Shown piece by piece: positions 1-64,000 of a stretch of 64,000 nucleotides of DNA. Under the pieces are notes generated by a model. It ran no database searches, was not told where the DNA came from, and saw nothing but the letters and a program-made list of their open reading frames with translations. Position 1 is the first letter of the stretch. Every line of letters starts with the position of its first letter. The stretch is from Lachnospiraceae bacterium (lineage in GTDB: Bacteria; Bacillota; Clostridia; Lachnospirales; Lachnospiraceae), in contig JAFQCM010000035.1 of the NCBI GenBank assembly GCA_017399445.1, positions 3,593 to 67,592 on the forward strand, in the 5' to 3' direction. Position numbers and translations under genes: made by a program.

Positions 1-1084
1 GTGCGCGACCTAAAGCTGCAATCACACCAGTGAAAGAGTTGGTTTTTACAGCATCTTTAAAATCTTCTAAAGCTAATGCAGGGCGAAGGGAAGCATCAGA
101 AAATTGTTCTTTTTTTCCTTCAATTCCAAACTCAGAACCATAGTAAAGAGATGGAACTCCCGGAAGGGTATATAACAATATGTGTACTGGTGCAAAGTGT
201 GCTTTATTACTTAATTTTGTGTAAATTCGCTCTACATCATGGTTATCTACAAAGTTATAAAGTTTCAAACCATCCGGTTTGTTACCACCCATTTCATAAA
301 GTCTTTTTACTGTATGGGCAATTTCAAAATAATTGTGATCATTATGACCGGAAAATAGGGCTTTATGAAGCTGATAATTGGTTACAGAATGTAAGGTTCC
401 TTCATTAACCCAACGACTGTAATCTCCATGAATTACTTCGCCCATCAGCCAGAAATCAGGTTTTACTTCATTTGCTATTTGAAGCAGCATACTCATATAG
501 TCAAAATCAAGTACATCAGCAGCATCTAAACGAATACCATCAATATCATATTCACTTACCCAAAAACGAATTACATCAGCAATATAATCCTTTACAGCAG
601 GATTTTTCTGGTTCAGTTTTACTAATAAATTATAGCCACCCCAGTTTTCATAAGAAAATCCATCATTATATTCATTGTTGCCCCCAAAGTTTACATTACA
701 ATACCAGTCTTTGTAAGGGGAATTTTCTCTGTTTTTCTGAAGATCTTTAAAAGCAAAGAAGTCTCTTCCAGTATGATTGAAAACACCATCTAAAATAACT
801 TTAATTCCTGATTTATGGCATTCTGCCACAAAATTGGTTAAATCCTTATTATCTCCTAGACGACTGTCTAATTTTTTGTAATCGGTAGTTTCATAACCGT
901 GTCCTACAGATTCAAAGAGTGGACCGATGTAAACAGCATTACACCCAATTTCTTTGATGTGTGAAATCCAAGGAATTACAGTGTTTAATCGGTGTTCTAC
1001 TTCCTCATAATTGTTCTCCTTTGGTGCATTTGTCAGACCTAAAGGATAGATGTGATAAAAGATTGCCTCGTCATACCAAGCCAT
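1..1084 (-). CDS. GH13 alpha-amylase-family glycoside hydrolase; 5' part only (about 361 codons), 3' end lies beyond the window start
   Basis: Reverse-strand frame opens at ATG 1084-1082 with GGAGG 8 nt upstream and stays open to position 1: MAWYDEAIFYHIYPLG... GH13 blocks seen: VILDGVFNHTG, DGIRLDAADV, WLMGEVIHGD, FVDNHDVERI. Absent from the ORF track because no stop lies in the window. Confidence 0.85.
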   Translation of the reverse strand, partial: MAWYDEAIFYHIYPLGLTNAPKENNYEEVEHRLNTVIPWISHIKEIGCNAVYIGPLFESVGHGYETTDYKKLDSRLGDNKDLTNFVAECHKSGIKVILDGVFNHTGRDFFAFKDLQKNRENSPYKDWYCNVNFGGNNEYNDGFSYENWGGYNLLVKLNQKNPAVKDYIADVIRFWVSEYDIDGIRLDAADVLDFDYMSMLLQIANEVKPDFWLMGEVIHGDYSRWVNEGTLHSVTNYQLHKALFSGHNDHNYFEIAHTVKRLYEMGGNKPDGLKLYNFVDNHDVERIYTKLSNKAHFAPVHILLYTLPGVPSLYYGSEFGIEGKKEQFSDASLRPALALEDFKDAVKTNSFTGVIAALGRA

Positions 1085-1173
1085 GTTGTTTACCTCCATT
1101 ATTACATATAGTTTTCTTACAATTCATCTAATTGTATCACAAATATTGTAAATTCACAAGGAGAAAACCAACA

Positions 1174-1196
1174 TAAATGGTATTCCTAAATGGTAT
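1174..1196 (+). repeat. Tandem direct repeat TAAATGGTAT x2 with a 3-nt spacer (13-nt period) in the GH13/sbcD divergent intergenic region
   Basis: Exact 10-nt copies at 1174-1183 and 1187-1196, read directly. Confidence 0.6.
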
Positions 1197-1201
1197 GGAT
1201 A

Positions 1202-1229
1202 CTATGAAATTCTTCCTAGAATTTCATAG
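1202..1229. promoter_or_regulatory. Perfect inverted repeat CTATGAAATTCT-tcct-AGAATTTCATAG (12-bp arms); candidate operator
   Basis: Arms 1202-1213 and 1218-1229 are exact reverse complements. It sits between divergent gene starts and has no T-tract, so it is unlikely to be a terminator. Confidence 0.35.
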
Positions 1230-1365
1230 GGTTTCATGTTAGAATAAAGCCATATGTAAAATCTGAAAACAAAGGGTAACAGGAAAAGATTGTATGATAA
1301 AGATGGCATAACGTAAACAAGAATGGTGTTAACAAAAACAAATTAACATAAGAGGTGGGTGTAGA

Positions 1366-2520
1366 ATGAAGTTAATTCATTTATCAGATCTTCATATTGG
1401 AAAACGTATTTACGGTTTTTCTATGTTGGAGGAACAGAAACATATTTTACAACAAATTCTGCAAATGATAAAAAAGGAACAAGCAGATGGGATTATGATT
1501 GCGGGAGATTTATATGACAAAGGAGTGCCTCCGGCAGAAGCTGTACAAGTTTTTGATAAATTTCTTACAGAGCTGGCAGATTTAAATGTACCAATTTTTG
1601 CAATCAGCGGAAATCATGATTCCCCAGAGAGAATTGCTTTTGCTTCTAGTTTATTAAGGGGAAGAAATGTATTTTTTTCTCCTGTTTATGATGGAAATGT
1701 TTGCAGGGTATCTTTGCAAGACAAGTATGGAGAAGTAAATATATACTTACTTCCTTTTTTGAAGCCGTCTATTGTGCGGCATGCTTTGGAAGAAAAATAT
1801 GAAAAAGAATTACAAATTGAATCTTATCAGGAGGCAATAGAAGCTGCCATAAAAGAAATGAATGTAGATAAAGAAAAAAGAAATGTTTTAGTGGCACATC
1901 AGTTTGTAACAGGGGCAAAACAATGCGAGTCAGAAGAATTACAGATAGGTGGAATTGACCAGATTTCGGTGGAAACTTTTGCAGATTTCGATTATGTGGC
2001 ATTAGGACATCTTCACAGTCCCCAAAAAGTAGGAAGAGAAACTGTCCGTTATTGTGGAACACCATTAAAATATTCTTTTTCTGAGGCAGACCATAAAAAA
2101 TCAGTGACAGTAGTGGAATTATTCGAAAAAGGTAAGGTGGAAGTCAGTACCATTCCATTAAAACCTTTCAGAGATTTGCAGAAAATCAAAGGTACTTATT
2201 TAGAAATTACCAGCAAGTCTTTTTATGAAAAGGTGAATCAGGAAAATTATATTCAGGTAACATTAACTGATGAAGAAGATATACCAGATGGTCTGGAGAA
2301 ACTTCGTTTGTTTTATCCAAATCTCATGTGTATGGATTATGATAATAAACGGACAAAAAGTGTCCAGGAAATCAGTGTCACAGAAGAGGTAGAGAGAAAG
2401 TCAGAAATTCAATTGTTTGGAGAATTGTTTGAATTACAGAATAACCAGCAAATGAGTCAGGTGCAAAAGGAGTTTGTCATGGAGCTGATTGAAAAAATTA
2501 AGGAAGGGGGTAACCATTAA
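1366..2520 (+). CDS. sbcD: Exonuclease SbcCD, nuclease subunit D (Mre11-like)
   Basis: 384 aa. Calcineurin-like phosphoesterase motifs HLSDLHIG, AGDLYD, GNHDS, GHLH. SD GAGGTGGG upstream. Stop abuts the sbcC ATG. Confidence 0.95.
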   Translation: MKLIHLSDLHIGKRIYGFSMLEEQKHILQQILQMIKKEQADGIMIAGDLYDKGVPPAEAVQVFDKFLTELADLNVPIFAISGNHDSPERIAFASSLLRGRNVFFSPVYDGNVCRVSLQDKYGEVNIYLLPFLKPSIVRHALEEKYEKELQIESYQEAIEAAIKEMNVDKEKRNVLVAHQFVTGAKQCESEELQIGGIDQISVETFADFDYVALGHLHSPQKVGRETVRYCGTPLKYSFSEADHKKSVTVVELFEKGKVEVSTIPLKPFRDLQKIKGTYLEITSKSFYEKVNQENYIQVTLTDEEDIPDGLEKLRLFYPNLMCMDYDNKRTKSVQEISVTEEVERKSEIQLFGELFELQNNQQMSQVQKEFVMELIEKIKEGGNH

Positions 2521-5500
2521 ATGAAACCATTAAAGTTAACAATGAGTGCCTTCGGACCTTATGCAGGAAAAACAGAAATTGATTTTGAGCAGTTAGGTAA
2601 TCAGGGGGTATTTTTAATTACAGGAGATACTGGAGCAGGAAAAACTACTTTGTTTGATGCCATTACCTTTGCTTTGTTTGGAGAAGCCAGTGGAAGTGTC
2701 AGGGCAGCGGACATGTTTCGAAGTAAGTATGCCAAAGAAGATGTACCAACTTTTGTGGAATTAGTTTTTGATTATCATGGAAAAAGATTTAAAGTGAAAA
2801 GAAATCCTGAATATTTACGCCCAAAAGAACGAGGAACCGGTTTTACTATCCAGAAAAGTGAGGCAGAATTAATTTTCCCAGATGACAGACAACCTGTTAC
2901 CAAAGCAGCAGAAGTTACCAAAGCTGTGGAAGAACTTTTAGGGGTGGATTATCATCAGTTCACCCAAATTGCCATGATTGCCCAAGGAGATTTTCAAAAA
3001 CTTCTGATTGCAGGAACGGCAGAGCGAGGTGAAATATTCCGAAAAATTTTTCATACTAAATTATATCAGGTACTTCAGCTGCAGTTAAAAGAAGAAGAAA
3101 AGAAAAGAAAGGCCGCCTATGATGATACCAGAAAAAGTATCAATCAGTATATGAATGATATTTCCTGTAAGCATAATCTTGTAATTGACAAAGAGTTTCA
3201 AGGGTTAAAAAAGCAAAAATTTGAAGGAACGATAGAACGGGGCTTAGAACTTTTGACCCAGTTAAATGAAACGGATGAAAAACAGTATCAGGAGCTGGAT
3301 GAGAAATACAAATCCCTTTTAAAACAAAAGGACCAGTTGGTAACTCTTTTAGAACAGGTGAAGCAGGGGAAAGAACTTCAGGAAAAATTGGATAAGCAAC
3401 AACTTCAGTTGCAGGAGTTACTTCCGAAAGAAGAACAGGCAAAAAAAAATGTTCAGGAAAAGGAAAAGTATCCAAAAATTTGTGAGGAATTAAAAGAAAA
3501 AATTCGTGTGAAACAGGAACGCCTGATAGAACACGAAAAATTAAAAAAGGAAGAAGAAAATTTTGCTGCACAGCAAGAACAATTAAAGTCACAACAAAAA
3601 CTGCAGAAACAAAAGAAAAATACAGAAGAGTTACTGAAACAGAAAGTGGAAGAAGAAAAGAACAGACTTAGTGATTTAAAGGATGTGGGGGAAGAAAAGG
3701 AAAGACTAAATTATCAGCTGGAGACCGAAAAAGGGAAAAAGACGGAATTGGAACGTTTGAAAAAAATGTGGGAAATCAGTGAGAAACTTTTGAATAATAC
3801 CGGTGAAAAATTAAAGTTACTTGTGAAGGAAAAAAAAGAGTCAGAGAAGAAAGTTTCATTACAGGAAAAAGAACTGCAGGAGAAATTAAAAGAAAAAGAA
3901 AGGGTTCAGGACTCAGAAGTAAAATTAATGCAGATGAAACAAAGGGAAAATCAGCTGAAAGTAAAAGAGGAAAGTTTACAAGAAGTAAAGAAAAAGTTAA
4001 GGAATCTTTCAATGAAAATGAAAGAGGTAAAGAAAAAACAGGAAAAATATCTGCAAATTGTGGTAACTCGGGATGCAGAACGTGAAAAGTGTCAACAGTT
4101 GGAGAAATTGTTTTTAGATGCACAGGCGGGGCTTCTTGCAAAGGATTTAAATGAAGATCGTCCATGTCCTGTATGTGGTTCTTTACACCATCCTAAGTTA
4201 GCTGTTATACCGGAGAAAGCACCTGAAAAAGAAGAATTAGAGAAAGCAAGGGAAGAAGTAGCCCAGTGGGAAGCAAAAGCAGAACAAATCAGTGCACAGG
4301 CAGGAGAACAGCGGATACAGGCAGGGCAGGAAGCAGCGGAATTGGTAAAGAAGTTTTCGGAAGAAATGACAGAAGAATTTTCAAAAGAAAAGTTTCTAGC
4401 CGATGAACAGATTTATTTGGAAAAATGGAGTGAAGAAATTAAGGTACAAGAAGAAAAACTTGAAAAAGACAATCAGGAACTTGAAGCTGAAAGAAAGAAG
4501 TTATTAGAAGAAAAGAAAGCATTTGAAGAGGTCACAAGACTGATTGAAGACGTAGAAAGTGAAAAACAACAACTACAGATTATTCTTGCCCAAAAAGAGC
4601 AGGAGCTGGCAACAACAGAAGGAGAAAAATCCGTACAGGAACAGCAATATTTTTCCGCAAGAGAAGAAATAATAAATTTTGTAAAAGGGAAGGATATGGC
4701 GGAGTATGCCCAAAAAATTTCTGAATCGAATCACGTACTTTTTATAGTTGATGAGATTTTACAAGTATTAGAAAACCAACTGTTGGAGTTTAAGAAAAAG
4801 ATACAGGAAAACCATGAAAGAGTATCTCAAAAGAAAGCATTAGAAGAAAATATTCCGAAATTGGAAGAACAACAAAGTCAGCTGGCAATAGAGCTTCAAC
4901 AAATGGCTATTGATTTGGAACGTAAATATACCACAATAGAACAGCAAAATCAGCTTGTTGAAAGTCTGAAGGAAAAGCTTCAGGGTGATAGTAAAGAGGA
5001 AACAAAAGAAAAAATTGAAATTTATAAGTCACAAGTTTTAACTATGGAAAAAGAACGGAGAGAGGCAGAGAATACCTATCAAACATACAAAACTGAAATT
5101 GGAAAATTGAAAGCTTCTATAGAAACTTTAGAAAGTCAGAAAAAGAAAAATGAAAGTATCAAAGAAGAAGAATTAATACAGAAAAAACAACAATTAGAAG
5201 AAGAACAGGAGATACTTTCAAAAGAGTTAAAAGAACATTATAGTGTAATGCAGATAAATCTGGGGATTTATAGAACTGTTTCTGAACATCAAAAGACTTT
5301 AGTGCAGGCAGAACAGGAATATGTATGGTTAAAAGCACTTTCGGACACTGCCAATGGTAATGTGGTTAAAAAGCGAAAGATTGAGCTGGAAACCTATGTA
5401 CAAATGGCATATTTTGACCGTATTTTAAAACGTGCTAATAAAAGACTACTTATGATGAGCGGAAATCAGTACGAATTAAAACGCCAGGAAGATGGAGAGA

Positions 5501-5883
5501 ACAAAAAAGAAAAAAGTGGATTGGAATTAAATGTAATTGACCACTACAATGGAACGGAACGAAGTGTAAAAACCTTATCCGGTGGGGAATCTTTTCAGGC
5601 ATCCCTTTCTCTTGCGTTAGGACTTTCTGATGAAATTCAGGCAAGTGCAGGTGGAATTAGCCTGGACGCCATGTTTATTGATGAAGGTTTTGGTTCGTTG
5701 GATGAAGAATCTTTAAAGCATGCAATGAAAGCATTGAATGGACTGGCAGAGGGACAACGTTTGGTAGGAATAATTTCTCATGTGGCAGAATTAAAAGAAC
5801 GGATTGATAAAAAAATTTTTATTACGAAAAGCAGAAGCAAGGACGGTGTAGGAAGTACAGCAGAGATTGTAACATCCTTTTAA
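2521..5883 (+). CDS. sbcC: Exonuclease SbcCD, ATPase subunit C (Rad50-like SMC ATPase)
   Basis: 1120 aa. Walker A GDTGAGKTT and a very long K/E/Q-rich coiled coil. Central zinc hook CPVCG (nt 4165-4179). C-terminal LSGGE signature and FIDEGFGSLD. Confidence 0.95.
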   Translation: MKPLKLTMSAFGPYAGKTEIDFEQLGNQGVFLITGDTGAGKTTLFDAITFALFGEASGSVRAADMFRSKYAKEDVPTFVELVFDYHGKRFKVKRNPEYLRPKERGTGFTIQKSEAELIFPDDRQPVTKAAEVTKAVEELLGVDYHQFTQIAMIAQGDFQKLLIAGTAERGEIFRKIFHTKLYQVLQLQLKEEEKKRKAAYDDTRKSINQYMNDISCKHNLVIDKEFQGLKKQKFEGTIERGLELLTQLNETDEKQYQELDEKYKSLLKQKDQLVTLLEQVKQGKELQEKLDKQQLQLQELLPKEEQAKKNVQEKEKYPKICEELKEKIRVKQERLIEHEKLKKEEENFAAQQEQLKSQQKLQKQKKNTEELLKQKVEEEKNRLSDLKDVGEEKERLNYQLETEKGKKTELERLKKMWEISEKLLNNTGEKLKLLVKEKKESEKKVSLQEKELQEKLKEKERVQDSEVKLMQMKQRENQLKVKEESLQEVKKKLRNLSMKMKEVKKKQEKYLQIVVTRDAEREKCQQLEKLFLDAQAGLLAKDLNEDRPCPVCGSLHHPKLAVIPEKAPEKEELEKAREEVAQWEAKAEQISAQAGEQRIQAGQEAAELVKKFSEEMTEEFSKEKFLADEQIYLEKWSEEIKVQEEKLEKDNQELEAERKKLLEEKKAFEEVTRLIEDVESEKQQLQIILAQKEQELATTEGEKSVQEQQYFSAREEIINFVKGKDMAEYAQKISESNHVLFIVDEILQVLENQLLEFKKKIQENHERVSQKKALEENIPKLEEQQSQLAIELQQMAIDLERKYTTIEQQNQLVESLKEKLQGDSKEETKEKIEIYKSQVLTMEKERREAENTYQTYKTEIGKLKASIETLESQKKKNESIKEEELIQKKQQLEEEQEILSKELKEHYSVMQINLGIYRTVSEHQKTLVQAEQEYVWLKALSDTANGNVVKKRKIELETYVQMAYFDRILKRANKRLLMMSGNQYELKRQEDGENKKEKSGLELNVIDHYNGTERSVKTLSGGESFQASLSLALGLSDEIQASAGGISLDAMFIDEGFGSLDEESLKHAMKALNGLAEGQRLVGIISHVAELKERIDKKIFITKSRSKDGVGSTAEIVTSF

Positions 5884-5941
5884 AAAACACTTCCGAAATT
5901 GTTAGTGAAATTATGAGAAATGAAAAAAATCGAAAATCCTA

Positions 5942-5970
5942 TTGACAAACAAAAGTAAAAGGATTAAAAT
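5942..5970 (+). promoter_or_regulatory. Sigma-A type promoter for the trp T-box leader
   Basis: TTGACA (5942-5947), 17-nt spacer, TAAAAT (5965-5970). Confidence 0.7.
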
Positions 5971-5977
5971 TCAACTT

Positions 5978-6281
5978 AGTTTAACAGAAGAATAAGAAAC
6001 CGATGAGCGAGAGAAGTAGACTGAGGAGAACGCTTTCAGAGAGCTGCAGATGGTGGGATTGCAGTAGTAATGTTGTAGACATAGAATCAGTTGAATGGAC
6101 TTGTGAGGGCAGACTGAAATGTAAAAAGTAGGTTCTGACGGGATTCCAACCCGTTATAAAGTGGATGCATATGTTAGTATGCAGAGCAAGCGGATGTATA
6201 ACATCAATCAGGGTGGTACCGCAGGAGTGAACTTATAACTCTTGTCCCTATGCAGAAATGTGTAGGGGCAGGAGTTTTTTT
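5978..6281 (+). promoter_or_regulatory. T-box riboswitch leader, probable tryptophan specifier (UGG)
   Basis: Stem I elements: GAGAGA/AGTA near 6008-6018 and distal-loop GNUGGNA match GGTGGGA (6053-6059) in hairpin CTGCA...TGCAG. GAA-TGG-A specifier context, with TGG at 6096-6098. F-box-like CCGTTA at about 6151. T-box sequence AATCAGGGTGGTACCGCAGG (6206-6225). Terminator CTCTTGTCCCTAT/GTAGGGGCAGGAG (6239-6274) plus T7 (6275-6281). Confidence 0.85.
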
Positions 6282-6415
6282 ATTTATAGAGAATTTTCCA
6301 AAAATTAGGTCAACACGTGGCTGGCATTGAAAAATACATCACAGTAAGTTCTGGATACTTCGGTTATCAAAATCAGGAGGGAAAAAATGTTTCCAAGTTA
6401 CAGGAGGTTATAGAG

Positions 6416-7426
6416 ATGATTAAAGAAGCAATTTATAAAGTAGTCAATAAAGAAGATTTAACCTATGAAATGGCAGAAGAAGTAATGGATGAAATTATGA
6501 GTGGAAAGGCAACGGAAATTCAGATTTCGTCGTTCTTAACAGCACTTCGTATGAAAGGAGAAACCATTGAAGAAATTACAGCCTGTGCCGCTGGTATGAG
6601 AAAACATTGTACCAGATTGCTTCATGACATGGATGTATTAGAAATCGTAGGAACTGGTGGGGATGAAGCTAATACATTTAATATTTCAACTACATCTGCA
6701 TTAGTAGTTGCTGCTGCCGGTGTTCCGGTAGCAAAACATGGAAACCGTAGTGTATCTAGTAAATGTGGTGCAGCAGATGTATTGGAAGCATTAGGAGTTA
6801 AAATCACCATTTCAGCAGAAGAAAGTGCAGAAATCTTAAATAAAATTGGAATCTGCTTTATGTTTGCCCAGACTTATCATTCCTCTATGAAATATGTAGC
6901 ACCGGTTAGAAAGGGATTAGGAATTCGGACAGTATTTAATATTCTTGGACCACTAACCAATCCTGCGGGAGCTAATATGGAACTTTTAGGAGTATATGAT
7001 GAAGATTTAGTGGAACCTTTAGCAAAAGTTATGCTGAGATTGGGAGTAAAGAGCGGAATTATAGCATATGGGCAGGACGGATTGGATGAAATTTCTTTAA
7101 GTGCCAAAACCACTTGTTGCGAAATTCGAAATGGTGCTTTAAGAAAATTTGAATTTAATCCAGAAGATTATGGTTACAAATTTTGCAAAAAAGAAGATTT
7201 GGTAGGAGGAAACCCACAGGAAAATGCAGCTATTACAAGGGCTATTTTAAATGGTGAAAAGGGACCAAAAAGAGATGCAGTAATTTTAAATTCTGCTGCC
7301 AGCATTTATATTGCAAAAGAAAATATTACTTTTCAAGATGCGATTAAAATAGCGGAAGATACAATTGACAGTGGAAAAGCAAAAGAAAAGCTTGAAAAGT
7401 TCATAGAATTTTCCAATCAGTATTAA
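6416..7426 (+). CDS. trpD: Anthranilate phosphoribosyltransferase
   Basis: Motifs [30 protein letters not shown]. Start moved from the track GTG 6317 to ATG 6416, which has AGGAGG 8 nt upstream. N-terminus [10 protein letters not shown]... aligns with other TrpD N-termini as I recall them. Confidence 0.93.
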
Positions 7427-7438
7427 AAGGAGTACCTT

Positions 7439-8233
7439 ATGATTTTACAAAAAATAGCAGAATCTACCAAAGTTAGGGTAGAAAAGGAAAAAGAAAAAAT
7501 TTCATATGAAGAAATGATAGAAATGGCTGGAAAATTACCAAAAGGAAATTTTGCTTTTGAGAAGGTAATAATGAAGGCTGGAATCCATTTTATATGTGAA
7601 GTAAAAAAAGCTTCTCCGTCCAAAGGGATTATTGCAGAGTATTTTCCCTATTTAGAAATAGCCAAAGATTATGAGGCGGCAGGAGCAGACTGCATTTCCG
7701 TATTAACAGAGCCGGAATTTTTTAAAGGAAGTAATGAATATTTAAGAGAAATTAAAGAAGTGGTACAAATTCCGGTAATCCGGAAAGATTTTATTATCGA
7801 TGAATATCAGATTTATCAGGCAAAAACCTTACAAGCTGACTGTGTGTTGCTAATTTGCTCTTTGCTAGATACTGATACTTTGAAAAAGTATATTCAGATT
7901 TGCGATGAACTGGGAATGTCAGCTTTAGTAGAAGCCCATGATGAAGCAGAAATTGAAAGTGCTATAAAAGCAGGGGCACGAATGATTGGTGTAAATAATA
8001 GGGATTTAAAGACTTTTACTGTAGATATTCATAATAGTGAACGGTTACGAAAACTGGTGCCGGAACACATTGCTTTTGTAGCAGAAAGTGGTATTAAAAC
8101 AAATGAAGATATTGAAGTGTTACGGGAAGCTAATGTTAATGGGGTATTGATTGGTGAAACGCTGATGAAAAGTGAAAATAAGGCAAAAATGCTAGCAGAG
8201 TTAAAAGGGGGAAACTATGGAAACGAAAATTAA
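7439..8233 (+). CDS. trpC: Indole-3-glycerol phosphate synthase
   Basis: 264 aa. Motifs ICEVKKASPSKG, SVLTE, IRKDFI, GVNNRDL. Confidence 0.95.
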   Translation: MILQKIAESTKVRVEKEKEKISYEEMIEMAGKLPKGNFAFEKVIMKAGIHFICEVKKASPSKGIIAEYFPYLEIAKDYEAAGADCISVLTEPEFFKGSNEYLREIKEVVQIPVIRKDFIIDEYQIYQAKTLQADCVLLICSLLDTDTLKKYIQICDELGMSALVEAHDEAEIESAIKAGARMIGVNNRDLKTFTVDIHNSERLRKLVPEHIAFVAESGIKTNEDIEVLREANVNGVLIGETLMKSENKAKMLAELKGGNYGNEN

Positions 8234-8879
8234 AATATGTGGTTTAAGAAGACCAGAAGATATTGCATATGTAAATGAGTTTTTGCCAGATTATATCGGA
8301 TTTATTTTCTTTCCTAAAAGTAAACGTTATGTAACCAATGAAGAAGCAAAGAAATTAAAAAACTTTTTAAATCCAGAAATAAAGGCTGTTGGCGTTTTTG
8401 TAAATGAGGAAATAGATAAGATTATAACCTTGTGCAAAGACGGAATTATTGATATAATACAACTTCATGGGGACGAAAATACAGAATACATAAATCTGTT
8501 AAAAGAAAAGTTAAGGGAGTTGGGACTTGAACAGAAGATTTCCATCATGAAAGCCTTCAGAGTAAAGGGAAAACAGGATATTGAAGCTGCACTTAAACTG
8601 CAAAACCAGACAGATTATCTTTTGCTGGATGCTTATGGTAAAGAGGCTTATGGAGGAACTGGAGAAACTTTTCGGCATGAATTAATTCCAAAAGATATGC
8701 CGCCTTACTTTCTGGCAGGTGGTATTGGAGTAGATAATGTAGTAGAAATTATAGTGAAAATGCACCCTTTTGCGGTAGATTTGAGCAGTGGGGTAGAAAC
8801 GAATGGGTTTAAAGATAAAGAAAAGATTAAAAAAATCATAGAAATGGTAAGAAGTATTAAGGAGGAAGAACATGAGTAA
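8217..8879 (+). CDS. trpF: Phosphoribosylanthranilate isomerase
   Basis: 220 aa. KICGL N-terminus, QLHG, DLSSGVE. Overlaps trpC by 17 nt. Confidence 0.93.
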
Positions 8880-10056
8880 AGGAAGATTTGGAAGATACGG
8901 TGGACAGTATATACCGGAAACATTAATGAATGCAGTAATTGAATTGGAGAATGCTTATAATCATTATAAAGATGATCCGGAATTTAAGGAAGAACTTGCA
9001 ACTTTATATAAGGAATATGCAGGACGTCCATCACTTTTATATTATGCAGAAAAAATGACAAAAGATTTAGGTGGAGCAAAAATATACTTAAAAAGAGAAG
9101 ATTTAAATCATACTGGTTCTCACAAAATCAACAATGTATTAGGACAGTGTCTTTTAGCTAAAAAAATGGGGAAAACCAGAGTGATCGCAGAAACCGGTGC
9201 CGGACAACATGGTGTGGCGACTGCAACAGTAGCAGCCTTAATGGGAATGGAATGTGAAATTTTCATGGGAAAAGAAGATACTGAACGTCAGGCATTAAAT
9301 GTATATCGTATGGAATTATTAGGGGCTAAGGTTCATGCAGTTACCAGTGGAACACAGACCTTAAAGGATGCAGTAAATGAAACTATGAGAGAATGGACCA
9401 GACGAGTAGAAGATACTCACTATGTGTTAGGTTCTGTTATGGGACCATTCCCATTCCCAACCATTGTTCGTGATTTCCAGAAAATTATTGGAGAGGAAAT
9501 TAAAAAGCAAATGATGGAAGCGGAAGGAAAACTTCCAGATGCAGTGATTGCTTGTGTTGGTGGAGGTAGTAATGCGATAGGAGCATTTTATGAGTTTATT
9601 GAAGACAAAACTGTAGAATTAATTGGATGCGAGGCAGCAGGTTTGGGAGTAGATAATCCTAAGAATGCGGCAACTATTGCCAACGGTAGTGAAGGAATTT
9701 TCCATGGAATGAAATCTATTTTCTGTCAGGATGAATATGGTCAGATTGCACCAGTTTATTCTATTTCAGCAGGTTTGGATTATCCTGGAATCGGACCAGA
9801 ACACGCTATGTTAAATGATTTAGGAAGAGCACGTTATGTGCCGATTACTGATGATGAAGCGGTAGCAGCTTTTGAATATTTATCTAAAGTAGAGGGAATT
9901 ATTCCTGCTATTGAAAGTTCCCATGCGGTAGCTTATGCCATGAAGTATGCAGGAACACTTCCAAAGGATAAAATTGTAGTGATTAATATTTCAGGACGTG
10001 GAGATAAAGACGTTGCAGCAATTGCAAGATATAGAGGAGTGAAAATTTATGAGTAG
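8872..10056 (+). CDS. trpB: Tryptophan synthase beta chain
   Basis: 394 aa. Motifs [21 protein letters not shown] (PLP lysine), GGGSNAIG. 8-nt overlap with trpF. Confidence 0.97.
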
Positions 10057-10825
10057 AATTGAAAATGCATTTAAAAACGGAAAAGCTTTTATACCTTTTA
10101 TTACAGGTGGAGATCCTGACTTAGAAACCACTGAAAAATTAATTTATGCAATGGATAGAGCCGGAGCGGATTTGATTGAAATTGGAGTACCTTTTTCTGA
10201 TCCGATTGCAGAAGGGCCAGTAATTCAGGAAGCAAATGAAAGAGCATTGGCAAATGGATGTACTACCGATAAATTATTTGATACCATTGCAAAAGCAAGA
10301 AAAAACACAGAGATTCCAATCGTGTATTTAACCTATATTAATCCGATTTATGCATATGGAAAAGAAAAATTTATGAAGCGTTGTAAAGAATGTGGAGTAG
10401 ATGGATTGATTATTCCAGATTTACCATATGAAGAAAAAGGAGAATTTTCTGATGTATGTAAAGAATATGGAGTTGATATGATTTCCTTAATTGCTCCAAC
10501 TTCTCATGAGAGAATCAGTATGATTGCCAGAGAATCAGAAGGCTTTGTATATTGTGTTTCTTCTTTGGGAGTTACTGGCATTCGAAATGAAATTAAAACA
10601 GACGTGGCTGAAATGATTCAATTGGTTAAAAAAGAAACAGATGTACCATGTGCGGTAGGTTTTGGTATTTCAGAAGAAGAACAGGCAGAAAATATGGCAA
10701 CTGTAGCAGATGGAGTAATTGTAGGAAGTGCTATTGTAAAAATTATTGCAGAACATGGAAAAGATAGTGAGCAGGCAATATTTGATTATGTTAAGAAAAT
10801 GAAGGAAGCAGTATTAAAAGCATGA
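10049..10825 (+). CDS. trpA: Tryptophan synthase alpha chain
   Basis: 258 aa. Motifs [17 protein letters not shown] and GFGIS. 8-nt overlap with trpB. Confidence 0.96.
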
Positions 10826-10924
10826 TAACAGGAAACGCATTCTACTTGACATTATGTAAAAATATTGTAATATAATAGTAACAGTAAAAATGCAATTATT
10901 ATGGGTGTGCAAAGGAGTTTGCGA

Positions 10925-13324
10925 ATGAAAAACAAATACTTAAAAAAACTATTAGTAACGGGTGTAATAACCATGGCATGTGTATCATTAAATGCCTGTG
11001 GTGGTGCTCAAGAAACAGAAAATGAAGAAATTGTTACAAAACAGGAAACGGTTACAACAAAAGATACTCCGGAAGAAAACAGTCAGATTTCAGAAAAAAG
11101 GGAAAGTGAAACCAAGAAGCAGGAGGAAGCCACAGTTTCCAGTGTGGTTTATAACACAGAAAAAAAAGCAGTGGTTGCTGTAATGACTGGAAAAGCAGAA
11201 GAGGGTCTGGAAGGTGCCTTTAAAATTGTAGATGGAAATGGTGAAGAAATAAAAATAAGCAATGTAATACAGGCAGCTTCCAGATATACCATGGAATTAG
11301 AATCACCATTAGATACTAGCAAATCTTATGCTCTGTCTTATCAAGGCAAGTTGATTAATGTAAAGATGCCTAAACCATATTCTACAGCAGAGTTTGAAGA
11401 AAAGTACACATATGATGGTAATGATTTAGGCGCAACGTGGTCACAGGACAAAACCACTTTTAAAGTCTGGGCACCTACAGCAGAAAAAGTTGTGGTTAAT
11501 CTGTATGCATCTGGTGACGAAACAAAACAGGATACACTAGAAACAGTAGAAATGACTTTGGGAGAAAATGGTGTCTGGAGTGCAGAAAAAGAAGGAGATT
11601 TGAACGGAACTTATTATACTTATTCTGTTATTATTAACCATGAAATCATGGAAGCAGGAGACCCTTATGCAAAAACTACTGGGGTAAATGGAAAACGGGC
11701 TATGGTAATTAATCTGGATGAAACGGATCCGGAAGGATGGGCAAAAGATAAGAATCCAAATGCTAAGATGAATATTACTGATGCAGTAATATATGAAACT
11801 CATTTGAGAGATTTGTCTGCAGATGAAAGTTCAGGTGTTAAAAATAAAGGAAAATTTCTTTCATTAACAGAAACTGAAACAAAAACATCTGCTGGAAATC
11901 CAACAGGATTGGATTACTTGAGGGATTTAGGAATTACCCATTTACATATTCTGCCTATGTATGATTTTGGGTCTGTAGATGAAACAAAATTAGATACAGA
12001 GCAGTATAACTGGGGTTATGATCCTGTGAATTATAATGTGCCAGAAGGTTCATATTCTACAAATCCACAAAATGGGTCAGTTCGTGTAAAGGAAGCCAAA
12101 GAAATGGTAAAATCTCTTCATGATAATGGAATCAGTGTAATTATGGATGTGGTATATAATCATGTGTATGATTCCCAGACTTTTAGTTATAATATTTTAG
12201 TGCCGGAATATTTTTCCAGAATCAATGACTATGGAGAATATGCCAATGGTTCTGGTTGCGGAAACGATAATGCAACAGAACGAAATATGGTAAAAAAATA
12301 TATTGTAGATTCTGTAAACTATTGGGTGGAGGAATATCACATTGACGGATTTCGCTTTGATTTGGTAGGGCTGATTGATACAGAAACCATGAATGAAGTG
12401 ATTGAAACGGTTCATAAAAAGCATCCGGATGTTATCTTTTATGGTGAAGGCTGGTCTATGGATACTTCGTTGACAAAAACCGGTCATACACTGACTACAC
12501 AGGACAACATTGAACAGGTATCAGAGCTTGCGTTATTTAATGATTACTTTAGAGATAATGTAAGAGGTGCCAATGGAAATGCATCTGATGGAGGTTATGT
12601 ATCAGGAGCTTCCGGAAAAAGCACAGCAATGGAAAATATTGTATCAGGAAGTCCATCCTGGGCACAGAATCCAACTCAGGTAATTAACTATAATGCCTGC
12701 CATGATAATAATACATTATTTGATAAGTTATCTATTTCTAATGGACTTGAAAACTTTGATGATAATGTGAAGAGAAATAAATTATCCGCAGCAGTGATGT
12801 TTACTTCTCAGGGAACACCTTTTATGATGTCAGGAGAAGAAATTCTTCGTACCAAAACAAAAGAAGATGCTATGCTAGATGGCAAAACAAAGGACGAAGA
12901 TAGTTTTGATAGTAATAGTTACAAATCTGGTGACCTTGTAAATTCCATAAAATGGGATACATTGTCAGAAATATCATACAAAAATGTATATGAATATTAT
13001 AGAGGTTTGATTGCTTTTAGAAAAGCTCATGGCGGACTTCGTATGACAAGCAGTAAGGATGTAGAAAAACATCTTACTATGGCAGAAGAAACACCAGAAA
13101 ATGTAGTGGCATTTAGTATCAGTGGAAGTTATAAAGCAGAAAAGTCCAAAGGTATTTATGTAATTTATAATTCTAATAAAGAAGTGAAAGAAGTAACTCT
13201 TCCGGCAGGAGAATGGTCTGTTTATGTAAACGGAGAAAAAGCAGGCACAGAAGTAATTGAAAAAGTAAAAGATAAAGTAACGGTAGAAGGAATTTCTGCC
13301 ATGATTTTAGTAAAAGAAAAATAG
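10925..13324 (+). CDS. Type I pullulanase (GH13 with CBM48), lipoprotein
   Basis: Lipobox LNAC-GG after a K-rich n-region. Motifs FKVWAPTA, YNWGYDP, DGFRFDL, YGEGW, ACHDN. Start placed at ATG 10925 (AAAGGAG 7 nt upstream) rather than track ATG 10901. Confidence 0.9.
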   Translation: MKNKYLKKLLVTGVITMACVSLNACGGAQETENEEIVTKQETVTTKDTPEENSQISEKRESETKKQEEATVSSVVYNTEKKAVVAVMTGKAEEGLEGAFKIVDGNGEEIKISNVIQAASRYTMELESPLDTSKSYALSYQGKLINVKMPKPYSTAEFEEKYTYDGNDLGATWSQDKTTFKVWAPTAEKVVVNLYASGDETKQDTLETVEMTLGENGVWSAEKEGDLNGTYYTYSVIINHEIMEAGDPYAKTTGVNGKRAMVINLDETDPEGWAKDKNPNAKMNITDAVIYETHLRDLSADESSGVKNKGKFLSLTETETKTSAGNPTGLDYLRDLGITHLHILPMYDFGSVDETKLDTEQYNWGYDPVNYNVPEGSYSTNPQNGSVRVKEAKEMVKSLHDNGISVIMDVVYNHVYDSQTFSYNILVPEYFSRINDYGEYANGSGCGNDNATERNMVKKYIVDSVNYWVEEYHIDGFRFDLVGLIDTETMNEVIETVHKKHPDVIFYGEGWSMDTSLTKTGHTLTTQDNIEQVSELALFNDYFRDNVRGANGNASDGGYVSGASGKSTAMENIVSGSPSWAQNPTQVINYNACHDNNTLFDKLSISNGLENFDDNVKRNKLSAAVMFTSQGTPFMMSGEEILRTKTKEDAMLDGKTKDEDSFDSNSYKSGDLVNSIKWDTLSEISYKNVYEYYRGLIAFRKAHGGLRMTSSKDVEKHLTMAEETPENVVAFSISGSYKAEKSKGIYVIYNSNKEVKEVTLPAGEWSVYVNGEKAGTEVIEKVKDKVTVEGISAMILVKEK

Positions 13325-13342
13325 AAAATGGAGGAAATACCC

Positions 13343-13780
13343 ATGCAGATGGAAACATTACAAAAAGATATGATTGCAGCAATGAAAGCAAAGGATAAAG
13401 TAAGAAAAGATGCTATTTCTACTTTGGTTTCAGCGGTGAAAAAGGTAGCAATTGATGAAGGATGTCGCGATGACATTAAAGAAGAATTAGTAGACAGAGT
13501 GATTTTAAAGGAAATTAAAACGGTAAAAGAACAAATTGATACTTGTCCGGAAGGAAGGGAAGATTTAAAAGCAGAATATCAAGCAAGATATGATGTGTTT
13601 AGTGAATATGCTCCAAAGATGATGTCAGAAGAAGAAGTAAAAGCTTACATCACAGAAAAATTTGCAGAAGTAGTTGCAACAAAAAACAAAGGTCAGATTA
13701 TGAAGGCAGTTATGGCAGAATTAAAAGGAAAAGCAGATGGTAAAGTAATTAACCAGGTAGTAGCAAGTCTTTGTGAATAA
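13343..13780 (+). CDS. yqeY: GatB/YqeY domain-containing protein
   Basis: N-terminus MQMETLQKDMIAAMKAKDKVRKDAISTL typical of YqeY. GGAGG 9 nt before ATG 13343; track start 13328 lacks an SD. Confidence 0.85.
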   Translation: MQMETLQKDMIAAMKAKDKVRKDAISTLVSAVKKVAIDEGCRDDIKEELVDRVILKEIKTVKEQIDTCPEGREDLKAEYQARYDVFSEYAPKMMSEEEVKAYITEKFAEVVATKNKGQIMKAVMAELKGKADGKVINQVVASLCE

Positions 13781-13782
13781 TC

Positions 13783-13826
13783 AAAAATGGGAGAGAACTG
13801 GCATTAAGCCAGTTCCTCCCATTTTT
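13783..13826. terminator. Bidirectional hairpin between convergent yqeY and ABC-F
   Basis: AATGGGAG(A)GAACTGGC ... GCCAGTTCCTCCCATT, flanked by an A-run and a T-run. The right arm lies inside the last ABC-F codons. Confidence 0.6.
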
Positions 13827-15717
13827 CATAAAGAACTTCCAGTTTTTCGGAAATGTCTTCTTTTTCTTTTTGTAATTCCATACACTTACTCACATCAGTG
13901 CATATTTCAGGAGAAGCCATAAGCTCATCAAGTTCTGTAATCCGTTCTTCCAAAGAAGCAATTTCGTCTTCTACTTTCTTTAATTCATTTTCACGTTTTC
14001 GTTGTTTTGCCTGTTCTTCCTTTTGTTGTTTCCAATCCATTTTTCCGGCAGAATCAACGGAATTAGAAGAAGTAACAGCAGAATTATTATCCGTTATAGT
14101 AGCTTTAGAAAGCAAATCCTTTTTCTCCAAATAATAATCATAATTTCCAATATAATTTATCAGTTGTTTATTATTTAAATCAATAATTCTAGTAGCAGTT
14201 TTGTTAATAAAGTAACGGTCATGGGATACATAAAGTACAGTACCAGAGTAAGAATTTAAGGCATTTTCCAAGATTTCTTTTGAATCAATATCCAAGTGAT
14301 TGGTAGGTTCGTCCAAAATTAAAAAGTTTGCTTCGCTTAGCATTAATTTAGCCAAAGAAACACGTCCTCGTTCACCACCGCTTAACTCACTGATTAATTT
14401 AAACACATCATCTCCGGTAAATAGAAAAGCAGCTAGTACATTTCTGATTCTAGTATTATTTAAATGAGGATAATCATCTGATATTTCTTCAAAAATAGTT
14501 TTTTCTGGATGCAACACATGGTGTTCCTGATCGTAATAACCAATATGTACATTGGCACCTGTTTTTAAAGTTCCGCTGTCTGCCTCTAAAAGTCCTGTAA
14601 TGATTTTTAAAATCGTGGTTTTTCCAGTACCATTATTTCCAATGAGAGCAACCCGTTCTCCACGCTTGATTTCAAAAGAAATACTCTGAAACAGAGTAAG
14701 GGTTGGAAAGCTTTTGGAAAGTCCGGAAACAGAAAGTACATCATTTCCACTAATACAATCCGGTTCTAACATAAGCTTCATCTGAGTATTCACTTCTGTT
14801 GGTTTATCTACAACTTCCATTTTGTTTAACAGCTTTTCACGACTTTCTGCACGTTTAATGGACTTTTCTCTGTTAAATGAACGAAGTTTTGCAATAACAT
14901 CTTCCTGGTGTTTGATTTCTCGTTGTTGGTTTACATAGGCATTGTAAGCCGCTTCTCTAAGCATGGCCTTTTTCTCAGCATAATCCGTATAATTTCCACT
15001 AAAAGTAGTAACTTTTCCTTGATCTACCTCAATGATTTTTGTGACAATTTTATCCAAAAAATAACGATCATGAGCAACTACTACTACAGCGCCATCATAA
15101 TTTAACAAAAATGTTTCCAACCATGCAATGGATTCCATGTCTAAATGGTTTGTAGGTTCGTCCAAAAGGAGAATGTCCGGTTTCGTAAGCAGTAACTTAC
15201 CAAGAGAAACTCTGGTTTTCTGTCCACCAGATAAAGTATTTACAGGACGGGTATAGTCATCTTCGTTAAATCCGAGGCCTTTTAACACACCGGTTAATTC
15301 ACTTTTGTAAGCATAACCATTAGCAGATTCAAAGTCATGATTTAACTTGGTATAAGTATTTAAAAGAGCTTCTAATTCTGCGTCTTTGGTATGTTTCATA
15401 TTTTCTTCCAGTTTTCGAATCTGTTGCTCCAGACTCAAAATATCCTGTTTTACAGTAAGTAGTTCATCATATATTGTCCGGTCACTGTTTAAATCCTGAT
15501 GCTGCGCTAGATAACCAATGGTTTTCCCTTTGGCAGGAATCACCTGTCCATAATCTGGAGCCAGTTGACCCATAATAATCTTCAATAGGGTGGATTTTCC
15601 GGCACCATTAATCCCTACAATGGCTGCTTTTTCACGTTCTTCTATAATGAAAGAAGCATTTTGGAGTAATTCATAATCTCCAAATGCTTTTGTTATGTTT
15701 TGACAAGAAAGTATCAT
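13804..15717 (-). CDS. ABC-F family ATPase (two ABC domains plus C-terminal coiled coil; Uup/YdiF-like)
   Basis: Two Walker A sites (GINGAGKST, GNNGTGKTT) and two LSGG signatures. Inter-domain linker and K/E-rich C-terminal coil. Start re-called to ATG 15717 (GGAGGAAAACA upstream). The track extension to 15894 adds non-homologous residues. Confidence 0.9.
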   Translation of the reverse strand: MILSCQNITKAFGDYELLQNASFIIEEREKAAIVGINGAGKSTLLKIIMGQLAPDYGQVIPAKGKTIGYLAQHQDLNSDRTIYDELLTVKQDILSLEQQIRKLEENMKHTKDAELEALLNTYTKLNHDFESANGYAYKSELTGVLKGLGFNEDDYTRPVNTLSGGQKTRVSLGKLLLTKPDILLLDEPTNHLDMESIAWLETFLLNYDGAVVVVAHDRYFLDKIVTKIIEVDQGKVTTFSGNYTDYAEKKAMLREAAYNAYVNQQREIKHQEDVIAKLRSFNREKSIKRAESREKLLNKMEVVDKPTEVNTQMKLMLEPDCISGNDVLSVSGLSKSFPTLTLFQSISFEIKRGERVALIGNNGTGKTTILKIITGLLEADSGTLKTGANVHIGYYDQEHHVLHPEKTIFEEISDDYPHLNNTRIRNVLAAFLFTGDDVFKLISELSGGERGRVSLAKLMLSEANFLILDEPTNHLDIDSKEILENALNSYSGTVLYVSHDRYFINKTATRIIDLNNKQLINYIGNYDYYLEKKDLLSKATITDNNSAVTSSNSVDSAGKMDWKQQKEEQAKQRKRENELKKVEDEIASLEERITELDELMASPEICTDVSKCMELQKEKEDISEKLEVLYEKWEELA

Positions 15718-15887
15718 TGTTTTCCTCCATGGTACATTTATAAATTGCACATTTTCGCCTGCATATAAATATACCCTAAATGGACAAAAAACACAATCTA
15801 AAATTTCTATTATTATAGATAAGTTTGCAGGATTGAAGAGCCGGATGTCCATACCAACATTTTTCTTTTTATTCCCACCAGGAAGGA

Positions 15888-15916
15888 TTGACATTATTTT
15901 AACATTTCAGTATAAT
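15888..15916 (+). promoter_or_regulatory. Consensus sigma-A promoter for rex
   Basis: TTGACA (15888-15893), 17 nt, TATAAT (15911-15916). Confidence 0.75.
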
Positions 15917-15964
15917 TATTAATAGAGTGAAAAAATTTTAGACGGAAATGTAAGGGAGGCAACC

Positions 15965-16615
15965 ATGGTGGGTGAAAAAGCAATCTCGAAGGCTGTAATT
16001 AAAAGGCTTCCAAGATATTACAGGTATTTGAGTGAATTAATGGACAGCGGAGTGGAGAGGATTTCATCTGGTGAATTAAGTGGCAGAATGCATGTGACTG
16101 CATCCCAGATTCGACAGGATTTAAATAATTTTGGTGGTTTTGGCCAGCAGGGATACGGATATAATGTACAGTACCTTTATGAAGAAATTGGAAAGATACT
16201 AGGATTGGACAAAAGACATAACATGATTATCATTGGGGCAGGAAACCTTGGGCAGGCACTTGCTAATTATGAAAATTTTGAAGCAAGAGGATTTGTTACG
16301 AAAGCTATATTTGATAAAAATCCAGAGCTTAGTGGAAAGAAAGTCAGAGATATCCAAGTATACAAAATGGAAGAGTTGGAAGGTTTTCTCGCCAATAATG
16401 AGATAGAAATTGCAGCACTTGCCATACCAAAAACAGGTGCTATTGTAGTAGCACAAAGATTGGTGAATTGTGGTATTAAGGCAATTTGGAATTTTGCGCA
16501 TACCGATTTGAATTTGCCAAAGGATGTTATGGTAGAAAATGTACATTTGTCAGAAAGTCTTATGAGATTATCTTATAACATTAACCGGCACGAAATGGAA
16601 CAAAGTGTGAAATAG
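15965..16615 (+). CDS. rex: Redox-sensing transcriptional repressor Rex
   Basis: 216 aa. Motif RLPRYYRYL...ISS.ELS...VTASQIRQDLN.FG, followed by Rossmann GAGNLGQAL. Confidence 0.95.
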   Translation: MVGEKAISKAVIKRLPRYYRYLSELMDSGVERISSGELSGRMHVTASQIRQDLNNFGGFGQQGYGYNVQYLYEEIGKILGLDKRHNMIIIGAGNLGQALANYENFEARGFVTKAIFDKNPELSGKKVRDIQVYKMEELEGFLANNEIEIAALAIPKTGAIVVAQRLVNCGIKAIWNFAHTDLNLPKDVMVENVHLSESLMRLSYNINRHEMEQSVK

Positions 16616-16641
16616 AGGGGAAGTTACTGGGGGCATGACAT

Positions 16642-17283
16642 ATGAAAAAAGAAGAAAGAGAAAAATACACCCGGGTATTGAAAAATAAAAAGATAGCAGT
16701 GCTTACATTGGATAACAAATGGCATAAGCTTTTTCCACAGGGGAATAAACCAAAAGAAATTCAACAGTTAGAAGAAGAAGTAAATGAATGTGTAAAGCGG
16801 GAAGCAACCCTGAGAGCGGATATTAAGGATTTAAGAAAATTAAAGAGAAAGCTGATGGATGGAATTGTTTCCAGTATGGAGGATACTTCTAATCATAAAA
16901 AAACTAAAAAGATGGAAGAAAGCCAGCGATTGATTTTGGAAATCAATGAGAAATTGGAAAATTACGAAGCGGAATTGCAGGAACTTCCGGGAAAAACAAA
17001 GGATGTAAATACAGCACTTATGTTGGCAAGTATGGATTTTTGTTATAATCAGATGCATAAAAATAGTGAGGAAATAAAAGAAATAGGAGAATGGATTAGA
17101 AAAGTCAGAATTGAACTTAAGAAAAATGTTTTAAGAAAACAAGAAAAAGAAATTCGAAATAAGATGATGTATTCCTATATGCATGACATTTTTGGACCGG
17201 AAGTTATTGAATTGTTTGATTTGGATATTAGTGATATAGAAAAAAACGAGAATGAAAAAAAAATTGAAAAAAGTACAGAGTAA
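16642..17283 (+). CDS. Hypothetical coiled-coil protein, K/E-rich, no recognised domain
   Basis: 213-aa ORF with coding-like composition, tightly packed after rex, followed by a strong terminator. Confidence 0.6.
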   Translation: MKKEEREKYTRVLKNKKIAVLTLDNKWHKLFPQGNKPKEIQQLEEEVNECVKREATLRADIKDLRKLKRKLMDGIVSSMEDTSNHKKTKKMEESQRLILEINEKLENYEAELQELPGKTKDVNTALMLASMDFCYNQMHKNSEEIKEIGEWIRKVRIELKKNVLRKQEKEIRNKMMYSYMHDIFGPEVIELFDLDISDIEKNENEKKIEKSTE

Positions 17284-17305
17284 GCAGAAAATGCTCATAA
17301 GAAAG

Positions 17306-17336
17306 AACGTGTGGATCTTCTGCCACACGTTTTTTG
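17306..17336 (+). terminator. Rho-independent terminator
   Basis: AACGTGTGG-atcttctg-CCACACGTT followed by TTTTT. Confidence 0.8.
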
Positions 17337-17392
17337 GCATTTACCAGAAAACAGAAGGTTAAAAAAGTGGTAAACAAAGGTGAGTGGTGATT

Positions 17393-18901
17393 ATGAGGGA
17401 AATTTTAGGAAGTTCTGATATGAAAGAATGCGACCAGTATACCATAGGAAAAATAGGGATTCCATCTTTAGTTTTAATGGAACGGGCGGCACTTTCTGTA
17501 GTGGAAGAAATTGAAAAAGATTATAACAATATAGATATTTCAGCCATTATTTTTGCGGGAATTGGGAATAATGGCGGTGATGGAATTGCTATTGGAAGAA
17601 TCCTTTGGGAAAAGGGCATGAAAGTGAAAGTGGTAGTAATCGGTAATATGGAAAAGTGCTCTAAGGAAACAAAAAGTCAGCTGGAAATTGCGGAAAAATT
17701 AGGATTGCAGATAGAAAAGAATAGCGATTATAAAAAAGGTGAATATAATGTAGTGGTGGATGCTTTGTTTGGAATTGGTATATCTAGAACTGTGGAAGGA
17801 GTATTTGGGCAGGCAATTGAAGCAATAAATAGTCTGAAACAGAAAGCAAGAGTTTATGCAGTAGATATTCCTTCTGGTATACATACAGATACAGGAGAAA
17901 AAATGGGTGTGGCAGTTCTGGCAGATAAAACCATTACATTTCAATATGAAAAATCCGGTCTGTATTTACAGGACGGACGGAAACACGCTGGGGAAGTAAT
18001 TGTAAAAGATATAGGGATATCGAAACAGTTTTTAAAAGAAAAAATGAGAGAACCTTATATTTTTATGTACGAAAGAAGGGATTTGGAAAAAATACCAAAA
18101 AGAAATGATAGTGGAAACAAGGGAACCTTTGGAAGAGTTTTGATTATTGCAGGTTCTAAAAATATGGCAGGTGCAGCCTTTTTTTCAGCAGATGCTGCCT
18201 ATCGAACTGGTTGTGGTCTAGTAGAGGTGTTTACACCAGAAGAGAACAGGATTATTATTCAGGAGAAAATTCCAGAAGCGGTATTAACTACCTATGATAA
18301 AAAGGATTTTCTAAAAAAAATGGTAAGAAAATCTATGGAAAAAGCCGATGTAATAATTATGGGCCCTGGACTGGGTACTTCAAAACAGGCAGAGGAACTG
18401 GTGGAATATGTTATAAAAGAATCAGAGAAGCCTTGTGTGGTAGATGCAGATGCCCTTAATATATTAGCAGAGCATTTGGATTGGCTAGAACAAAAAAAGG
18501 CGGAATGCATTTTGACACCTCACTTGAAAGAATTATCCAGGTTGTGTAAAAAGGAAGTGAATCTTTTGAAAAAGGACTGCATGACTGTTACATTAGCGTT
18601 TTCCGAGAAGTATGATTGTGTGGTAGTTGCAAAAGATGCAAGGACAATAACAGTAGAAAAGAAAAAACAAAAATGTTGTATAAATGTATCTGGATGTAAT
18701 GGAATGGCAACTGCAGGCAGTGGTGATGTGTTAACAGGAATCATTGGCGGGCTTTTGGCTCAAAAAATGAGAAGTTATGAGGCAGCATCTATGGGAGTCT
18801 ATGTTCATGGTCTGGCAGGAGAAATGGCAGAAAAAGACTTAGGCAATTATAGTATGAAAGCAAGTGACATTATTAACAATATACACAAAATTATAAATTA
18901 A
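17393..18901 (+). CDS. nnr: Bifunctional NAD(P)H-hydrate repair enzyme Nnr (epimerase plus ADP-dependent dehydratase)
   Basis: N-terminal YjeF_N (GNNGGDG), C-terminal carbohydrate-kinase fold (GPGLG, GSGDVLTG). ATG 17393 preferred over track GTG 17384. Confidence 0.9.
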   Translation: MREILGSSDMKECDQYTIGKIGIPSLVLMERAALSVVEEIEKDYNNIDISAIIFAGIGNNGGDGIAIGRILWEKGMKVKVVVIGNMEKCSKETKSQLEIAEKLGLQIEKNSDYKKGEYNVVVDALFGIGISRTVEGVFGQAIEAINSLKQKARVYAVDIPSGIHTDTGEKMGVAVLADKTITFQYEKSGLYLQDGRKHAGEVIVKDIGISKQFLKEKMREPYIFMYERRDLEKIPKRNDSGNKGTFGRVLIIAGSKNMAGAAFFSADAAYRTGCGLVEVFTPEENRIIIQEKIPEAVLTTYDKKDFLKKMVRKSMEKADVIIMGPGLGTSKQAEELVEYVIKESEKPCVVDADALNILAEHLDWLEQKKAECILTPHLKELSRLCKKEVNLLKKDCMTVTLAFSEKYDCVVVAKDARTITVEKKKQKCCINVSGCNGMATAGSGDVLTGIIGGLLAQKMRSYEAASMGVYVHGLAGEMAEKDLGNYSMKASDIINNIHKIIN

Positions 18902-18914
18902 GGAAGTGCAGAAT

Positions 18915-20105
18915 ATGGAAAAGTATAAAAGAGTATGTGCAAGGGTAGATTTAAATGCGTTGCGGTTTAATATGGATTCCATTAAGAAGAACATAAAAGA
19001 TGGAACCTCTATTATGGCAGTAATAAAGGCAGATGGTTATGGACATGGAGCTATTGCTATAGCAAAAGAGATGGAAAAAGACAGTAGAATCTGGGGTTAT
19101 GCAGTGGCAACGGCGGAAGAAGCAGATATTTTAAAACAGGCAGGAATGAAGAAGCCGATATTGGTGCTTGGGGCCGTATTTCCTTATGCTTATCCAATGA
19201 TGCTTAATGAGAATATCCGTATGACAGTATTTTCTTATGAAATGGCAAAGGACATTTCTTATGAAGCTTTGAAAATGCAAAAGGAAGCTTTAATACATAT
19301 TAAATTGGATACAGGAATGGGGAGAATTGGTTTTCCAGATACTAACGAATCATTCCGGGAAATTCAGAAAATTGCAGCCCTTCCAAATATTAAAATTGAA
19401 GGTATCTATACACATTTTGCTAAGGCGGATTTTAAGGATAAAACTTCTGCCACTTCACAGCTTATGAAATACAAAGAATTTGTAAGAACCATAGAAAGAG
19501 CAGGAATTGAATTGACAGTAAGACATTGCTCTAACAGTGCAGCTATTATGGATATGCCAGAAGCAAATATGGATATGGTAAGGGCAGGAATTATATTGTA
19601 TGGACTTATGCCATCTGATGAAGTGATGAAAGAAAGGGTTCCATTAAAGCCTGTGCTGACATTAAGAAGTCATGTGGTTCATGTGAAAAAAGTGGCACCA
19701 ATGACAGGAATCAGTTATGGTCATACTTACGTAACTCAGGAAGAAAAAGTGATTGCTACTGTGCCGATTGGCTATGGGGATGGATATCCAAGAACTTTAT
19801 CTAATAAAGGTGAAGTGCTGATCAATGGAAAACGTGCGAAAATTTGTGGTAGAGTATGTATGGATCAGATGATGATAGATGTTACAGATATTCCGGATGT
19901 AAATGTGGGAGACTTGGTTACTTTAATAGGAACAGATGGTAATGAAACAATTACCGCAGAAGAATTGGGAGAACTGTCTGGAAGATTTAATTATGAGTTG
20001 GTATGTGATATTGGAAAACGAGTTCCAAGATTGTATATGGAAAATGGTAAGGAAGTTGCCTGTAAGGATTATTATATGGATACAGAGATTAACTGGCTCA
20101 AATAA
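18915..20105 (+). CDS. alr: Alanine racemase
   Basis: PLP site AVIKADGYGHG, plus SYG and GYGDGYPR motifs. ATG 18915 preferred over track GTG 18906. Confidence 0.95.
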   Translation: MEKYKRVCARVDLNALRFNMDSIKKNIKDGTSIMAVIKADGYGHGAIAIAKEMEKDSRIWGYAVATAEEADILKQAGMKKPILVLGAVFPYAYPMMLNENIRMTVFSYEMAKDISYEALKMQKEALIHIKLDTGMGRIGFPDTNESFREIQKIAALPNIKIEGIYTHFAKADFKDKTSATSQLMKYKEFVRTIERAGIELTVRHCSNSAAIMDMPEANMDMVRAGIILYGLMPSDEVMKERVPLKPVLTLRSHVVHVKKVAPMTGISYGHTYVTQEEKVIATVPIGYGDGYPRTLSNKGEVLINGKRAKICGRVCMDQMMIDVTDIPDVNVGDLVTLIGTDGNETITAEELGELSGRFNYELVCDIGKRVPRLYMENGKEVACKDYYMDTEINWLK

Positions 20106-20231
20106 TGTCGAGAAAACACTAACTTTTTATGAATACACTTAAAGAATAACGGTAAAACTCATAGATAAGAAAAGCAAAGTAAATTTGTTTTGATTATATT
20201 ATGTTGAAAGTAGTTCGGAGAGTGGAAAAAA

Positions 20232-20579
20232 GTGATAATTAGAAGAGGCGATATTTTTTATGCGGACTTACGCCCGGTTGTTGGTTCAGAACAGGGTGGC
20301 ATAAGACCAGTACTTATTATTCAGAATGATGTGGGAAATAAACACAGTCCCACCGTGATTTGTGCAGCGATTACTTCAAAAATGAACAAAGCAAAGTTGC
20401 CAACACATGTGGAACTGGATTCCCAAAAATATGATATGGTAAAAGATTCAGTAATTTTACTGGAACAGCTTAGAACCATTGATAAGAAACGACTAAAAGA
20501 TAAAGTGTGCCATCTGGATGATGATATTTTAATGAAAGTGAATGTGGCATTAAATATAAGTCTTGAGTTATGTACATAG
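20232..20579 (+). CDS. mazF: EndoA/MazF-family type II toxin endoribonuclease
   Basis: 115 aa, near-collinear with B. subtilis EndoA as I remember it ([57 protein letters not shown]). GTG start with GGAGAG upstream. In-frame TAG at 20211-20213 forbids a longer N-terminus. Confidence 0.9.
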
Positions 20580-20591
20580 GAAGGAGAATAT

Positions 20592-21914
20592 ATGGAGGAA
20601 AATAACCCCTGGTCTGGAATTATTGTATTTTTATGTTTATTGATTTTAAATTACATTTTACATGGCTTTGGAGGTGCTTTAAATGCTTTAAGCAGTAATA
20701 AAATAGAAGAAACGGCTTTGCAAGGGGATAAGCAAGCAAAAAAATTGCAGTATATGTTGGAATATCCTTGTAAATTTAGAAACACTATTCAGGTGCTTGC
20801 AACTTTAAGCAGTATTGTAATTGGAACTTATACATTAACAAGGTATAGTCATATGTTTCAACAAATTGTTCATCAGGTGGTGCCACTTTCTCTACGCATA
20901 GAAGTGGCAGTTTCCTGGGGACTGACGGGAATTATGGGGATTATTTTGTTACTGGTGTTTGGAGTGGTGGTACCAGAACGTCTGGCAATGAGAAGTGCAG
21001 AAAAATTTGCTTATTCCATGCTGCCAATAGTTTCTTTTTTTATGGTGATACTTACCCCTCTTACCGGGATTATTAATTTTTTTGCAGGTTTGGTACTTAA
21101 GGGATTTGGGATAAATATCAATGAAAACCCGGATGACCTTACAGAGGAAGAAATCTTGTCTATGGTAAATGAAGGTCATGAGCAGGGAGTGTTAGAAGCC
21201 AGAGAAGTGGAAATGATTAGCAACATTTTTGAAATGGGCGATAAAGAAGCACAGGATGTGATGACCCACCGGATAAATGTAATTGCAGTGGATGGAAATT
21301 CTACTTTAAGGGAAGCGTTGGATTTTATGCTGGATGGAAATAAATCCAGATATCCAGTGTATGATGAAGATTTAGATGATATTATTGGAATTCTTCATTT
21401 AAGAGATGCTTTTAATTTACATAAAAATAAAGAATTGCTGGATAAAAAAGTCAAAGAAATTGATGGTCTTATACGGGAAGCTAAATTTATTCCGGAAACG
21501 AAAAATATTCATGAATTATTCAAAGGAATGCAAAATGAAAAGCTTCATATGGTAATTGTAATTGATGAATATGGACAGGTGTCAGGGCTGGTTGCTTTGG
21601 AAGATATTCTGGAAGAAATTGTAGGAAATATTATGGATGAATATGATGAAGAAGAGGAATCCATTACAAAATTAGAGGACGAAAGCTTTATTATGGATGG
21701 TATGACAGAGTTAGAAGAAGTGGAAGAAGTATTAGGAATTGAAATTGAAGAGGATTTTGATACTTTAAATGGACTGCTTGTGTCAAAGTTAGAACATATT
21801 CCAAAAGAAGATGAAATGGCAGTGATAGAATACAAGGATTATGAATTTACCATTTTATCTATTGATAATAAGAAAATAGGAAGTGTGAAGGTAAAGAAAA
21901 AAGCTTGTCAATAG
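20592..21914 (+). CDS. CNNM/HlyC-CorC family membrane protein (DUF21, CBS pair, CorC_HlyC)
   Basis: 440 aa. N-terminal TM bundle, then a CBS pair (VMTHR..V.AVD, DEYG.VSGLV.LEDILEEIVG), then a C-terminal transporter-associated domain. Confidence 0.85.
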   Translation: MEENNPWSGIIVFLCLLILNYILHGFGGALNALSSNKIEETALQGDKQAKKLQYMLEYPCKFRNTIQVLATLSSIVIGTYTLTRYSHMFQQIVHQVVPLSLRIEVAVSWGLTGIMGIILLLVFGVVVPERLAMRSAEKFAYSMLPIVSFFMVILTPLTGIINFFAGLVLKGFGININENPDDLTEEEILSMVNEGHEQGVLEAREVEMISNIFEMGDKEAQDVMTHRINVIAVDGNSTLREALDFMLDGNKSRYPVYDEDLDDIIGILHLRDAFNLHKNKELLDKKVKEIDGLIREAKFIPETKNIHELFKGMQNEKLHMVIVIDEYGQVSGLVALEDILEEIVGNIMDEYDEEEESITKLEDESFIMDGMTELEEVEEVLGIEIEEDFDTLNGLLVSKLEHIPKEDEMAVIEYKDYEFTILSIDNKKIGSVKVKKKACQ

Positions 21915-21974
21915 AAAGAAACAGTGATAGAATACTGTAAGTGATGAAAATAGGAAAACGAAAGGAAGAAGTGT

Positions 21975-22703
21975 ATGTCAGGACATTCAAAATTTGCCAA
22001 TATTAAACATAAAAAGGAAAAAAATGATGCTGCAAAAGGAAAAATCTTTACTATTATTGGTAGAGAAATTGCAGTAGCAGTTAAAGAAGGCGGTCCGGAT
22101 CCTGCTAATAACAGCAAACTTCGTGATGTAATTGCAAAAGCAAAAGCAAACAACATGCCAAACGATACTATTGATAGAGGAATTAAGAAAGCTGCCGGAG
22201 ATGCTAATAGTGTAAACTACGAAGTAGTTACATATGAAGGATATGGTCCAAATGGAACAGCTATTATCGTAGATGTTCTTACTGATAATAAGAACCGTAC
22301 CGCAGCTAATGTGCGTAATGCATTTACAAAAGGTCATGGAAATGTAGGAACACAGGGCTGTGTATCTTATATGTTTGATAAAAAAGGTCAAATTATTATA
22401 GATAAAGAAGCTTACGATGGAGATGCAGATGAATTAATGATGACTGCATTAGATGCAGGCGCAGAAGATTTTGCTGAAGAAGAAGACAGCTTCGAAATCC
22501 TTACTTCACCAGAAGATTTCAGTGTAGTGCGTCAGGCATTAGAAGATGCAGGAATCCCAATGGTAGAAGCAGAAGTTACCATGATTCCTCAAACTTATGT
22601 AGAATTAACAGACGAACAGGATATTAAAAATATTCAGCGTACATTAGATTTGTTAGATGAAGATGATGATGTGCAGATGGTATATCATAACTGGGATGAA
22701 TAA
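21975..22703 (+). CDS. yebC: YebC/PmpR family DNA-binding transcriptional regulator
   Basis: [26 protein letters not shown]-terminus is diagnostic; 242 aa. Confidence 0.95.
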
Positions 22704-22739
22704 ATATAGTAATAAATAAGTATTATTAGTGAAATATAG

Positions 22740-22779
22740 AGCTTTTCCATGTGTCTTAGAGGCTGGAAAAGCTTTTTTG
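22740..22779 (+). terminator. Rho-independent terminator after yebC
   Basis: AGCTTTTCCA ... TGGAAAAGCT followed by TTTTT. Confidence 0.85.
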
Positions 22780-22855
22780 ATTGAAAAAATCGATAAATTA
22801 TTAATAAAAAATTCACACTTTGATAATAATTTGCTAATATTAAGAAAAAATTCCT

Positions 22856-22883
22856 TTGCATTTCAGATGTAGTATGCTATAAT
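22856..22883 (+). promoter_or_regulatory. Sigma-A promoter with extended -10
   Basis: TTGCAT, 16 nt, TGC-TATAAT (22878-22883). Confidence 0.65.
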
Positions 22884-22941
22884 ACATAAAGTTTTGTATG
22901 TTAACTTTGTATGTCTTACGGATAAAGTGGAAGGAGTTAAT

Positions 22942-23874
22942 ATGATATTTACAGAAGGAAAATGTCCGAAATGTCATGGGATAATACAGATTCCATCTGA
23001 ACATGAAATCATACACTGTATGTACTGTGGAGAAGAAATTAATACTAAAGAAGCAATAAAAGCGGTGGAAAATGACACAGTTATAAAAATTATGGATAAA
23101 AGTGAGTATAACGAAGAAATGAACGAAGTATTAGAAGCATTACCTGAAATGCTGAATTATAAAGAAGGAATACAACAATTTAAAAAAGATACCTATAAAG
23201 AAGCTTTTGAAACCTATTATAACAGACATATCAAAACATACATGAAAATAGAGCGTTTGTTTACGGCCAGTAAAGACAAGGAAATGTTTTTTAGAAAGCT
23301 GGTAAATCAATTAGTTGAAACGGAAAAAATGCAGTTGTCCTCTGCAAAAAAAAGTGAGCATGAAAAGATGCTCATTGATGACAATTTAAAACTTACAGTA
23401 TACTTATTACCTGCTATGCTGAAATATAAAGGAGAAGCAATGAATCAGCTGACCGACCGGATTGTAGATGGCTGGAGAGAAGCTTTTCCAAAATACCAGA
23501 TTAGTAAAGCGAATTTTGAAAAGATAAATTCAGGATTTAGAAATAAGTTATGTTATATTACCACAGCAGTTTGTGAAAGTCTTGGAAAAGATGATGATTG
23601 TTATGAATTAAATGTTTTAAGAGAATATCGTGATAATTATTTGCGTAGTACAGAAGATGGAGAAAAAATTGTAAATGCATATTATGATATTGCTCCATCT
23701 ATTGTCAAACGAATCAATAAGTGCAATAATAGTAATGAAATTTACAAAGAAATTTATAAACAATATCTTTCTCCATGCATTAGTCTATTAGAAAAAGATA
23801 AAAAAGAGGAATGTAAAGAAATTTACAGTAATATGGTGATAGAATTGGAAGAAAAATACTTATTACAACAGTAG
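22942..23874 (+). CDS. Hypothetical protein: N-terminal zinc ribbon (CPKC..N16..CMYC) and C-terminal Cys motif CYITTAVC..DDCYEL..LREYRD
   Basis: ORF with AAGGAG 6 nt before ATG 22942; the track start 22894 has no SD. Stop lies 10 nt before metY. Confidence 0.6.
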   Translation: MIFTEGKCPKCHGIIQIPSEHEIIHCMYCGEEINTKEAIKAVENDTVIKIMDKSEYNEEMNEVLEALPEMLNYKEGIQQFKKDTYKEAFETYYNRHIKTYMKIERLFTASKDKEMFFRKLVNQLVETEKMQLSSAKKSEHEKMLIDDNLKLTVYLLPAMLKYKGEAMNQLTDRIVDGWREAFPKYQISKANFEKINSGFRNKLCYITTAVCESLGKDDDCYELNVLREYRDNYLRSTEDGEKIVNAYYDIAPSIVKRINKCNNSNEIYKEIYKQYLSPCISLLEKDKKEECKEIYSNMVIELEEKYLLQQ

Positions 23875-23884
23875 GAGGAATGAA

Positions 23885-25165
23885 ATGAGTAACAGATATA
23901 AGATTGAAACAAAATGTATTCAGGAAGGTTGGAAACCATCAAAAGGGGAAGCAAGAGTGTTACCAATTTATCAGAGTACTACTTTTAAATATGATAGTAG
24001 CGAACAGATGGGACGTTTGTTTGACTTAGAGGATTCCGGATATTTTTATACCAGACTTCAGAATCCTACCAATGATGCAGTAGCATCTAAAATTGCCAGC
24101 TTAGAAGGCGGTGTAGCAGCAATGCTTACTTCTTCCGGACAGGCAGCAAACTTCTATGCAGTATTTAATATATGTGAAGCAGGAAGCCACATTGTTTGTT
24201 CTTCCGCACTATATGGTGGAACTTTTAACCTATTTGGAACAACAATGAAAAAGCTTGGAATTGAAGCAACTTTTGTAGATCCAGATGCACCATTAGAAGA
24301 ATTACAGAAAGCAGTTCAGGAAAATACCAGATGTGTATTTGCAGAAACGATTGCAAATCCTGCATTAACTGTATTAGATATTGAAAAATTCGCAACTCTT
24401 GCCCATTCTAATGGAGTACCGTTGATTGTAGATAATACTTTTGCTACACCAATTAACTGTCGTCCATTTGAATGGGGAGCAGATATTGTAACTCACTCCA
24501 CTACAAAATATATGGATGGACATGCAGCTTGTGTAGGTGGCTGTATTGTAGATAGCGGAAACTTTGATTGGGAAGCATATCATGATAAGTTTAAAGGCTT
24601 GACAGAGCCAGATGAATCTTATCATGGAATTGTTTACACACAGAAATTTGGTAAATTAGCATATATTACAAAAGCTACTTCACAGTTAATGAGAGATTTG
24701 GGTTCTATCCAGTCGCCACAAAATGCTTTCTTATTAAATATTGGTCTGGAAACATTACATTTAAGAGTTCCAAGACACTGTGAAAATGCTTTGAAAGTTG
24801 CAAAGTATCTAGAAAACAATGAAAAAGTAGCATGGGTAAATTATGCCGGATTAGAAGGAAATAAATATTATGACCTGGCAAAGAAATATATGCCAAATGG
24901 TACATGTGGTGTAATTTCCTTTGGGTTAAAAGGTGACAGAAAGACAGCGGAACAGTTTATGGACAGATTAAAACTGGCAGCGATTGTTACTCATGTGGCA
25001 GATGCAAGAACTTCTGTATTGCATCCGGCAAGTCACACACACCGTCAGATGACAGAAGAACAGTTGGTAGAAGCTGGTGTTCAGCCAGATTTGATTCGTT
25101 TGTCTGTGGGAATTGAAAATGCTGATGATATTATTGCTGATTTAGAACAGGCGATGGCAGAATAA
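23885..25165 (+). CDS. metY: O-acetylhomoserine sulfhydrylase (PLP-dependent, Cys/Met metabolism family)
   Basis: 426 aa. Motifs YTRLQNPT, STTKYMDGH (PLP lysine), RLSVGIE. Confidence 0.9.
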   Translation: MSNRYKIETKCIQEGWKPSKGEARVLPIYQSTTFKYDSSEQMGRLFDLEDSGYFYTRLQNPTNDAVASKIASLEGGVAAMLTSSGQAANFYAVFNICEAGSHIVCSSALYGGTFNLFGTTMKKLGIEATFVDPDAPLEELQKAVQENTRCVFAETIANPALTVLDIEKFATLAHSNGVPLIVDNTFATPINCRPFEWGADIVTHSTTKYMDGHAACVGGCIVDSGNFDWEAYHDKFKGLTEPDESYHGIVYTQKFGKLAYITKATSQLMRDLGSIQSPQNAFLLNIGLETLHLRVPRHCENALKVAKYLENNEKVAWVNYAGLEGNKYYDLAKKYMPNGTCGVISFGLKGDRKTAEQFMDRLKLAAIVTHVADARTSVLHPASHTHRQMTEEQLVEAGVQPDLIRLSVGIENADDIIADLEQAMAE

Positions 25166-25266
25166 AAATAGAATATATTTGTGCATATTGCAGATACTAA
25201 AGGAAGTCATTAGAAGGGCTTCCTTTTTTAATTTTTAATTAGAAGATATTTGCAAGGAGTAGAAAT

Positions 25267-26010
25267 ATGAATGAATATAACAAAAATACCAGTCAGGAAA
25301 AAGAAACCAGAGAAGAAGAAAAGATTAAGCAGGAAACAGAAGAATTAAAAGATGAAAAAATAGAAAAATTTGGTCAGGTAGTAATGGATGGGGAGGAATT
25401 TTCAGATAAAATACATTTGCTTACTATTATTGGGGAAATTGAAGGTCATGAAAACCTTTCTCCTAACACGAAAACAACCAAATATGAACATGTTCTACCT
25501 CAACTGGCTTCTATTGAGGGAAGTAAAAAGATTGAGGGAGTGTTATTATTGATTAATACAGTAGGTGGAGATGTATCAGCAGGACTGGCACTAGCAGAAA
25601 TGATTTCATCATTGAGCAAACCAACAGTATCTTTAGTAATTGGAGACAGTCATTCTATTGGAGTACCATTAGCAGTGGCTACAGACTATTCTTTTATTGT
25701 GCCAACAGGTACCATGATTATTCATCCGGTGCGTATGAGTGGTACTGTGATAGGAGCCCCACAAACATATGATTACTTCAAACTGATTCAGGATAGAATT
25801 GTGAGCTTTGTTGCAAATCATTCGGAAACCACAAAACAGCGAATAGAAGAAATGATGTTAAATACAGGAATTCTTACTAAGGATTTAGGAACCATTCTGG
25901 TAGGGGAGGAAGCGGTAAAAGCAGGTGTAATTAATGAAGTAGGTGGAATTTGTCAGGCATTAAAAAAGCTTCATAAAATGATTGAAGAAAAAAATAGTTG
26001 TGAGGAATAA
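25267..26010 (+). CDS. tepA: Translocation-enhancing protein TepA (ClpP-fold)
   Basis: Blocks LTIIGEIEGH, KTTKYEHVLPQ, INTVGGDV.AGLA.AEM..SLSKPTVS and IHPVR match B. subtilis TepA/YmfB as I recall it. Confidence 0.85.
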   Translation: MNEYNKNTSQEKETREEEKIKQETEELKDEKIEKFGQVVMDGEEFSDKIHLLTIIGEIEGHENLSPNTKTTKYEHVLPQLASIEGSKKIEGVLLLINTVGGDVSAGLALAEMISSLSKPTVSLVIGDSHSIGVPLAVATDYSFIVPTGTMIIHPVRMSGTVIGAPQTYDYFKLIQDRIVSFVANHSETTKQRIEEMMLNTGILTKDLGTILVGEEAVKAGVINEVGGICQALKKLHKMIEEKNSCEE

Positions 26011-26133
26011 AGATTAGTCCCTTGACGAACAGAAAAAAGGGCGGTAAGATGATAAACGACATGGTGGGAAAAAGAGATTTCAGGGGAAGGATAAGTATAA
26101 AAATGAATGAAAGGCAAAGGATGGAGAAATAAA

Positions 26134-28086
26134 ATGAATTATGTAAGAACTGCAAGTGTATCACCTAAGGTACATATTGGGAATATAGAGAAAAACTGTG
26201 AAGAAATTACTAACAGTTATATGGAATTAAAAAATAAGTGTGACATTTTGGTGACTCCGGAGTTGTCTATTACAGGATATACTTGTGGAGATTTATTTGG
26301 AAATAGAATGTTAATTGAAAAGGCAGAAGAGGGGCTTCTTTCATTGAAAAAAATAACGAAAGAAAACCCAGGTGCCTGTTTGGCAGTGGGAGTTCCTATA
26401 GAATATAAGAATGAATTATATAATTGTGGTGCATTGATATGCCAGGGAGAAATTTTGGGGATTGTACCAAAGGTATATTTGCCAAATTATAGTGAATTTT
26501 ATGAAAAAAGATGGTTTAGTTCTGGGATAATTGAAAAAGAAACAATTACATTAATGGATGGAAGTGAAGTTCCTTTTGGAACAGATTTGATTTTCCAGTT
26601 GGGAAAAGGAAAAGATAAAGTTAGCATTGGCGTGGAAATATGTGAAGATGCCTGGACACCTTTGTCACCAGGAACTATGCTTTCCTTACATGGTGCAGAA
26701 ATTATTTTAAATCTGTCAGCATCTAATGAAGTAATTGGAAAAGAAGAATATCGTCGCAGTCTGGTGAGAATGCATACAGCTTCTTGCATTTGTGGTTATG
26801 TATATACTTCTGCGGGAAGATATGAGTCTACTTCAGATATTGTATTTAGTGCCCATAATATGATTGGAGAAAACGGAAAAATTCTTGCAGAGTCCATGCC
26901 TTTTGCCACTGAGGACGGAAAAATAGTGGCTGATATTAGCCTTACAAAAATAAGACATGACAGAGTGGTAAATAAGTCTTTTGGAGAGTGCAGAAAGAAC
27001 CATAAGGCAGAGTATCGTATCATTACGGCTCCATTTTCCTTTTTAGATAATGGAACAAGTGAACTTTTAACGAAAGTTTCTATGACTCCATTTGTTCCAG
27101 GGAATAACAAGCTGGAACGTTGTCTTTCCATTTTTCATATGCAGGTGGCTGGATTACAGAGAAGACTGGAAGCAACCAAAAGTAAGTGTGTAGTGGTGGG
27201 AGTTTCAGGAGGTTTGGATTCTACTCTGGCATTGCTGGTTTCAGCCCAGGCTGTAAAAAATCTGGGATTACCTTCTGCTACAGTAGTAGGAATTACCATG
27301 CCAGGATTTGGAACTACTAGCCGTACCAAAAATAACTCCCATCAGTTAATGAAGCTGTTAGGCTGTGATATTAGGGAAAGTAGTATTGTAGATTCTGTAA
27401 GACAGCATTTTAAAGATATTGGTCATGATGAAGCAGTGAAAGATATTACTTATGAAAACTGTCAGGCAAGGGAAAGAACCCAGATTTTAATGGATGTGGC
27501 AAATAAAGAGGGCGGTTTTGTAATTGGAACAGGAGATTTGTCAGAGCTTGCTTTAGGCTGGTGTACTTATAATGGCGATCATATGAGTATGTATGCAGTT
27601 AATGTAAGTATTCCGAAAACTTTAGTAAAGACTTTGGTATTTGAAATTGGACTTTATATGGAAAAAACAGGATTTGCAGGAATTGAAGAAGTTATTAAAG
27701 ATATCGTAGATACTCCGGTTAGTCCAGAATTACTACCGCCAAATGAAGATGGTACCATTGCCCAGAAAACAGAAGATACGGTAGGCTCTTATGTGTTACA
27801 TGATTTCTTCTTGTATTACACTTTACGATTTGGAATGGCACCAAAAGAGATTTATCGTTTGTGTAAAAAGGCAGCCAGTGATAGTAAAGAATACCATTTT
27901 AGTGAGGAAGAAATCAAAAAATGGCTGAAGGTATTTTATACCAGATTTTTCCGTCAACAATTTAAACGTAATTGTATGCCTGATGGGGTAAAGGTGGGAA
28001 CCGTGTCTGTAAGTCCAAGAGGAGATTTAAGACTGCCTTCTGAAACTGAGTTTGAAGAGTTTATAAAAGAGTTGGAAGAAATTTGA
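26134..28086 (+). CDS. nadE: Glutamine-dependent NAD+ synthetase (CN-hydrolase plus NAD synthase domains)
   Basis: N-terminal nitrilase-like domain (PELSITGY, ICED), C-terminal SGGLDS P-loop. ATG 26134 preferred over track 26107. Confidence 0.9.
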   Translation: MNYVRTASVSPKVHIGNIEKNCEEITNSYMELKNKCDILVTPELSITGYTCGDLFGNRMLIEKAEEGLLSLKKITKENPGACLAVGVPIEYKNELYNCGALICQGEILGIVPKVYLPNYSEFYEKRWFSSGIIEKETITLMDGSEVPFGTDLIFQLGKGKDKVSIGVEICEDAWTPLSPGTMLSLHGAEIILNLSASNEVIGKEEYRRSLVRMHTASCICGYVYTSAGRYESTSDIVFSAHNMIGENGKILAESMPFATEDGKIVADISLTKIRHDRVVNKSFGECRKNHKAEYRIITAPFSFLDNGTSELLTKVSMTPFVPGNNKLERCLSIFHMQVAGLQRRLEATKSKCVVVGVSGGLDSTLALLVSAQAVKNLGLPSATVVGITMPGFGTTSRTKNNSHQLMKLLGCDIRESSIVDSVRQHFKDIGHDEAVKDITYENCQARERTQILMDVANKEGGFVIGTGDLSELALGWCTYNGDHMSMYAVNVSIPKTLVKTLVFEIGLYMEKTGFAGIEEVIKDIVDTPVSPELLPPNEDGTIAQKTEDTVGSYVLHDFFLYYTLRFGMAPKEIYRLCKKAASDSKEYHFSEEEIKKWLKVFYTRFFRQQFKRNCMPDGVKVGTVSVSPRGDLRLPSETEFEEFIKELEEI

Positions 28087-28185
28087 CAATTCAGGTTAAT
28101 TTGTATAAAATGATTTATTGGACCCTCGGTTAAAAGCAGAGGTCTTGTAATTAGAAAACAATGAAAGAGCAGAGGTGGGGATAGA

Positions 28186-30930
28186 ATGGCAGCCGAGAAA
28201 GGAAAAGGGCGGAATACAACTGGTAAAAATACTACTGGTACTAAGAAGTCATCAAGTACTTCGTCAAAGAAAACGGCAAAAAGTACAAATGGAAAAAAGC
28301 AAGGTACAGCAAATTCTACACAGGAAAGTTTTATAAGGAATGAAGTAGTGTTGTTGATTGTGCTGGCTGTCTCTATTCTTTTAATGCTTGGAAATTTTAA
28401 AGTAGGTGGAATTTTTGGTGAGGTAGTAAATTCCTTTATGTTTGGAATGTTTGGCATTATGTCTTATATTATGCCTATCTTTTTGTTTTTGGGAACGGCA
28501 TTTATTATTTCTAATAAAGGAAATAATATTGCAACTATAAAGATTGTTGCCTGGACTTTATTATTTTTGGTGCTATGTATCTTTTTTGAGCTTATCTTTG
28601 TCAGCGGATTTCAAGACATGACCATAGGAGAATGCTTTACTTATTCTAAAGAAAAAAAAATAGGAGGCGGCATCCTAGGTGGAATGTTGACAAAAATGTT
28701 TGCAAGTATCTTTGGAATTATAGGAGCTTATGTGATAGATATTATATTGGCGATTATTAGTATTGTGCTGATTACAGAGAAGTCCTTTTTCCAGGGAGTG
28801 GAAAAAAGCAGCCGAAGGGTATATGAAACAGCAAGGGAAGGTGCTGACAGACATAGAGAGCGCTCCAGAGAACGTACCAGAGAACGTCAGAAAGTTCAGG
28901 AAGAAAACAGGCGGCGTATGGATAAAAAAGTTTCTGGGGTTTCTATGGACTTAAGTCTTACCGGAAAGAAGAAAAGTTCTGCTTCTAAAGAAGAAATTCA
29001 TGAAATTACCATTCAGGGAGCACCAATTGCAGAGCAGAAACTGGATGGAAGTTATGTAGATATTTTTGCAGATGCTGCTCCAAAGCAAGAGCCAGCTGTT
29101 AATATACCAATGGATGAAGTTCATGAACTGATTATGGAACCTAACGTAAAGGCTGAGAAGGAACCTCCAATATTAATGGAACTTCCAAAAGAGGAAAATT
29201 TTAAAGAGGATCCATATGACGATATAGAAGAAACATTCAAGGAAGAAGTTCCTCAAATGGTACAAATATCAGAATCATCTCAGAAAGTAGAACCTAAAGT
29301 TGAGCCGGCTAAAAAGTTAGAAGTACCAAAGAAAGCAGAAACATCTCCGGTGGAATTACAACAGGTTGAACTTCCTAAGGATGATACACCAACATCTCCT
29401 TATAAATCTACCATTGATGTAGGAGAAGAAGAAACTGCAGTAGAAGAAAAAATAAATATAGAATATGAGTTTCCGCCATTGGATTTATTAAAGCGTGGCA
29501 ATCCAAATGCGTCAGGTGATTCCGAAGAACATTTAAAAGCAACTGCATTAAAGTTACAACAGACTTTACAAAACTTTGGTGTTAATGTTAAGATAACTAA
29601 TGTAAGTTGTGGACCGGCAGTTACCAGATATGAACTTCAGCCGGAACAGGGGGTTAAGGTAAGCAAAATTGTAAACTTAACTGATGACATAAAATTAAAT
29701 ATGGCTGCAGCAGATATTCGTATTGAGGCACCAATTCCGGGAAAAGCCGCAGTGGGAATTGAAATTCCGAACAAAGAAAGTACTGCTGTTATGCTAAGGG
29801 ATTTGTTAGAGGATAAAAGTTTCATTGAACATTCATCTAAATTAGCATTTGCAGTAGGAAAAGACATTGGTGGTCAAAGCGTGGTAACAGATATTGCGAA
29901 AATGCCTCATCTGTTAATTGCAGGTGCTACCGGCTCTGGTAAATCGGTATGTATCAATACCATTATTATGAGTATTTTGTACAAGGCAAGACCGGACGAA
30001 GTAAAGCTAATTATGATTGACCCGAAAGTGGTAGAATTAAGCGTTTACAATGGTATTCCTCATTTATTTATTCCAGTAGTAACTGACCCGAAAAAGGCAT
30101 CTGGTGCTTTAAACTGGGCCGTTATGGAAATGATGGAACGATACCAAAAGTTTGCTGAGTTAAATGTAAGAGATTTAAAAGGTTATAATGAAAAAATTGC
30201 AACTGTAGAACATTTAGAAGGAGAAAAACCTGGAAAATTACCACAGATTGTAATTATTGTAGACGAACTTGCAGACCTAATGATGGTTGCACCGGGAGAA
30301 GTGGAGGATGCTATTTGTCGTTTGGCACAGTTAGCACGAGCTGCAGGAATTCACTTGGTTATTGCAACACAGCGACCAAGTGTTAACGTTATTACCGGGT
30401 TAATTAAGGCAAATATGCCTTCACGAATTGCCTTTGCTGTATCTTCTGGTGTGGACTCTAGAACCATCCTGGATATGAATGGAGCAGAAAAGCTTTTAGG
30501 TAAAGGTGATATGTTATTTTTCCCACAGGGATATCAAAAGCCAGTGCGTATGCAGTGTGCCTTTGTATCAGACAAAGAAGTGGGAAATGTGGTAGAATTT
30601 TTATCAAATCACAACGAAGGAAGCAGCTATAGTCAGGACATTGAAGAAAAAATTCAAAATGCTCAGTCAGCAGGAGCAGCTTCTCAGACGGGAGGCGGTG
30701 GCTCTGAAAAAGATGCTTATTTTGAAGAAGCAGGAAAATTTATTATTGATAAAGATAAAGCTTCTATCGGTATGTTGCAAAGAGTGTTTAAGATAGGCTT
30801 TAACCGGGCAGCTCGGATTATGGACCAGTTGGCAGAGGCGGGAGTGGTAGGAGAAGAAGAAGGTACCAAACCACGGAAAGTACTAATGTCAATAGAAGAA
30901 TTTGAACAATACATAGAAGAATATTTATAG
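28186..30930 (+). CDS. ftsK: DNA translocase FtsK/SpoIIIE
   Basis: 914 aa. N-terminal TM segments and a long acidic/proline linker. Motor domain with Walker A GATGSGKS and [12 protein letters not shown]-terminal gamma wHTH ([25 protein letters not shown]). Confidence 0.95.
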
Positions 30931-30943
30931 TAGGAGGACGATT

Positions 30944-32614
30944 ATGAAAACAGATATTCAGATTGCACAGGAAGCAGAAATGTTACCAATTACAGAGGTA
31001 GTAAAATCATTTGATATTGAAGCTGATGATTTAGAATTATATGGAAAATATAAGGCGAAATTATCTGATGAATTATGGGATAAAGTAAAAGATAAGAAAG
31101 ATGGTAAACTTGTTCTTGTAACTGCCATTAATCCAACTCCTGCAGGAGAAGGAAAAACAACCATTACAGTTGGTCTTGGTCAGGCATTGAATAAATTAAA
31201 TAAGCGTACTGTCATTGCTTTAAGAGAGCCTTCTTTAGGCCCATGTTTTGGTATTAAGGGTGGTGCTGCAGGTGGCGGTTATGCCCAGGTAGTACCGATG
31301 GAAGACTTAAACTTACATTTTACAGGAGATTTCCATGCAATTACTTCTGCAAATAATCTTCTTGCTGCTTTATTAGATAACCATATTCAGCAAGGAAATG
31401 AATTAGGAATTGATACCAGACAAATCGTTTGGAAAAGATGTTTAGATATGAATGACCGTGTACTTCGTAACACAGTAGTAGGACTTGGTGGAAAAATGGA
31501 TGGTGTGGTTCGTGATGACCATTTTGTTATCACAGTTGCATCTGAAATTATGGCAATTCTTTGTCTTGCAAATGATATGAAGGACTTGAAAGAACGTCTT
31601 GGAAATATTATTGTGGCATACACAAGAGAAGGGAAACCAGTAACTGCAAAAGATTTACAGGCAGTAGGTGCTATGGCAGCTTTATTAAAAGATGCCTTAA
31701 AACCAAATGTAATCCAGACATTAGAACATACTCCTGCAGTAGTTCATGGTGGACCATTCGCGAACATTGCTCATGGATGTAACAGTGTCCGTGCTACAAA
31801 GACAGCTTTAAAACTGGCTGATATTGTAGTAACAGAAGCAGGTTTCGGTGCAGACTTAGGTGCAGAGAAATTCTTTGATATTAAGTGCCGTAAAGCAGAT
31901 TTAAAACCGGATGCAGTAGTATTGGTAGCTACTGTTCGTGCCTTAAAGTATAATGGTGGAGTACCAAAGGCAGAATTAAATGGTGAAAATTTAGATGCCT
32001 TGAAAAAAGGTATTGTAAACTTAGAAAAGCATATTGAAAATTTACAGAAATATGGAGTACCTGTAGTAGTTACTTTAAACTCCTTTATTACAGATACTCA
32101 GACAGAAACAGACTTTGTAAAAGAGTTTTGTGAAGCAAGGGGTTGTGAATTTGCACTTGCTGAAGTATGGGAGCATGGTGGTGAAGGTGGTTTAGAGCTT
32201 GCCAAGAAAGTTGTAAATACATTAGAAAACAAAACAAGCGACTTCAAACCATTATATGCAGATGAATTACCATTAAAAGAAAAAATCGAGAAAGTTGCTA
32301 CAGAAATTTATGGTGCAAAGGATGTTGCATTTGCACCAGCAGCAGCAAAAATGTTAAAAACCATTGAAGATTTAGATTATGGAAATCTTCCTGTATGTAT
32401 GGCAAAGACACAGTACTCTTTATCTGATGACCAGACAAAGCTTGGAAGACCAGAAGACTTTACATTAAATGTACGCGAAGTATATGTGAATGCGGGAGCA
32501 GGATTTGTAGTAGTACTTACTGGTTCTATTATGACCATGCCAGGACTTCCAAAGGTTCCAGCAGCAAATAATATTGATGTAGATGAAAATGGTGTTATCA
32601 CTGGATTATTCTAG
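30944..32614 (+). CDS. fhs: Formate--tetrahydrofolate ligase
   Basis: 556 aa. Motifs [32 protein letters not shown]. Confidence 0.97.
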
Positions 32615-32644
32615 GAATAGATTTTAAATAAGTGAACAAGCAGG

Positions 32645-32667
32645 AGCTGACGATTTTATCGTCAGCT
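32645..32667 (+). terminator. Perfect 10-bp hairpin between fhs and folD; weak T-tract, possible partial terminator or processing site
   Basis: AGCTGACGAT-ttt-ATCGTCAGCT followed by only TT. Confidence 0.4.
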
Positions 32668-32695
32668 TTAGCTACAGAAAGGAAAGAATAAGAAA

Positions 32696-33532
32696 ATGGT
32701 TAAAATTATTGACGGAAAACAGATTTCAAAAGAGATTAAAGATGAATTAAAAGCAGAGGTAGCTGCATTAAAGACACAAGGAAAAAATGTGGCACTTGCT
32801 GTAATTCAGGTAGGAGAAGATCCTGCATCCAGTGTGTATGTAAATAATAAAAAGAAAGCTTGTGAATATATTGGAATTGAATCTTTAGCATTTCATCTTC
32901 CAGAAACCATTACAGAAGAAGAATTGTTACAGAAGATTGAAGAATTAAATCAAGATGAAAAGGTAAACGGGATTTTGGTTCAGCTTCCGCTTCCAAAACA
33001 TATAGATGAAGATAAAGTAATTAAAACGATTGTACCTGAAAAGGATGTAGATGGTTTCCATCCACAAAGTGTAGGCGCTTTAAGTATTGGTCAAAAGGGC
33101 TTTGTATCCTGTACACCGGCAGGGGTAATCCAGCTTTTAAAACGTTCCGGAATTGAAATTGCAGGAAAAGAATGTGTGGTAATTGGAAGAAGTAATATTG
33201 TAGGAAAGCCAATGGCGTTATTATTATTAAGAGAAAATGGTACTGTTACAATTGCTCATTCTAAAACGAAAGATTTGAAAGAAATAGCAAAAAGAGCAGA
33301 TATTTTGGTAGTAGCAGTAGGAAAGCCAAAAATGATTGACAGTTCATACATAAAAGAAGGCGCTGTTGTAATTGATGTAGGTATTCATAGAGATGAAAAT
33401 AATAAATTGTGCGGAGATGTTGATTATGATGATGTAGTAGAACATGTAAGTGCAATTACACCAGTACCTGGTGGTGTGGGACCAATGACAATTGCAATGC
33501 TAATGCACAATTGCGTGTCATCCATAAAATAG
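32696..33532 (+). CDS. folD: Bifunctional methylene-THF dehydrogenase / methenyl-THF cyclohydrolase
   Basis: 278 aa. Motifs [33 protein letters not shown]. Confidence 0.95.
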
Positions 33533-33595
33533 TAAATAGAAGCACTTTTCTATAAATGGACAGAATATTTTGCAGGTGGAAAAAGGGGAAAGTTC

Positions 33596-35008
33596 ATGAA
33601 ATGTGAAAAATGTGGAGCAGAGATAGCAGAGGGAAAGTTATATTGTGAAAAGTGTGGTTATGGAATCCAGATAGTTCCGGATTATAATCCAGAACTAGAA
33701 GAAAGAATTGCCAAAACATTAGAAAAGATTGTACATGAAGAATTTGGAAATTTAAAGGAAAGTGAAAAAGAAACTTCTAGTAAGTTTCAAATGGAACGAA
33801 AGAAGGCCATTGGTATATTCAGTGTGATAGGAATTGCTATTTTAGGACTAGGAATCTTAATGGGAACTCATTTGAAACACAGTAATTCTTATGAATATCA
33901 GTTTACCAAAGCCGTGGAATATGCCCAGAAAAATAAAATAGAAGAGGCCACAGAGGCTTATGAAAAAGTATTGGAAATGGACCAAAACAGTAATGATGTG
34001 TGTGTTACACTTGCAAATATATATAAGCAGAAAAAGCAATATGAACTGGCAGAAGAATGTTTGAAAACAGCTATTACCAGGGAACCGGCCAATGTAGAAA
34101 ATTATAGAAAAATAATTGAAATGTACGAGGAGTGGGGCAATACTCAGGGAATTCTTTCTTTATTAGAAAATTGTGAAAATGAAGATATTAAGGTAGCCTT
34201 TCATGAGTATGAACTTTCAGATCCAACTGTAAATCTGGAAGAGGGAACTTATAAAGATATGCTTACTATTGTATTAAAAGTAGATACCAAAGAAACTATT
34301 TATTACACTTTAGATGGAAGCAAGCCAACTTTAAACAGCCCTATTTATAAAAGACCTATCACTTTGGAGGAAGGAGAATACACTCTTCGTGCTATTGCGG
34401 TGAATACCAAAGGCATGATAAGTAAAGAACTTAAGAAAAAATATACGGTAAAATTGGAAGTACCATCAGCACCTTCCGTATTTCCGGATAGTGGGGTGTA
34501 TCAGGAACCAAATGACATTTTGGTAGAAGTACCAGTTGGAAGTACAGTGTATTACACCATGGATGGTTCTACACCTGATAAAAATTCCAGAAAGTATACT
34601 AAGCCAATTCCAATGCGGTTAGGAAGCAGTGTGTTTTCTTGTGTTGTATATGATCCTAATGGAAAAGTTAGTCAGATTACTCAAAAAGAGTATACTTTGG
34701 ATTTAAACACCACATATGAGTCTCCGGAAGCAATTTCAGCAGTTCGAAATCTTATGATAAATATAGGAGAAATGTATGATTTAGAAGGGCATGCCATTGG
34801 ACTACAGGGAACCTTTTCTTTAAATTGTTATGAAGCAACTATGGTCAATGGAAAAATTTATTTACTGGTAACGAAGCGTCTCAATAACGCAGATGGAACG
34901 GTAACTGATTATGATTATAAGTACGCAGTAAATGCAGCAGATATTGGAGAAATATCAAAAGCCTATGTAAATTCAGAAGGTGTATATCGTTTTGAAGCAC
35001 CATATTAA
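33596..35008 (+). CDS. Membrane-anchored protein: zinc ribbon, TM, TPR, then two chitobiase/hexosaminidase C-terminal-like (Fn3-associated) modules and a C-terminal domain
   Basis: CEKCG..N10..CEKCG, then TM AIGIFSVIGIAILGLGILMG, then TPR-like helices. Paired modules TIYYTLDGSKP... and TVYYTMDGSTP... lie at nt about 34220-34699. Confidence 0.7.
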   Translation: MKCEKCGAEIAEGKLYCEKCGYGIQIVPDYNPELEERIAKTLEKIVHEEFGNLKESEKETSSKFQMERKKAIGIFSVIGIAILGLGILMGTHLKHSNSYEYQFTKAVEYAQKNKIEEATEAYEKVLEMDQNSNDVCVTLANIYKQKKQYELAEECLKTAITREPANVENYRKIIEMYEEWGNTQGILSLLENCENEDIKVAFHEYELSDPTVNLEEGTYKDMLTIVLKVDTKETIYYTLDGSKPTLNSPIYKRPITLEEGEYTLRAIAVNTKGMISKELKKKYTVKLEVPSAPSVFPDSGVYQEPNDILVEVPVGSTVYYTMDGSTPDKNSRKYTKPIPMRLGSSVFSCVVYDPNGKVSQITQKEYTLDLNTTYESPEAISAVRNLMINIGEMYDLEGHAIGLQGTFSLNCYEATMVNGKIYLLVTKRLNNADGTVTDYDYKYAVNAADIGEISKAYVNSEGVYRFEAPY

Positions 35009-35119
35009 AAGAAAAATGGCAATTTATGGTGGGAAATGAAAATTTCTGTTGAAAAAAGTTGAAGTATAGATTATGATTATAAAGATATTGTGTATAGTCA
35101 TACAAGTAGGAGGATAATG

Positions 35120-36010
35120 ATGTATAAGATTAATGTAAAGGAAAAACTTGCAGATAAGATTTTCCTCATGGTGGTGGAAGCACCAAGAGTAGCCCGTTCT
35201 TGCGAACCGGGACAGTTTGTCATTGTAAAAATGGACGAAAAGGGCGAAAGAATTCCTTTGACAATCTGTGATTATAACAGAGAAACCGGAGAAGTAACTA
35301 TTGTATTCCAGATTGTAGGAGCATCTACAGAACGCATGGCAGAATTAAATGCAGGAGATACATTTTCTGATTTCGTTGGACCGTTAGGACGTCCATCTGA
35401 ATTGGTTGAGGAATCTTTAGACAGCCTTAAAAATAAAAAAATCCTGTTTGTAGCAGGTGGTGTAGGAACTGCACCAGTATATCCACAGGTAAAATGGCTT
35501 CATGAAAATGGAGTAGATGCTGATGTTATCGTTGGTGCAAAAACAAAAGATATGTTAATTTTGCAGGATGAAATGGAAAAAGTAGCAGGTAATTTATATG
35601 TGGCAACAGATGATGGTTCTTATGGATTTAAAGGTTTAGTAACAGAAGTAATAAAAAATCTGGTGGAAAATGAAAAGAAAACATATGATGTATGTATTGC
35701 CATTGGACCAATGATTATGATGAAATTTGTTACAATTTTAACAAAAGAATTAAACATTCCTACGGTTGTAAGTTTAAATCCAATTATGGTAGATGGAACA
35801 GGTATGTGCGGAGCATGCCGAGTTTCCGTTGGTGGAGAAGTGAAGTTTGCATGTGTAGACGGTCCAGAATTTGATGGTCACTTAGTAAACTTTGATGAAG
35901 CTATGAAACGTCAGCAGATGTACAAAACAGAAGAAGGAAGAGCAATATTGAAACAGCGTGAAGGTGCCACACATCATGGCGGCTGTGGAAATTGTGGAGG
36001 TGACGAATAA
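35120..36010 (+). CDS. nfnA: NfnA-type FAD/NAD-binding, [2Fe-2S] oxidoreductase subunit (sulfide/dihydroorotate dehydrogenase-like)
   Basis: Motifs GQFVIV, RIPLTI, GGVGTAP. C-terminal cluster motif MCGACRV...ACVDGPEF. Start at the second of the tandem ATGs (35120), for spacing from AGGAGG. Confidence 0.82.
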   Translation: MYKINVKEKLADKIFLMVVEAPRVARSCEPGQFVIVKMDEKGERIPLTICDYNRETGEVTIVFQIVGASTERMAELNAGDTFSDFVGPLGRPSELVEESLDSLKNKKILFVAGGVGTAPVYPQVKWLHENGVDADVIVGAKTKDMLILQDEMEKVAGNLYVATDDGSYGFKGLVTEVIKNLVENEKKTYDVCIAIGPMIMMKFVTILTKELNIPTVVSLNPIMVDGTGMCGACRVSVGGEVKFACVDGPEFDGHLVNFDEAMKRQQMYKTEEGRAILKQREGATHHGGCGNCGGDE

Positions 36011-37395
36011 TGGACGTATTAAAGAGAGTACCAATTAGCGAACAGCCAGCAGACGTTCGTAATAAAAACTTTGAAGAAGTTTGTTTAGGATATACAAAAG
36101 AAGAAGCAATGGAAGAAGCTGCGCGTTGTATCAATTGTAAAAATGCACAGTGTGTTAAGGGATGTCCGGTTTCTATTAATATTCCAGGATTTATCGAACA
36201 GGTAAAAACAGGAAATATGGAAGAAGCGTTCAAAGTAATTGGAGAATCTTCTGCACTTCCTGCTGTTTGTGGACGTGTATGTCCTCAGGAAAGCCAGTGT
36301 GAAGGAAAATGTATTCGTGGTATTAAGGGTGAACCAGTATCTATCGGTAAACTGGAACGTTTCGTTGCAGATTATGCAAGAGAAAATAAAGTAGAGGTAG
36401 CACAGCCGGAAAGTAAAAATGGTAAAAAAGTAGCAGTTATCGGTTCTGGTCCTGCAGGACTTACTTGTGCTGGTGACCTTGCGAAGCTAGGATATGATGT
36501 TACTATTTTCGAAGCATTACATGAAGCTGGCGGTGTACTTGTATATGGTATTCCTGAATTCCGTCTTCCAAAGGAAACAGTAGTAAAATCAGAAATTGAA
36601 AACGTAAAAGCATTAGGTGTTAAGATTGAAACTAATGTAATCATTGGAAAATCCATTACCATTGATGAATTAATGGAAGAAGAAGGATTTGAAGCAGTAT
36701 TCATTGGTTCTGGAGCAGGACTTCCTAAATTTATGGGAATCCCTGGAGAAAATGCAAACGGTGTATTCTCTGCAAACGAATTCCTTACCAGAAACAACTT
36801 AATGAAAGCATTTATGGAAGATTATGATACTCCAATTTCAAAAGGGAAAAAAGTAGCAGTTATCGGTGGTGGTAACGTAGCAATGGATGCAGCCAGAACA
36901 GCATTACGTTTAGGTGCAGAAACACATATCGTATACAGAAGAAGTGAAGAAGAACTTCCAGCCAGAGTAGAAGAAGTACATCATGCAAAAGAAGAAGGCG
37001 TTATCTTTGACTTATTGACTAACCCTACAGAAATTCTTATAAATGAAGATGGATGGGTAAAAGGAATGAAATGTGTGAAGATGGAACTTGGTGAACCAGA
37101 TGAGTCAGGAAGAAGAAGACCACAGGTAGTAGAAGGTTCTGAATACGAATTAGAGTTAGATACTGTAATTATGGCATTAGGAACAGCACCAAATCCATTA
37201 ATCTCTTCCACTACAAAAGGATTAGATATTAATAAATGGCAATGTATCGTTGCAGATGAAACTAATGGTGCAACTACAAAACCAGGTGTATTTGCAGGTG
37301 GAGATGCAGTAACTGGTGCAGCAACTGTAATCCTTGCTATGGGTGCAGGAAAAGCAGCAGCGCAGGGTATTGATGAATATTTAAAGAATAAATAA
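36010..37395 (+). CDS. nfnB: NfnB / GltD-like NADPH-dependent oxidoreductase (small-chain glutamate synthase homolog)
   Basis: Two Fe-S motifs (CINCKNAQCVKGCP, CGRVCPQESQCEGKC) and two dinucleotide folds (GSGPAGL, GGGNVAMD). Its ATG (36010-36012) overlaps the nfnA TAA stop (36008-36010) by 1 nt (TAATG). Confidence 0.85.
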   Translation: MDVLKRVPISEQPADVRNKNFEEVCLGYTKEEAMEEAARCINCKNAQCVKGCPVSINIPGFIEQVKTGNMEEAFKVIGESSALPAVCGRVCPQESQCEGKCIRGIKGEPVSIGKLERFVADYARENKVEVAQPESKNGKKVAVIGSGPAGLTCAGDLAKLGYDVTIFEALHEAGGVLVYGIPEFRLPKETVVKSEIENVKALGVKIETNVIIGKSITIDELMEEEGFEAVFIGSGAGLPKFMGIPGENANGVFSANEFLTRNNLMKAFMEDYDTPISKGKKVAVIGGGNVAMDAARTALRLGAETHIVYRRSEEELPARVEEVHHAKEEGVIFDLLTNPTEILINEDGWVKGMKCVKMELGEPDESGRRRPQVVEGSEYELELDTVIMALGTAPNPLISSTTKGLDINKWQCIVADETNGATTKPGVFAGGDAVTGAATVILAMGAGKAAAQGIDEYLKNK

Positions 37396-37416
37396 ATTGT
37401 AGAAAGGGTGAACAAA

Positions 37417-37716
37417 ATGATTCGACATATTGTAATGTGGAACATTAAGGATGAATTTAGTGAAGCACAAAAGGCAGAAGCATGTAAGAAAATGGAAGAG
37501 GGATTTCTTCCTTTAAAAGCAAGCGTACCAAATGTGATTGATTTGCAGGTGAAGACTAATACAATAGAATCCAGCAACAGGGATTTTATGTTAATTGTAG
37601 ATTTTCCGGATGAAGAAGCATTGAAGGCATATCAAGTTCACCCTGAACATGTAAAAGCAGCTGGATACGTAAAAAGCGTTACTGTAGACAGAGTCTGCTT
37701 TGATTATGAAGTATAG
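37417..37716 (+). CDS. Dabb (stress-responsive A/B barrel) family protein
   Basis: MIRHIVMWN...; HPEH motif (YQVHPEHVKA); about 100 aa. Confidence 0.8.
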   Translation: MIRHIVMWNIKDEFSEAQKAEACKKMEEGFLPLKASVPNVIDLQVKTNTIESSNRDFMLIVDFPDEEALKAYQVHPEHVKAAGYVKSVTVDRVCFDYEV

Positions 37717-37729
37717 AAAATATTAGATG

Positions 37730-37759
37730 ATGGAAAGCAGCAGATTTGTTGCTTTCCAT
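37730..37759 (+). terminator. Hairpin after the Dabb gene (10-bp stem, poor T-tract)
   Basis: ATGGAAAGCA-gcagatttgt-TGCTTTCCAT. Confidence 0.45.
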
Positions 37760-37851
37760 TGGTTTATAATAAGAAAAGTTCAAAAAAGAAAACCGAAAAA
37801 ACTTTTTATAGAATATATCATAAATATAGACAGAATAAGGAGGAATTTCAA

Positions 37852-38751
37852 ATGGGAATGGAAGAATTTGAAAAAGAAATTGAAGCGTCTTTTCAGAAAT
37901 ATACAGAAGGGGATATTGTGACTGGTACAGTAATTGGGGTATCTGATACTGAGGTAACTGTGGATTTAGGTTCATATGCCGAAGCGATTATTCCGTTGGC
38001 AGAATTAAGTAATGATCCACGTTTTTCTATTAAAGCAGACATTGAAGTGGGAGATGAAATTACTGCAACTGTAACAGGTGAAAATGCTGAGGGTGTGATA
38101 TATCTTTCCTGTAAAAAAGCTGATGATATATTGGCTTGGGATAAGTTACAGAATATGATGGATGCAAAAGAAATTATTTCTGTTAAGATAGCAGAAAGTG
38201 TAAATGCAGGTGTGGTGACTTATTTAGAAGGAATTCGTGCATTTATTCCCGCTTCCCAGTTAGCACTTACTTTTGTGGAAGATACAGAAGAATATGTAGG
38301 AAAAACTTTAGATGTAGTTGTAATTACCGTAAATGAAGCTGAGAAAAAGCTGGTTTTATCTGCAAAGGAAGTTTTAAGAGAACGTGCCATTGAAGATAAA
38401 AACAGCAGAATTGCCAAGTTACAGACTGGATTGATTGTAACAGGTAAAGTAGAAACTTTGGCACCATATGGAGCGTTTGTTAATATTGGGGAAGATTTAA
38501 CCGGACTGGTTCACATTAGTCAGATTTGTGGCAGACACTTAAAGTCTCCGAAAGAAGTACTTAAGGTTGGAGATGAAGTTAAAGTTAAGATTTTAGATGT
38601 AAAAGATGGAAAGATTAGCTTAAGCATTAAGGCGGTAGAAGAAAAGGATGAAGTTTTAGATGATGTGGAGGAAGTACCATTTGAATATTCTTCTGGAGAA
38701 GAAGCATCTACCTCATTGGCAGCATTGTTGAAGAATATTAAGTTGAATTAA
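37852..38751 (+). CDS. S1 RNA-binding domain protein (ribosomal protein S1-like, multiple S1 repeats)
   Basis: Repeated S1 modules (G.IVTG.V..V....V.VDLG; GLIVTGKVETLAPYGAFVNIG.DLTGLVHISQI). AGGAGG 8 nt before ATG 37852; the track start 37759 adds a K-rich non-homologous tail. Confidence 0.8.
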   Translation: MGMEEFEKEIEASFQKYTEGDIVTGTVIGVSDTEVTVDLGSYAEAIIPLAELSNDPRFSIKADIEVGDEITATVTGENAEGVIYLSCKKADDILAWDKLQNMMDAKEIISVKIAESVNAGVVTYLEGIRAFIPASQLALTFVEDTEEYVGKTLDVVVITVNEAEKKLVLSAKEVLRERAIEDKNSRIAKLQTGLIVTGKVETLAPYGAFVNIGEDLTGLVHISQICGRHLKSPKEVLKVGDEVKVKILDVKDGKISLSIKAVEEKDEVLDDVEEVPFEYSSGEEASTSLAALLKNIKLN

Positions 38752-38852
38752 TTGATTTTGTAAAAATAATATGGTGTAAATTCTTTTGAATCTTAGTTAA
38801 ATTTGCATTATAGATGAAGTTATAGCCTGATTTAGGAAGAACTTATATTTAA

Positions 38853-38889
38853 CTGAAGGAGTGGAATTTCTGAAATTCCGCTCCTTCAG
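38853..38889. terminator. Bidirectional 17-bp hairpin between the convergent S1-domain gene and rlmH
   Basis: CTGAAGGAGTGGAATTT-ctg-AAATTCCGCTCCTTCAG (one G-U pair). Confidence 0.7.
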
Positions 38890-38957
38890 CCTATTGAAAT
38901 TTTATTGAATTGTTTATTTGGTAGTTCATATTTTAGTATGAAATGTGAAAACTTATC

Positions 38958-39437
38958 CTATTTATGATATGGTTCCCCAGAAATAATACGATAGCTTCTA
39001 TATATTTGTTCTAAAAGAATTACCCGCATTAGCTGGTGGGGAAAGGTCATACGACTAAAGCTTAACTTAAAGTCAGCCCTTTTTAAAACAGAATCATGAA
39101 GTCCAAGAGAGCCTCCAATAATAAACTGAATATGGCTGGTACCGTTTACACCAAGGGTCTGGATTTTTTCAGCCAGTTCTACACTGTCAAGGCTCTTGCC
39201 ATCAATAGCAAGTACAATAGTATAAGCATCATCTGAAAGCTTAGAAAGAATTCGTTGCCCTTCTTTTTCTTTGATTTGTTCTTCCACAGTTTCACTGGCC
39301 TTATCCGGCGTTTTTTCGTCCGGTACCTCTATAATATTTAATTTACAGTAGCGGCTTAAACGTTTGCTGTATTCTGAAATTGCATCCTGAAAAAATTTTT
39401 CTTTGATTTTTCCTACAGTTAATAATGTTATTTTCAT
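38958..39437 (-). CDS. rlmH: 23S rRNA (pseudouridine1915-N3)-methyltransferase RlmH
   Basis: 159 aa from MKITLLTVGKIKEKF... to GEPYHK, the typical SPOUT RlmH ends. GGAG upstream of ATG 39437. The track extension to 39596 is non-homologous. Confidence 0.95.
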   Translation of the reverse strand: MKITLLTVGKIKEKFFQDAISEYSKRLSRYCKLNIIEVPDEKTPDKASETVEEQIKEKEGQRILSKLSDDAYTIVLAIDGKSLDSVELAEKIQTLGVNGTSHIQFIIGGSLGLHDSVLKRADFKLSFSRMTFPHQLMRVILLEQIYRSYRIISGEPYHK

Positions 39438-39565
39438 AAAATCTCCATTTGGGTAGTATATTCTATGGTTAAATTGTGCATACGCGTTTAGGATAGCATA
39501 GAAGTGGAATAATAGCAAGGAATTTTGATATCTGCTCTGTTGGAAGTACAGGTTTAGATATAAAA

Positions 39566-39617
39566 AGAAACGATGATACCATGTTGAATTACACAAAGGT
39601 AAGAATCGTTTCTTTTT
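39566..39617 (-). terminator. Hairpin terminator downstream of the DUF4317 gene
   Basis: AGAAACGAT ... ATCGTTTCT with flanking A- and T-runs; large loop with an inner TACC/GGTA pairing. Confidence 0.5.
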
Positions 39618-39679
39618 AGTTAATGTTCCTGATTCAAGAATTTATGTCAGCAGGAAAGTAGCGAAAACGTGATTCGCCC

Positions 39680-40933
39680 TTATACCGTAGTATTCACACC
39701 ATTCACCGCTGCATGCTCATCCTCATCCATAGGAATCACAAGACATTTCTTCCCATCAATGATCTGAGAATGAATCTGGCTTACTTTTTCGGGTTTTACC
39801 CGCAAGATAACATCATAAGTTTTAGTAGCAGGCACATCATGCTCACCATCTTCAACCAGTACAGAACGAGTTTCTTCTAACTGCTGTTTTAAATTTTCCA
39901 CCTGATGCACCAGTTCCAATCTTTCCTTACGTTTTGCATTTACTTCCAACAATTTCGGATCTACCAAATGCTCAGCTAAAGGCATTTCCTCACCAAAGAT
40001 ATTTTCATAAGTCTTTTCGATTACCTGAGCTTTTTCTTCCGGCACACCACTGTCAGATAGAATAGAAGATATGGTACTTGGAGTTACAAAAACAGGTTCC
40101 GGTTCCACAGTTTCATCTTCTGTGAAAGGGATCAAATGATTTAAGTTATCATGAATGTCTAAAAACAGTGCTTCTGATTCCTCATCATCCTCACCAATAA
40201 CTTCCTTTACAATATTTTGGAAGGTTAATTTTTCTTCTGTAGCAGTAAATTTAGAATTACAGCCTAAACAAGAGCCTACAAATTCATTATGTGGTGCCTT
40301 AGCATCTCTTGTGTAGAACATGCAAGAATGAATGTCTGTACTGCGGTCAGAAAAGGCAGGAAATACAAAACCGGTATCCGGTGCACCTACCACCCAGTCA
40401 CGAACTCGTGGGCCAATACGGTTTTCATCCTCACGATAACCCAGTCCGGGTTTGGAAAGGGAAACAGGACAAATAGCACAAAGCAGGTATTCATAAACTT
40501 CCTCAGATTCATCTAACTTATTGTTATCAGAGGTTTTTGTCATAACATCATAAGCATCATGGAATACTAAAATCAGGTAATTTCCGGCATAGCTGTAATT
40601 ATCAATTACCAAATCAAAAAAGGCATCCATTAATTCCTCATTTTTTAGTGCTGAAGATCTTAGTCCCATAAGAAACTGTTGTTTTCCGCCACTGCCTTCT
40701 TCCTCCAAAGGAAATTCAAGATTTAAGATATTGTTTCCCACAGTACCAGACAATACCTTTTTGGCAATTTCCAGGTATTTATAAAATTCTTCTTCTTCCA
40801 GATTTAAGAAAGTTTCCCCGAAAGTAGTAATTTTATTGCGGTCTGCATCTACATAACATCCACAAAGTCTGGTAAAAGTACAGGCATCCTTTTTAAAACG
40901 TCTTTTCAGTTCTAGAATATCTTTTTTATTCAT
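39680..40933 (-). CDS. DUF4317 family protein (conserved clostridial protein of unknown function)
   Basis: 417 aa from MNKKDILELKRRFKKDACTFTRLCGCYVD..., an N-terminus I recognise as DUF4317-like. ATG 40933 preferred; the track extension to 41038 has no support. Confidence 0.75.
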   Translation of the reverse strand: MNKKDILELKRRFKKDACTFTRLCGCYVDADRNKITTFGETFLNLEEEEFYKYLEIAKKVLSGTVGNNILNLEFPLEEEGSGGKQQFLMGLRSSALKNEELMDAFFDLVIDNYSYAGNYLILVFHDAYDVMTKTSDNNKLDESEEVYEYLLCAICPVSLSKPGLGYREDENRIGPRVRDWVVGAPDTGFVFPAFSDRSTDIHSCMFYTRDAKAPHNEFVGSCLGCNSKFTATEEKLTFQNIVKEVIGEDDEESEALFLDIHDNLNHLIPFTEDETVEPEPVFVTPSTISSILSDSGVPEEKAQVIEKTYENIFGEEMPLAEHLVDPKLLEVNAKRKERLELVHQVENLKQQLEETRSVLVEDGEHDVPATKTYDVILRVKPEKVSQIHSQIIDGKKCLVIPMDEDEHAAVNGVNTTV

Positions 40934-41123
40934 AATATGTACGACCTTTCTTACATAAATTTTTGTGTAGAACACGCTGTTTATATTATAATATGGAAAA
41001 TTTGATGGGTGCAAGAGAAAAATACCGCCCTCTTTCACAAACTATTTCTTAAACTTGCCAAAAATGGAAGAAACGTGTATATTAGAACAGTATTATTTTT
41101 TGTAAAAATATAGAAGGAGGAGT

Positions 41124-41396
41124 ATTGTAGCCGGAATAGGTGCAGTATTTTTATTATTGGTTTTTATTTTTTTATCATAGGAAAAACCACATGAAAATGT
41201 ACTGCAGTGACTACCGGACAAATTATTAGCATGTGCAAGAATGCTTATGGGTACAATAATGGTGGAAATGGAAATATTGGTGTGGGTATCCCTAATTCGT
41301 TAAAGTATTTTAAGTATTATAGGAAAAATATCTCTTGGAATTGGTGCAGGTATGGCGATTCTTGGAGTGATTTTAATATTAGCAGCAACTTTTTAA
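41124..41396 (+). pseudogene. Possible decayed small membrane-protein gene (one frame, three in-frame stops, no canonical start)
   Basis: Single frame reads IVAGIGAVFLLLVFIFLS*EKPHENVLQ*LPDKLLACARMLMGTIMVEMEILVWVSLIR*SILSIIGKISLGIGAGMAILGVILILAATF*. GAAGGAGG lies just upstream. The final TAA overlaps the SD of the next gene. Confidence 0.25.
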
Positions 41397-41409
41397 GGGA
41401 GGAAGATAT

Positions 41410-42216
41410 ATGGCATGGTGTCCAAAATGTAAAAGTGAATATAAAGATGGAATTTTAGTATGTAGTGACTGTGGTGTTACTTTAGTAGAAGAACTAAAAG
41501 AAACAGACGATAATAAGGTAATTATGATTGCATCCAAGGAAGAAGCAGAAAATTATTATGAGCTGCTGAAAAAATTCGAAATAGAGCGGGCAGAACTGAT
41601 TTATAATGAGGAATCGGAGTTATATCATGTGTCTGTACCGGAAAGCCAGGTAGAAAAAGCAAAAAAGCTGGCAATCATTCAGAAAGTAAATCTGAAAGAA
41701 GAGGAAACGGAAGAAAAAGAAGAAGTACAGGAAGAACGAAAAACACATGTATATGTACATCATTCAGAACGTCATCAGGAATTGTTATCCTCTGCCTATT
41801 CCCTGCTCATTGTAGGTATTACTGGATTAATTTTTGTATTATTGGTGGTACTTCAGGTGATTCATTTACCATTTCCGGAAATGACTACCAAATTAATGGA
41901 AATTACTCTTGGTGCACTTTGTGTTATTTTTGTTGGTGTTGGAATTAATTGTTTGAAAAATGCCCGTTCCATAGCAAAGTTGGCACAGGAAGAAGATAAG
42001 CTGACCAGTGAAATTACCCAGTGGTTTAAGAAAAGCTTTGATACCTTTGTAATTGATACAGATATTGAGGAAGATTTAGAAGAAGAAATAAAGTATTTTA
42101 AACGCTGTGAGGCGATGAAACAGATTATTAAACAATCCTATGGTGAGCTGGATGAGGGCTATTTAGACCGTTTGATAGATGAGTTATATCAATATTTGTA
42201 TGAGGATATTGATTAG
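41410..42216 (+). CDS. Hypothetical membrane protein with N-terminal zinc ribbon (CPKC..N10..CSDC) and two TM helices
   Basis: 268-aa ORF with GGGAGG 7 nt upstream of the ATG; hydrophobic segments at about aa 130-180. Confidence 0.6.
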   Translation: MAWCPKCKSEYKDGILVCSDCGVTLVEELKETDDNKVIMIASKEEAENYYELLKKFEIERAELIYNEESELYHVSVPESQVEKAKKLAIIQKVNLKEEETEEKEEVQEERKTHVYVHHSERHQELLSSAYSLLIVGITGLIFVLLVVLQVIHLPFPEMTTKLMEITLGALCVIFVGVGINCLKNARSIAKLAQEEDKLTSEITQWFKKSFDTFVIDTDIEEDLEEEIKYFKRCEAMKQIIKQSYGELDEGYLDRLIDELYQYLYEDID

Positions 42217-42272
42217 AAAATGTATTTGGTACCAAGATACCAAAAAATGTTGAAAAAATTCAAATTTGCTAT

Positions 42273-42298
42273 TAAATACTGGAATGAACTACCGATAT
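42273..42298 (+). promoter_or_regulatory. Candidate sigma-D/FliA (sigma-28) type promoter
   Basis: TAAA (42273-42276), 15 nt, CCGATAT (42292-42298). This matches TAAA-N15-(G)CCGATAT, with A in place of the G. Confidence 0.4.
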
Positions 42299-42386
42299 AT
42301 ATATTAGGACGGTACTAAGGTACCAAAAACGAACGGAAGGTAACAGAATAAATTGATAGGATGCGGTAAAAATAAGCACGAGGGAG

Positions 42387-42653
42387 GTGGACATTCCAGT
42401 AAGCAAAGTACAGGCGCTTTATAAAGTAAATCCAATCGAAAGAGTAGAACGCAGTAGCAGAGCCAGTTCAGAACGTCAGGCACCTAGCGAAGAACGAAAA
42501 GAAAACGCACAGTTTCATCAGTGTTTGTTAGATTATTATAACAGTAAGGCAGTGGAATTTCAGAATCCTGGACCTCAGAAAACAAATACTTATGGAAAAA
42601 GTGCAACAGAATTATTTTATGAGGCAGGAAATACCGTAAACTTTTTCGGTTGA
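42387..42653 (+). CDS. Hypothetical 88-codon ORF of uncertain reality (no usable start context)
   Basis: Open frame bracketed by the sigma-D-like promoter and a terminator. Its only start candidate, GTG, abuts AGGGAG with zero spacing, and there is no internal Met. Confidence 0.3.
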   Translation: MDIPVSKVQALYKVNPIERVERSSRASSERQAPSEERKENAQFHQCLLDYYNSKAVEFQNPGPQKTNTYGKSATELFYEAGNTVNFFG

Positions 42654-42689
42654 CAGGAAAGAAAGTTATGATAGGGATTAGAACGGAGA

Positions 42690-42743
42690 AATAAGCAGTA
42701 CCAGAGAAGCAAGAAATGGTACTGCTTATTTTAATACTTTTTT
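42690..42743 (+). terminator. Rho-independent terminator
   Basis: AATAAGCAGTACC ... GGTACTGCTTATT (13-bp stem) followed by a T-rich tract. Confidence 0.75.
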
Positions 42744-42770
42744 CTGCTAAGTGCATAACTTAACCAGATA

Positions 42771-42779
42771 TGGTATAAT
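42771..42779 (+). promoter_or_regulatory. Extended -10 promoter element for pdp
   Basis: TGgTATAAT; no good -35. Confidence 0.5.
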
Positions 42780-42821
42780 ACAGATATTACGAGACAATTT
42801 ATATAATTTTATTAGGGGGTT

Positions 42822-44135
42822 ATGGCTATGAGAATGTATGATTTAATTATGAAAAAGAGAAATGGTGGAATATTAAAAAAAGAGGAAATAGAATATATGG
42901 TGATAGGATTTACCAATGGGGATATTCCCGATTACCAGATGGCAGCTATGATGATGGCAATTTATTTTCAGGGAATGAATGAGGAAGAAACTCTTGACTT
43001 GACTATGGCAATGGCTTATAGTGGGGAGATTTTAGATTTATCCAAAATCAAGGGGGTAAAATGTGATAAGCACAGTACTGGAGGTGTAGGTGACAAAGTG
43101 TCTCTTGTTTTGGGACCCATGGCAGCAGCAGCAGGAATTCCTGTAGCGAAAATGTCAGGAAGAGGCTTGGGACATACAGGTGGTACCATTGACAAGTTAG
43201 AATCCATTACTGGATTTCATACCTCTATGGAAGAAGAAGCCTTTATTCATCAAGTTAATGAAATTGGAATTGCACTGGTAGGTCAGACGGCACACTTGGC
43301 ACCAGCAGATAAAAAAATATATGCATTACGAGATGTAACAGCAACAGTAGATAACATGTCCTTAATTGCAGGAAGTATTATGAGTAAAAAGCTGGCGGCA
43401 GGGGCAGATACTATTGTGCTAGACGTAAAGTGCGGAAATGGTGCTTTTATGAAAACAGAAGAGGACGCAAAAATGTTGGCAGAAACCATGGTAAAAATAG
43501 GAAATGGTGCAGGAAGAAAAACCATTGCCATTATTTCTGATATGAATGAACCTTTAGGCTATGCAGTAGGAAATGCTTTAGAAGTTGCAGAAGCAGTAGA
43601 AGTTTTAAAGGGAAATGGAGAAAAGAGATTAGTGGAGCTTTGTATTATTTTGGGAGCTTATATGTTGTTTGGAACCGGACTAGCAGATAGTGTGGAAAAG
43701 GGAAAAGAGAAGATGGAATCAGTGCTTGCAGATGGCAGTGCTTATAAAAAGTTTTTAAGTTTTATAAAAGCACAGGGTGGTGATTTGGAAGAAATAGAGA
43801 ATACAGATAGGTTATTAAAAGCAGAATATAGGGAAGAAATTTATGCTCCGGTCAGCGGTTATATTGCAGGAATAGAAGCAGAAGAAATTGGAATTTCTGC
43901 ATTGATGTTAGGAGCAGGTAGGGAAACCAAGGAAAGTAAAATAGATTACACTGCAGGTTTTTGGCTTAATAAGAAAACCGGTGATAAAGTTGAAAAAGGC
44001 GAATGCTTAGGAATTATGTATGCAAATCAGAAAGAAAAAATGGAACCAGCAAAGAAACGATTTTTAAATGCCTTTATTTTTTCAAAAGAAGCAGTTCCCA
44101 AACAAAGCTTAATTAAGGCGGTGATTGGAGATTAA
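42822..44135 (+). CDS. pdp: Pyrimidine-nucleoside phosphorylase
   Basis: 437 aa. Motifs DKHSTGGVGD and SGRGLGHTGGTIDKLE. Start may be ATG 42828, which has better spacing from GGGGG. Confidence 0.93.
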   Translation: MAMRMYDLIMKKRNGGILKKEEIEYMVIGFTNGDIPDYQMAAMMMAIYFQGMNEEETLDLTMAMAYSGEILDLSKIKGVKCDKHSTGGVGDKVSLVLGPMAAAAGIPVAKMSGRGLGHTGGTIDKLESITGFHTSMEEEAFIHQVNEIGIALVGQTAHLAPADKKIYALRDVTATVDNMSLIAGSIMSKKLAAGADTIVLDVKCGNGAFMKTEEDAKMLAETMVKIGNGAGRKTIAIISDMNEPLGYAVGNALEVAEAVEVLKGNGEKRLVELCIILGAYMLFGTGLADSVEKGKEKMESVLADGSAYKKFLSFIKAQGGDLEEIENTDRLLKAEYREEIYAPVSGYIAGIEAEEIGISALMLGAGRETKESKIDYTAGFWLNKKTGDKVEKGECLGIMYANQKEKMEPAKKRFLNAFIFSKEAVPKQSLIKAVIGD

Positions 44136-44137
44136 AG

Positions 44138-44404
44138 TCAAGAATAACGAATGCACTGAATACATCCGGTAATTTTCATTTCGTCGTTAGTATAGTAACT
44201 GATAACTAAATTTTTTCCAGAAATAGTAAGGTAACAGTTTTTTGTCTGTAATTTGATTTTTTCGTCAGAGTATTCCAAAATACCTTTATAATTTTCCACA
44301 TAAACTTCCTGGTTACCGGTGGCAGTTACAATGACAGATCCAAACATCAGATCTTTGGGAAGATGAAAAGATTCAGTAAGCTCAGCTTTTAGTTTGTTTT
44401 TCAT
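44138..44404 (-). CDS. yqfC: YabP/YqfC family sporulation protein
   Basis: 88 aa. LPKDLMFG...I...G..EVYVENYKGILEYSDEKIKL......ISGKNL.I......EM.ITG.I..I.Y fits the YqfC pattern. GGAGG 6 nt (AATTTT) upstream of the ATG. Confidence 0.8.
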   Translation of the reverse strand: MKNKLKAELTESFHLPKDLMFGSVIVTATGNQEVYVENYKGILEYSDEKIKLQTKNCYLTISGKNLVISYYTNDEMKITGCIQCIRYS

Positions 44405-44443
44405 AAAATTCCTCCAAAATATTGAAAGGATTTGGTTAATTTA

Positions 44444-44477
44444 CTATATGCATGAAATAGCCATTTCATGCATATAG
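44444..44477. promoter_or_regulatory. Perfect palindrome, 15-bp arms and 4-nt spacer, in the yqfC/yqfD divergent region
   Basis: CTATATGCATGAAAT-agcc-ATTTCATGCATATAG; arms 44444-44458 and 44463-44477 are exact reverse complements. Confidence 0.5.
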
Positions 44478-44496
44478 TGTTTTAGAAAGCCGAAGT

Positions 44497-45765
44497 ATGG
44501 AGGTAACTCTTTTGATTCCATTTTTTAACTATATAAAAGGGTATGTGCGTATACGGCTTAAGGGAGGCTCACCGGAACGATTTTTAAATCTATGCAGTAA
44601 CAACAATATTTTAATCTGGCAGGTTGTGAGAATAGAAGACGAATACGAAATGTATCTGAGCCTGCAGGCTTTTAGAGAATTAAAATCGATTATTCGAAAA
44701 ACAAATGTAAGGATAAAAGTAGTGGAAAGAAAGGGACTTCCATTCTTTTTATACCGGTACCGTAAAAGAAAAATGTTTTTTGCAGGAATTGTCATTTGTG
44801 CTGTGTTTGTCTATATTTTGTCTTTATTTGTGTGGCAGATAGAAATTAATGGAAATTATGCCAGAACTACAGATGTATTATTAAGATTTTTAGAAGCCAA
44901 CAATGTTTCCCATGGAATGAGAAAATCAGAAGTGAATTGTGAAGAAATTGAAACTATGTTAAGGGCAGAATATAATGACATTATCTGGACTTCGGTAAAG
45001 CTTAAAGGAACAAGACTGATTATAGATGTACAGGAAAACACTGATACCTCCATTGAAAATATTAGCGCAGAAGAGGCCAGTGATTTATATGCCCAAAAAG
45101 AAGCTATTATTACGGAAATCGTTACTAGAAATGGCAGTCCTTATGTGGCAAAAGGTGATGTGGTAAAAGCAGGAGATTTGCTGGTTGGTGGGGCACTTCC
45201 TATTACCAATGACTCAGATGAAATTATTAATTATCAATATGTGGCAGCAGATGCAGATATCTATGGAAAGACTATTTATGAGTATGAAGATAGTTTTGAT
45301 TTAAAGTATAAAAAGCATGAAGATACAGGAAATGTGCAAAAGGGACTATATCTGAAAATCCATGAAAAATCTATTTTTTTAGGTAAAAAGAAAATAAAAT
45401 TTGAACATTATCATACACTATCTGATATCAGGCAATTGAAATTTGGCGAGAATTTTTATCTTCCATTTTCTATTGGAACTGTGAAAGTATTTGAAGAAAA
45501 GGTACAGAATAGTAAGTACACCAAAAAAGAGGCAGAATTACTGGCAAAGAAACGTCTTTTGAAATTTCTTGAAACTTTAAAAGAAAAAGGGGTTCAAATT
45601 CAAGAAAATAATGTTACAATAGACGTAGATCAAAATCAATGTAAGGTCAGTGGAACTATAACTGTAATTGAGAAGCTAGGGATTCGGAAAAAAGCTTCTA
45701 TTATACAGCTAGATGTGGATGGAAAGGAAAATGAAATAGATGGAGAAACAGGAGACAATTATTAA
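44497..45765 (+). CDS. yqfD: Sporulation protein YqfD (stage IV)
   Basis: N-terminus ...GYVRIRLKGGSPERFLNLC...I.IWQV, a central TM, and C-terminal GDLLVGG. An alternative TTG start at 44512 lies 8 nt after GGAGG. Confidence 0.85.
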   Translation: MEVTLLIPFFNYIKGYVRIRLKGGSPERFLNLCSNNNILIWQVVRIEDEYEMYLSLQAFRELKSIIRKTNVRIKVVERKGLPFFLYRYRKRKMFFAGIVICAVFVYILSLFVWQIEINGNYARTTDVLLRFLEANNVSHGMRKSEVNCEEIETMLRAEYNDIIWTSVKLKGTRLIIDVQENTDTSIENISAEEASDLYAQKEAIITEIVTRNGSPYVAKGDVVKAGDLLVGGALPITNDSDEIINYQYVAADADIYGKTIYEYEDSFDLKYKKHEDTGNVQKGLYLKIHEKSIFLGKKKIKFEHYHTLSDIRQLKFGENFYLPFSIGTVKVFEEKVQNSKYTKKEAELLAKKRLLKFLETLKEKGVQIQENNVTIDVDQNQCKVSGTITVIEKLGIRKKASIIQLDVDGKENEIDGETGDNY

Positions 45766-46732
45766 TATACCTATGGAACATATGAAAAACGTGTTTGGAC
45801 AGTTTGATAATTATATCAAAAAAATTGAAAGAACATTGAATGTTTCTATTGTTGCCAGAGGGGAAGGCATTCATGTAATGGGAGAAGAAAAAGCAGTAGA
45901 AAAGGCGAAGAATATATTTGACAATTTAATTGCCCTTTCTTTACGGGGCAATACCATTACAGAGCAAAATGTAGATTATATTTTATCCCTATCTTTCGAA
46001 GAAAAGGAAAATAAAGTTCTTGAAATTGATAAAGACTTAATTTGTCATACCATTCAAGGAAAGCCAATTAAACCAAAAACTTTGGGACAGAAGCAATATG
46101 TAGATGCTATTCGAGAGAAAATGATCGTATTTGGAATAGGACCTGCAGGTACCGGTAAAACATATCTTGCAATGGCAATGGCAATTCAGGCTTTCAAAAA
46201 TGATGAAGTAAGTCGTATTATTCTTACCAGACCGGCAATTGAAGCAGGAGAAAAACTGGGATTTTTACCGGGAGACCTGCAAAGCAAAGTAGACCCATAT
46301 CTAAGACCATTGTATGATGCACTATATCAGATTATGGGAGCAGACAGCTTTATGAAAAATATGGAAAAGGGATTAATTGAAGTAGCACCTCTTGCTTATA
46401 TGAGAGGACGTACACTGGATAATGCTTTTATTATTTTAGATGAAGCTCAGAATACAACTCCGGCTCAAATGAAGATGTTTCTAACACGAATTGGATTTGG
46501 ATCAAAAGTAGTAATTACCGGAGATGCTACACAGAAAGACCTGCCTTCCAATCAAAAGTCAGGGTTGGAAGTAGCAGAACGCGTGTTGAGAAAAATTGAT
46601 GATATTGCTTTTTGTACTCTTACCAGTAAGGACGTAGTGAGACATCCATTGGTGCAGAAGATTGTAAAAGCTTATGAGGATTACGAAGTGAAAAAACAGG
46701 CAAAATCAAAAACAAGGGGACTTACAAAATGA
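45740..46732 (+). CDS. phoH: PhoH family ATPase
   Basis: Walker A GPAGTGKTYLA, plus ILDEAQN and ITGD.TQ.DLP. Confidence 0.93.
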   Translation: MEKQETIINIPMEHMKNVFGQFDNYIKKIERTLNVSIVARGEGIHVMGEEKAVEKAKNIFDNLIALSLRGNTITEQNVDYILSLSFEEKENKVLEIDKDLICHTIQGKPIKPKTLGQKQYVDAIREKMIVFGIGPAGTGKTYLAMAMAIQAFKNDEVSRIILTRPAIEAGEKLGFLPGDLQSKVDPYLRPLYDALYQIMGADSFMKNMEKGLIEVAPLAYMRGRTLDNAFIILDEAQNTTPAQMKMFLTRIGFGSKVVITGDATQKDLPSNQKSGLEVAERVLRKIDDIAFCTLTSKDVVRHPLVQKIVKAYEDYEVKKQAKSKTRGLTK

Positions 46733-47907
46733 TAAGAAAAATCAAAAAAAATACCATGGTGATGGTTTTTCTTATGTATATAGAAACATTTATCTGTGCA
46801 GGGCTTGTGGCTTTTGGTGTTCAAGATATGAGTTTGCAAAAAACTATAGCCATTATGGCACTTTCTTTTGTGCTGTGTACGGCATTTATAGTTGCTCTGG
46901 CAGCGGAAACTTTTTCCAGAGAAAAGTATAATATGTTTTCTTTTTGGGAAGTGACTATTACTTATGGCATTGGGTTACTGATAGGGGCAGCTATGCTTTA
47001 TGAACCGGATTACTGCGACACTGTGTTAATACTTCCAGTAATGATGAGTATTATAGCCGGTATTGGACCGGCAGTTGCAGGTCATGCTGTGGTTTTAAGT
47101 CTTGTATTTTTATGGGGCGGAATTAACATGGAAATATTAGTGTTCTATTTAATTGCAGGAATTGCCGCCGGATATCTAAGCAAGTGTTTCTTAAAGAAAA
47201 GCCAGATGTTATCGGGATTTATTACTGTATTTAGCACCTATGTGCTTACTATGTGTGTGTATGTGTTCTTTAAAACAGAACGTATCAATTTACTTGTGTT
47301 GGTAAATATATTAATAGGAGCATTGGTAAATGTTTTATCTTTAATAGTAGTTCTTCCGTATCTTTATAACTCCAGAAATAAAGAAATGCATGATTTACAA
47401 AAAATGCTAACTCCAGAATATGAATTGATGGATGTTATGATAAAGAACAAAAAGAAGGTATTTGCTCATGCAGTACATTCTTCAGAACTAGCAGAAAAAG
47501 CAGCAGAGGAAATTGGAGCAGATGTACTTTTGACAAAATGCGGGGTATACTATTATAATTATGCAAGAACACTTGGTAAAGAGTATCAGGATGCTTTTAT
47601 AGAAACTGCCTATTGGCATAAGATACCCAAAAGACTTACAGATATTGTGTTGTCCTTAGGAAATGAATCGGATAAAGTAATTAGCAAAGAAGCAACAGTG
47701 GTATTGGTCACAGAAACCCTGGTATTGGCAAAAGAATCTAAATTTGCAGGAGAAGCAGCAGATAGTAAGTATTTAGATGCAGTGATTACCCAGCGTTTTA
47801 ATAAAGGATTGTTAGAACTTTCCGAGATTTCAGTGAAAGATTACATGAGTTTGAAAAAGTACATAATAGAACAGTTATGCAGTGAAAGAAAGGAAGAAAT
47901 AGCATGA
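46729..47907 (+). CDS. 7TM PgpH/YqfF-like membrane protein with a degenerate (probably inactive) HD domain and no extracellular N-domain
   Basis: Conserved position phoH-X-ybeY. Multi-TM N-terminal half, C-terminal HD-fold similarity (AEKAAEEIGADVLL, LLELSEISVKDY). YYHDIGK is replaced by YYYNYAR (nt 47554-47559 encode Y-N). Confidence 0.7.
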   Translation: MIRKIKKNTMVMVFLMYIETFICAGLVAFGVQDMSLQKTIAIMALSFVLCTAFIVALAAETFSREKYNMFSFWEVTITYGIGLLIGAAMLYEPDYCDTVLILPVMMSIIAGIGPAVAGHAVVLSLVFLWGGINMEILVFYLIAGIAAGYLSKCFLKKSQMLSGFITVFSTYVLTMCVYVFFKTERINLLVLVNILIGALVNVLSLIVVLPYLYNSRNKEMHDLQKMLTPEYELMDVMIKNKKKVFAHAVHSSELAEKAAEEIGADVLLTKCGVYYYNYARTLGKEYQDAFIETAYWHKIPKRLTDIVLSLGNESDKVISKEATVVLVTETLVLAKESKFAGEAADSKYLDAVITQRFNKGLLELSEISVKDYMSLKKYIIEQLCSERKEEIA

Positions 47908-48401
47908 CAATTTGTCTGGAACAGGAATACCAGTTAGATTTAGGAATAAACTATAAAGAGATGGCAGATAAAGTCGTTGAAGCAGCGTTAGATTATGAGA
48001 AGTGTCCCTATGAGTGTGAGGTAAATATAATATTAACAGATAACCCTGGCATTCATGAGATTAATAAGGAATCAAGGAAAATCGACCGTCCTACAGATGT
48101 GCTATCTTTTCCAATGGTAGAATATGAAACCCCTTCTGATTTTGAAACCATAGAAGAAGAACAGCCGGAATGTTTTCATCCGGAAACAGGGGAGCTGATG
48201 TTGGGAGATATTATTATTTCCTTAGATAAAGTAAAAGAACAGGCGGAAAGCTATGGTCATTCACTGGAAAGGGAGTATGCTTTTCTTTTGGCTCATAGTA
48301 TGTTACATTTGATGGGTTATGACCATATGGAAAAAGAAGAAGAAAAGGTAATGTTTCAAAAGCAGGAAGAAATTCTTGAAAGTTTGAATATTACTCGTTA
48401 A
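47904..48401 (+). CDS. ybeY: rRNA maturation endoribonuclease YbeY
   Basis: Zinc motif HSMLHLMGYDH; 165 aa; ATGA overlap with the upstream gene. Confidence 0.95.
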   Translation: MTICLEQEYQLDLGINYKEMADKVVEAALDYEKCPYECEVNIILTDNPGIHEINKESRKIDRPTDVLSFPMVEYETPSDFETIEEEQPECFHPETGELMLGDIIISLDKVKEQAESYGHSLEREYAFLLAHSMLHLMGYDHMEKEEEKVMFQKQEEILESLNITR

Positions 48402-48459
48402 AACATAAAAGTACATTGAAATGATTTTTAGAGTTTAGAAAAAATCAGGAGGATAAAGT

Positions 48460-50106
48460 ATGGGACGAAAAAAAGAAAGTGCCAGCGGTTTTGTAGTGCA
48501 AGGCAGTATTCTTGCTGTAGCTTCAATTCTGGCTCGAATTATTGGGCTTATTTATAGAGTTCCAGTTACAAATATTATAGGTGATTATGGAAATGGACTT
48601 TATGGATTTGCATTTGAAGTGTATTCTATGATGTTGTTAATTTCCTCGTATTCTCTGCCTACCGCAGTATCAAAATTAGTGGCAGCAAGGTCACATAGAG
48701 GGCAGCACAAGAGTGCTTATAAAATATTTAAGGCAGGACTGCTTTTTGCAGTTGTGGTTGGTACACTGGCAGCAGGTTTTACGTTCTTGTTTGCAGATTT
48801 TATTGCAGGGAAAGTTATGAAAGATCCTATGATCGCCCTTTCTTTAAAAGTACTCGCACCCACTATTTTAGTTGTAGCGATTATGGGTGTGATTCGAGGA
48901 TATTTTCAGGGCTTAGGAACTATGATGCCTACTGCTATATCCCAGATTATTGAACAGATTATTAATGCCATTGTAAGTGTGGCTGCGGCATATTATTTAT
49001 TTGAATATGGAACGAAAGTTGCAAAGGTATTGCAGAATGAAAATTATAGTGGGGCATATGGAGCAGCAGGTAGTACTCTAGGTACCTTACTTGGAGCAAT
49101 TGTAGGACTTCTTTTTCTTTTATTTATGATGATGATTTATAAAAGAGTATTGAAGAAAAGAATGTCAAAAGACCGCTCCGGGCAGATAGAAAGTTATGGA
49201 ACAATTTACATGCTTTTATTCTCTACCATTGTTCCAATCATTCTTAGCACTGCAGTTTATAATTCCAGCGTTTTTATTGATCAGACTATTTTTAGTAATA
49301 TAATGAGTAGTAAAGGCGTGGAAAATTATACAGAGTTATTTGGTGTATTTACCGGAAAGTATAGAACCTTAGTAAATGTGCCAGTTTCTATTGCAAGTGC
49401 ACTGGCAGCATCTACTATGCCAAGTCTGACGGCAGCAGTGGCATCCGGAGACAGAAGATTAGCTAATAAAAAAATAAATATATCTATAAGATTCATTATG
49501 GTTATTGCATTTCCATGTGCAGTTGGACTGGGAGTACTGGGGTCCCCTATTTTGCAGTTGTTGTTTGGTGATACAAGAGAGCTTCCGGCAAATATGTTAA
49601 TGATTGGTTCTGTGGCAGTAGTATTTTATTCCTTGTCTACTTTATCCAACGGAATTTTGCAGGGGCTAAACAGGATGAATGTTCCAGTAAGAAATGCATT
49701 TATTTCTTTGGTGACGCATGTAGTTTTCGTATATGTGATGTTAAAATTTACAAATCTAAATATTTATGCAATCGTAATTGGCAATGTTATATTTTCCCTT
49801 ATGATGTGTGTGTTAAATGCTATAGCTATTAAGAGGGCAACCAGATATAAACAAGAAGTTTATAAAACTTTTCTTGTACCATTGATATCTTCTGCAGTTA
49901 TGGGAGTTGTTTCATTTTTCGTATACCTAGGTCTGGAAAAACTTACAAAGAGCAATACCATCGCTTTTATTATAGCTTTTATGGTGGCGGCAGTGGTATA
50001 TGTGGTAGTATTATTGTTGATGAAAGGTTTTACCGAAGAAGAAATGCGTTCCCTTCCAAAAGGAACAATGCTGGTATCTTTGGCAAAGAAATTCAGGCTA
50101 ATGTAA
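48460..50106 (+). CDS. MOP-superfamily flippase (SpoVB/YtgP/MurJ-like polysaccharide biosynthesis protein)
   Basis: 548 aa, about 14 TM segments, N-terminus ...QGSILA.ASI.ARIIGLIYR.P..N.IG..GNG.Y. Confidence 0.8.
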   Translation: MGRKKESASGFVVQGSILAVASILARIIGLIYRVPVTNIIGDYGNGLYGFAFEVYSMMLLISSYSLPTAVSKLVAARSHRGQHKSAYKIFKAGLLFAVVVGTLAAGFTFLFADFIAGKVMKDPMIALSLKVLAPTILVVAIMGVIRGYFQGLGTMMPTAISQIIEQIINAIVSVAAAYYLFEYGTKVAKVLQNENYSGAYGAAGSTLGTLLGAIVGLLFLLFMMMIYKRVLKKRMSKDRSGQIESYGTIYMLLFSTIVPIILSTAVYNSSVFIDQTIFSNIMSSKGVENYTELFGVFTGKYRTLVNVPVSIASALAASTMPSLTAAVASGDRRLANKKINISIRFIMVIAFPCAVGLGVLGSPILQLLFGDTRELPANMLMIGSVAVVFYSLSTLSNGILQGLNRMNVPVRNAFISLVTHVVFVYVMLKFTNLNIYAIVIGNVIFSLMMCVLNAIAIKRATRYKQEVYKTFLVPLISSAVMGVVSFFVYLGLEKLTKSNTIAFIIAFMVAAVVYVVVLLLMKGFTEEEMRSLPKGTMLVSLAKKFRLM

Positions 50107-50177
50107 AAATACAGGAAAAAATTGTATAAATTGAGAAAATAAGGCTGATACTATAGGTAAAGTAAAGGAGAGATTCT

Positions 50178-50774
50178 ATGAAAAAGACCTATATTATCAG
50201 CTTTCTTGTTATCTTTTTGTTGATAATTGTAAGCTATTTTGGAAGTTATTATTTTATGAAAGAAAAAGTAAAAGAAGTTCCCATGGAGAAAAAAGAGGAT
50301 GTGCTAAAAGCCAATTCTGGTACAAAAATGTATACTTCTGACCAGACAGTATATGTATTGGAAAAATATGATGCAGCTACTTATGAATTAACAGAAGAGA
50401 AAATGACAATGCCTGCAGAATATGTAGGGCTTACCAGAGAAGAACTGATGGAAAAAATTAAATCTTATGAAAAAAGCCCGGATGTGCTAGATAAAAATGA
50501 TGGTTTCACAGGCTTTTCCCTAGTTTATTTTTCGGAAAATAAAATTGTTTTACGAAAGACCTATAATAAGAACTCTTATGAAATAGAATATGAAGCAAAA
50601 ATAGACTCCCAGGGAAAAATTGTAATTTATATATCAGAAACAGGTACCATTTATACAGACACAGATATTTACTATAACCAACTGCCGGCTGATGTGAAAG
50701 AGGAGCTTGAAAGTGGAAAAAAATTGCAAGGGCTTCGTGAAGTGTTTGATTTTTTAGAAAACTATTCAAGTTGA
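50178..50774 (+). CDS. Membrane-anchored hypothetical protein; C-terminal part reminiscent of the BofC C-domain (tentative)
   Basis: N-terminal TM IISFLVIFLLIIVSYFGSYYF. C-terminus ...GKIVIY....G.IY..TDI....LP..V.EELESGKK......VFDFLENYSS. Confidence 0.55.
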   Translation: MKKTYIISFLVIFLLIIVSYFGSYYFMKEKVKEVPMEKKEDVLKANSGTKMYTSDQTVYVLEKYDAATYELTEEKMTMPAEYVGLTREELMEKIKSYEKSPDVLDKNDGFTGFSLVYFSENKIVLRKTYNKNSYEIEYEAKIDSQGKIVIYISETGTIYTDTDIYYNQLPADVKEELESGKKLQGLREVFDFLENYSS

Positions 50775-50832
50775 AAAAGTGTGTCGAATATAGTAGAATA
50801 TTAGTAAATATTGGATGCGGGAGGGAAAAGGT

Positions 50833-53034
50833 ATGACAGAAAAAATATATGAATTAATGGATTGGCCGGGAATTGAATCAATTGTATACTCAGAAGAGGA
50901 CAAGCCTAATAGAATTTTGGGTGCTTTTAAACTTAAAAAAGGAATATTGATACAAACTTTTCAACCACAGGCTTCTGCAGTGAAAGTAAAGTTTAAAGAT
51001 GGAAGAAAGACATATGATATGGAACTTGTGGATGAGGCAGGCTTCTATGTGATATATGTTCCAGGAAAGAAGAAGACAGAATATACCCTTATATTGGAAG
51101 AAAATGGAAAAGAAAGAGAAATAGAAGATCCATATCGCTTTGAGCAGGTACTTTCAGGGGAAGATTGTTTTAAATTTAACTCAGGAATTCATTATGAGGT
51201 GTATGAAAGCTTAGGGGCACATCATATGGAGGTAGAAGGGGTATCGGGAGTGCATTTTGCAGTATGGGTGCCAAAAGCAATCAGAGTCAGTGTAGTAGGT
51301 GAGTTCAACCAATGGGATGGAAGACGTCATCAAATGAACAGGATAGATGATAGTGATATTTTTGAATTGTTTATTCCGGAAGTAACAGAGGGAGATATAT
51401 ATAAATTTGAAATAAAAATGCGTGGCGGACTGGTACTTTTAAAATCAGATCCTTATGCTCAGGCTTTTGAATTACGTCCAGGTTCCTGTTCTAAGGTAAC
51501 AGAAAAAGAAGAATATCAATGGCAGGATAATTCATGGATAGAAGAAAGAGAAAATACAGATTTTCATGAAGAGCCAGTATCAATTTACGAACTTCACTTA
51601 GGCTCTTTCAAAAGAAAGGGGAAAAAATCCTTTTACAATTATAGGGAACTGGCACCAATGGTCATTGAACAGGTGAAAGAGCTAAATATGACTCATGTGG
51701 AATTACTTCCGGTAATGGAACATATTTTAGATGAATCCTGGGGCTACGAGATTACCGGATATTATGCACCAACTAGTCGCTTTGGAACTGCAAATGATTT
51801 TAAATATTTTGTGGATGAACTTCACAAGGCGGGAATTGGTGTGATTTTAGACTGGGTTCCTGCGCATTTTCCAAAGAATGCAGATGGTCTGGTGAATTTT
51901 AATGGATATTATTTGTATGAGCCATCACAGGAAAATAAGAGAGAACATAAACGTTGGGGCACTTATGCTTTTGATTATGGAAAAAAAGAAGTCAGTAATT
52001 TTCTAATTGCCAATGCCCTATACTGGATAGAGCAATTCCACGCAGATGGCTTAAGGGTAGACGCTGTTTCAGCCATGTTGTACCTGGACTACGACAGATT
52101 AGAGGGTGACTGGACACCAAATATGTATGGTGGTAATGAGAATTTAGAGGCAATAGAATTTATTAAACATTTAAATTCTATAATGAAAAAAAGAAATCCA
52201 AATGTGCTTATGATTGCAGAAGAGTCAACCTTGTTTGGAAATATTACAAGAGATTTAGAAGAAGAAGGGCTAGGATTTGATTATCGCTGGAATTTTGAAT
52301 TTATGAACAAATCTTTTGAACTTTTTGGATGTGATCCATTATTTAGAAAAGGTATTTATAATGAATTTCTAAACAGCATGACTTATGCTTATATGGAAAA
52401 TTATGTACTTCCATTTTCCCATGATGAAGTGGTACATGGGAAAGGTTCCATGTTAAATAAAATGGCTGGAAGTGAAGATGAAAAATATGATAATTTAAGA
52501 CTGATGTATGCATATCAAATGGTTCATCCGGGAAAGAAATTAACTTTTATGGGAAATGAGGTTGCTGGGGAGCTGGAATGGTCCGAAAGTGCAGAGCCGG
52601 AATGGAAGCTTCTTAAAAAGAAGAAAAATGCAGGAGTAATGAAAATGATTTCCGTTCTAAATGAAATTTATCAGACATATCCTGCATTATATGAATTAGA
52701 GGAAGTAAGTCACGGAATTGAATGGATTAATAATACTTCTATTAATGAAACTGTTATTGTATTTCTAAGAAAAGGAACTGTAGTAGGAGAAGATCTTCTG
52801 GTAATATGTAATTTTACACCAGTGCTTCGTGAAAATTATAAAATAGGAGTTCCTTATAAAGCGAAATACAAAGAAATTTTTAATAGTGATGACAGTGCTT
52901 TTGGCGGAAATGGAAATGTAAATGCTAATGTAAAGAGTGCAAGAGAAGAGGAATGTGACGAAAGGGAATATTCACTAAGAGTGAAGCTGGCACCATTAAG
53001 TATTTCTATTTTTAAAATGGTAGCAGACAATTAA
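50833..53034 (+). CDS. glgB: 1,4-alpha-glucan branching enzyme
   Basis: CBM48 (FAVWAP.A..V.VVGEFN.WD) and GH13 blocks (DWVPAHF, DGLRVDAV, MIAEEST, FSHDEVVHGK). ATG 50833 has GGAGGG upstream. Confidence 0.93.
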   Translation: MTEKIYELMDWPGIESIVYSEEDKPNRILGAFKLKKGILIQTFQPQASAVKVKFKDGRKTYDMELVDEAGFYVIYVPGKKKTEYTLILEENGKEREIEDPYRFEQVLSGEDCFKFNSGIHYEVYESLGAHHMEVEGVSGVHFAVWVPKAIRVSVVGEFNQWDGRRHQMNRIDDSDIFELFIPEVTEGDIYKFEIKMRGGLVLLKSDPYAQAFELRPGSCSKVTEKEEYQWQDNSWIEERENTDFHEEPVSIYELHLGSFKRKGKKSFYNYRELAPMVIEQVKELNMTHVELLPVMEHILDESWGYEITGYYAPTSRFGTANDFKYFVDELHKAGIGVILDWVPAHFPKNADGLVNFNGYYLYEPSQENKREHKRWGTYAFDYGKKEVSNFLIANALYWIEQFHADGLRVDAVSAMLYLDYDRLEGDWTPNMYGGNENLEAIEFIKHLNSIMKKRNPNVLMIAEESTLFGNITRDLEEEGLGFDYRWNFEFMNKSFELFGCDPLFRKGIYNEFLNSMTYAYMENYVLPFSHDEVVHGKGSMLNKMAGSEDEKYDNLRLMYAYQMVHPGKKLTFMGNEVAGELEWSESAEPEWKLLKKKKNAGVMKMISVLNEIYQTYPALYELEEVSHGIEWINNTSINETVIVFLRKGTVVGEDLLVICNFTPVLRENYKIGVPYKAKYKEIFNSDDSAFGGNGNVNANVKSAREEECDEREYSLRVKLAPLSISIFKMVADN

Positions 53035-53058
53035 GTTATAGGTAATAGGAGGATTGTA

Positions 53059-53970
53059 ATGGTATTGACAGGAGAAAATGTACAGGAACAGGTTGTACAA
53101 CAGGTAGAGGAACTGGCAGACATTAATATTGAAGATGTACAGCCTAGTGTAATTATGGAAACTTTGCAAGGTTATGTTCCGGATATTATTAATTTTGGAA
53201 TTTCAGTGTTATTGGCAGTTGTAGTATTTGCTATTGGTACAAGACTGATAAAATTGATTCGTAAAATTGTAAGGCGTTCCTTGGAACGTTCCAGTGCAGA
53301 TGCAGGAGTAGAACAGTTTATTGATTCTATGTTGAAAATTGGATTGTATATTGTTCTGATTATGACAGTTGCCGGAATGGTGGGAATCCAGACCACTTCT
53401 ATTGTAGCAGTAGTTGGTTCTGCCGGTGTGGCTGTAGGGCTTGCATTACAGGGAAGTCTTTCTAACTTTGCAGGCGGTGTGCTGATACTGTTGTTAAAGC
53501 CTTTTAAAGTAGGGGACTATATTATAGACTGTGCAGACAAAAATGAAGGAACAGTAAAACAGATTCAGGTTTTTTATACGAAGCTTTTAACCACTGACAA
53601 TAAGGAAATTTTGATACCAAATGGTACTTTGATGAATTCTAGTATTATAAATGTAACGGGACAGACAGAGCGACGTATTGATATTTTAGTGGGAATTGCT
53701 TATGATGCAGATTTAAAAGCAGCGAAACAGTGTATGGAACAATTGGTTTTAAAAGAAGATAAGGTATTAAAAGAAAAGCCGATAGATATTTTTGTAAATA
53801 GTTTAAATGATAGTGCAGTAGAACTTGGACTTCATGTATGGGTAGGAACAGAAGATTACTGGAGTGTAAAGTGGCGTTTGACAGAAAATATCAAGCTTGC
53901 TTTTGATGAAAAAGGAATTGAAATTCCATTTAACCAGTTGTCAGTACATATTATGGAAAAAGAACAATAA
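53059..53970 (+). CDS. MscS-family mechanosensitive channel
   Basis: Three TM segments then a beta domain: LSNFAGGVLILLLKPFKVGDYI and IPNG.L.NS.I.N. Confidence 0.88.
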   Translation: MVLTGENVQEQVVQQVEELADINIEDVQPSVIMETLQGYVPDIINFGISVLLAVVVFAIGTRLIKLIRKIVRRSLERSSADAGVEQFIDSMLKIGLYIVLIMTVAGMVGIQTTSIVAVVGSAGVAVGLALQGSLSNFAGGVLILLLKPFKVGDYIIDCADKNEGTVKQIQVFYTKLLTTDNKEILIPNGTLMNSSIINVTGQTERRIDILVGIAYDADLKAAKQCMEQLVLKEDKVLKEKPIDIFVNSLNDSAVELGLHVWVGTEDYWSVKWRLTENIKLAFDEKGIEIPFNQLSVHIMEKEQ

Positions 53971-53992
53971 AATACACACGAAAGCCGAAAAC

Positions 53993-54034
53993 TCTCATAA
54001 GATATAGTAGAAAAATATCTTATGGGGGTTTTTT
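53993..54034 (+). terminator. Rho-independent terminator whose 3' arm and T-tract contain the SD of the next gene
   Basis: CTCATAAGATAT ... ATATCTTATGGG(GG) then TTTTTT, then ATG at 54035. Confidence 0.7.
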
Positions 54035-54805
54035 ATGAGTGTCATATTATCTCTGGAACATGTAAGTTTCGCCTACCATAGTGAAGCTGGGGAAATACTG
54101 GCGTTAGATAATATATCTTTTGAAGTTGAAAAAGGGGAATTTATTGCAGTAATTGGACCATCCGGCTGTGGAAAGTCTACATTGCTTTCTTTGATTTCAG
54201 GTTTGAATCAAGTAGAGCGGGGAGAAATAAAATTTCAAAGTGAAAATAAAAAACAGACAAAAACCAATATTGGTTATATGCTTCAGAAAGACCATTTATT
54301 TGAATGGCGAACCATATATCGTAATGTGATTTTAGGACCGGAAATTAATAAAAGTCTCACCAAAGAAAAAGAAGAAAAGATAGAAGATATGTTAGAGCTT
54401 TATGGGCTTTCAGAATTTAAAGAAAAAAAACCTTCAGAATTGTCAGGAGGAATGAGGCAGAGGGCTGCTTTGATTCGTACCCTTGCCATGGAGCCGGATT
54501 TACTTTTGTTAGATGAACCTTTTTCTGCATTGGATTATCAGACCAGAATATCTGTAGCAGATGACATTGGTACCATTATTAAAAAAGAAGGAAAAACGGC
54601 TATATTGGTAACTCATGATTTATCAGAAGCCATTTCTCTGGCAGACAGAGTTGTTGTCTTAAGCAAAAGACCTGCTACGATAAAATCGATTATACCAATT
54701 AAATTAAGTATAGAAAACCGTACTCCTTTTAATTCCAGAACGGCACCGGAATTTAAGGAATATTTCAATCTGTTATGGAAGGAGCTTAGAACTGATGAGT
54801 TGTAA
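54035..54805 (+). CDS. ABC transporter ATP-binding protein (NitT/TauT, aliphatic sulfonate/nitrate family)
   Basis: Walker A GPSGCGKST, signature LSGGMRQR, Walker B LLLLDEP. Confidence 0.9.
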   Translation: MSVILSLEHVSFAYHSEAGEILALDNISFEVEKGEFIAVIGPSGCGKSTLLSLISGLNQVERGEIKFQSENKKQTKTNIGYMLQKDHLFEWRTIYRNVILGPEINKSLTKEKEEKIEDMLELYGLSEFKEKKPSELSGGMRQRAALIRTLAMEPDLLLLDEPFSALDYQTRISVADDIGTIIKKEGKTAILVTHDLSEAISLADRVVVLSKRPATIKSIIPIKLSIENRTPFNSRTAPEFKEYFNLLWKELRTDEL

Positions 54806-55583
54806 AGTATCCGCAGAACAGGTGAACTTTATGAAAGAGGTCCGGCGAAAAAAGAGAATTGTCCAGGGTATGCAGTTAGGCATTATTCTATTTCTTCTTG
54901 GTGTTTGGGAATTGGCAGCATTTTGGGGATGGATTGATGATTTCATTTTCAGTAGTCCTTCTAGAATTGTAAAAACATTTATTTCTTTAATTATATCAGG
55001 AGATTTGCTCAAGCATACAGGAATTACTTTGTATGAAACGATTTTAAGCTTTGGGATTACCACTGTAAGCAGTATTTTTATTGCTATGTTATTATGGATG
55101 AGTCCCATGGTATCTAAAATTGTAGAGCCATATCTTGTTATTTTAAATTCTCTTCCAAAGTCTGCTTTGGCACCACTTTTAATTGTATGGCTGGGAACGG
55201 GAGCAAAAACCATTGTAGTAGCAGGAATTTCTGTAGCTGTATTTGGAGGAATTATAAATTTATACACTACATTTCATGGTACCGATAAAGAAAAAGAAAA
55301 GTTGATTTATACCTTGGGAGGAAAAAAGTATCAGGTGTTATTTAAAGTAGTACTTCCAGGTGCAATACCAGCAATTATTAGTAATATGAAAGTAAATGTT
55401 GGTTTATCTTTGGTAGGGGTCATTATAGGGGAATTTCTTGCAGCAAGAGCAGGACTTGGATATCTGATTATCTATGGAAGCCAGGTGTATAAATTAGACT
55501 GGGTTATGATGAGTATTATTTTACTGTGCATTATGGCAGTGATTTTTTATAAAATAATTGGTATTTTTGAGAAAAAGCGGTGA
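54795..55583 (+). CDS. ABC transporter permease (SsuC/TauC-like)
   Basis: 262 aa, 6 TM, BPD-type EAA-like loop (...YTLGGKKYQVLFKVVLPGA.P). 11-nt overlap with the ATPase gene. Confidence 0.88.
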   Translation: MSCKVSAEQVNFMKEVRRKKRIVQGMQLGIILFLLGVWELAAFWGWIDDFIFSSPSRIVKTFISLIISGDLLKHTGITLYETILSFGITTVSSIFIAMLLWMSPMVSKIVEPYLVILNSLPKSALAPLLIVWLGTGAKTIVVAGISVAVFGGIINLYTTFHGTDKEKEKLIYTLGGKKYQVLFKVVLPGAIPAIISNMKVNVGLSLVGVIIGEFLAARAGLGYLIIYGSQVYKLDWVMMSIILLCIMAVIFYKIIGIFEKKR

Positions 55584-55584
55584 C

Positions 55585-55613
55585 TTGTTTTAAGGTGGGG
55601 GCTGTGGTATAAT
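55585..55613 (+). promoter_or_regulatory. Sigma-A promoter with extended -10 for miaB
   Basis: TTGTTT, 17 nt, TGg-TATAAT (55608-55613). Confidence 0.6.
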
Positions 55614-55662
55614 ATGAACACTTGGCGACACAGCTATGATAGATAAAATGAAAGGTGAAGTT

Positions 55663-57111
55663 ATGTTAGAAAATAAGGAAATTATAGATACCATAGATTT
55701 TAATGGAGAAGCTCCAGCAGATGAAACCAAAAGACAGTACTATTATATGAAAAAGGCTGCAGAATATGTGGAGCAGGAAAGCAAAAAAGCCGGACGAAAG
55801 CTCACATATTTTGTGCAAAATTTTGGATGTCAGATGAATGCAAGGGATGCAGAAAAGCTGGCAGGGATTCTGGAAAAAATTGGATACGAAGAAGCCTTTG
55901 ATGAAATGGCAGATTTTGTAATTTATAATACTTGTACTGTAAGAGAAAATGCCAATTTAAAAGTATATGGAAGATTAGGCTATTTAAGTGGTGTAAAAAA
56001 GAAAAATCCCCATATGAGAATTGGACTTTGCGGCTGTATGATGCAGGAGCCGGAAGTAGTAGAAAAGCTCAAGAAAAGCTACCGTCATGTGGATCTGATT
56101 TTTGGAACCCATAATGTATTTAAACTGGCAGAACTTTTAGTAACCATGTTCCAGTCAGAACGTATGGTAATTGATATATGGAAAGATACTGATAAAATCG
56201 TGGAAGATTTACCAACAGAACGTAAATATCAGTTTAAATCCGGTATTAATATTATGTTTGGATGTAACAATTTCTGTAGTTATTGTATTGTTCCTTATGT
56301 GCGTGGACGAGAAAGAAGTCGCCATCCAAAAGATATTATTCGTGAAATTGAACGGCTGGTGGCAGATGGGGTAGTAGAAGTTATGCTTCTTGGACAGAAT
56401 GTAAACTCTTATGGAAAAACCTTAGAAGAGCCAATGACCTTTGCCCAGCTGTTACAGGAAATCGAAAAAATAGAAGGGTTAAAGAGAATTCGTTTTATGA
56501 CTTCCCATCCAAAGGATTTGTCTGATGAATTAATTAAAGTAATGGCTAATTCTAAAAAGATTTGTAAGCATCTTCACCTTCCATTACAGTCAGGAAGTTC
56601 TAGGGTATTAAAAGAAATGAACCGAGTATATGACAAGGAAAAGTATTTAGAGCTTGCTATGAAAATCAGAGAAGCAATTCCTGATATTTCTTTAACTACA
56701 GATATTATCATTGGATTTCCTGGGGAAACAGAAGAAGATTTTCAAGATACTTTAGATGTGGTAAGAAAGGTGCAGTATGAAAATGCATTTACCTTTATTT
56801 ACTCCAAACGTACTGGAACTCCAGCAGCAGCTATGGAAAATCAGGTGCCGGAAGATGTGACAAAAGACCGTTTTGACCGTTTGTTAAAAGAGGTTCAGGG
56901 AATTGCAAGAAAAAAATCAATGATTTTTGAAGATACTGTTCAGGAAGTGCTGGTAGAAGAGGTAAATGAACAGGATGCAGAACTGGTAACCGGACGTATG
57001 TCAAATAATCTTTTGGTGCACTTTAAAGGTGGCAAGGAATTGATTGGAACTTTGCAGAAGGTGCACTTGAAAGAGTGTAAAGGATTTTATTATATTGGAG
57101 AGCTGGTGTAA
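55663..57111 (+). CDS. miaB: tRNA-2-methylthio-N6-dimethylallyladenosine synthase
   Basis: Motifs FGCQMN..D, radical-SAM CNNFCSYCIVP, and a TRAM domain. The track start 55636 lies about 17 nt from the predicted TSS with no SD. ATG 55663 follows AAAGGTGA; the start remains uncertain. Confidence 0.93.
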   Translation: MLENKEIIDTIDFNGEAPADETKRQYYYMKKAAEYVEQESKKAGRKLTYFVQNFGCQMNARDAEKLAGILEKIGYEEAFDEMADFVIYNTCTVRENANLKVYGRLGYLSGVKKKNPHMRIGLCGCMMQEPEVVEKLKKSYRHVDLIFGTHNVFKLAELLVTMFQSERMVIDIWKDTDKIVEDLPTERKYQFKSGINIMFGCNNFCSYCIVPYVRGRERSRHPKDIIREIERLVADGVVEVMLLGQNVNSYGKTLEEPMTFAQLLQEIEKIEGLKRIRFMTSHPKDLSDELIKVMANSKKICKHLHLPLQSGSSRVLKEMNRVYDKEKYLELAMKIREAIPDISLTTDIIIGFPGETEEDFQDTLDVVRKVQYENAFTFIYSKRTGTPAAAMENQVPEDVTKDRFDRLLKEVQGIARKKSMIFEDTVQEVLVEEVNEQDAELVTGRMSNNLLVHFKGGKELIGTLQKVHLKECKGFYYIGELV

Positions 57112-57285
57112 GGGATAGTCCTTGCCAGCTTCTGGATGCAAATGTGTAAAATAAAATGCACAGACTTCAATTTCGAATGGAACGGGAAAACATGCAAGTA
57201 AATGTAACATAATGCATTAAGAAAGGAAAAAGACACCTGATGGTTGTGTGAAGTGGATTCGAGGACACTGGGAAAGACTAGGTAG

Positions 57286-57321
57286 AGCAGAAGAGTGTGA
57301 AGGCTTTTCTGCTTTTTTTTT
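57286..57321 (+). terminator. Rho-independent terminator about 175 nt downstream of the miaB stop
   Basis: AGCAGAAGAG ... CTTTTCTGCT followed by T9. Confidence 0.8.
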
Positions 57322-57362
57322 CTGTTTTTTGTTATGTCACTAAGAAATACTGCCAAATATAG

Positions 57363-57392
57363 GTACATATTTTAAATTGGTAAAGTACATAT
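57363..57392 (+). repeat. Direct repeat GTACATAT x2 with 22-nt period, ending 5 nt before the -35 of the LytTR gene promoter
   Basis: Exact copies at 57363-57370 and 57385-57392. Confidence 0.6.
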
Positions 57393-57396
57393 GTAT

Positions 57397-57417
57397 ATTG
57401 AAAATAATATACAAATG
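57397..57417 (+). repeat. Copy 1 of the 21-nt element ATTGAAAATAATATACAAATG
   Basis: Identical to 58400-58420. Confidence 0.9.
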
Positions 57418-57426
57418 GGATATAAT
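57398..57426 (+). promoter_or_regulatory. Near-consensus sigma-A promoter of the LytTR gene
   Basis: TTGAAA (57398-57403), 17 nt, TATAAT (57421-57426). Confidence 0.7.
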
Positions 57427-57487
57427 AAGGTAGGAATTCTAGGTATGGAATCGGATAAATAATACCATGTAAACAGGAGGGGCACCA

Positions 57488-57841
57488 ATGAGGAATACAG
57501 CGGTTTTTGAAACGAATGATAAGAAAACAAAGAAAGTTTTCAGTGAAGAAAATATTCAAATTTTAGAAATAAAAGATGTTATTTATGTAGAAAGTGAGGG
57601 GCATTATCTTCATATTTATATGGTAGAAGGTCAAATGATAATACGAAGTAAAGTGAAGGAATTTATAGAAGGAATAGAGGAAGTATTTCTTCACTCACAT
57701 CAGAGCTTTGCTGTTAACATGGCTTATATTAAGAAATTTGGAAACAATGAAATTGAGTTAAAGGATGGAAGAAAGATTCCGGTGAGTAGAAGTAAGTTTA
57801 AGGAATCTAAAGAAAAATTGATAAAATATTTGGATGGTTAA
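57488..57841 (+). CDS. LytTR-domain-only DNA-binding protein (no receiver or sensor domain)
   Basis: 117 aa. Matches the LytTR pattern: I.YVES.GHY..IY........R.K.KEF......FL..HQSF.VN..YI.........L.DG..IPVSRSK. AGGAGGGG 6 nt (CACCAA) before the ATG. Confidence 0.8.
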   Translation: MRNTAVFETNDKKTKKVFSEENIQILEIKDVIYVESEGHYLHIYMVEGQMIIRSKVKEFIEGIEEVFLHSHQSFAVNMAYIKKFGNNEIELKDGRKIPVSRSKFKESKEKLIKYLDG

Positions 57842-57902
57842 AAAGAATATTTTAGAATAAAAGATTCCAAGAAAAGTTATATGAAAACTTCTCTTGAAAT
57901 CT

Positions 57903-58229
57903 TTATTTGTCTTTTGCTAGTCTTTTTGCAATGGAAAGTAAAAGCTCCTGATCTTCAATGGAGATTTTTGACCAATAGCTTATAAGGTGTTTGAATGACC
58001 GCTGCTCTGATATATCATTAGGTTCCATATCCATGAAAAATTCAGAAAGTGTAATACCAAAGGCGTAACAAAGTCTTTCTAATGTTGGAATAGATGGAAT
58101 GGTATTCCGCTTCATCATATTTGTAAGGGTGGAGTATGGGACATCTGCTTCTTGTGCTAAGCGATAATAGGTCCATCCATAAACTTGGCATAGTTTATTT
58201 ATATGTTCAAGTACATTAAATTCATTCAA
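57903..58229 (-). CDS. XRE-family helix-turn-helix transcriptional regulator
   Basis: 108 aa. HTH core GWTYYRLAQEADVPYSTLTNMMKRNTIPSIPTLERLCYAFGITLSEFF. TTG start 7 nt after GGAGG; the nearby ATG is out of frame. Confidence 0.8.
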   Translation of the reverse strand: MNEFNVLEHINKLCQVYGWTYYRLAQEADVPYSTLTNMMKRNTIPSIPTLERLCYAFGITLSEFFMDMEPNDISEQRSFKHLISYWSKISIEDQELLLSIAKRLAKDK

Positions 58230-58399
58230 TTCAGTACCTCCAGATTTGTAGTGAATGGTATATATAAGTATTATACGAATTATTAAAAATAACGTCTTTT
58301 CTATTATAGCATTAAAAAAGAAAGAGAATTAGAATGCATTAGAGTATCATAAAATCGGAAAATTTTAGATGAAGAATGCAGGCGAATGAGAAAGAATGG

Positions 58400-58420
58400 A
58401 TTGAAAATAATATACAAATG
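58400..58420 (+). repeat. Copy 2 of the 21-nt element ATTGAAAATAATATACAAATG
   Basis: Identical to 57397-57417. Lies 328 nt upstream of the giant CHAP gene ATG, in the same orientation. Confidence 0.9.
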
Positions 58421-58747
58421 AGTGACAAATTTGCAAGAAAATTTTGTAAAAAAACCAAAATTTAATGCTAATTTTGACACCACAGATACCAGTTTTGCCA
58501 AAATGGAGAAATCAAAAAAGAGAAGTAGTATAATTTTTGTATAAAATTTTGTGTGCCAGGCATGATGAAAAAAGCATTTATTGGGGTAGAATGCGTGGGG
58601 AATTTCGGATGCTTGGCAGGTAGGGGATGGGAGGTAAGGATAGAGTGGTTTAAAAGGTGACAGATGTTTGGGTGAGAAAAATAGTAGATAGGGAATGTGA
58701 GTGTTGAAATGAAGGGTAAAATATGTAATGAGGAAGAGGTGTTTTTT

Positions 58748-61700
58748 ATGAGAGAAATTAAGAAAAGGTATAAGAAAATAGTGGCACTGGTGCTTTGCCT
58801 GGGAATGATGACAGGAATGTTCGAGGGTGTGCCAGGATTAGGCGAATATAGTGTGGTGGCGGAAGCAGCATATGCAAATCACAACTATGATGGTAGAATT
58901 GCTTGTACATGGTATGCATGGAAAAGAGCACAAGAAAAGTTGGGGATTACATTTCCAAATAACTGGGGCCATGCTGTTTCATGGTATTCGAATGCCTCGA
59001 TAGCAGGATATGAAACAAATTCTACTATTCCAAAAGCAAATTCACTTGCAGTATGGAGTCATGATACAGACTCTATGGGGCATGTGGCGTTTGTGGAGGA
59101 GGTTATAGGAAATTCAGTATATTTATCAGAGGGAGGTTCTTTACAATCTGTAAATGGTATTTACTCAAGAGTTGTAAATAAAAACAATATGAACCGTAGT
59201 TGGTATAGTAATGGTGTGACTACACACGAAACATTACTGGGATATATATATTTGGATGGTGGTAATTCAAATACAACTAATTCTTCAGTTCAAACCCAGT
59301 CCCCATCCATCAACCAAGACTTATCAGAAACAAAATACAACTACATTCAAGAAACAACTTTTGGAAGAAAAGCAGTGTTCAGAAATCCATCCGGAAGACA
59401 AATTGAAGATTTAGGAATGGTTTTATACGATGAAAACGGAAAGGAAATTACCAGAAATCATGAAGGAACACACTCTTCTGGAGTTGGTTCTTATAAACAA
59501 GAGTCATTTATTTATGAAGATGTGACAAAAGATTTAGGAATAGTTTTAGAACCGGAAACAAATTATTTCTATCAGTTTTTTATTAAAGTAGCAGGTTCTG
59601 ATTTAGTATATTCAGATAGATATAGTATTCAAACAGGGGGTAAAAAAACTCCAAATACTCCTTCCATATCCATAGACAAAACCCATGTGGCAGCTGGAGA
59701 TTCTGTTACAGTAACTTGGCAGGCTGATGTGGCGGCAGTCAATGGATATGATATTACTGTAGTATCAGAAGATGGAACTTACAAAAGAACAATTACTGTA
59801 AATGATAAAAATGCATTCAGCGCTTCTGTATCAGTTCCTAATGTAGGAACTTACAGAATTATGGCGGTAGCAAAAGGAAAAAGCAAAAATAGTGGAACTG
59901 CCGTTTCAGAACAGACAATTACTGCACATGACAGTTCTACAGTAACCTTTGTACAAAATACAGAGAACGGTGAAGAAGTTTTAAAAATGGAACGGGTTCC
60001 ATACGGACATAAAGCAACTGCACCATCAGCTCCGTCCAGAGAGGGTTATACTTTCCAGGGATGGGATAAGGATTATAGTAAGGTAACAGAAGATTTAAAA
60101 GTTACTGCAAATTATAAAATTAATACATACACAGTGAAATTTGTGGGGGAAAACGGAACTATTTTAAAAGAAGAAAGGGCTCAATATAAATCTGCAGTAC
60201 AGCCACCAGAAGCACCAGCCTCTACAAAACCGGGATATGTATTTGGTGGATGGAGCAGCAATGATTATGAATGTGTGAAACAAAATGCCACAATTAAAGC
60301 AAGTTATGTGTGGGAAAATAATGAACTTCCAATTATTGTAAGTGATGTTAAATGCGAGTATAAGGATACAGGATATCTTTTGACTTATACCATTGCAAAT
60401 TATCCTACATCCAAAACAACAGGACGTGCCATAGTATCCTTAAAAACATCAACAGGAAAATTAGTTGCAACTACAGAGTCTAGTGCATTTACTATTGATA
60501 AAGATGTAACAAAATCAAACCAGGAAATATTTGTCCCTTATGAAGGAGTAGCATCTACAGCTGAAATTGTAATTGTAGATAAGTTTTCATCAGGCATTCC
60601 AATTTCTAAAAGCCAGTCTTGTGGGGTTTCTAGAGAATGGAGCGCATGGCAGACCACAAAACCGGAAGGAAATTATGTCCTTGAATCAAGAACAGAATAC
60701 AGAAGTCAGGATAAAGTAACAACAACAAGTTCAGCATCTTCTTTGCCAGGCTGGACATTATATAATACCTCAGAGTCATGGAGTGACTGGGGAAATTGGA
60801 GCAGTTGGTCCAGAAACAGCTACAGTAGTTCTGATAGCAGACAGGTAGAAACGCAAAATGTAACAGATTCTAATGGATATAAGATAAACAATTATTACTA
60901 TTACAGATATTGGAATTCTACATATGGTCAATGGTACTATACATATTCTTCTTCTATGGGTGGAACAAAATATACTTTTTCCCAAAGAGAGGGAGATTCA
61001 CCAGCAATGTATTGGTATGCAAACTATGATGGTCATAATGCATACCGCTTGAACAATAATAATGGTGGTTATGGAGTTAATTTTAATAATGAAATCTGGT
61101 ATTTGGAAAGTACACAAAATGTTGATGCTACTTCTCATACAGAATGGCGTTATCGTGACAGAAGCAAAAACTATACTTATTATTATTATAAATGGAATGG
61201 ATGGTCTGACTGGACATCAGAGTCCATTACAGCTTCTGATAATAAACAGGTAGAAACCAGAACCACTTATCGCTATAAATCAGATGTGCAGGGTGAGGAA
61301 GATAATACGGGAAATTTAAGAGAAGTGACAGGAAGTGTTCCAACAGAGTTTGCAGGTAAGCAGGCAACTTTATTAGTATACAAAAACGAGGAAGCAGCGG
61401 ATTACAATAATGAATATGTAGGTCAAAGTGAAATCAATGAAGATGGTACCTATCATTTTTCCTTTATTTCAAGGGAAGAACCATCAGCGGAAACAGGAGA
61501 TTTTACGATTGATTTGGCGATTGAGGGAGCAACAGAATCTATCTATGTTGATACCATTAAAGCACCATTACCTAAATATACTGTTACATTTGTAGACTGG
61601 GATGGAACCGAGATTTCAAAACAAGAGATAATTCAAGGAGAAACAGCGGTCTTGCCGGAAAATCCTGAGCGAGAACATTATAAATTTACCGGATGGGATA

Positions 61701-64000
61701 CCGGAACTACAAATGTTAGGGAAGATTTGATGATAACAGCGCAGTATGAGAAGGAGATTTATACCGTTGTGTGGGTAGACTGGAATCGACAGAATTTTGC
61801 TATAGATACTTATACATATGGAGAAAAATTACTAGAACCATCTTTAACAGAAGTAGAAGGGTATGAATTGGTTTCATGGAAAGATGAAAATGGAGAAACA
61901 CCAGCAGAAGTAACAAAAAATATTGTGCTGACCGCAGAATATAAAATTAAGGAATACACAATTAAATTCTATGATTGGGAAGGAAATTGTATCAATACAC
62001 AGATTGTAGAGTATGGAAAATCAGCATTGGTACCAGAAACACCAGTAAAAACCGGAATGGTATTTGAAGGCTGGAGCAGTGCAGATTATACCTGTGTAAA
62101 AGGTGATTTGGATATCTATCCGAACTTCTCCTATGAAGAGACAGTAGAAAATCCAGAGGTAGATGTGACATCAGGTGCATATGAACATTCATTTACTGTG
62201 AAATTATCAGGAGAAGAAGGAGCAGCTGTTTATTATACTACGGATGGAAGTAAGCCGGATCAATACAGCCAGCAGTATCAAAATGCAATTGAAATCAATA
62301 AAAATACAGTACTTCAGTTTATTGCATGTAAAGAAGGAAAAAATGCCAGTGAAATTCAAAAGGCAGTATATCTAATTTCTGAAACAGAAGATACACAAGG
62401 AATTCTAAAGATTAAAAAGAGTTCATGGGAGTTAGAAGCAGGCAGTACAACAGATTTTGAATATACTTTATATAGAGAAGATGGAGATAACGAAGTAGAA
62501 TTTTTCTCTTTAAATGATGATGTGGCGGAAATTAGCGAAAATGGTAAGATACATGCCAATGGTACAGGAAGCACACAAATCTTTGCAATAACGAAGGACC
62601 TGAAATATGCCGATTTCTGTACAATTAATGTCACTTCAAATGAGATTCCAGTATCAGAGATTAAGCTGGAAAAGAATGTGATATGTATTAGTCCGGAAGG
62701 AAATGAAAAGATAGAAGCGACAGTAGAGCCTGCAAATGCAACAAATCAGGAATTATCATGGTTTTCTGATGACAGCCAGATTGCAGAAGTAAGTAAAGAG
62801 GGAAAAATCATAGGAAAATCTATGGGAATTACTTCTTTAAGAGGCTATTCCTATACAGGAAACTGCTATATTGATTGTACGGTAGTAGTAGCAGAACCTT
62901 CTGTAGAGTTAGCTGACACAGCAATTGTAGTAGAACAGGGAGAACAAGTAACAGAAGAAGCTAATATTATTGGAAGTATTGAGCAAGAATTCCATTGGGA
63001 AAGTGATAATGAAACTGTTGCTACAGTAGATGAAACTGGTCTTATTACAGGAATTGCTCCAGGACAAGCAAAAATAAGTTATGTATCTGAGGACAACCAG
63101 TATAAGGCAAGTGTCATTGTGATTGTTACAGATAAGCAGGAAGAAAAAGTAAGTATAGAAAACAGCGTAGTATCAGAAATTGGGAATGTTACTTACACTG
63201 GAAAAGAGATGAAACCAGAAGTTAAGGTAGAAAGTAATGGTAAAACATTAACAGTATTAGAAGATTATTCTATTGTATTTAGCAATAATGTGAATGCAGG
63301 AACAGCAATGGTTTATATTATTGGAAAAGGAAATTATACAGGAGTTGTTGAGAAAACATTTACTATTTTACCTGCTGATATTGCATCAGTTTCTATAAAG
63401 GAAATTGGCGAACAGAAGTATACAGGAGGCGAAGTAAAGCCTGATGTTGTAGTGAAATCTGGAAGCAAGGTGTTAAGTGAAGGCATTGATTATGTTTTAA
63501 CTTATGAAAATAATACAAATGTTGGCATAGGAAATGTAGTGATTAGTGGACTTGGAAACTATACAGGAACAAAAACTTATTCATTTAAAATAGTTGCAGC
63601 AAGTCAACCATCTCCAGTAGTTACAAAAGCGCCAACACCAATAATTACAAAAACACCAACGGTTACAAAGACACCAACACCAACAATTACGAAGGCACCA
63701 ACCAAAGCACCGGAAAAAGTAACAGCACCAGCTAAGCCAAAGATTAAATCTGTAAAAAATGTTAAGGGTAAAAAGATGACAATAAAACTTAGTAAGAAAG
63801 TAAGTGGTGCTGCTGGATACCAGGTTACTTATGCTACAAACAGCAAGTTTACAGTAGGTAAGAAAAATGTAGATATGAAATCAACTTCTAAGACGATTAG
63901 TAAGCTGAAAAAGGGAAAAACATATTATGTAAAGGTTCGGGCATATAAGAAAGATTCTAAGGGTAAGAAGATATATGGAAAGTATAGTTCTGTGAAAAAA
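58748..64000 (+). CDS. Giant secreted multidomain protein with N-terminal CHAP peptidoglycan hydrolase domain; 5' 1751 codons, continues past the window end
   Basis: I translated 58748-64000 (5253 nt) and met no stop. GAGGTG lies 6 nt before the ATG. Signal peptide MREIKKRYKKIVALVLCLGMMTG...AEA-AYA. Not in the ORF track because no stop is in the window. Domain order is given in the sub-features below. Confidence 0.9.
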   Translation, partial: MREIKKRYKKIVALVLCLGMMTGMFEGVPGLGEYSVVAEAAYANHNYDGRIACTWYAWKRAQEKLGITFPNNWGHAVSWYSNASIAGYETNSTIPKANSLAVWSHDTDSMGHVAFVEEVIGNSVYLSEGGSLQSVNGIYSRVVNKNNMNRSWYSNGVTTHETLLGYIYLDGGNSNTTNSSVQTQSPSINQDLSETKYNYIQETTFGRKAVFRNPSGRQIEDLGMVLYDENGKEITRNHEGTHSSGVGSYKQESFIYEDVTKDLGIVLEPETNYFYQFFIKVAGSDLVYSDRYSIQTGGKKTPNTPSISIDKTHVAAGDSVTVTWQADVAAVNGYDITVVSEDGTYKRTITVNDKNAFSASVSVPNVGTYRIMAVAKGKSKNSGTAVSEQTITAHDSSTVTFVQNTENGEEVLKMERVPYGHKATAPSAPSREGYTFQGWDKDYSKVTEDLKVTANYKINTYTVKFVGENGTILKEERAQYKSAVQPPEAPASTKPGYVFGGWSSNDYECVKQNATIKASYVWENNELPIIVSDVKCEYKDTGYLLTYTIANYPTSKTTGRAIVSLKTSTGKLVATTESSAFTIDKDVTKSNQEIFVPYEGVASTAEIVIVDKFSSGIPISKSQSCGVSREWSAWQTTKPEGNYVLESRTEYRSQDKVTTTSSASSLPGWTLYNTSESWSDWGNWSSWSRNSYSSSDSRQVETQNVTDSNGYKINNYYYYRYWNSTYGQWYYTYSSSMGGTKYTFSQREGDSPAMYWYANYDGHNAYRLNNNNGGYGVNFNNEIWYLESTQNVDATSHTEWRYRDRSKNYTYYYYKWNGWSDWTSESITASDNKQVETRTTYRYKSDVQGEEDNTGNLREVTGSVPTEFAGKQATLLVYKNEEAADYNNEYVGQSEINEDGTYHFSFISREEPSAETGDFTIDLAIEGATESIYVDTIKAPLPKYTVTFVDWDGTEISKQEIIQGETAVLPENPEREHYKFTGWDTGTTNVREDLMITAQYEKEIYTVVWVDWNRQNFAIDTYTYGEKLLEPSLTEVEGYELVSWKDENGETPAEVTKNIVLTAEYKIKEYTIKFYDWEGNCINTQIVEYGKSALVPETPVKTGMVFEGWSSADYTCVKGDLDIYPNFSYEETVENPEVDVTSGAYEHSFTVKLSGEEGAAVYYTTDGSKPDQYSQQYQNAIEINKNTVLQFIACKEGKNASEIQKAVYLISETEDTQGILKIKKSSWELEAGSTTDFEYTLYREDGDNEVEFFSLNDDVAEISENGKIHANGTGSTQIFAITKDLKYADFCTINVTSNEIPVSEIKLEKNVICISPEGNEKIEATVEPANATNQELSWFSDDSQIAEVSKEGKIIGKSMGITSLRGYSYTGNCYIDCTVVVAEPSVELADTAIVVEQGEQVTEEANIIGSIEQEFHWESDNETVATVDETGLITGIAPGQAKISYVSEDNQYKASVIVIVTDKQEEKVSIENSVVSEIGNVTYTGKEMKPEVKVESNGKTLTVLEDYSIVFSNNVNAGTAMVYIIGKGNYTGVVEKTFTILPADIASVSIKEIGEQKYTGGEVKPDVVVKSGSKVLSEGIDYVLTYENNTNVGIGNVVISGLGNYTGTKTYSFKIVAASQPSPVVTKAPTPIITKTPTVTKTPTPTITKAPTKAPEKVTAPAKPKIKSVKNVKGKKMTIKLSKKVSGAAGYQVTYATNSKFTVGKKNVDMKSTSKTISKLKKGKTYYVKVRAYKKDSKGKKIYGKYSSVKK
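58880..59273 (+). other. CHAP (cysteine, histidine-dependent amidohydrolase/peptidase) domain
   Basis: GRIACTWYAWKRA with Cys codon at 58904-58906. NNWGHA.SWY. SMGHVAFVEEV with His codon at 59081-59083. YLSEGG. Confidence 0.85.
59936..60313 (+). repeat. Two Listeria-Bacteroides (InlB B-repeat/Flg_new-type) repeats
   Basis: TVTFV...G..L....V.YG..A..P..P.REGYTFQGWD.......DL.V.A.Y, then YTVKFV.ENG..L........S.V.PP..P...GYVFGGW. Confidence 0.75.
60629..61282 (+). other. Trp/Tyr-rich module with WSxW ladders (unassigned family)
   Basis: WSDWGNWSSWS (60779-60811) and WNGWSDWTS (61193-61219). Each is followed by a D-S/N-R/K-QVET tail. Between them lies a Y/W/N-rich core NNYYYYRYWNSTYGQWYYTYSSS... 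Confidence 0.6.
61574..62131 (+). repeat. Three more Listeria-Bacteroides-type repeats
   Basis: YTVTFVDWDGTEI...YKFTGWD; YTVVWVDWN...GYELVSW; YTIKFYDWEGN...GMVFEGWS. Confidence 0.75.
62399..63130 (+). repeat. Three Big_2-like Ig domains, preceded at 62153-62371 by a chitobiase C-terminal-like module (VYYTTDGSKP)
   Basis: Patterns ...V.FFSLNDDVAEISENGKIHANGTGST.I.A; ATNQELSWFSDDSQIAEVSKEGKIIGKS.G; FHWESDNETVATVDETGLITGIAPGQAKISY. Confidence 0.7.
63161..63595 (+). repeat. Two tandem ~70-aa modules (YTG.E.KP.V.V...G..L....DY...Y.NN.N.G.A.V.I.G.GNYTG....F.I)
   Basis: aa about 1472-1541 and 1547-1616 of the giant ORF share this pattern. Confidence 0.6.
63602..63742 (+). repeat. Pro/Thr/Lys-rich linker with degenerate T-K-x-P-T repeats, followed by an Fn3-like domain to the window end
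   Basis: PSPVVTKAPTPIITKTPTVTKTPTPTITKAPTKAPEKVTAPAKPK. Confidence 0.8.

Follow-up and report, generated by a model that had tools for sequence, protein, structure and literature searches.

What is the role of a segment of 21 nucleotides that occurs, without a single mismatch, upstream of both the gene for a small LytTR regulator and the gene for a giant cell-wall hydrolase? This question is raised by a stretch of 64,000 nucleotides of Lachnospiraceae DNA, hereafter called the window, which is contig C19 of a 2.97-Mb assembly with 35% G+C. The question extends beyond a single locus. To our knowledge, there is no experimental description of the giant stalked cell-wall hydrolases of gut Clostridia, nor of the time at which they are produced. 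The initial annotation had regarded the segment as a promoter element shared by the two genes. From the comparison with related loci a different picture emerges: the 21-mer is not a duplicated promoter, and what its two copies have in common is a box of about 16 bp, ATAATATACAAATGRG. Which protein would use this box, and which element would instead switch on the hydrolase, is considered step by step below.

The module and its repeated segment

The module begins behind a MiaB-like gene, which ends at position 57111 and is its upstream neighbour. An intrinsic terminator on the plus strand (57284-57321; a stem of 13 pairs followed by a T run) closes the miaB unit and forms the left border. The gene assignments made earlier for this region, namely a LytTR protein of 117 amino acids, an XRE protein of 108 amino acids and a giant CHAP protein, hold by domain search. 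The LytTR gene (57488-57841, plus strand) encodes a receiver-less protein in which the LytTR domain (PF04397, E 1.2e-18, residues 23-111; 67.6 bits against a cut-off of 22.6) is the sole Pfam match; no Response_reg domain is detected, and the length of the protein leaves no space for a receiver domain. Fifteen LytTR proteins are encoded in the genome, none of which exceeds 32% identity to this LytTR-only protein, and a PDB sequence search returned no relative of it. The convergent gene (57903-58229, minus strand) encodes a helix-turn-helix protein of the XRE/Cro-CI type, with matches to HTH_26 (E 9.8e-9), HTH_3 (E 6.5e-6) and Phage_CI_repr and with 3b7h as its closest solved relative. It starts with a TTG codon, 7 nt after GGAGG, and has no second copy in the genome. 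Between the two genes lies a hairpin, not assigned to either strand (57860-57904), with arms of 19 nt that are 89% complementary; it is likely a bidirectional terminator. The third gene (58748-64000, plus strand) runs past the end of the window and encodes the secreted CHAP hydrolase with its Ig-like/Flg_new stalk (CHAP/Big_2/Flg_new). No histidine kinase gene is present between miaB and the giant gene, and Rfam gave no credible match within 57050-58800.

The 21-mer itself, ATTGAAAATAATATACAAATG, is found exactly at 57397-57417 (copy 1) and at 58400-58420 (copy 2), as had been reported, in both cases on the plus strand, and these are its only two occurrences in the window. An independent repeat search of the window also recovers the pair, and none of 100 dinucleotide-preserving shuffles contained two matches when up to 3 mismatches were allowed. 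Furthermore, a genome-wide search gave only two near-copies in the rest of the assembly, both within coding sequence: one with 1 mismatch inside a histidine-kinase gene on contig C21, and one with 2 mismatches, in antisense orientation, in a pilin-like gene on contig C79. The 21-mer is therefore not a dispersed or generic repeat. The idea that the intergenic regions of the module are decayed kinase genes was also considered and was rejected, the resemblance amounting to the match of 20-21 nt and a tblastn match of 13 amino acids (E 0.1).

Architecture of the control regions

About seven lineages could be compared, mostly on short metagenomic contigs, many of 1-2 kb. The LytTR-only protein has very few relatives. 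A near-identical strain, recovered from two samples (L048/L049), shows 8 differences from the window over 952 positions. In L019/L020, with 80% identity of the LytTR protein, the miaB context is the same and a HAD/acyltransferase operon is found between the LytTR and XRE genes; in L026-28 and L062 (63% identity) the order is LytTR, XRE, acyltransferase operon. In two other groups no XRE gene is in view: in L021-25 (66% identity) the LytTR gene lies directly upstream of M23- or CHAP-headed giants, and in L044-46 (69% identity) a BspA-LRR protein is the target. L069, L071 and L084 contain an XRE gene with partial context, and L063-68 an XRE ortholog accompanied by neither the LytTR nor the giant gene. 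The module is absent from the species representatives of 60 relatives, in which DNA similarity is limited to chance-level fragments. A scan of metagenome and genome collections with the alignment of the LytTR protein gave no relative above 41% identity; those recovered belong to Lachnospiraceae and other Clostridia and are too distant for a comparison of motifs. The XRE homologs in 150 genomes of the family are 37-48% identical and lack the upstream box (box C) that is described below.

Copy 1 is part of a predicted promoter. It supplies the hexamer TTGAAA (57398-57403) and most of the 17-nt spacer that precedes TATAAT (57421-57426), and the resulting candidate sigma-A-type promoter of the LytTR gene (57398-57426, plus strand) matches the consensus hexamers at 11 of 12 positions, the best value in the region. 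The near-consensus promoter recognized in the initial annotation keeps its architecture at the orthologous loci of five lineages. Among these, pairwise identity averages 0.93 in the -35 and 1.00 in the -10, and it reaches 0.66 in the spacer as against 0.34 in the 40-nt flanks; in composition-matched shuffles the spacer value (0.665) falls to 0.37 +/- 0.03. Constraint of this kind on a spacer suggests that the core promoter contains an operator, and the candidate is box A' (ATAATATACAAATGGG, 57404-57419, plus strand). In the near-identical strain, 3 of the 8 differences fall within the 29 nt of this promoter (binomial P about 1e-3), where the -35 has 57402 A>G, the box core 57411 A>T and the -10 57426 T>C, and with L019 as outgroup the state of the window is the ancestral one at these positions. 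Selection appears to act on the LytTR promoter. Since two of the substitutions in this closest strain lie inside copy 1, the exact 21-mer is not fixed.

The receiver-less regulators of the LytTR regulatory systems (LRS) are published to bind two 9-bp repeats, such as ACCAGTTAT, that are 12 bp apart and end 4-11 bp, in most cases 10 bp, before a weak -35 (PMC6193735). For positive autoregulation in the LRS, such repeats, with gaps of 11-13 bp, precede the -35 of the regulator's own operon by 4-11 bp. Upstream of the LytTR gene, only one repeat of the window fits this geometry. This is the direct repeat GTACATAT-N14-GTACATAT (57363-57392, plus strand), which ends 5 nt before the -35 and for which the initial annotation had proposed binding by the LytTR protein. 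Its position was given correctly, it is unique in the genome, and its geometry, with 13 bp between 9-bp repeats and a distance of 4-5 nt to the -35, falls within the published range; as a background, an exact 8-mer repeat with a period of 20-23 occurs at about 8e-4 per AT-rich position. However, the orthologous LytTR promoters of L019, L026, L044 and L069, four other lineages with the same promoter, lack the pair, it is dissimilar to the repeat units that are conserved near the targets, and the conserved repeats of the module are those at 58466-58501. Possibly, the pair is a species-specific site. It overlaps a perfect palindrome, TACATATGTA (57386-57395), and also an inverted repeat of 8 bp whose centre is the -35 of the LytTR promoter; both are species-specific.

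Copy 2 is embedded in a cassette of about 240 bp that precedes every target gene of the module, among them a second CHAP gene, which lies on contig C96. Seen from the XRE gene, this cassette consists of the XRE promoter, box C, box A, repeats with a period of 21 bp, 27 nt, and a TATAAT without a -35; in five independent cassettes that were aligned, the conservation maxima are box C, box A, the repeats and the -10. Block D, the extended -10 of the XRE promoter (58303-58311; TGCTATAAT on the minus strand), is kept in all lineages with XRE. In the reading direction of XRE, box C (TTAGAATGCATTAGAG, 58329-58344, plus strand; conservation 0.91) precedes this extended -10 by 17 nt; in the opposite direction, the hydrolase promoter follows about 200 nt downstream of the box. 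Box A (ATAATATACAAATGAG, 58407-58422, plus strand; conservation 0.80) is the conserved core of copy 2. In seven cassettes, that of the C96 paralog included, the first TG.CA of the repeats follows 64-67 nt downstream of this core. The predicted hydrolase start site is about 125 nt downstream of box A.

According to the initial annotation, copy 2 would be an activator-dependent promoter of the hydrolase gene. The poor -10 that had been noted there (GACAAA or ACAAAT) is confirmed, as the promoter scan lists no plus-strand promoter at this place. The rest of the claim does not stand up to the alignment: the TTGAAA half of copy 2 (58400-58407) is conserved at about 0.4, which is background, with the peak of 0.80 at 58408-58417, and it is a promoter without a -35, 108 nt further downstream, that is conserved. 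The unconserved left half, the lack of a usable -10 and the nearly constant distance to the repeats together identify copy 2, as far as sequence comparison can tell, as block A of the cassette and not as the hydrolase promoter. Two other features that overlap copy 2 were examined and discarded: an open reading frame of 29 codons, broken by a 1-nt insertion in L019b, and a minus-strand promoter (TTGCAA-16-TATATT) kept only in the window and L019 and not in L062 or L071.

The repeats, designated element B, lie about 50 bases downstream of copy 2 and do not figure in the initial annotation. They consist of two direct-repeat units of 15 nt, TGCTAATTTTGACAC (58466-58480, plus strand) and TACCAGTTTTGCCAA (58487-58501, plus strand), the second of which starts 21 nt after the first. 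In a 9-bp register, the arrangement reads GCTAATTTT, 12 bp, ACCAGTTTT (58488-58496), 10 bp, AGAAAT-16-TATAAT, in agreement with the LRS geometry cited above. The -10 of the hydrolase promoter (TATAAT, 58529-58534, plus strand) is found exactly 27 nt after the second unit and has no -35 consensus; transcription is predicted to start near 58541, with a leader of about 207 nt. Ten instances of element B are known from seven lineages. Their units agree at 10-12 of 15 positions and their spacing is invariant, the distance from the TG.CA of the first unit to TATAAT (given as 60 nt and as 54 nt) having exactly the same value in all instances.

The pattern is as rare as it is regular. The 2.97-Mb genome contains two such sites, one before the giant gene and one before the C96 paralog, which encodes a CHAP/Bsp-like/lectin/fn3 protein of 652 amino acids, and no exact match exists in 60 related genomes. 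Element B adjoins a LytTR-only ortholog in five lineages (the window, L019/L020, L021-25, L044-46 and L026/L062) and a truncated LytTR gene in L084, and the cargo behind it varies: CHAP- or M23-headed giants, HAD/acyltransferase operons or a BspA-LRR protein. In L021-25, and only there, it also precedes the LytTR gene itself. Most likely, the giant hydrolase is switched on from these repeats and not from copy 2, and the adjacent LytTR-only protein would be the activator of this promoter. In L021, a full-length LytTR response regulator whose DNA-binding domain is 48% identical is encoded near the module, and it could use the repeats as well. The small self-contained regulon that had been envisaged initially is borne out in so far as both copies of the 21-mer belong to one LytTR/XRE/giant hydrolase module; it is not confined to this module, given that the second CHAP gene on C96 is also a member.

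Candidate users of the boxes

A 16-mer matrix of the boxes was built only from other lineages and used to rank about 5.9 million positions of the genome. Box C of the C96 cassette takes rank 5, and boxes C, A and A' of the window take ranks 7, 8 and 24. Boxes C and A constitute the sole pair in the genome of same-strand matches that reach 12 bits or more and lie 20-120 nt from each other, and most of the other top matches sit in long open reading frames. A merged 14-mer matrix, of 10.9 bits only, was unspecific and was abandoned.

The link to XRE comes primarily from box C. The box, the distance of 17 nt and the motif TGnTAnAAT are kept upstream of every XRE ortholog, even in L063-68, where LytTR and giant genes are missing and the XRE gene sits between unrelated genes. 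This persistence with XRE is most simply explained if box C is the site of XRE autoregulation. For the other boxes the connection is less direct. In three lineages they are C-like (the A-type boxes TTAGTATACAAAAGAA of L084 and TTAATATACATTTGAA of L071, and TTAGTATACAAATGAA in the LytTR promoter of L026), scoring 10-13 bits with a matrix made from C boxes only (null P 0.0015-0.01). The 21-mer boxes of the window itself score only about 3 bits with this matrix, so that their kinship with box C rests here on positional homology and not on sequence similarity. Furthermore, the ATACA core is gone from the LytTR promoters of L044 and L021, in which no XRE gene is in view; its loss fits XRE as the binder, an argument that draws on few lineages and on short contigs. 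Taken together, these observations suggest that the boxes, including the core of the 21-mer, are bound by XRE. Two features are less expected for such a regulator. The box sequence is asymmetric, and dimers of helix-turn-helix proteins usually favour dyads; a location about 125 nt upstream of the start site, as for box A, is unusual for a simple repressor.

What we observe is the elements, how they are conserved and spaced, and how rare they are in the genome; which protein binds which of them, and whether it activates or represses, we infer as follows. The LytTR protein would bind the repeats with a period of 21 bp and thereby activate the promoter without -35 of the giant CHAP hydrolase, and it would act likewise at the C96 CHAP paralog. 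XRE would control its own promoter from box C, repress the LytTR gene from the box in the spacer of the LytTR promoter, and act on the target cassette from box A; in this manner, it would gate LytTR and the hydrolases together. We give this circuit an even chance of being correct. The earlier suggestion that a shared site couples the LytTR and hydrolase genes is plausible in this light, with XRE and not LytTR as the more probable user of that site. The result is a control region whose components can be named, namely two candidate regulators, three box sites, one activator repeat pair and three predicted start sites (near 57433 and 58541 on the plus strand and near 58296 on the minus strand), and it has a practical consequence: mutation of the 21-mer alone probably would not abolish expression of the hydrolase, and mutation of the repeats at 58466-58501 should.

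It could also be imagined that the LytTR protein itself binds the boxes, repressing its own gene from the promoter spacer and using distal auxiliary sites at the targets, with XRE regulating only its own gene or something else. The box is present in the spacer of the LytTR promoter in all five lineages with that architecture, but its ATACA core has disappeared precisely from those LytTR promoters where no XRE is seen. Similarly, the asymmetry of the box is reminiscent of LytTR half-sites, but the sequence differs from that of the repeat units. Boxes C and A remain in the cassettes of C96 and L021d, which have no XRE gene beside them, and the nearly constant distance from box A to the repeats looks as if one protein assembles over both; against this, box C accompanies XRE in loci that do not have a LytTR-only gene (L063-68). 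Moreover, repeat targets free of boxes exist, in L044, at the acyltransferase operon of L019 and upstream of the LytTR gene in L021, and the boxes are therefore dispensable for a repeat-driven promoter. On balance, we consider binding of the boxes by LytTR unlikely.

A further possibility is that the identity of the two copies is functionless, left over from a duplication or produced by gene conversion between two AT-rich regulatory regions, or, in a variant of this idea, that the copies are recombination sites flanking a mobile LytTR-XRE pair. The full identity over 21 nt is indeed strain-specific, as the copies of L019 differ by one indel and one substitution and those of L048/49 at two positions; nevertheless, the core box is kept at both positions, even though its surroundings have diverged to about 35-50% identity. 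The copies bracket exactly both regulator genes, at a distance of 1003 bp, and a third copy of 20-21 nt exists within the kinase gene, but no recombinase and no empty-site variant were found for this module. It is also difficult to see a relic in a segment of which copy 1 is always part of a promoter and copy 2 is always about 65 nt away from the repeats. This explanation seems improbable to us. Least probable of all is the model of the initial annotation, in which the 21-mer is a shared promoter segment and LytTR regulates itself through the GTACATAT pair and activates a weak promoter at copy 2, since the unique and well-spaced pair is missing in the four other lineages and differs from the conserved target repeats, and copy 2, with its unconserved -35 half and no usable -10, is followed by a conserved and better-placed promoter.

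Comparison with known regulatory systems

If XRE is the user of the boxes, as in the circuit preferred here, the module may be viewed in a wider frame. It might represent a portable switch of gut Lachnospiraceae, in which a receiver-less LytTR activator is combined with an XRE antagonist, in place of the membrane inhibitor of the LRS, and with the cassette of about 240 bp in front of interchangeable surface cargo, that is, giant CHAP- or M23-headed hydrolases, acyltransferase operons or LRR adhesins. The 21-mer would then be an XRE operator that couples the supply of activator to the access to the targets. We put this generalization forward tentatively, and our doubts about it somewhat outweigh our confidence. 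A literature search gave no description of a LytTR/XRE pair that controls cell-wall hydrolases, and the constituent parts can best be compared with three known types of system.

With AgrA, ComE and PlnC, the LytTR protein shares the family of its DNA-binding domain, and the repeats of 9 bp with a gap of 12 bp, upstream of promoters that depend on an activator, are common to both. Unlike in these systems, the protein has no receiver domain, and neither an adjacent histidine kinase gene nor a gene for a peptide pheromone is in view.

The XRE side of the module is reminiscent of the divergently transcribed repressors of the XRE/Cro-CI type. As in these, a small helix-turn-helix gene is oriented divergently from its probable target genes, a box is fixed beside its own extended -10, and related boxes are found in the regions that it would control. 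The boxes described here, however, are asymmetric and 64-82 nt apart and do not form a tight tripartite operator, and the element would work alongside an activator site.

The closest parallel is offered by the LRS, with HdrRM and BrsRM as examples (Zou et al. 2018, PMC6193735). In both cases, a soluble, receiver-less LytTR protein is the regulator, and the target promoters carry direct repeats of the ACCnnTT type, with a period of 21 bp, about 10 bp before a weak -35. In L021-25, the regulator gene, too, is preceded by the repeats of the targets, as in the LRS. In the window, by contrast, the regulator gene has a near-consensus promoter of a constitutive type with a conserved box in its spacer, and it lacks upstream repeats like those of the targets. 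The cargo differs as well, as the LRS control bacteriocin or competence genes and the module described here is associated with giant cell-wall hydrolases and surface proteins. A co-transcribed membrane inhibitor (DUF3021/DUF2154), which is a defining feature of the LRS, is not part of the module. The gene that follows LytTR in L021-25 and L044 is the target itself and not such an inhibitor, and in the window the neighbour is the convergent gene for a cytoplasmic XRE protein with conserved boxes of its own. This suggests that a DNA-binding partner, instead of a membrane inhibitor, can gate receiver-less LytTR regulators, which would widen the published picture of the LRS.

Varying cargo behind the promoter cassette

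In a sister strain (locus L019), the LytTR and XRE genes are separated by an inserted HAD/acyltransferase operon (1197-3627), which has a repeat-type promoter of its own; the insertion has left a 13-codon piece of the LytTR 3' end (3589-3627). Therefore, the promoter cassette, the roughly 240 bp that precede the target genes, travels with varying cargo. In two loci of another lineage, L021 and L023, the giant gene follows the same 122-aa LytTR protein (P0003), with a Peptidase_M23 head on one contig and a CHAP head on the other; the 568-nt upstream regions of both giants are nearly identical.

A paralogous cassette with box C, box A, repeats and TATAAT is present on another contig of the same assembly (C96, locus L018, 2950-5478). 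Downstream of it are a stub ORF (44 codons, with a signal peptide) and the gene for a CHAP/Bsp-like/C-type lectin/fn3 protein of 652 aa; a remnant of an IS4-like transposase is found immediately 5', at the position expected for the XRE gene. The giant CHAP gene of the window is preceded by a predicted leader of about 207 nt (58541-58747), which is G-rich and C-poor; this leader and the C96 paralog have in common only the last ~35 nt, the ribosome-binding region.

Variation at the LytTR gene

Two independent samples of a near-identical strain (L048 and L049) carry a natural allele of the LytTR promoter, with three clustered substitutions relative to the window, at 57402 in the -35, 57411 in the box core and 57426 in the -10. 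Altogether there are 8 differences in 952 nt, so that 3 of the 8 fall in this promoter. In another lineage (L084, 1-384 of the reverse strand) the LytTR gene has lost its 5' part, and a hairpin-rich segment takes the place of its promoter; the XRE gene and the full cassette are still intact. A stretch of ~175 nt from the miaB stop to the terminator (window 57112-57321) is conserved in L019 and L048/L049; Rfam gave no match in this interval.

Further copies and candidate operators

A third copy of the 21-mer element occurs on contig C21 (61970-61990, minus strand; locus L003, 1501-1521), within the gene for a 442-aa AgrC-like histidine kinase, which adjoins a LytTR response regulator gene. Here the element is translated as FIENNIQI. 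It matches copy 1 (57397-57417) over 21 nt exactly, with a one-base shift, and copy 2 (58400-58420) over 20 nt, the expectation under an iid model being ~3e-3; read as a promoter, it would give TTGAAA-17-TGTAAT. This copy could be due to chance, or could represent an internal promoter or a source for recombination. Finally, a high score with the 16-mer matrix, built from other lineages, was obtained in an apparently intergenic stretch of contig C134 (46785-46815), in the palindrome CTTAGTAT-N8-ATACTAAG, which may be another HTH operator.

Follow-up and report, generated by a model that had tools for sequence, protein, structure and literature searches.

A giant protein of gut Clostridia with an exchangeable wall-hydrolase head on a long stalk: a candidate fibrillar enzyme

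What use could a gut bacterium have for a peptidoglycan hydrolase placed at the N-terminus of a protein of 1,756 residues, ahead of a long train of β-sandwich modules? This question is raised by the right-hand end of the window studied here (the whole 64,000-nucleotide stretch of DNA that was analysed, from a bacterium of the gut Clostridia whose nearest relatives are Lachnospiraceae). Between positions 58748 and 64000, the list of open reading frames contains ORFs of 63-92 aa alone, the giant gene being missing from it because its frame runs past the window edge. A first-pass annotation had proposed an unlisted gene of at least 1,751 codons in this interval, and this was borne out by independent translation, which met no stops: 58748-64000 on the forward strand is a single open frame of 1,751 codons. 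As the DNA is 35% GC and stop codons are frequent in AT-rich sequence, such a frame cannot arise by chance. The rest of the gene is provided by P0001, a 100% identical protein encoded on a 32 kb metagenomic contig (L001), whose C-terminus, VKIKK followed by the stop, lies 5 residues beyond the window edge; the complete protein is thus 1,756 aa long, with codons 1-1751 in the window and 5 codons plus the stop beyond. The ATG at 58748 is favoured as the true start over the upstream ATG at 58709 chosen by the gene caller, which would add 13 aa and was judged less likely. Indeed, in the close homologues P0003 and P0006 the protein starts at the MR(D/E)xKK position, and a putative ribosome-binding site, GAGGAAGAGG (58730-58739, forward strand), read directly 8 nt before ATG 58748, is also kept in the related locus L002.

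Domains were assigned by Pfam HMM scans of the whole protein as well as of separate segments; all coordinates given below for the gene are on the forward strand. The first 40 residues (58748-58867) look like a signal peptide, in agreement with the initial annotation, with a basic n-region, a hydrophobic core at aa 11-25, which is the sole hydrophobic run in the protein, and an A-E-A cleavage motif. Of the five closest relatives among the matches listed, four show 62-70% identity in this segment (45% in P0004), and conservation with close relatives stops exactly at the A-x-A site, between AEA and the alanine that follows. From this we infer Sec-dependent secretion and cleavage at about Ala40, which would leave the next domain at the mature N-terminus. 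This is a CHAP (peptidase C51) catalytic domain, aa 47-129 (58886-59134), matched by Pfam PF05257 with 54.9 bits in the whole protein and 59.6 bits in aa 1-200, for a cut-off of 26. Cys53 (CTWYA), His112 (GHVAFVE) and Glu128 (SEGG) align with the catalytic residues of the solved CHAP domains 9eum and 9euf (E 4e-11). The CHAP assignment made at first reading and its numbering of Cys53 and His112 were hence right, and the head is predicted to be a catalytically intact peptidoglycan amidase or endopeptidase. Pfam and motif scans found no LysM, SH3b, CWB or GW wall-binding repeat flanking it. When used alone as a query against a clustered protein database, the head returned no match, its own self-match being likewise missing.

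Behind the head comes an acidic stalk (pI 4.6) of some 1,450 residues, in which about 15-17 β-sandwich modules succeed one another. It opens with two Ig/fn3-like spacer modules (aa 176-395; 59273-59932) that are 41-56% identical to the spacers of relatives; a PDB sequence search with aa 176-400 was empty. The conserved family core begins with Flg_new/Flg_new_2 repeats 1 and 2 (aa 398-516; 59939-60295; Pfam) and continues with a β-sandwich module (aa 521-623; 60308-60616) whose all-β AF2 model has a pLDDT of about 90, and for which no Pfam match was found and a fold search returned Ig/macroglobulin-like matches at the domain level only. Next comes a Trp/Tyr-rich module (aa 624-854; 60617-61309) with a recurring W-S-x-W ... 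E-x-R-T-x-Y-R-Y motif, invariant Trp/Tyr columns and an AF2 pLDDT of 88.8. The "Trp-ladder" of the first-pass annotation is therefore a real conserved module, and one that defines the protein family, but its fold is without a match in Pfam or among solved structures, the best PDB fold match (E 0.08, TM 0.13) not being significant. A small β-sandwich (aa 855-930; 61310-61537; AF2 model), with the conserved motif ...LLVYK..EA.DY.NEYVGQ...EDG.Y.F...REEP...GDFT, closes this central region; fold searches with the 410-aa central model gave domain-level Ig/macroglobulin-like matches only, with a TM of about 0.2. The core ends with Flg_new repeats 3-5 (about aa 944-1125; 61577-62122; three Pfam stretches, 74.8 bits).

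Beyond the core are found a CHB_HEX_C_1/Fn3_assoc module (aa 1141-1207; 62168-62368; Pfam, 62-69 bits), three Big_2 domains (aa 1221-1480; 62408-63187; three Pfam stretches, 93-109 bits), two tandem Ig-like modules with a YTG...GNYTG motif (aa 1481-1620; 63188-63607) and a Pro/Thr-rich linker read directly from the sequence (aa 1621-1662; 63608-63733). Essentially the whole domain order deduced by eye was thus recovered by HMM, except that the "Ig-like segments" of aa 176-395 gave sub-threshold Ig-like Pfam matches only, and that the YTG modules have no match in the local Pfam copy or in a PDB sequence search. Of note, a faint precomputed match to PF26918 (Ig_Eae) exists in one relative and bears on these YTG...GNYTG modules.

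The protein terminates with a Lys-rich fn3 domain (aa 1663-1756; 63734-64000, the last 5 residues lying past the window edge), with a net charge of +30 and a pI of 10.5; fn3 is recognised at aa 1667-1739 with 32.3 bits when this segment is scanned alone. Now that the C-terminus is available through P0001, the usual anchors can be sought there: no LPXTG-like motif is present anywhere in the 1,756 aa, nor any C-terminal hydrophobic segment or choline-binding anchor, and Pfam scans found neither dockerin nor SLH repeats. The tail itself recurs elsewhere. It is 55% identical (E 4e-41) to the end of an unrelated secreted protein (L001:20709-22496), where a similar Pro/Thr linker precedes it, and an exhaustive HMMER search with the tail showed that it likewise forms the end of CHAP-lectin, GH73, transglutaminase-like and LRR proteins, being always terminal and basic; as a query against the clustered protein database, it recovered only fragments of 181 aa or less. 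The recurrence of this +30 terminal tag on many unrelated secreted proteins suggests a role in retention rather than in substrate targeting, and position, charge and recurrence together make the Lys-rich fn3 a candidate wall-retention module.

The relatives point in the same direction. A dockerin is present at the extreme C-terminus of P0040, P0047, P0031 and P0052 and SLH at that of P0105, i.e., in the five relatives scanned, while the enzyme is N-terminal (aa ~50-180 in three of them, 238-371 in P0052). Cohesin genes directly adjoin in loci L032 and L033, and some other relatives end in BspA-type LRRs. Since relatives carry a dockerin, with its cohesin partner next door, or SLH where the window protein has its basic fn3, this tail could similarly hold the protein on the anionic cell wall of the producer.

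How widespread is this architecture? The conserved stalk core, from Flg_new 1-2 onwards, is present in 111 of the 120 best relatives listed, whose hosts are Lachnospiraceae, Ruminococcaceae and Acutalibacteraceae. While the architecture is real, the qualification "unusual" given to it by the first-pass annotation hence needs tempering, as the window protein appears to be one member of a large and populous family of gut Clostridia. This family, with its exchangeable wall-hydrolase head, has apparently not been described so far. Different heads are found on the common core (CHAP, NlpC/P60, M23, lysozyme or amidase), as are different C-terminal ends (dockerin, SLH, LRR or Lys-rich fn3). Head classes were established by Pfam scans of greedy-cluster representatives together with a profile search; single-linkage BLAST clustering of the heads was dropped, as shared spacer modules merged all of them. 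Among the relatives listed, precomputed wall-hydrolase families cover 47 heads and scanned cluster representatives another 20. A further 13 form a C-x-G-F-A group whose profile matches CHAP/NlpC-P60 structures, with Cys, His and Asn invariant across otherwise divergent heads. Wall-hydrolase heads thus amount to about 80 of 111 among these relatives, the ~30 others being unscanned, weak matches or truncated.

Comparison with close relatives suggests how this diversity arises. Identity is mostly 62-70% in the signal peptide and 45-85% in the stalk, but falls to 5-37% in the head. One pair illustrates this: P0040 (CHAP) and P0047 (NlpC/P60) share their locus context and, from aa ~290 on, show 92-100% identity along most of their length, with heads that are only 14-24% identical; at the DNA level, one shared block begins about 770 nt into the gene. 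The head, corresponding to about aa 41-175 in the window protein, therefore behaves as a replaceable cassette, most likely exchanged by recombination behind a conserved signal peptide and ahead of a conserved stalk. Such exchange is consistent with selection for new bond or target specificities.

The surroundings of the gene vary from locus to locus. On contig L001, the giant gene is monocistronic and has its own terminator, 60 nt past the stop; it is followed by genes for an MCP (chemotaxis receptor), a histidine kinase-GerE protein and a DUF6935 protein. Near the locus lie genes for sporulation and housekeeping, for example yqfD-like and phoH. No immunity-like gene was found at the locus, and no downstream partner is conserved across the loci compared. 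The first-pass annotation had placed the gene in an "accessory-looking segment", which is not borne out: GC is flat at ~35% across the gene and the entire window, and an accessory island was rejected on composition.

The same annotation referred to "dedicated regulators", a claim that holds in part. Upstream of the gene are encoded a 117-aa LytTR-only DNA-binding protein without a receiver domain (57488-57841, forward strand; Pfam LytTR), which is a candidate regulator, and a divergent 108-aa XRE-type HTH protein (57903-58229, reverse strand; Pfam HTH_3/HTH_26). In favour of the claim, a LytTR-only homologue (66% identical) is found directly upstream of the closest M23-headed relative among the matches listed (L002), and the leaders of the window gene and of L002 have in common a conserved block with the direct repeat TTTTGACA-N13-TTTTGCCA (58472-58500, forward strand; 21 bp start-to-start), located 29 nt upstream of a TATAAT box (58529-58534). 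However, of 33 loci only 5 have a LytTR gene nearby, and no conservation across loci is seen for the HTH: small HTH_3 genes at the equivalent position in L003/L004 and L034 are not close homologues, so that the window HTH was rejected as a conserved partner of the giant gene. The repeat occurs once in the window, but as the pattern was derived from the two loci that carry it, this specificity search is circular, and its designation as a candidate LytTR operator is suggestive only. Expression of the giant gene could thus involve a LytTR-type regulator acting on this direct repeat, a control that is weakly suggested at this stage. An Rfam scan of the 520-nt leader gave no credible riboswitch (e.g., c-di-GMP), and generic searches of this leader for promoters and repeats gave nothing informative.

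Taken at face value, these features suggest a surface-tethered "fibrillar enzyme", i.e., a wall hydrolase held far from the producing cell and most plausibly directed against other bacteria, a reading to which we give a probability of about 0.5. The stalk would project the hydrolase tens of nanometres outward from the producer, and the CHAP domain would cut peptidoglycan other than the producer's own. The exposed walls of neighbouring Gram-positive bacteria would be the likeliest targets, for antagonism or for the release of wall nutrients. Three functions had been guessed at first reading (inter-bacterial weapon, cell-separation enzyme, adhesin); the family evidence, namely head swapping, the N-terminal position of the head and the C-terminal anchor, favours an enzyme acting outward, roles in cell separation and adhesion being less likely.

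Among known systems, fibrillar enzymes, or fibrillar adhesin-like proteins (Monzon et al. 2022), are one of the nearest: these are very long secreted proteins with a stalk of repeated β-sandwich modules, including Flg_new, and an N-terminal functional domain that is distal to the C-terminal attachment region and catalytic rather than adhesive (PMC9210967). Likewise, the window protein has 1,756 aa, a repeated stalk (five Flg_new and three Big_2) and a CHAP domain at the end opposite to that which carries the anchor in relatives. The published example C6CUY3 has a β-propeller-like tip, and that account describes no wall-hydrolase tips (CHAP is not mentioned in it), no head swapping and no Trp-rich core (PMC9210967). 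Another difference is that the window protein is without a recognised anchor, a role for which the Lys-rich fn3 is the candidate.

Could the enzyme instead act on the wall of its own cell? A self-directed autolysin would split or remodel this wall in daughter-cell separation, turnover, sporulation or germination, with the stalk positioning the enzyme in a thick envelope. As a counterpoint to a foreign-wall target, CHAP, NlpC/P60 and M23 belong to the standard autolysin toolkit, and PcsB, LytN and MepS are among the PDB matches. Modular shuffling is also common among autolysins and endolysins generally. The nearby sporulation and housekeeping genes, the absence of an immunity gene, as expected for a housekeeping enzyme, and a basic tail that could bind the cell's own wall would all fit. 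Nevertheless, such a role is rather unlikely: the head has none of the flanking wall-binding repeats mentioned above, more than 1,400 aa of stalk separate the catalytic domain from the known anchors in the relatives, and near-identical stalks bearing unrelated heads that cut different bonds are hard to square with a conserved housekeeping function. In addition, cohesin-dockerin docking puts the relatives outside the wall (cf. PMC3573020).

It is more doubtful that the protein is primarily a fibrillar adhesin or colonisation factor, whose stalk and tip would bind host mucus, dietary glycans or bacteria and in which hydrolysis would be secondary or lost. Flg_new, Big_2 and CHB_HEX_C modules are typical of stalks or associated with glycans, the BspA-type LRR ends of some relatives and the fact that catalytic domains can double as binding domains are in line with adhesion, and length and architecture fit the definition of a fibrillar adhesin (PMC9210967). 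Yet the catalytic triad is intact here, as are the invariant residues of the divergent C-x-G-F-A heads, and the tip almost always belongs to a wall-hydrolase family, Pfam scans having detected no known adhesive tip domain.

Hardly more probable, if anything slightly less so, is a released bacteriolysin or wall-scavenging enzyme, in which stalk modules, instead of serving as a spacer, would bind carbohydrate or wall and so target the substrate, and whose main purpose could be to feed on peptidoglycan debris. The protein has a Sec signal only and no classical covalent or known non-covalent anchor; class III bacteriocins are Sec-secreted free enzymes (PMC12116727), and CHB_HEX_C and Big_2 are common in secreted glycan-degrading enzymes. 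If it were simply released, the "on a stalk" geometry would fail; the clear surface-docking modules of relatives at the equivalent position and the recurrence of the +30 domain as an end tag speak for retention. Finally, a prophage or mobile-element origin, as an endolysin, tail-associated lysin or tail-fibre remnant, is effectively refuted: although the best solved-structure matches of the head include a chain named ORF56 (9euf), presumably a CHAP domain associated with a phage tail, and gut phage contigs give weak Flg_new-level matches, no phage or plasmid record covering the family core was found, every context shows chromosomal housekeeping genes as neighbours, GC is uniform and a Sec signal peptide is present.

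Returning to the tethered, outward-acting hydrolase, other systems share parts of its design. RflaF_05439 of Ruminococcus flavefaciens, whose function is unknown, consists of a signal peptide, two NlpC/P60 domains and an X-dockerin (PMC3573020). It is thus another case in Clostridia of a surface-displayed N-terminal papain-fold domain (NlpC/P60 superfamily) whose C-terminal dockerin binds a cell-surface cohesin (PMC3573020), a logic shared by the dockerin-ended relatives with a cohesin gene next door. RflaF_05439 differs by its duplicated head and by the absence of a long stalk and of the Flg_new/Trp core, and the window protein by the absence of a dockerin.

Class III bacteriocins such as lysostaphin, zoocin A, enterolysin A and LYSO are, like the predicted product of this gene, Sec-exported peptidoglycan hydrolases with M23- or CHAP-type domains; they serve against other Gram-positive bacteria. 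They are about 20-50 kDa in size, carry a target-recognition domain beside the enzyme, and a gene for immunity or resistance is often linked to theirs (lysostaphin, zoocin). Unlike them, the window protein has a 1,600-aa stalk, and neither a recognised targeting domain nor a candidate for immunity was found. LYSO of Lactococcus carnosus is cell-wall associated and has been implicated in contact-dependent inhibition (PMC12116727). The family also recalls polymorphic toxins (CdiA of CDI systems, Rhs, WapA, LXG) in that a variable effector cassette on a conserved scaffold is exchanged between strains. In polymorphic toxins, the variable domain sits at the C-terminus and enters the target cell, a dedicated secretion system is needed, and a cognate immunity gene comes next; here, in contrast, the variable domain is N-terminal, would be exported by Sec and act from outside, and has no immunity gene. 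Lastly, Listeria InlB shares the Flg_new/B-repeat module (TIGR02543), and the name given to relatives by NCBI, "InlB B-repeat-containing proteins", reflects this one type of repeat. InlB is held non-covalently on the wall by basic C-terminal GW modules; the window protein has no internalin LRR, GW modules or host-receptor-binding architecture.

A bolder proposal, which we put forward tentatively and as well short of an even bet, is that the family constitutes an undescribed system of Sec-dependent, contact-dependent antagonism in gut Clostridia, made of a tethered stalk and a polymorphic N-terminal hydrolase warhead. The tethers would be interchangeable (dockerin-cohesin, SLH, or the newly recognised Lys-rich fn3 wall tag), the warhead would be diversified by cassette recombination as in polymorphic toxin systems, the producer would be protected by the distance to its own wall instead of by an immunity protein, and the Trp-rich module might represent a new element for structure or target recognition.

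In the colon of humans and animals, Lachnospiraceae and Ruminococcaceae predominate. To our knowledge, T7SS/LXG toxins and small bacteriocins aside, little is understood of how these Gram-positive anaerobes compete at close range. Were the protein an autolysin instead, its architecture would still be unusual, and strain-level head swapping would then need another explanation. Two parts of the protein are of interest in themselves: in Clostridia without LPXTG on these proteins, the Lys-rich terminal fn3 may act as a wall-retention tag that has gone unrecognised, and the conserved Trp-rich module, with no solved structural relative, is a second testable element. If the proposed antagonism is true, these bacteria would have a simple way to kill neighbours or harvest wall material without translocation into the target, and the family would represent a natural library of lytic heads with differing bond specificities against gut Firmicutes.

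By its sequence, the protein encoded at window 58748-64000 (+) is securely identified as a multi-domain 'fibrillar enzyme' with Sec-type secretion and an intact CHAP wall hydrolase at its tip. Independent translation of this frame gives 1,751 codons and meets no stop, so that the giant unlisted gene proposed in the first-pass annotation is real; only ORFs of 63-92 aa are listed within the span, since the lister by design drops frames crossing the window edge. A 32 kb metagenomic contig (L001) carries a relative, P0001, that is 100% identical to the window protein and continues past the edge with VKIKK and a TAA stop, followed 60 nt further on by an intrinsic terminator with a 16-bp stem. The C-terminus thus lies five residues beyond the window, giving a full length of 1,756 aa, a window copy short by these five residues, and a monocistronic gene. 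ATG 58748 is preceded by a GAGGAAGAGG ribosome-binding site, and the close homologues P0003 and P0006 begin at the corresponding MR(D/E)xKK position. The metagenome gene caller chose an upstream in-frame ATG at 58709 (window 58709-58747, MKGKICNEEEVFF...), which adds 13 residues missing from the homologues and is probably not the true start.

Following the signal peptide, whose core (aa 11-25) is the sole hydrophobic run of the protein, profile HMMs recognize a CHAP domain (aa 47-129; 55-60 bits against a cut-off of 26), Flg_new/Flg_new_2 repeats (aa 398-516), three further Flg_new copies (about aa 944-1125), a CHB_HEX_C_1/Fn3_assoc module (aa 1141-1207), three Big_2 copies (within aa 1221-1480), and a terminal fn3 domain (aa 1667-1739). 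Nearly all of the domain order claimed initially is thereby recovered, but aa 176-395, 521-623, 624-854, and 1481-1620 match no family in the Pfam copy searched. PDB alignment matches the head to solved peptidase C51/CHAP domains (9eum/9euf, E 4e-11), with Cys53 and His112, both named in the original CHAP assignment, and also Glu128 in register with the catalytic residues of these structures. AlphaFold models built from relatives' alignments are confident and all-beta, with pLDDT values of 87.6 for aa 521-930 and 88.8 for aa 624-854. The latter segment (window 60617-61309) is a Trp/Tyr-rich module with a recurring W-S-x-W ... E-x-R-T-x-Y-R-Y motif; a fold search against solved structures gave no significant match for it (best E 0.08, TM 0.13), and the modules flanking it resemble Ig/macroglobulin-type sandwiches at the single-domain level only.

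Among the best 120 relatives, 111 carry the same core cassette, ordered as two Flg_new copies, a beta-sandwich, the Trp/Tyr-rich module (kept in 111 of these 111), and three Flg_new copies, and the region preceding this core varies. Precomputed assignments give CHAP, M23, NlpC/P60, phage-lysozyme, or Amidase_5 heads to 47 relatives, and scans of representatives of the unassigned heads, covering 20 further proteins, detect CHAP, NlpC/P60, endolysin-like, and C70/C39-like domains. The profile of a recurrent C-x-G-F-A...H head group (n = 13), with invariant Cys, His, and Asn columns, matches the CHAP domains of LytN and lysin L2 as well as NlpC/P60 structures. Wall-hydrolase-type heads amount to about 80 of the 111, the remainder being unscanned, weak matches, or truncated. 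Identity to the closest relatives is mostly 62-70% in the signal peptide, 5-37% over aa 41-160, and 45-85% in the stalk; as conservation ends exactly at the A-x-A motif of the predicted cleavage site, at about Ala40, and recovers in the stalk, the exchanged unit is the mature N-terminal domain.

Two relatives, P0040 (CHAP head, L033:6681-11636) and P0047 (NlpC/P60 head, L032:10001-14932), have heads that are 14-24% identical, and from about aa 290 onward most of their length matches at 92-100% identity. Their genes form one DNA similarity block, starting about 770 nt into the gene, within loci that are alike: a cohesin gene, a 38-39 aa ORF, the hydrolase gene, and a 378-aa ORF. Judged from these alignments, their difference is a recent cassette exchange at one locus. 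Along the two stalks, identity also drops in mosaic fashion, to 44-64% near aa 1040-1090 and 1340-1390, which suggests further internal recombination. The tiny ORF, with the cohesin-bearing gene on one side and the dockerin-ended hydrolase gene on the other, is conserved in both loci (L032:9768-9887, L033:6463-6579), and the 378-aa ORF has a weak cohesin match.

Full-length scans of five relatives place the enzyme at the N-terminal end (aa ~50-180 in three, aa 238-371 in P0052) and either a type I dockerin or three SLH repeats in the last 60-110 residues, with cohesin-bearing proteins encoded immediately adjacent to the dockerin-type relatives (L032, L033). A motif search of the window protein found no LPXTG, YSIRK, GW, or choline-binding motifs; its C-terminus is a Pro/Thr linker and fn3 (window 63608-64000; aa 1621-1756) with 32 Lys/Arg versus 2 Asp/Glu in 94 residues. 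This terminal fn3 has a net charge of +30 (pI 10.5), and the stalk is acidic (net -84, pI 4.6). Linker and tail also end an unrelated 595-aa secreted protein encoded 5.4 kb downstream on L001 (L001:20709-22496; tail at about L001:22080-22496), with 55% identity over 139 aa (E 4e-41). An exhaustive HMMER search places the tail within 4-8 residues of the C-terminus in otherwise unrelated secreted proteins of 418-2,717 aa, which do their work through, among others, CHAP plus C-type lectin, GH73 glucosaminidase, a transglutaminase-like core, or BspA-type LRRs. The matched tails are nearly always strongly basic, those of the closest relatives carrying a net +17 to +32 over 94 aa and ending in ...YYVKVRAY.K.S.GKKVYG.YS.VKKVKIKK before the stop. 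Attachment to teichoic acids through basic C-terminal modules, e.g., the GW repeats of InlB, is an established mechanism; from this precedent, together with terminal position, recurrence, and charge, we infer that the tail is a generic surface-retention module, which would tether the window protein to its producer and probably binds anionic wall polymers. Two genes downstream of the hydrolase gene, a DUF6935 protein (471 aa, L001:18839-20254) has a second strongly basic module of the neighborhood, a very Lys-rich Ig-like module that comes first and is followed by repeated PT-rich linkers.

Dedicated regulators had also been proposed. The LytTR-only gene directly upstream, which encodes 117 aa, does recur, with a 66% identical counterpart upstream of the closest M23-headed relative (locus L002), but only 5 of 33 loci have a LytTR gene nearby, and no conserved version of the window's HTH protein was found at the other loci compared. 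AgrA/AgrC-like pairs (Response_reg+LytTR with an HATPase_c_5 kinase) are found within about 3-5 kb on the upstream side of two homologues whose heads differ, M23 (L002:5282-7008) and NlpC/P60 (L032:4859-6960), and may reflect quorum-type control in certain lineages. Common to the leaders of the window gene and of its L002 homologue is a direct repeat, TTTTGACA-N13-TTTTGCCA at window 58472-58500 (joint form TTTTGACA-N13-YTTTRCCA), with 21-bp spacing and 29 nt upstream of a TATAAT box (58529-58534); its support is two loci and its specificity test is circular. The arrangement resembles the classic operator of LytTR proteins, as established for regulators of the AgrA/ComE type, in which direct repeats are spaced by 21 bp. 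A riboswitch search found none in the leader.

At a probability of roughly one half, the protein would be a tethered hydrolase acting outward, on walls other than its producer's. Outward action is favored by the placement of hydrolase and anchors at opposite protein ends, the docking of relatives to dedicated cohesins, the swapping of heads by strains among enzyme classes cutting different bonds, and the recurrence nearby of LytTR-type regulators, which are typical of bacteriocin loci. It is weakened in that no immunity-like partner was found in any locus context examined and that the catalytic families of the heads, CHAP, NlpC/P60, and similar, are also the standard autolysin toolkit. A self-directed autolysin appears doubtful. 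The contact-dependent, wall-associated bacteriolysin reported in Lactococcus (PMC12116727) makes the outward mechanism plausible. A role as an adhesin is improbable, and that of a released enzyme or scavenger slightly more so. A phage remnant is very improbable, matches in phage and plasmid collections being at the Flg_new level only.

The segment had been described as accessory-looking; GC content stays at about 35% along the entire window and thus marks out no compositional island, and upstream of the hydrolase gene stand chromosomal genes with housekeeping and sporulation functions. Among these is a sporulation/housekeeping cluster conserved in Firmicutes (YqfD-like, PhoH, 7TM-HD protein, YbeY; window 44497-48401), behind which come a MurJ/SpoVB-like flippase, GlgB, MscS, an ABC transporter, and MiaB; this order points to the chromosome of a spore former. 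Among named genomes, the carriers of the core cassette belong to the gut Clostridia (Lachnospiraceae, including the cultured Blautia sp. HCP28S3_G10, Ruminococcaceae, Acutalibacteraceae, Eubacterium, and Ca. Fimenecus), from samples of humans, ruminants, goat, deer, and chicken.

Taken singly, the module types are all known, and wall hydrolases of long modular build are not uncommon. The term 'fibrillar enzyme' was coined by Monzon et al. for stalk proteins with catalytic tips (PMC9210967), whose example shares the Flg_new stalk, whereas its tip is non-muralytic and that of the window protein is CHAP. RflaF_05439 of R. flavefaciens, which has NlpC/P60 and docks to ScaE, a cohesin of the cell surface (PMC3573020), parallels the dockerin-ended relatives beside cohesin genes and not the fn3 end of the window protein. 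In the full-text literature searched, no description was found of the family as a unit (conserved stalk core and fold-orphan Trp-rich module), of strain-level exchange of wall-hydrolase heads, or of interchangeable C-terminal attachment modules including the recurrent Lys-rich terminal fn3. The Pro/Thr linker and Lys-rich fn3 may serve gut Clostridia as a hitherto undescribed tag for wall retention or sorting, and the family could, quite tentatively, represent a contact-dependent antagonism system that relies on Sec and carries polymorphic warheads at the N-terminus.
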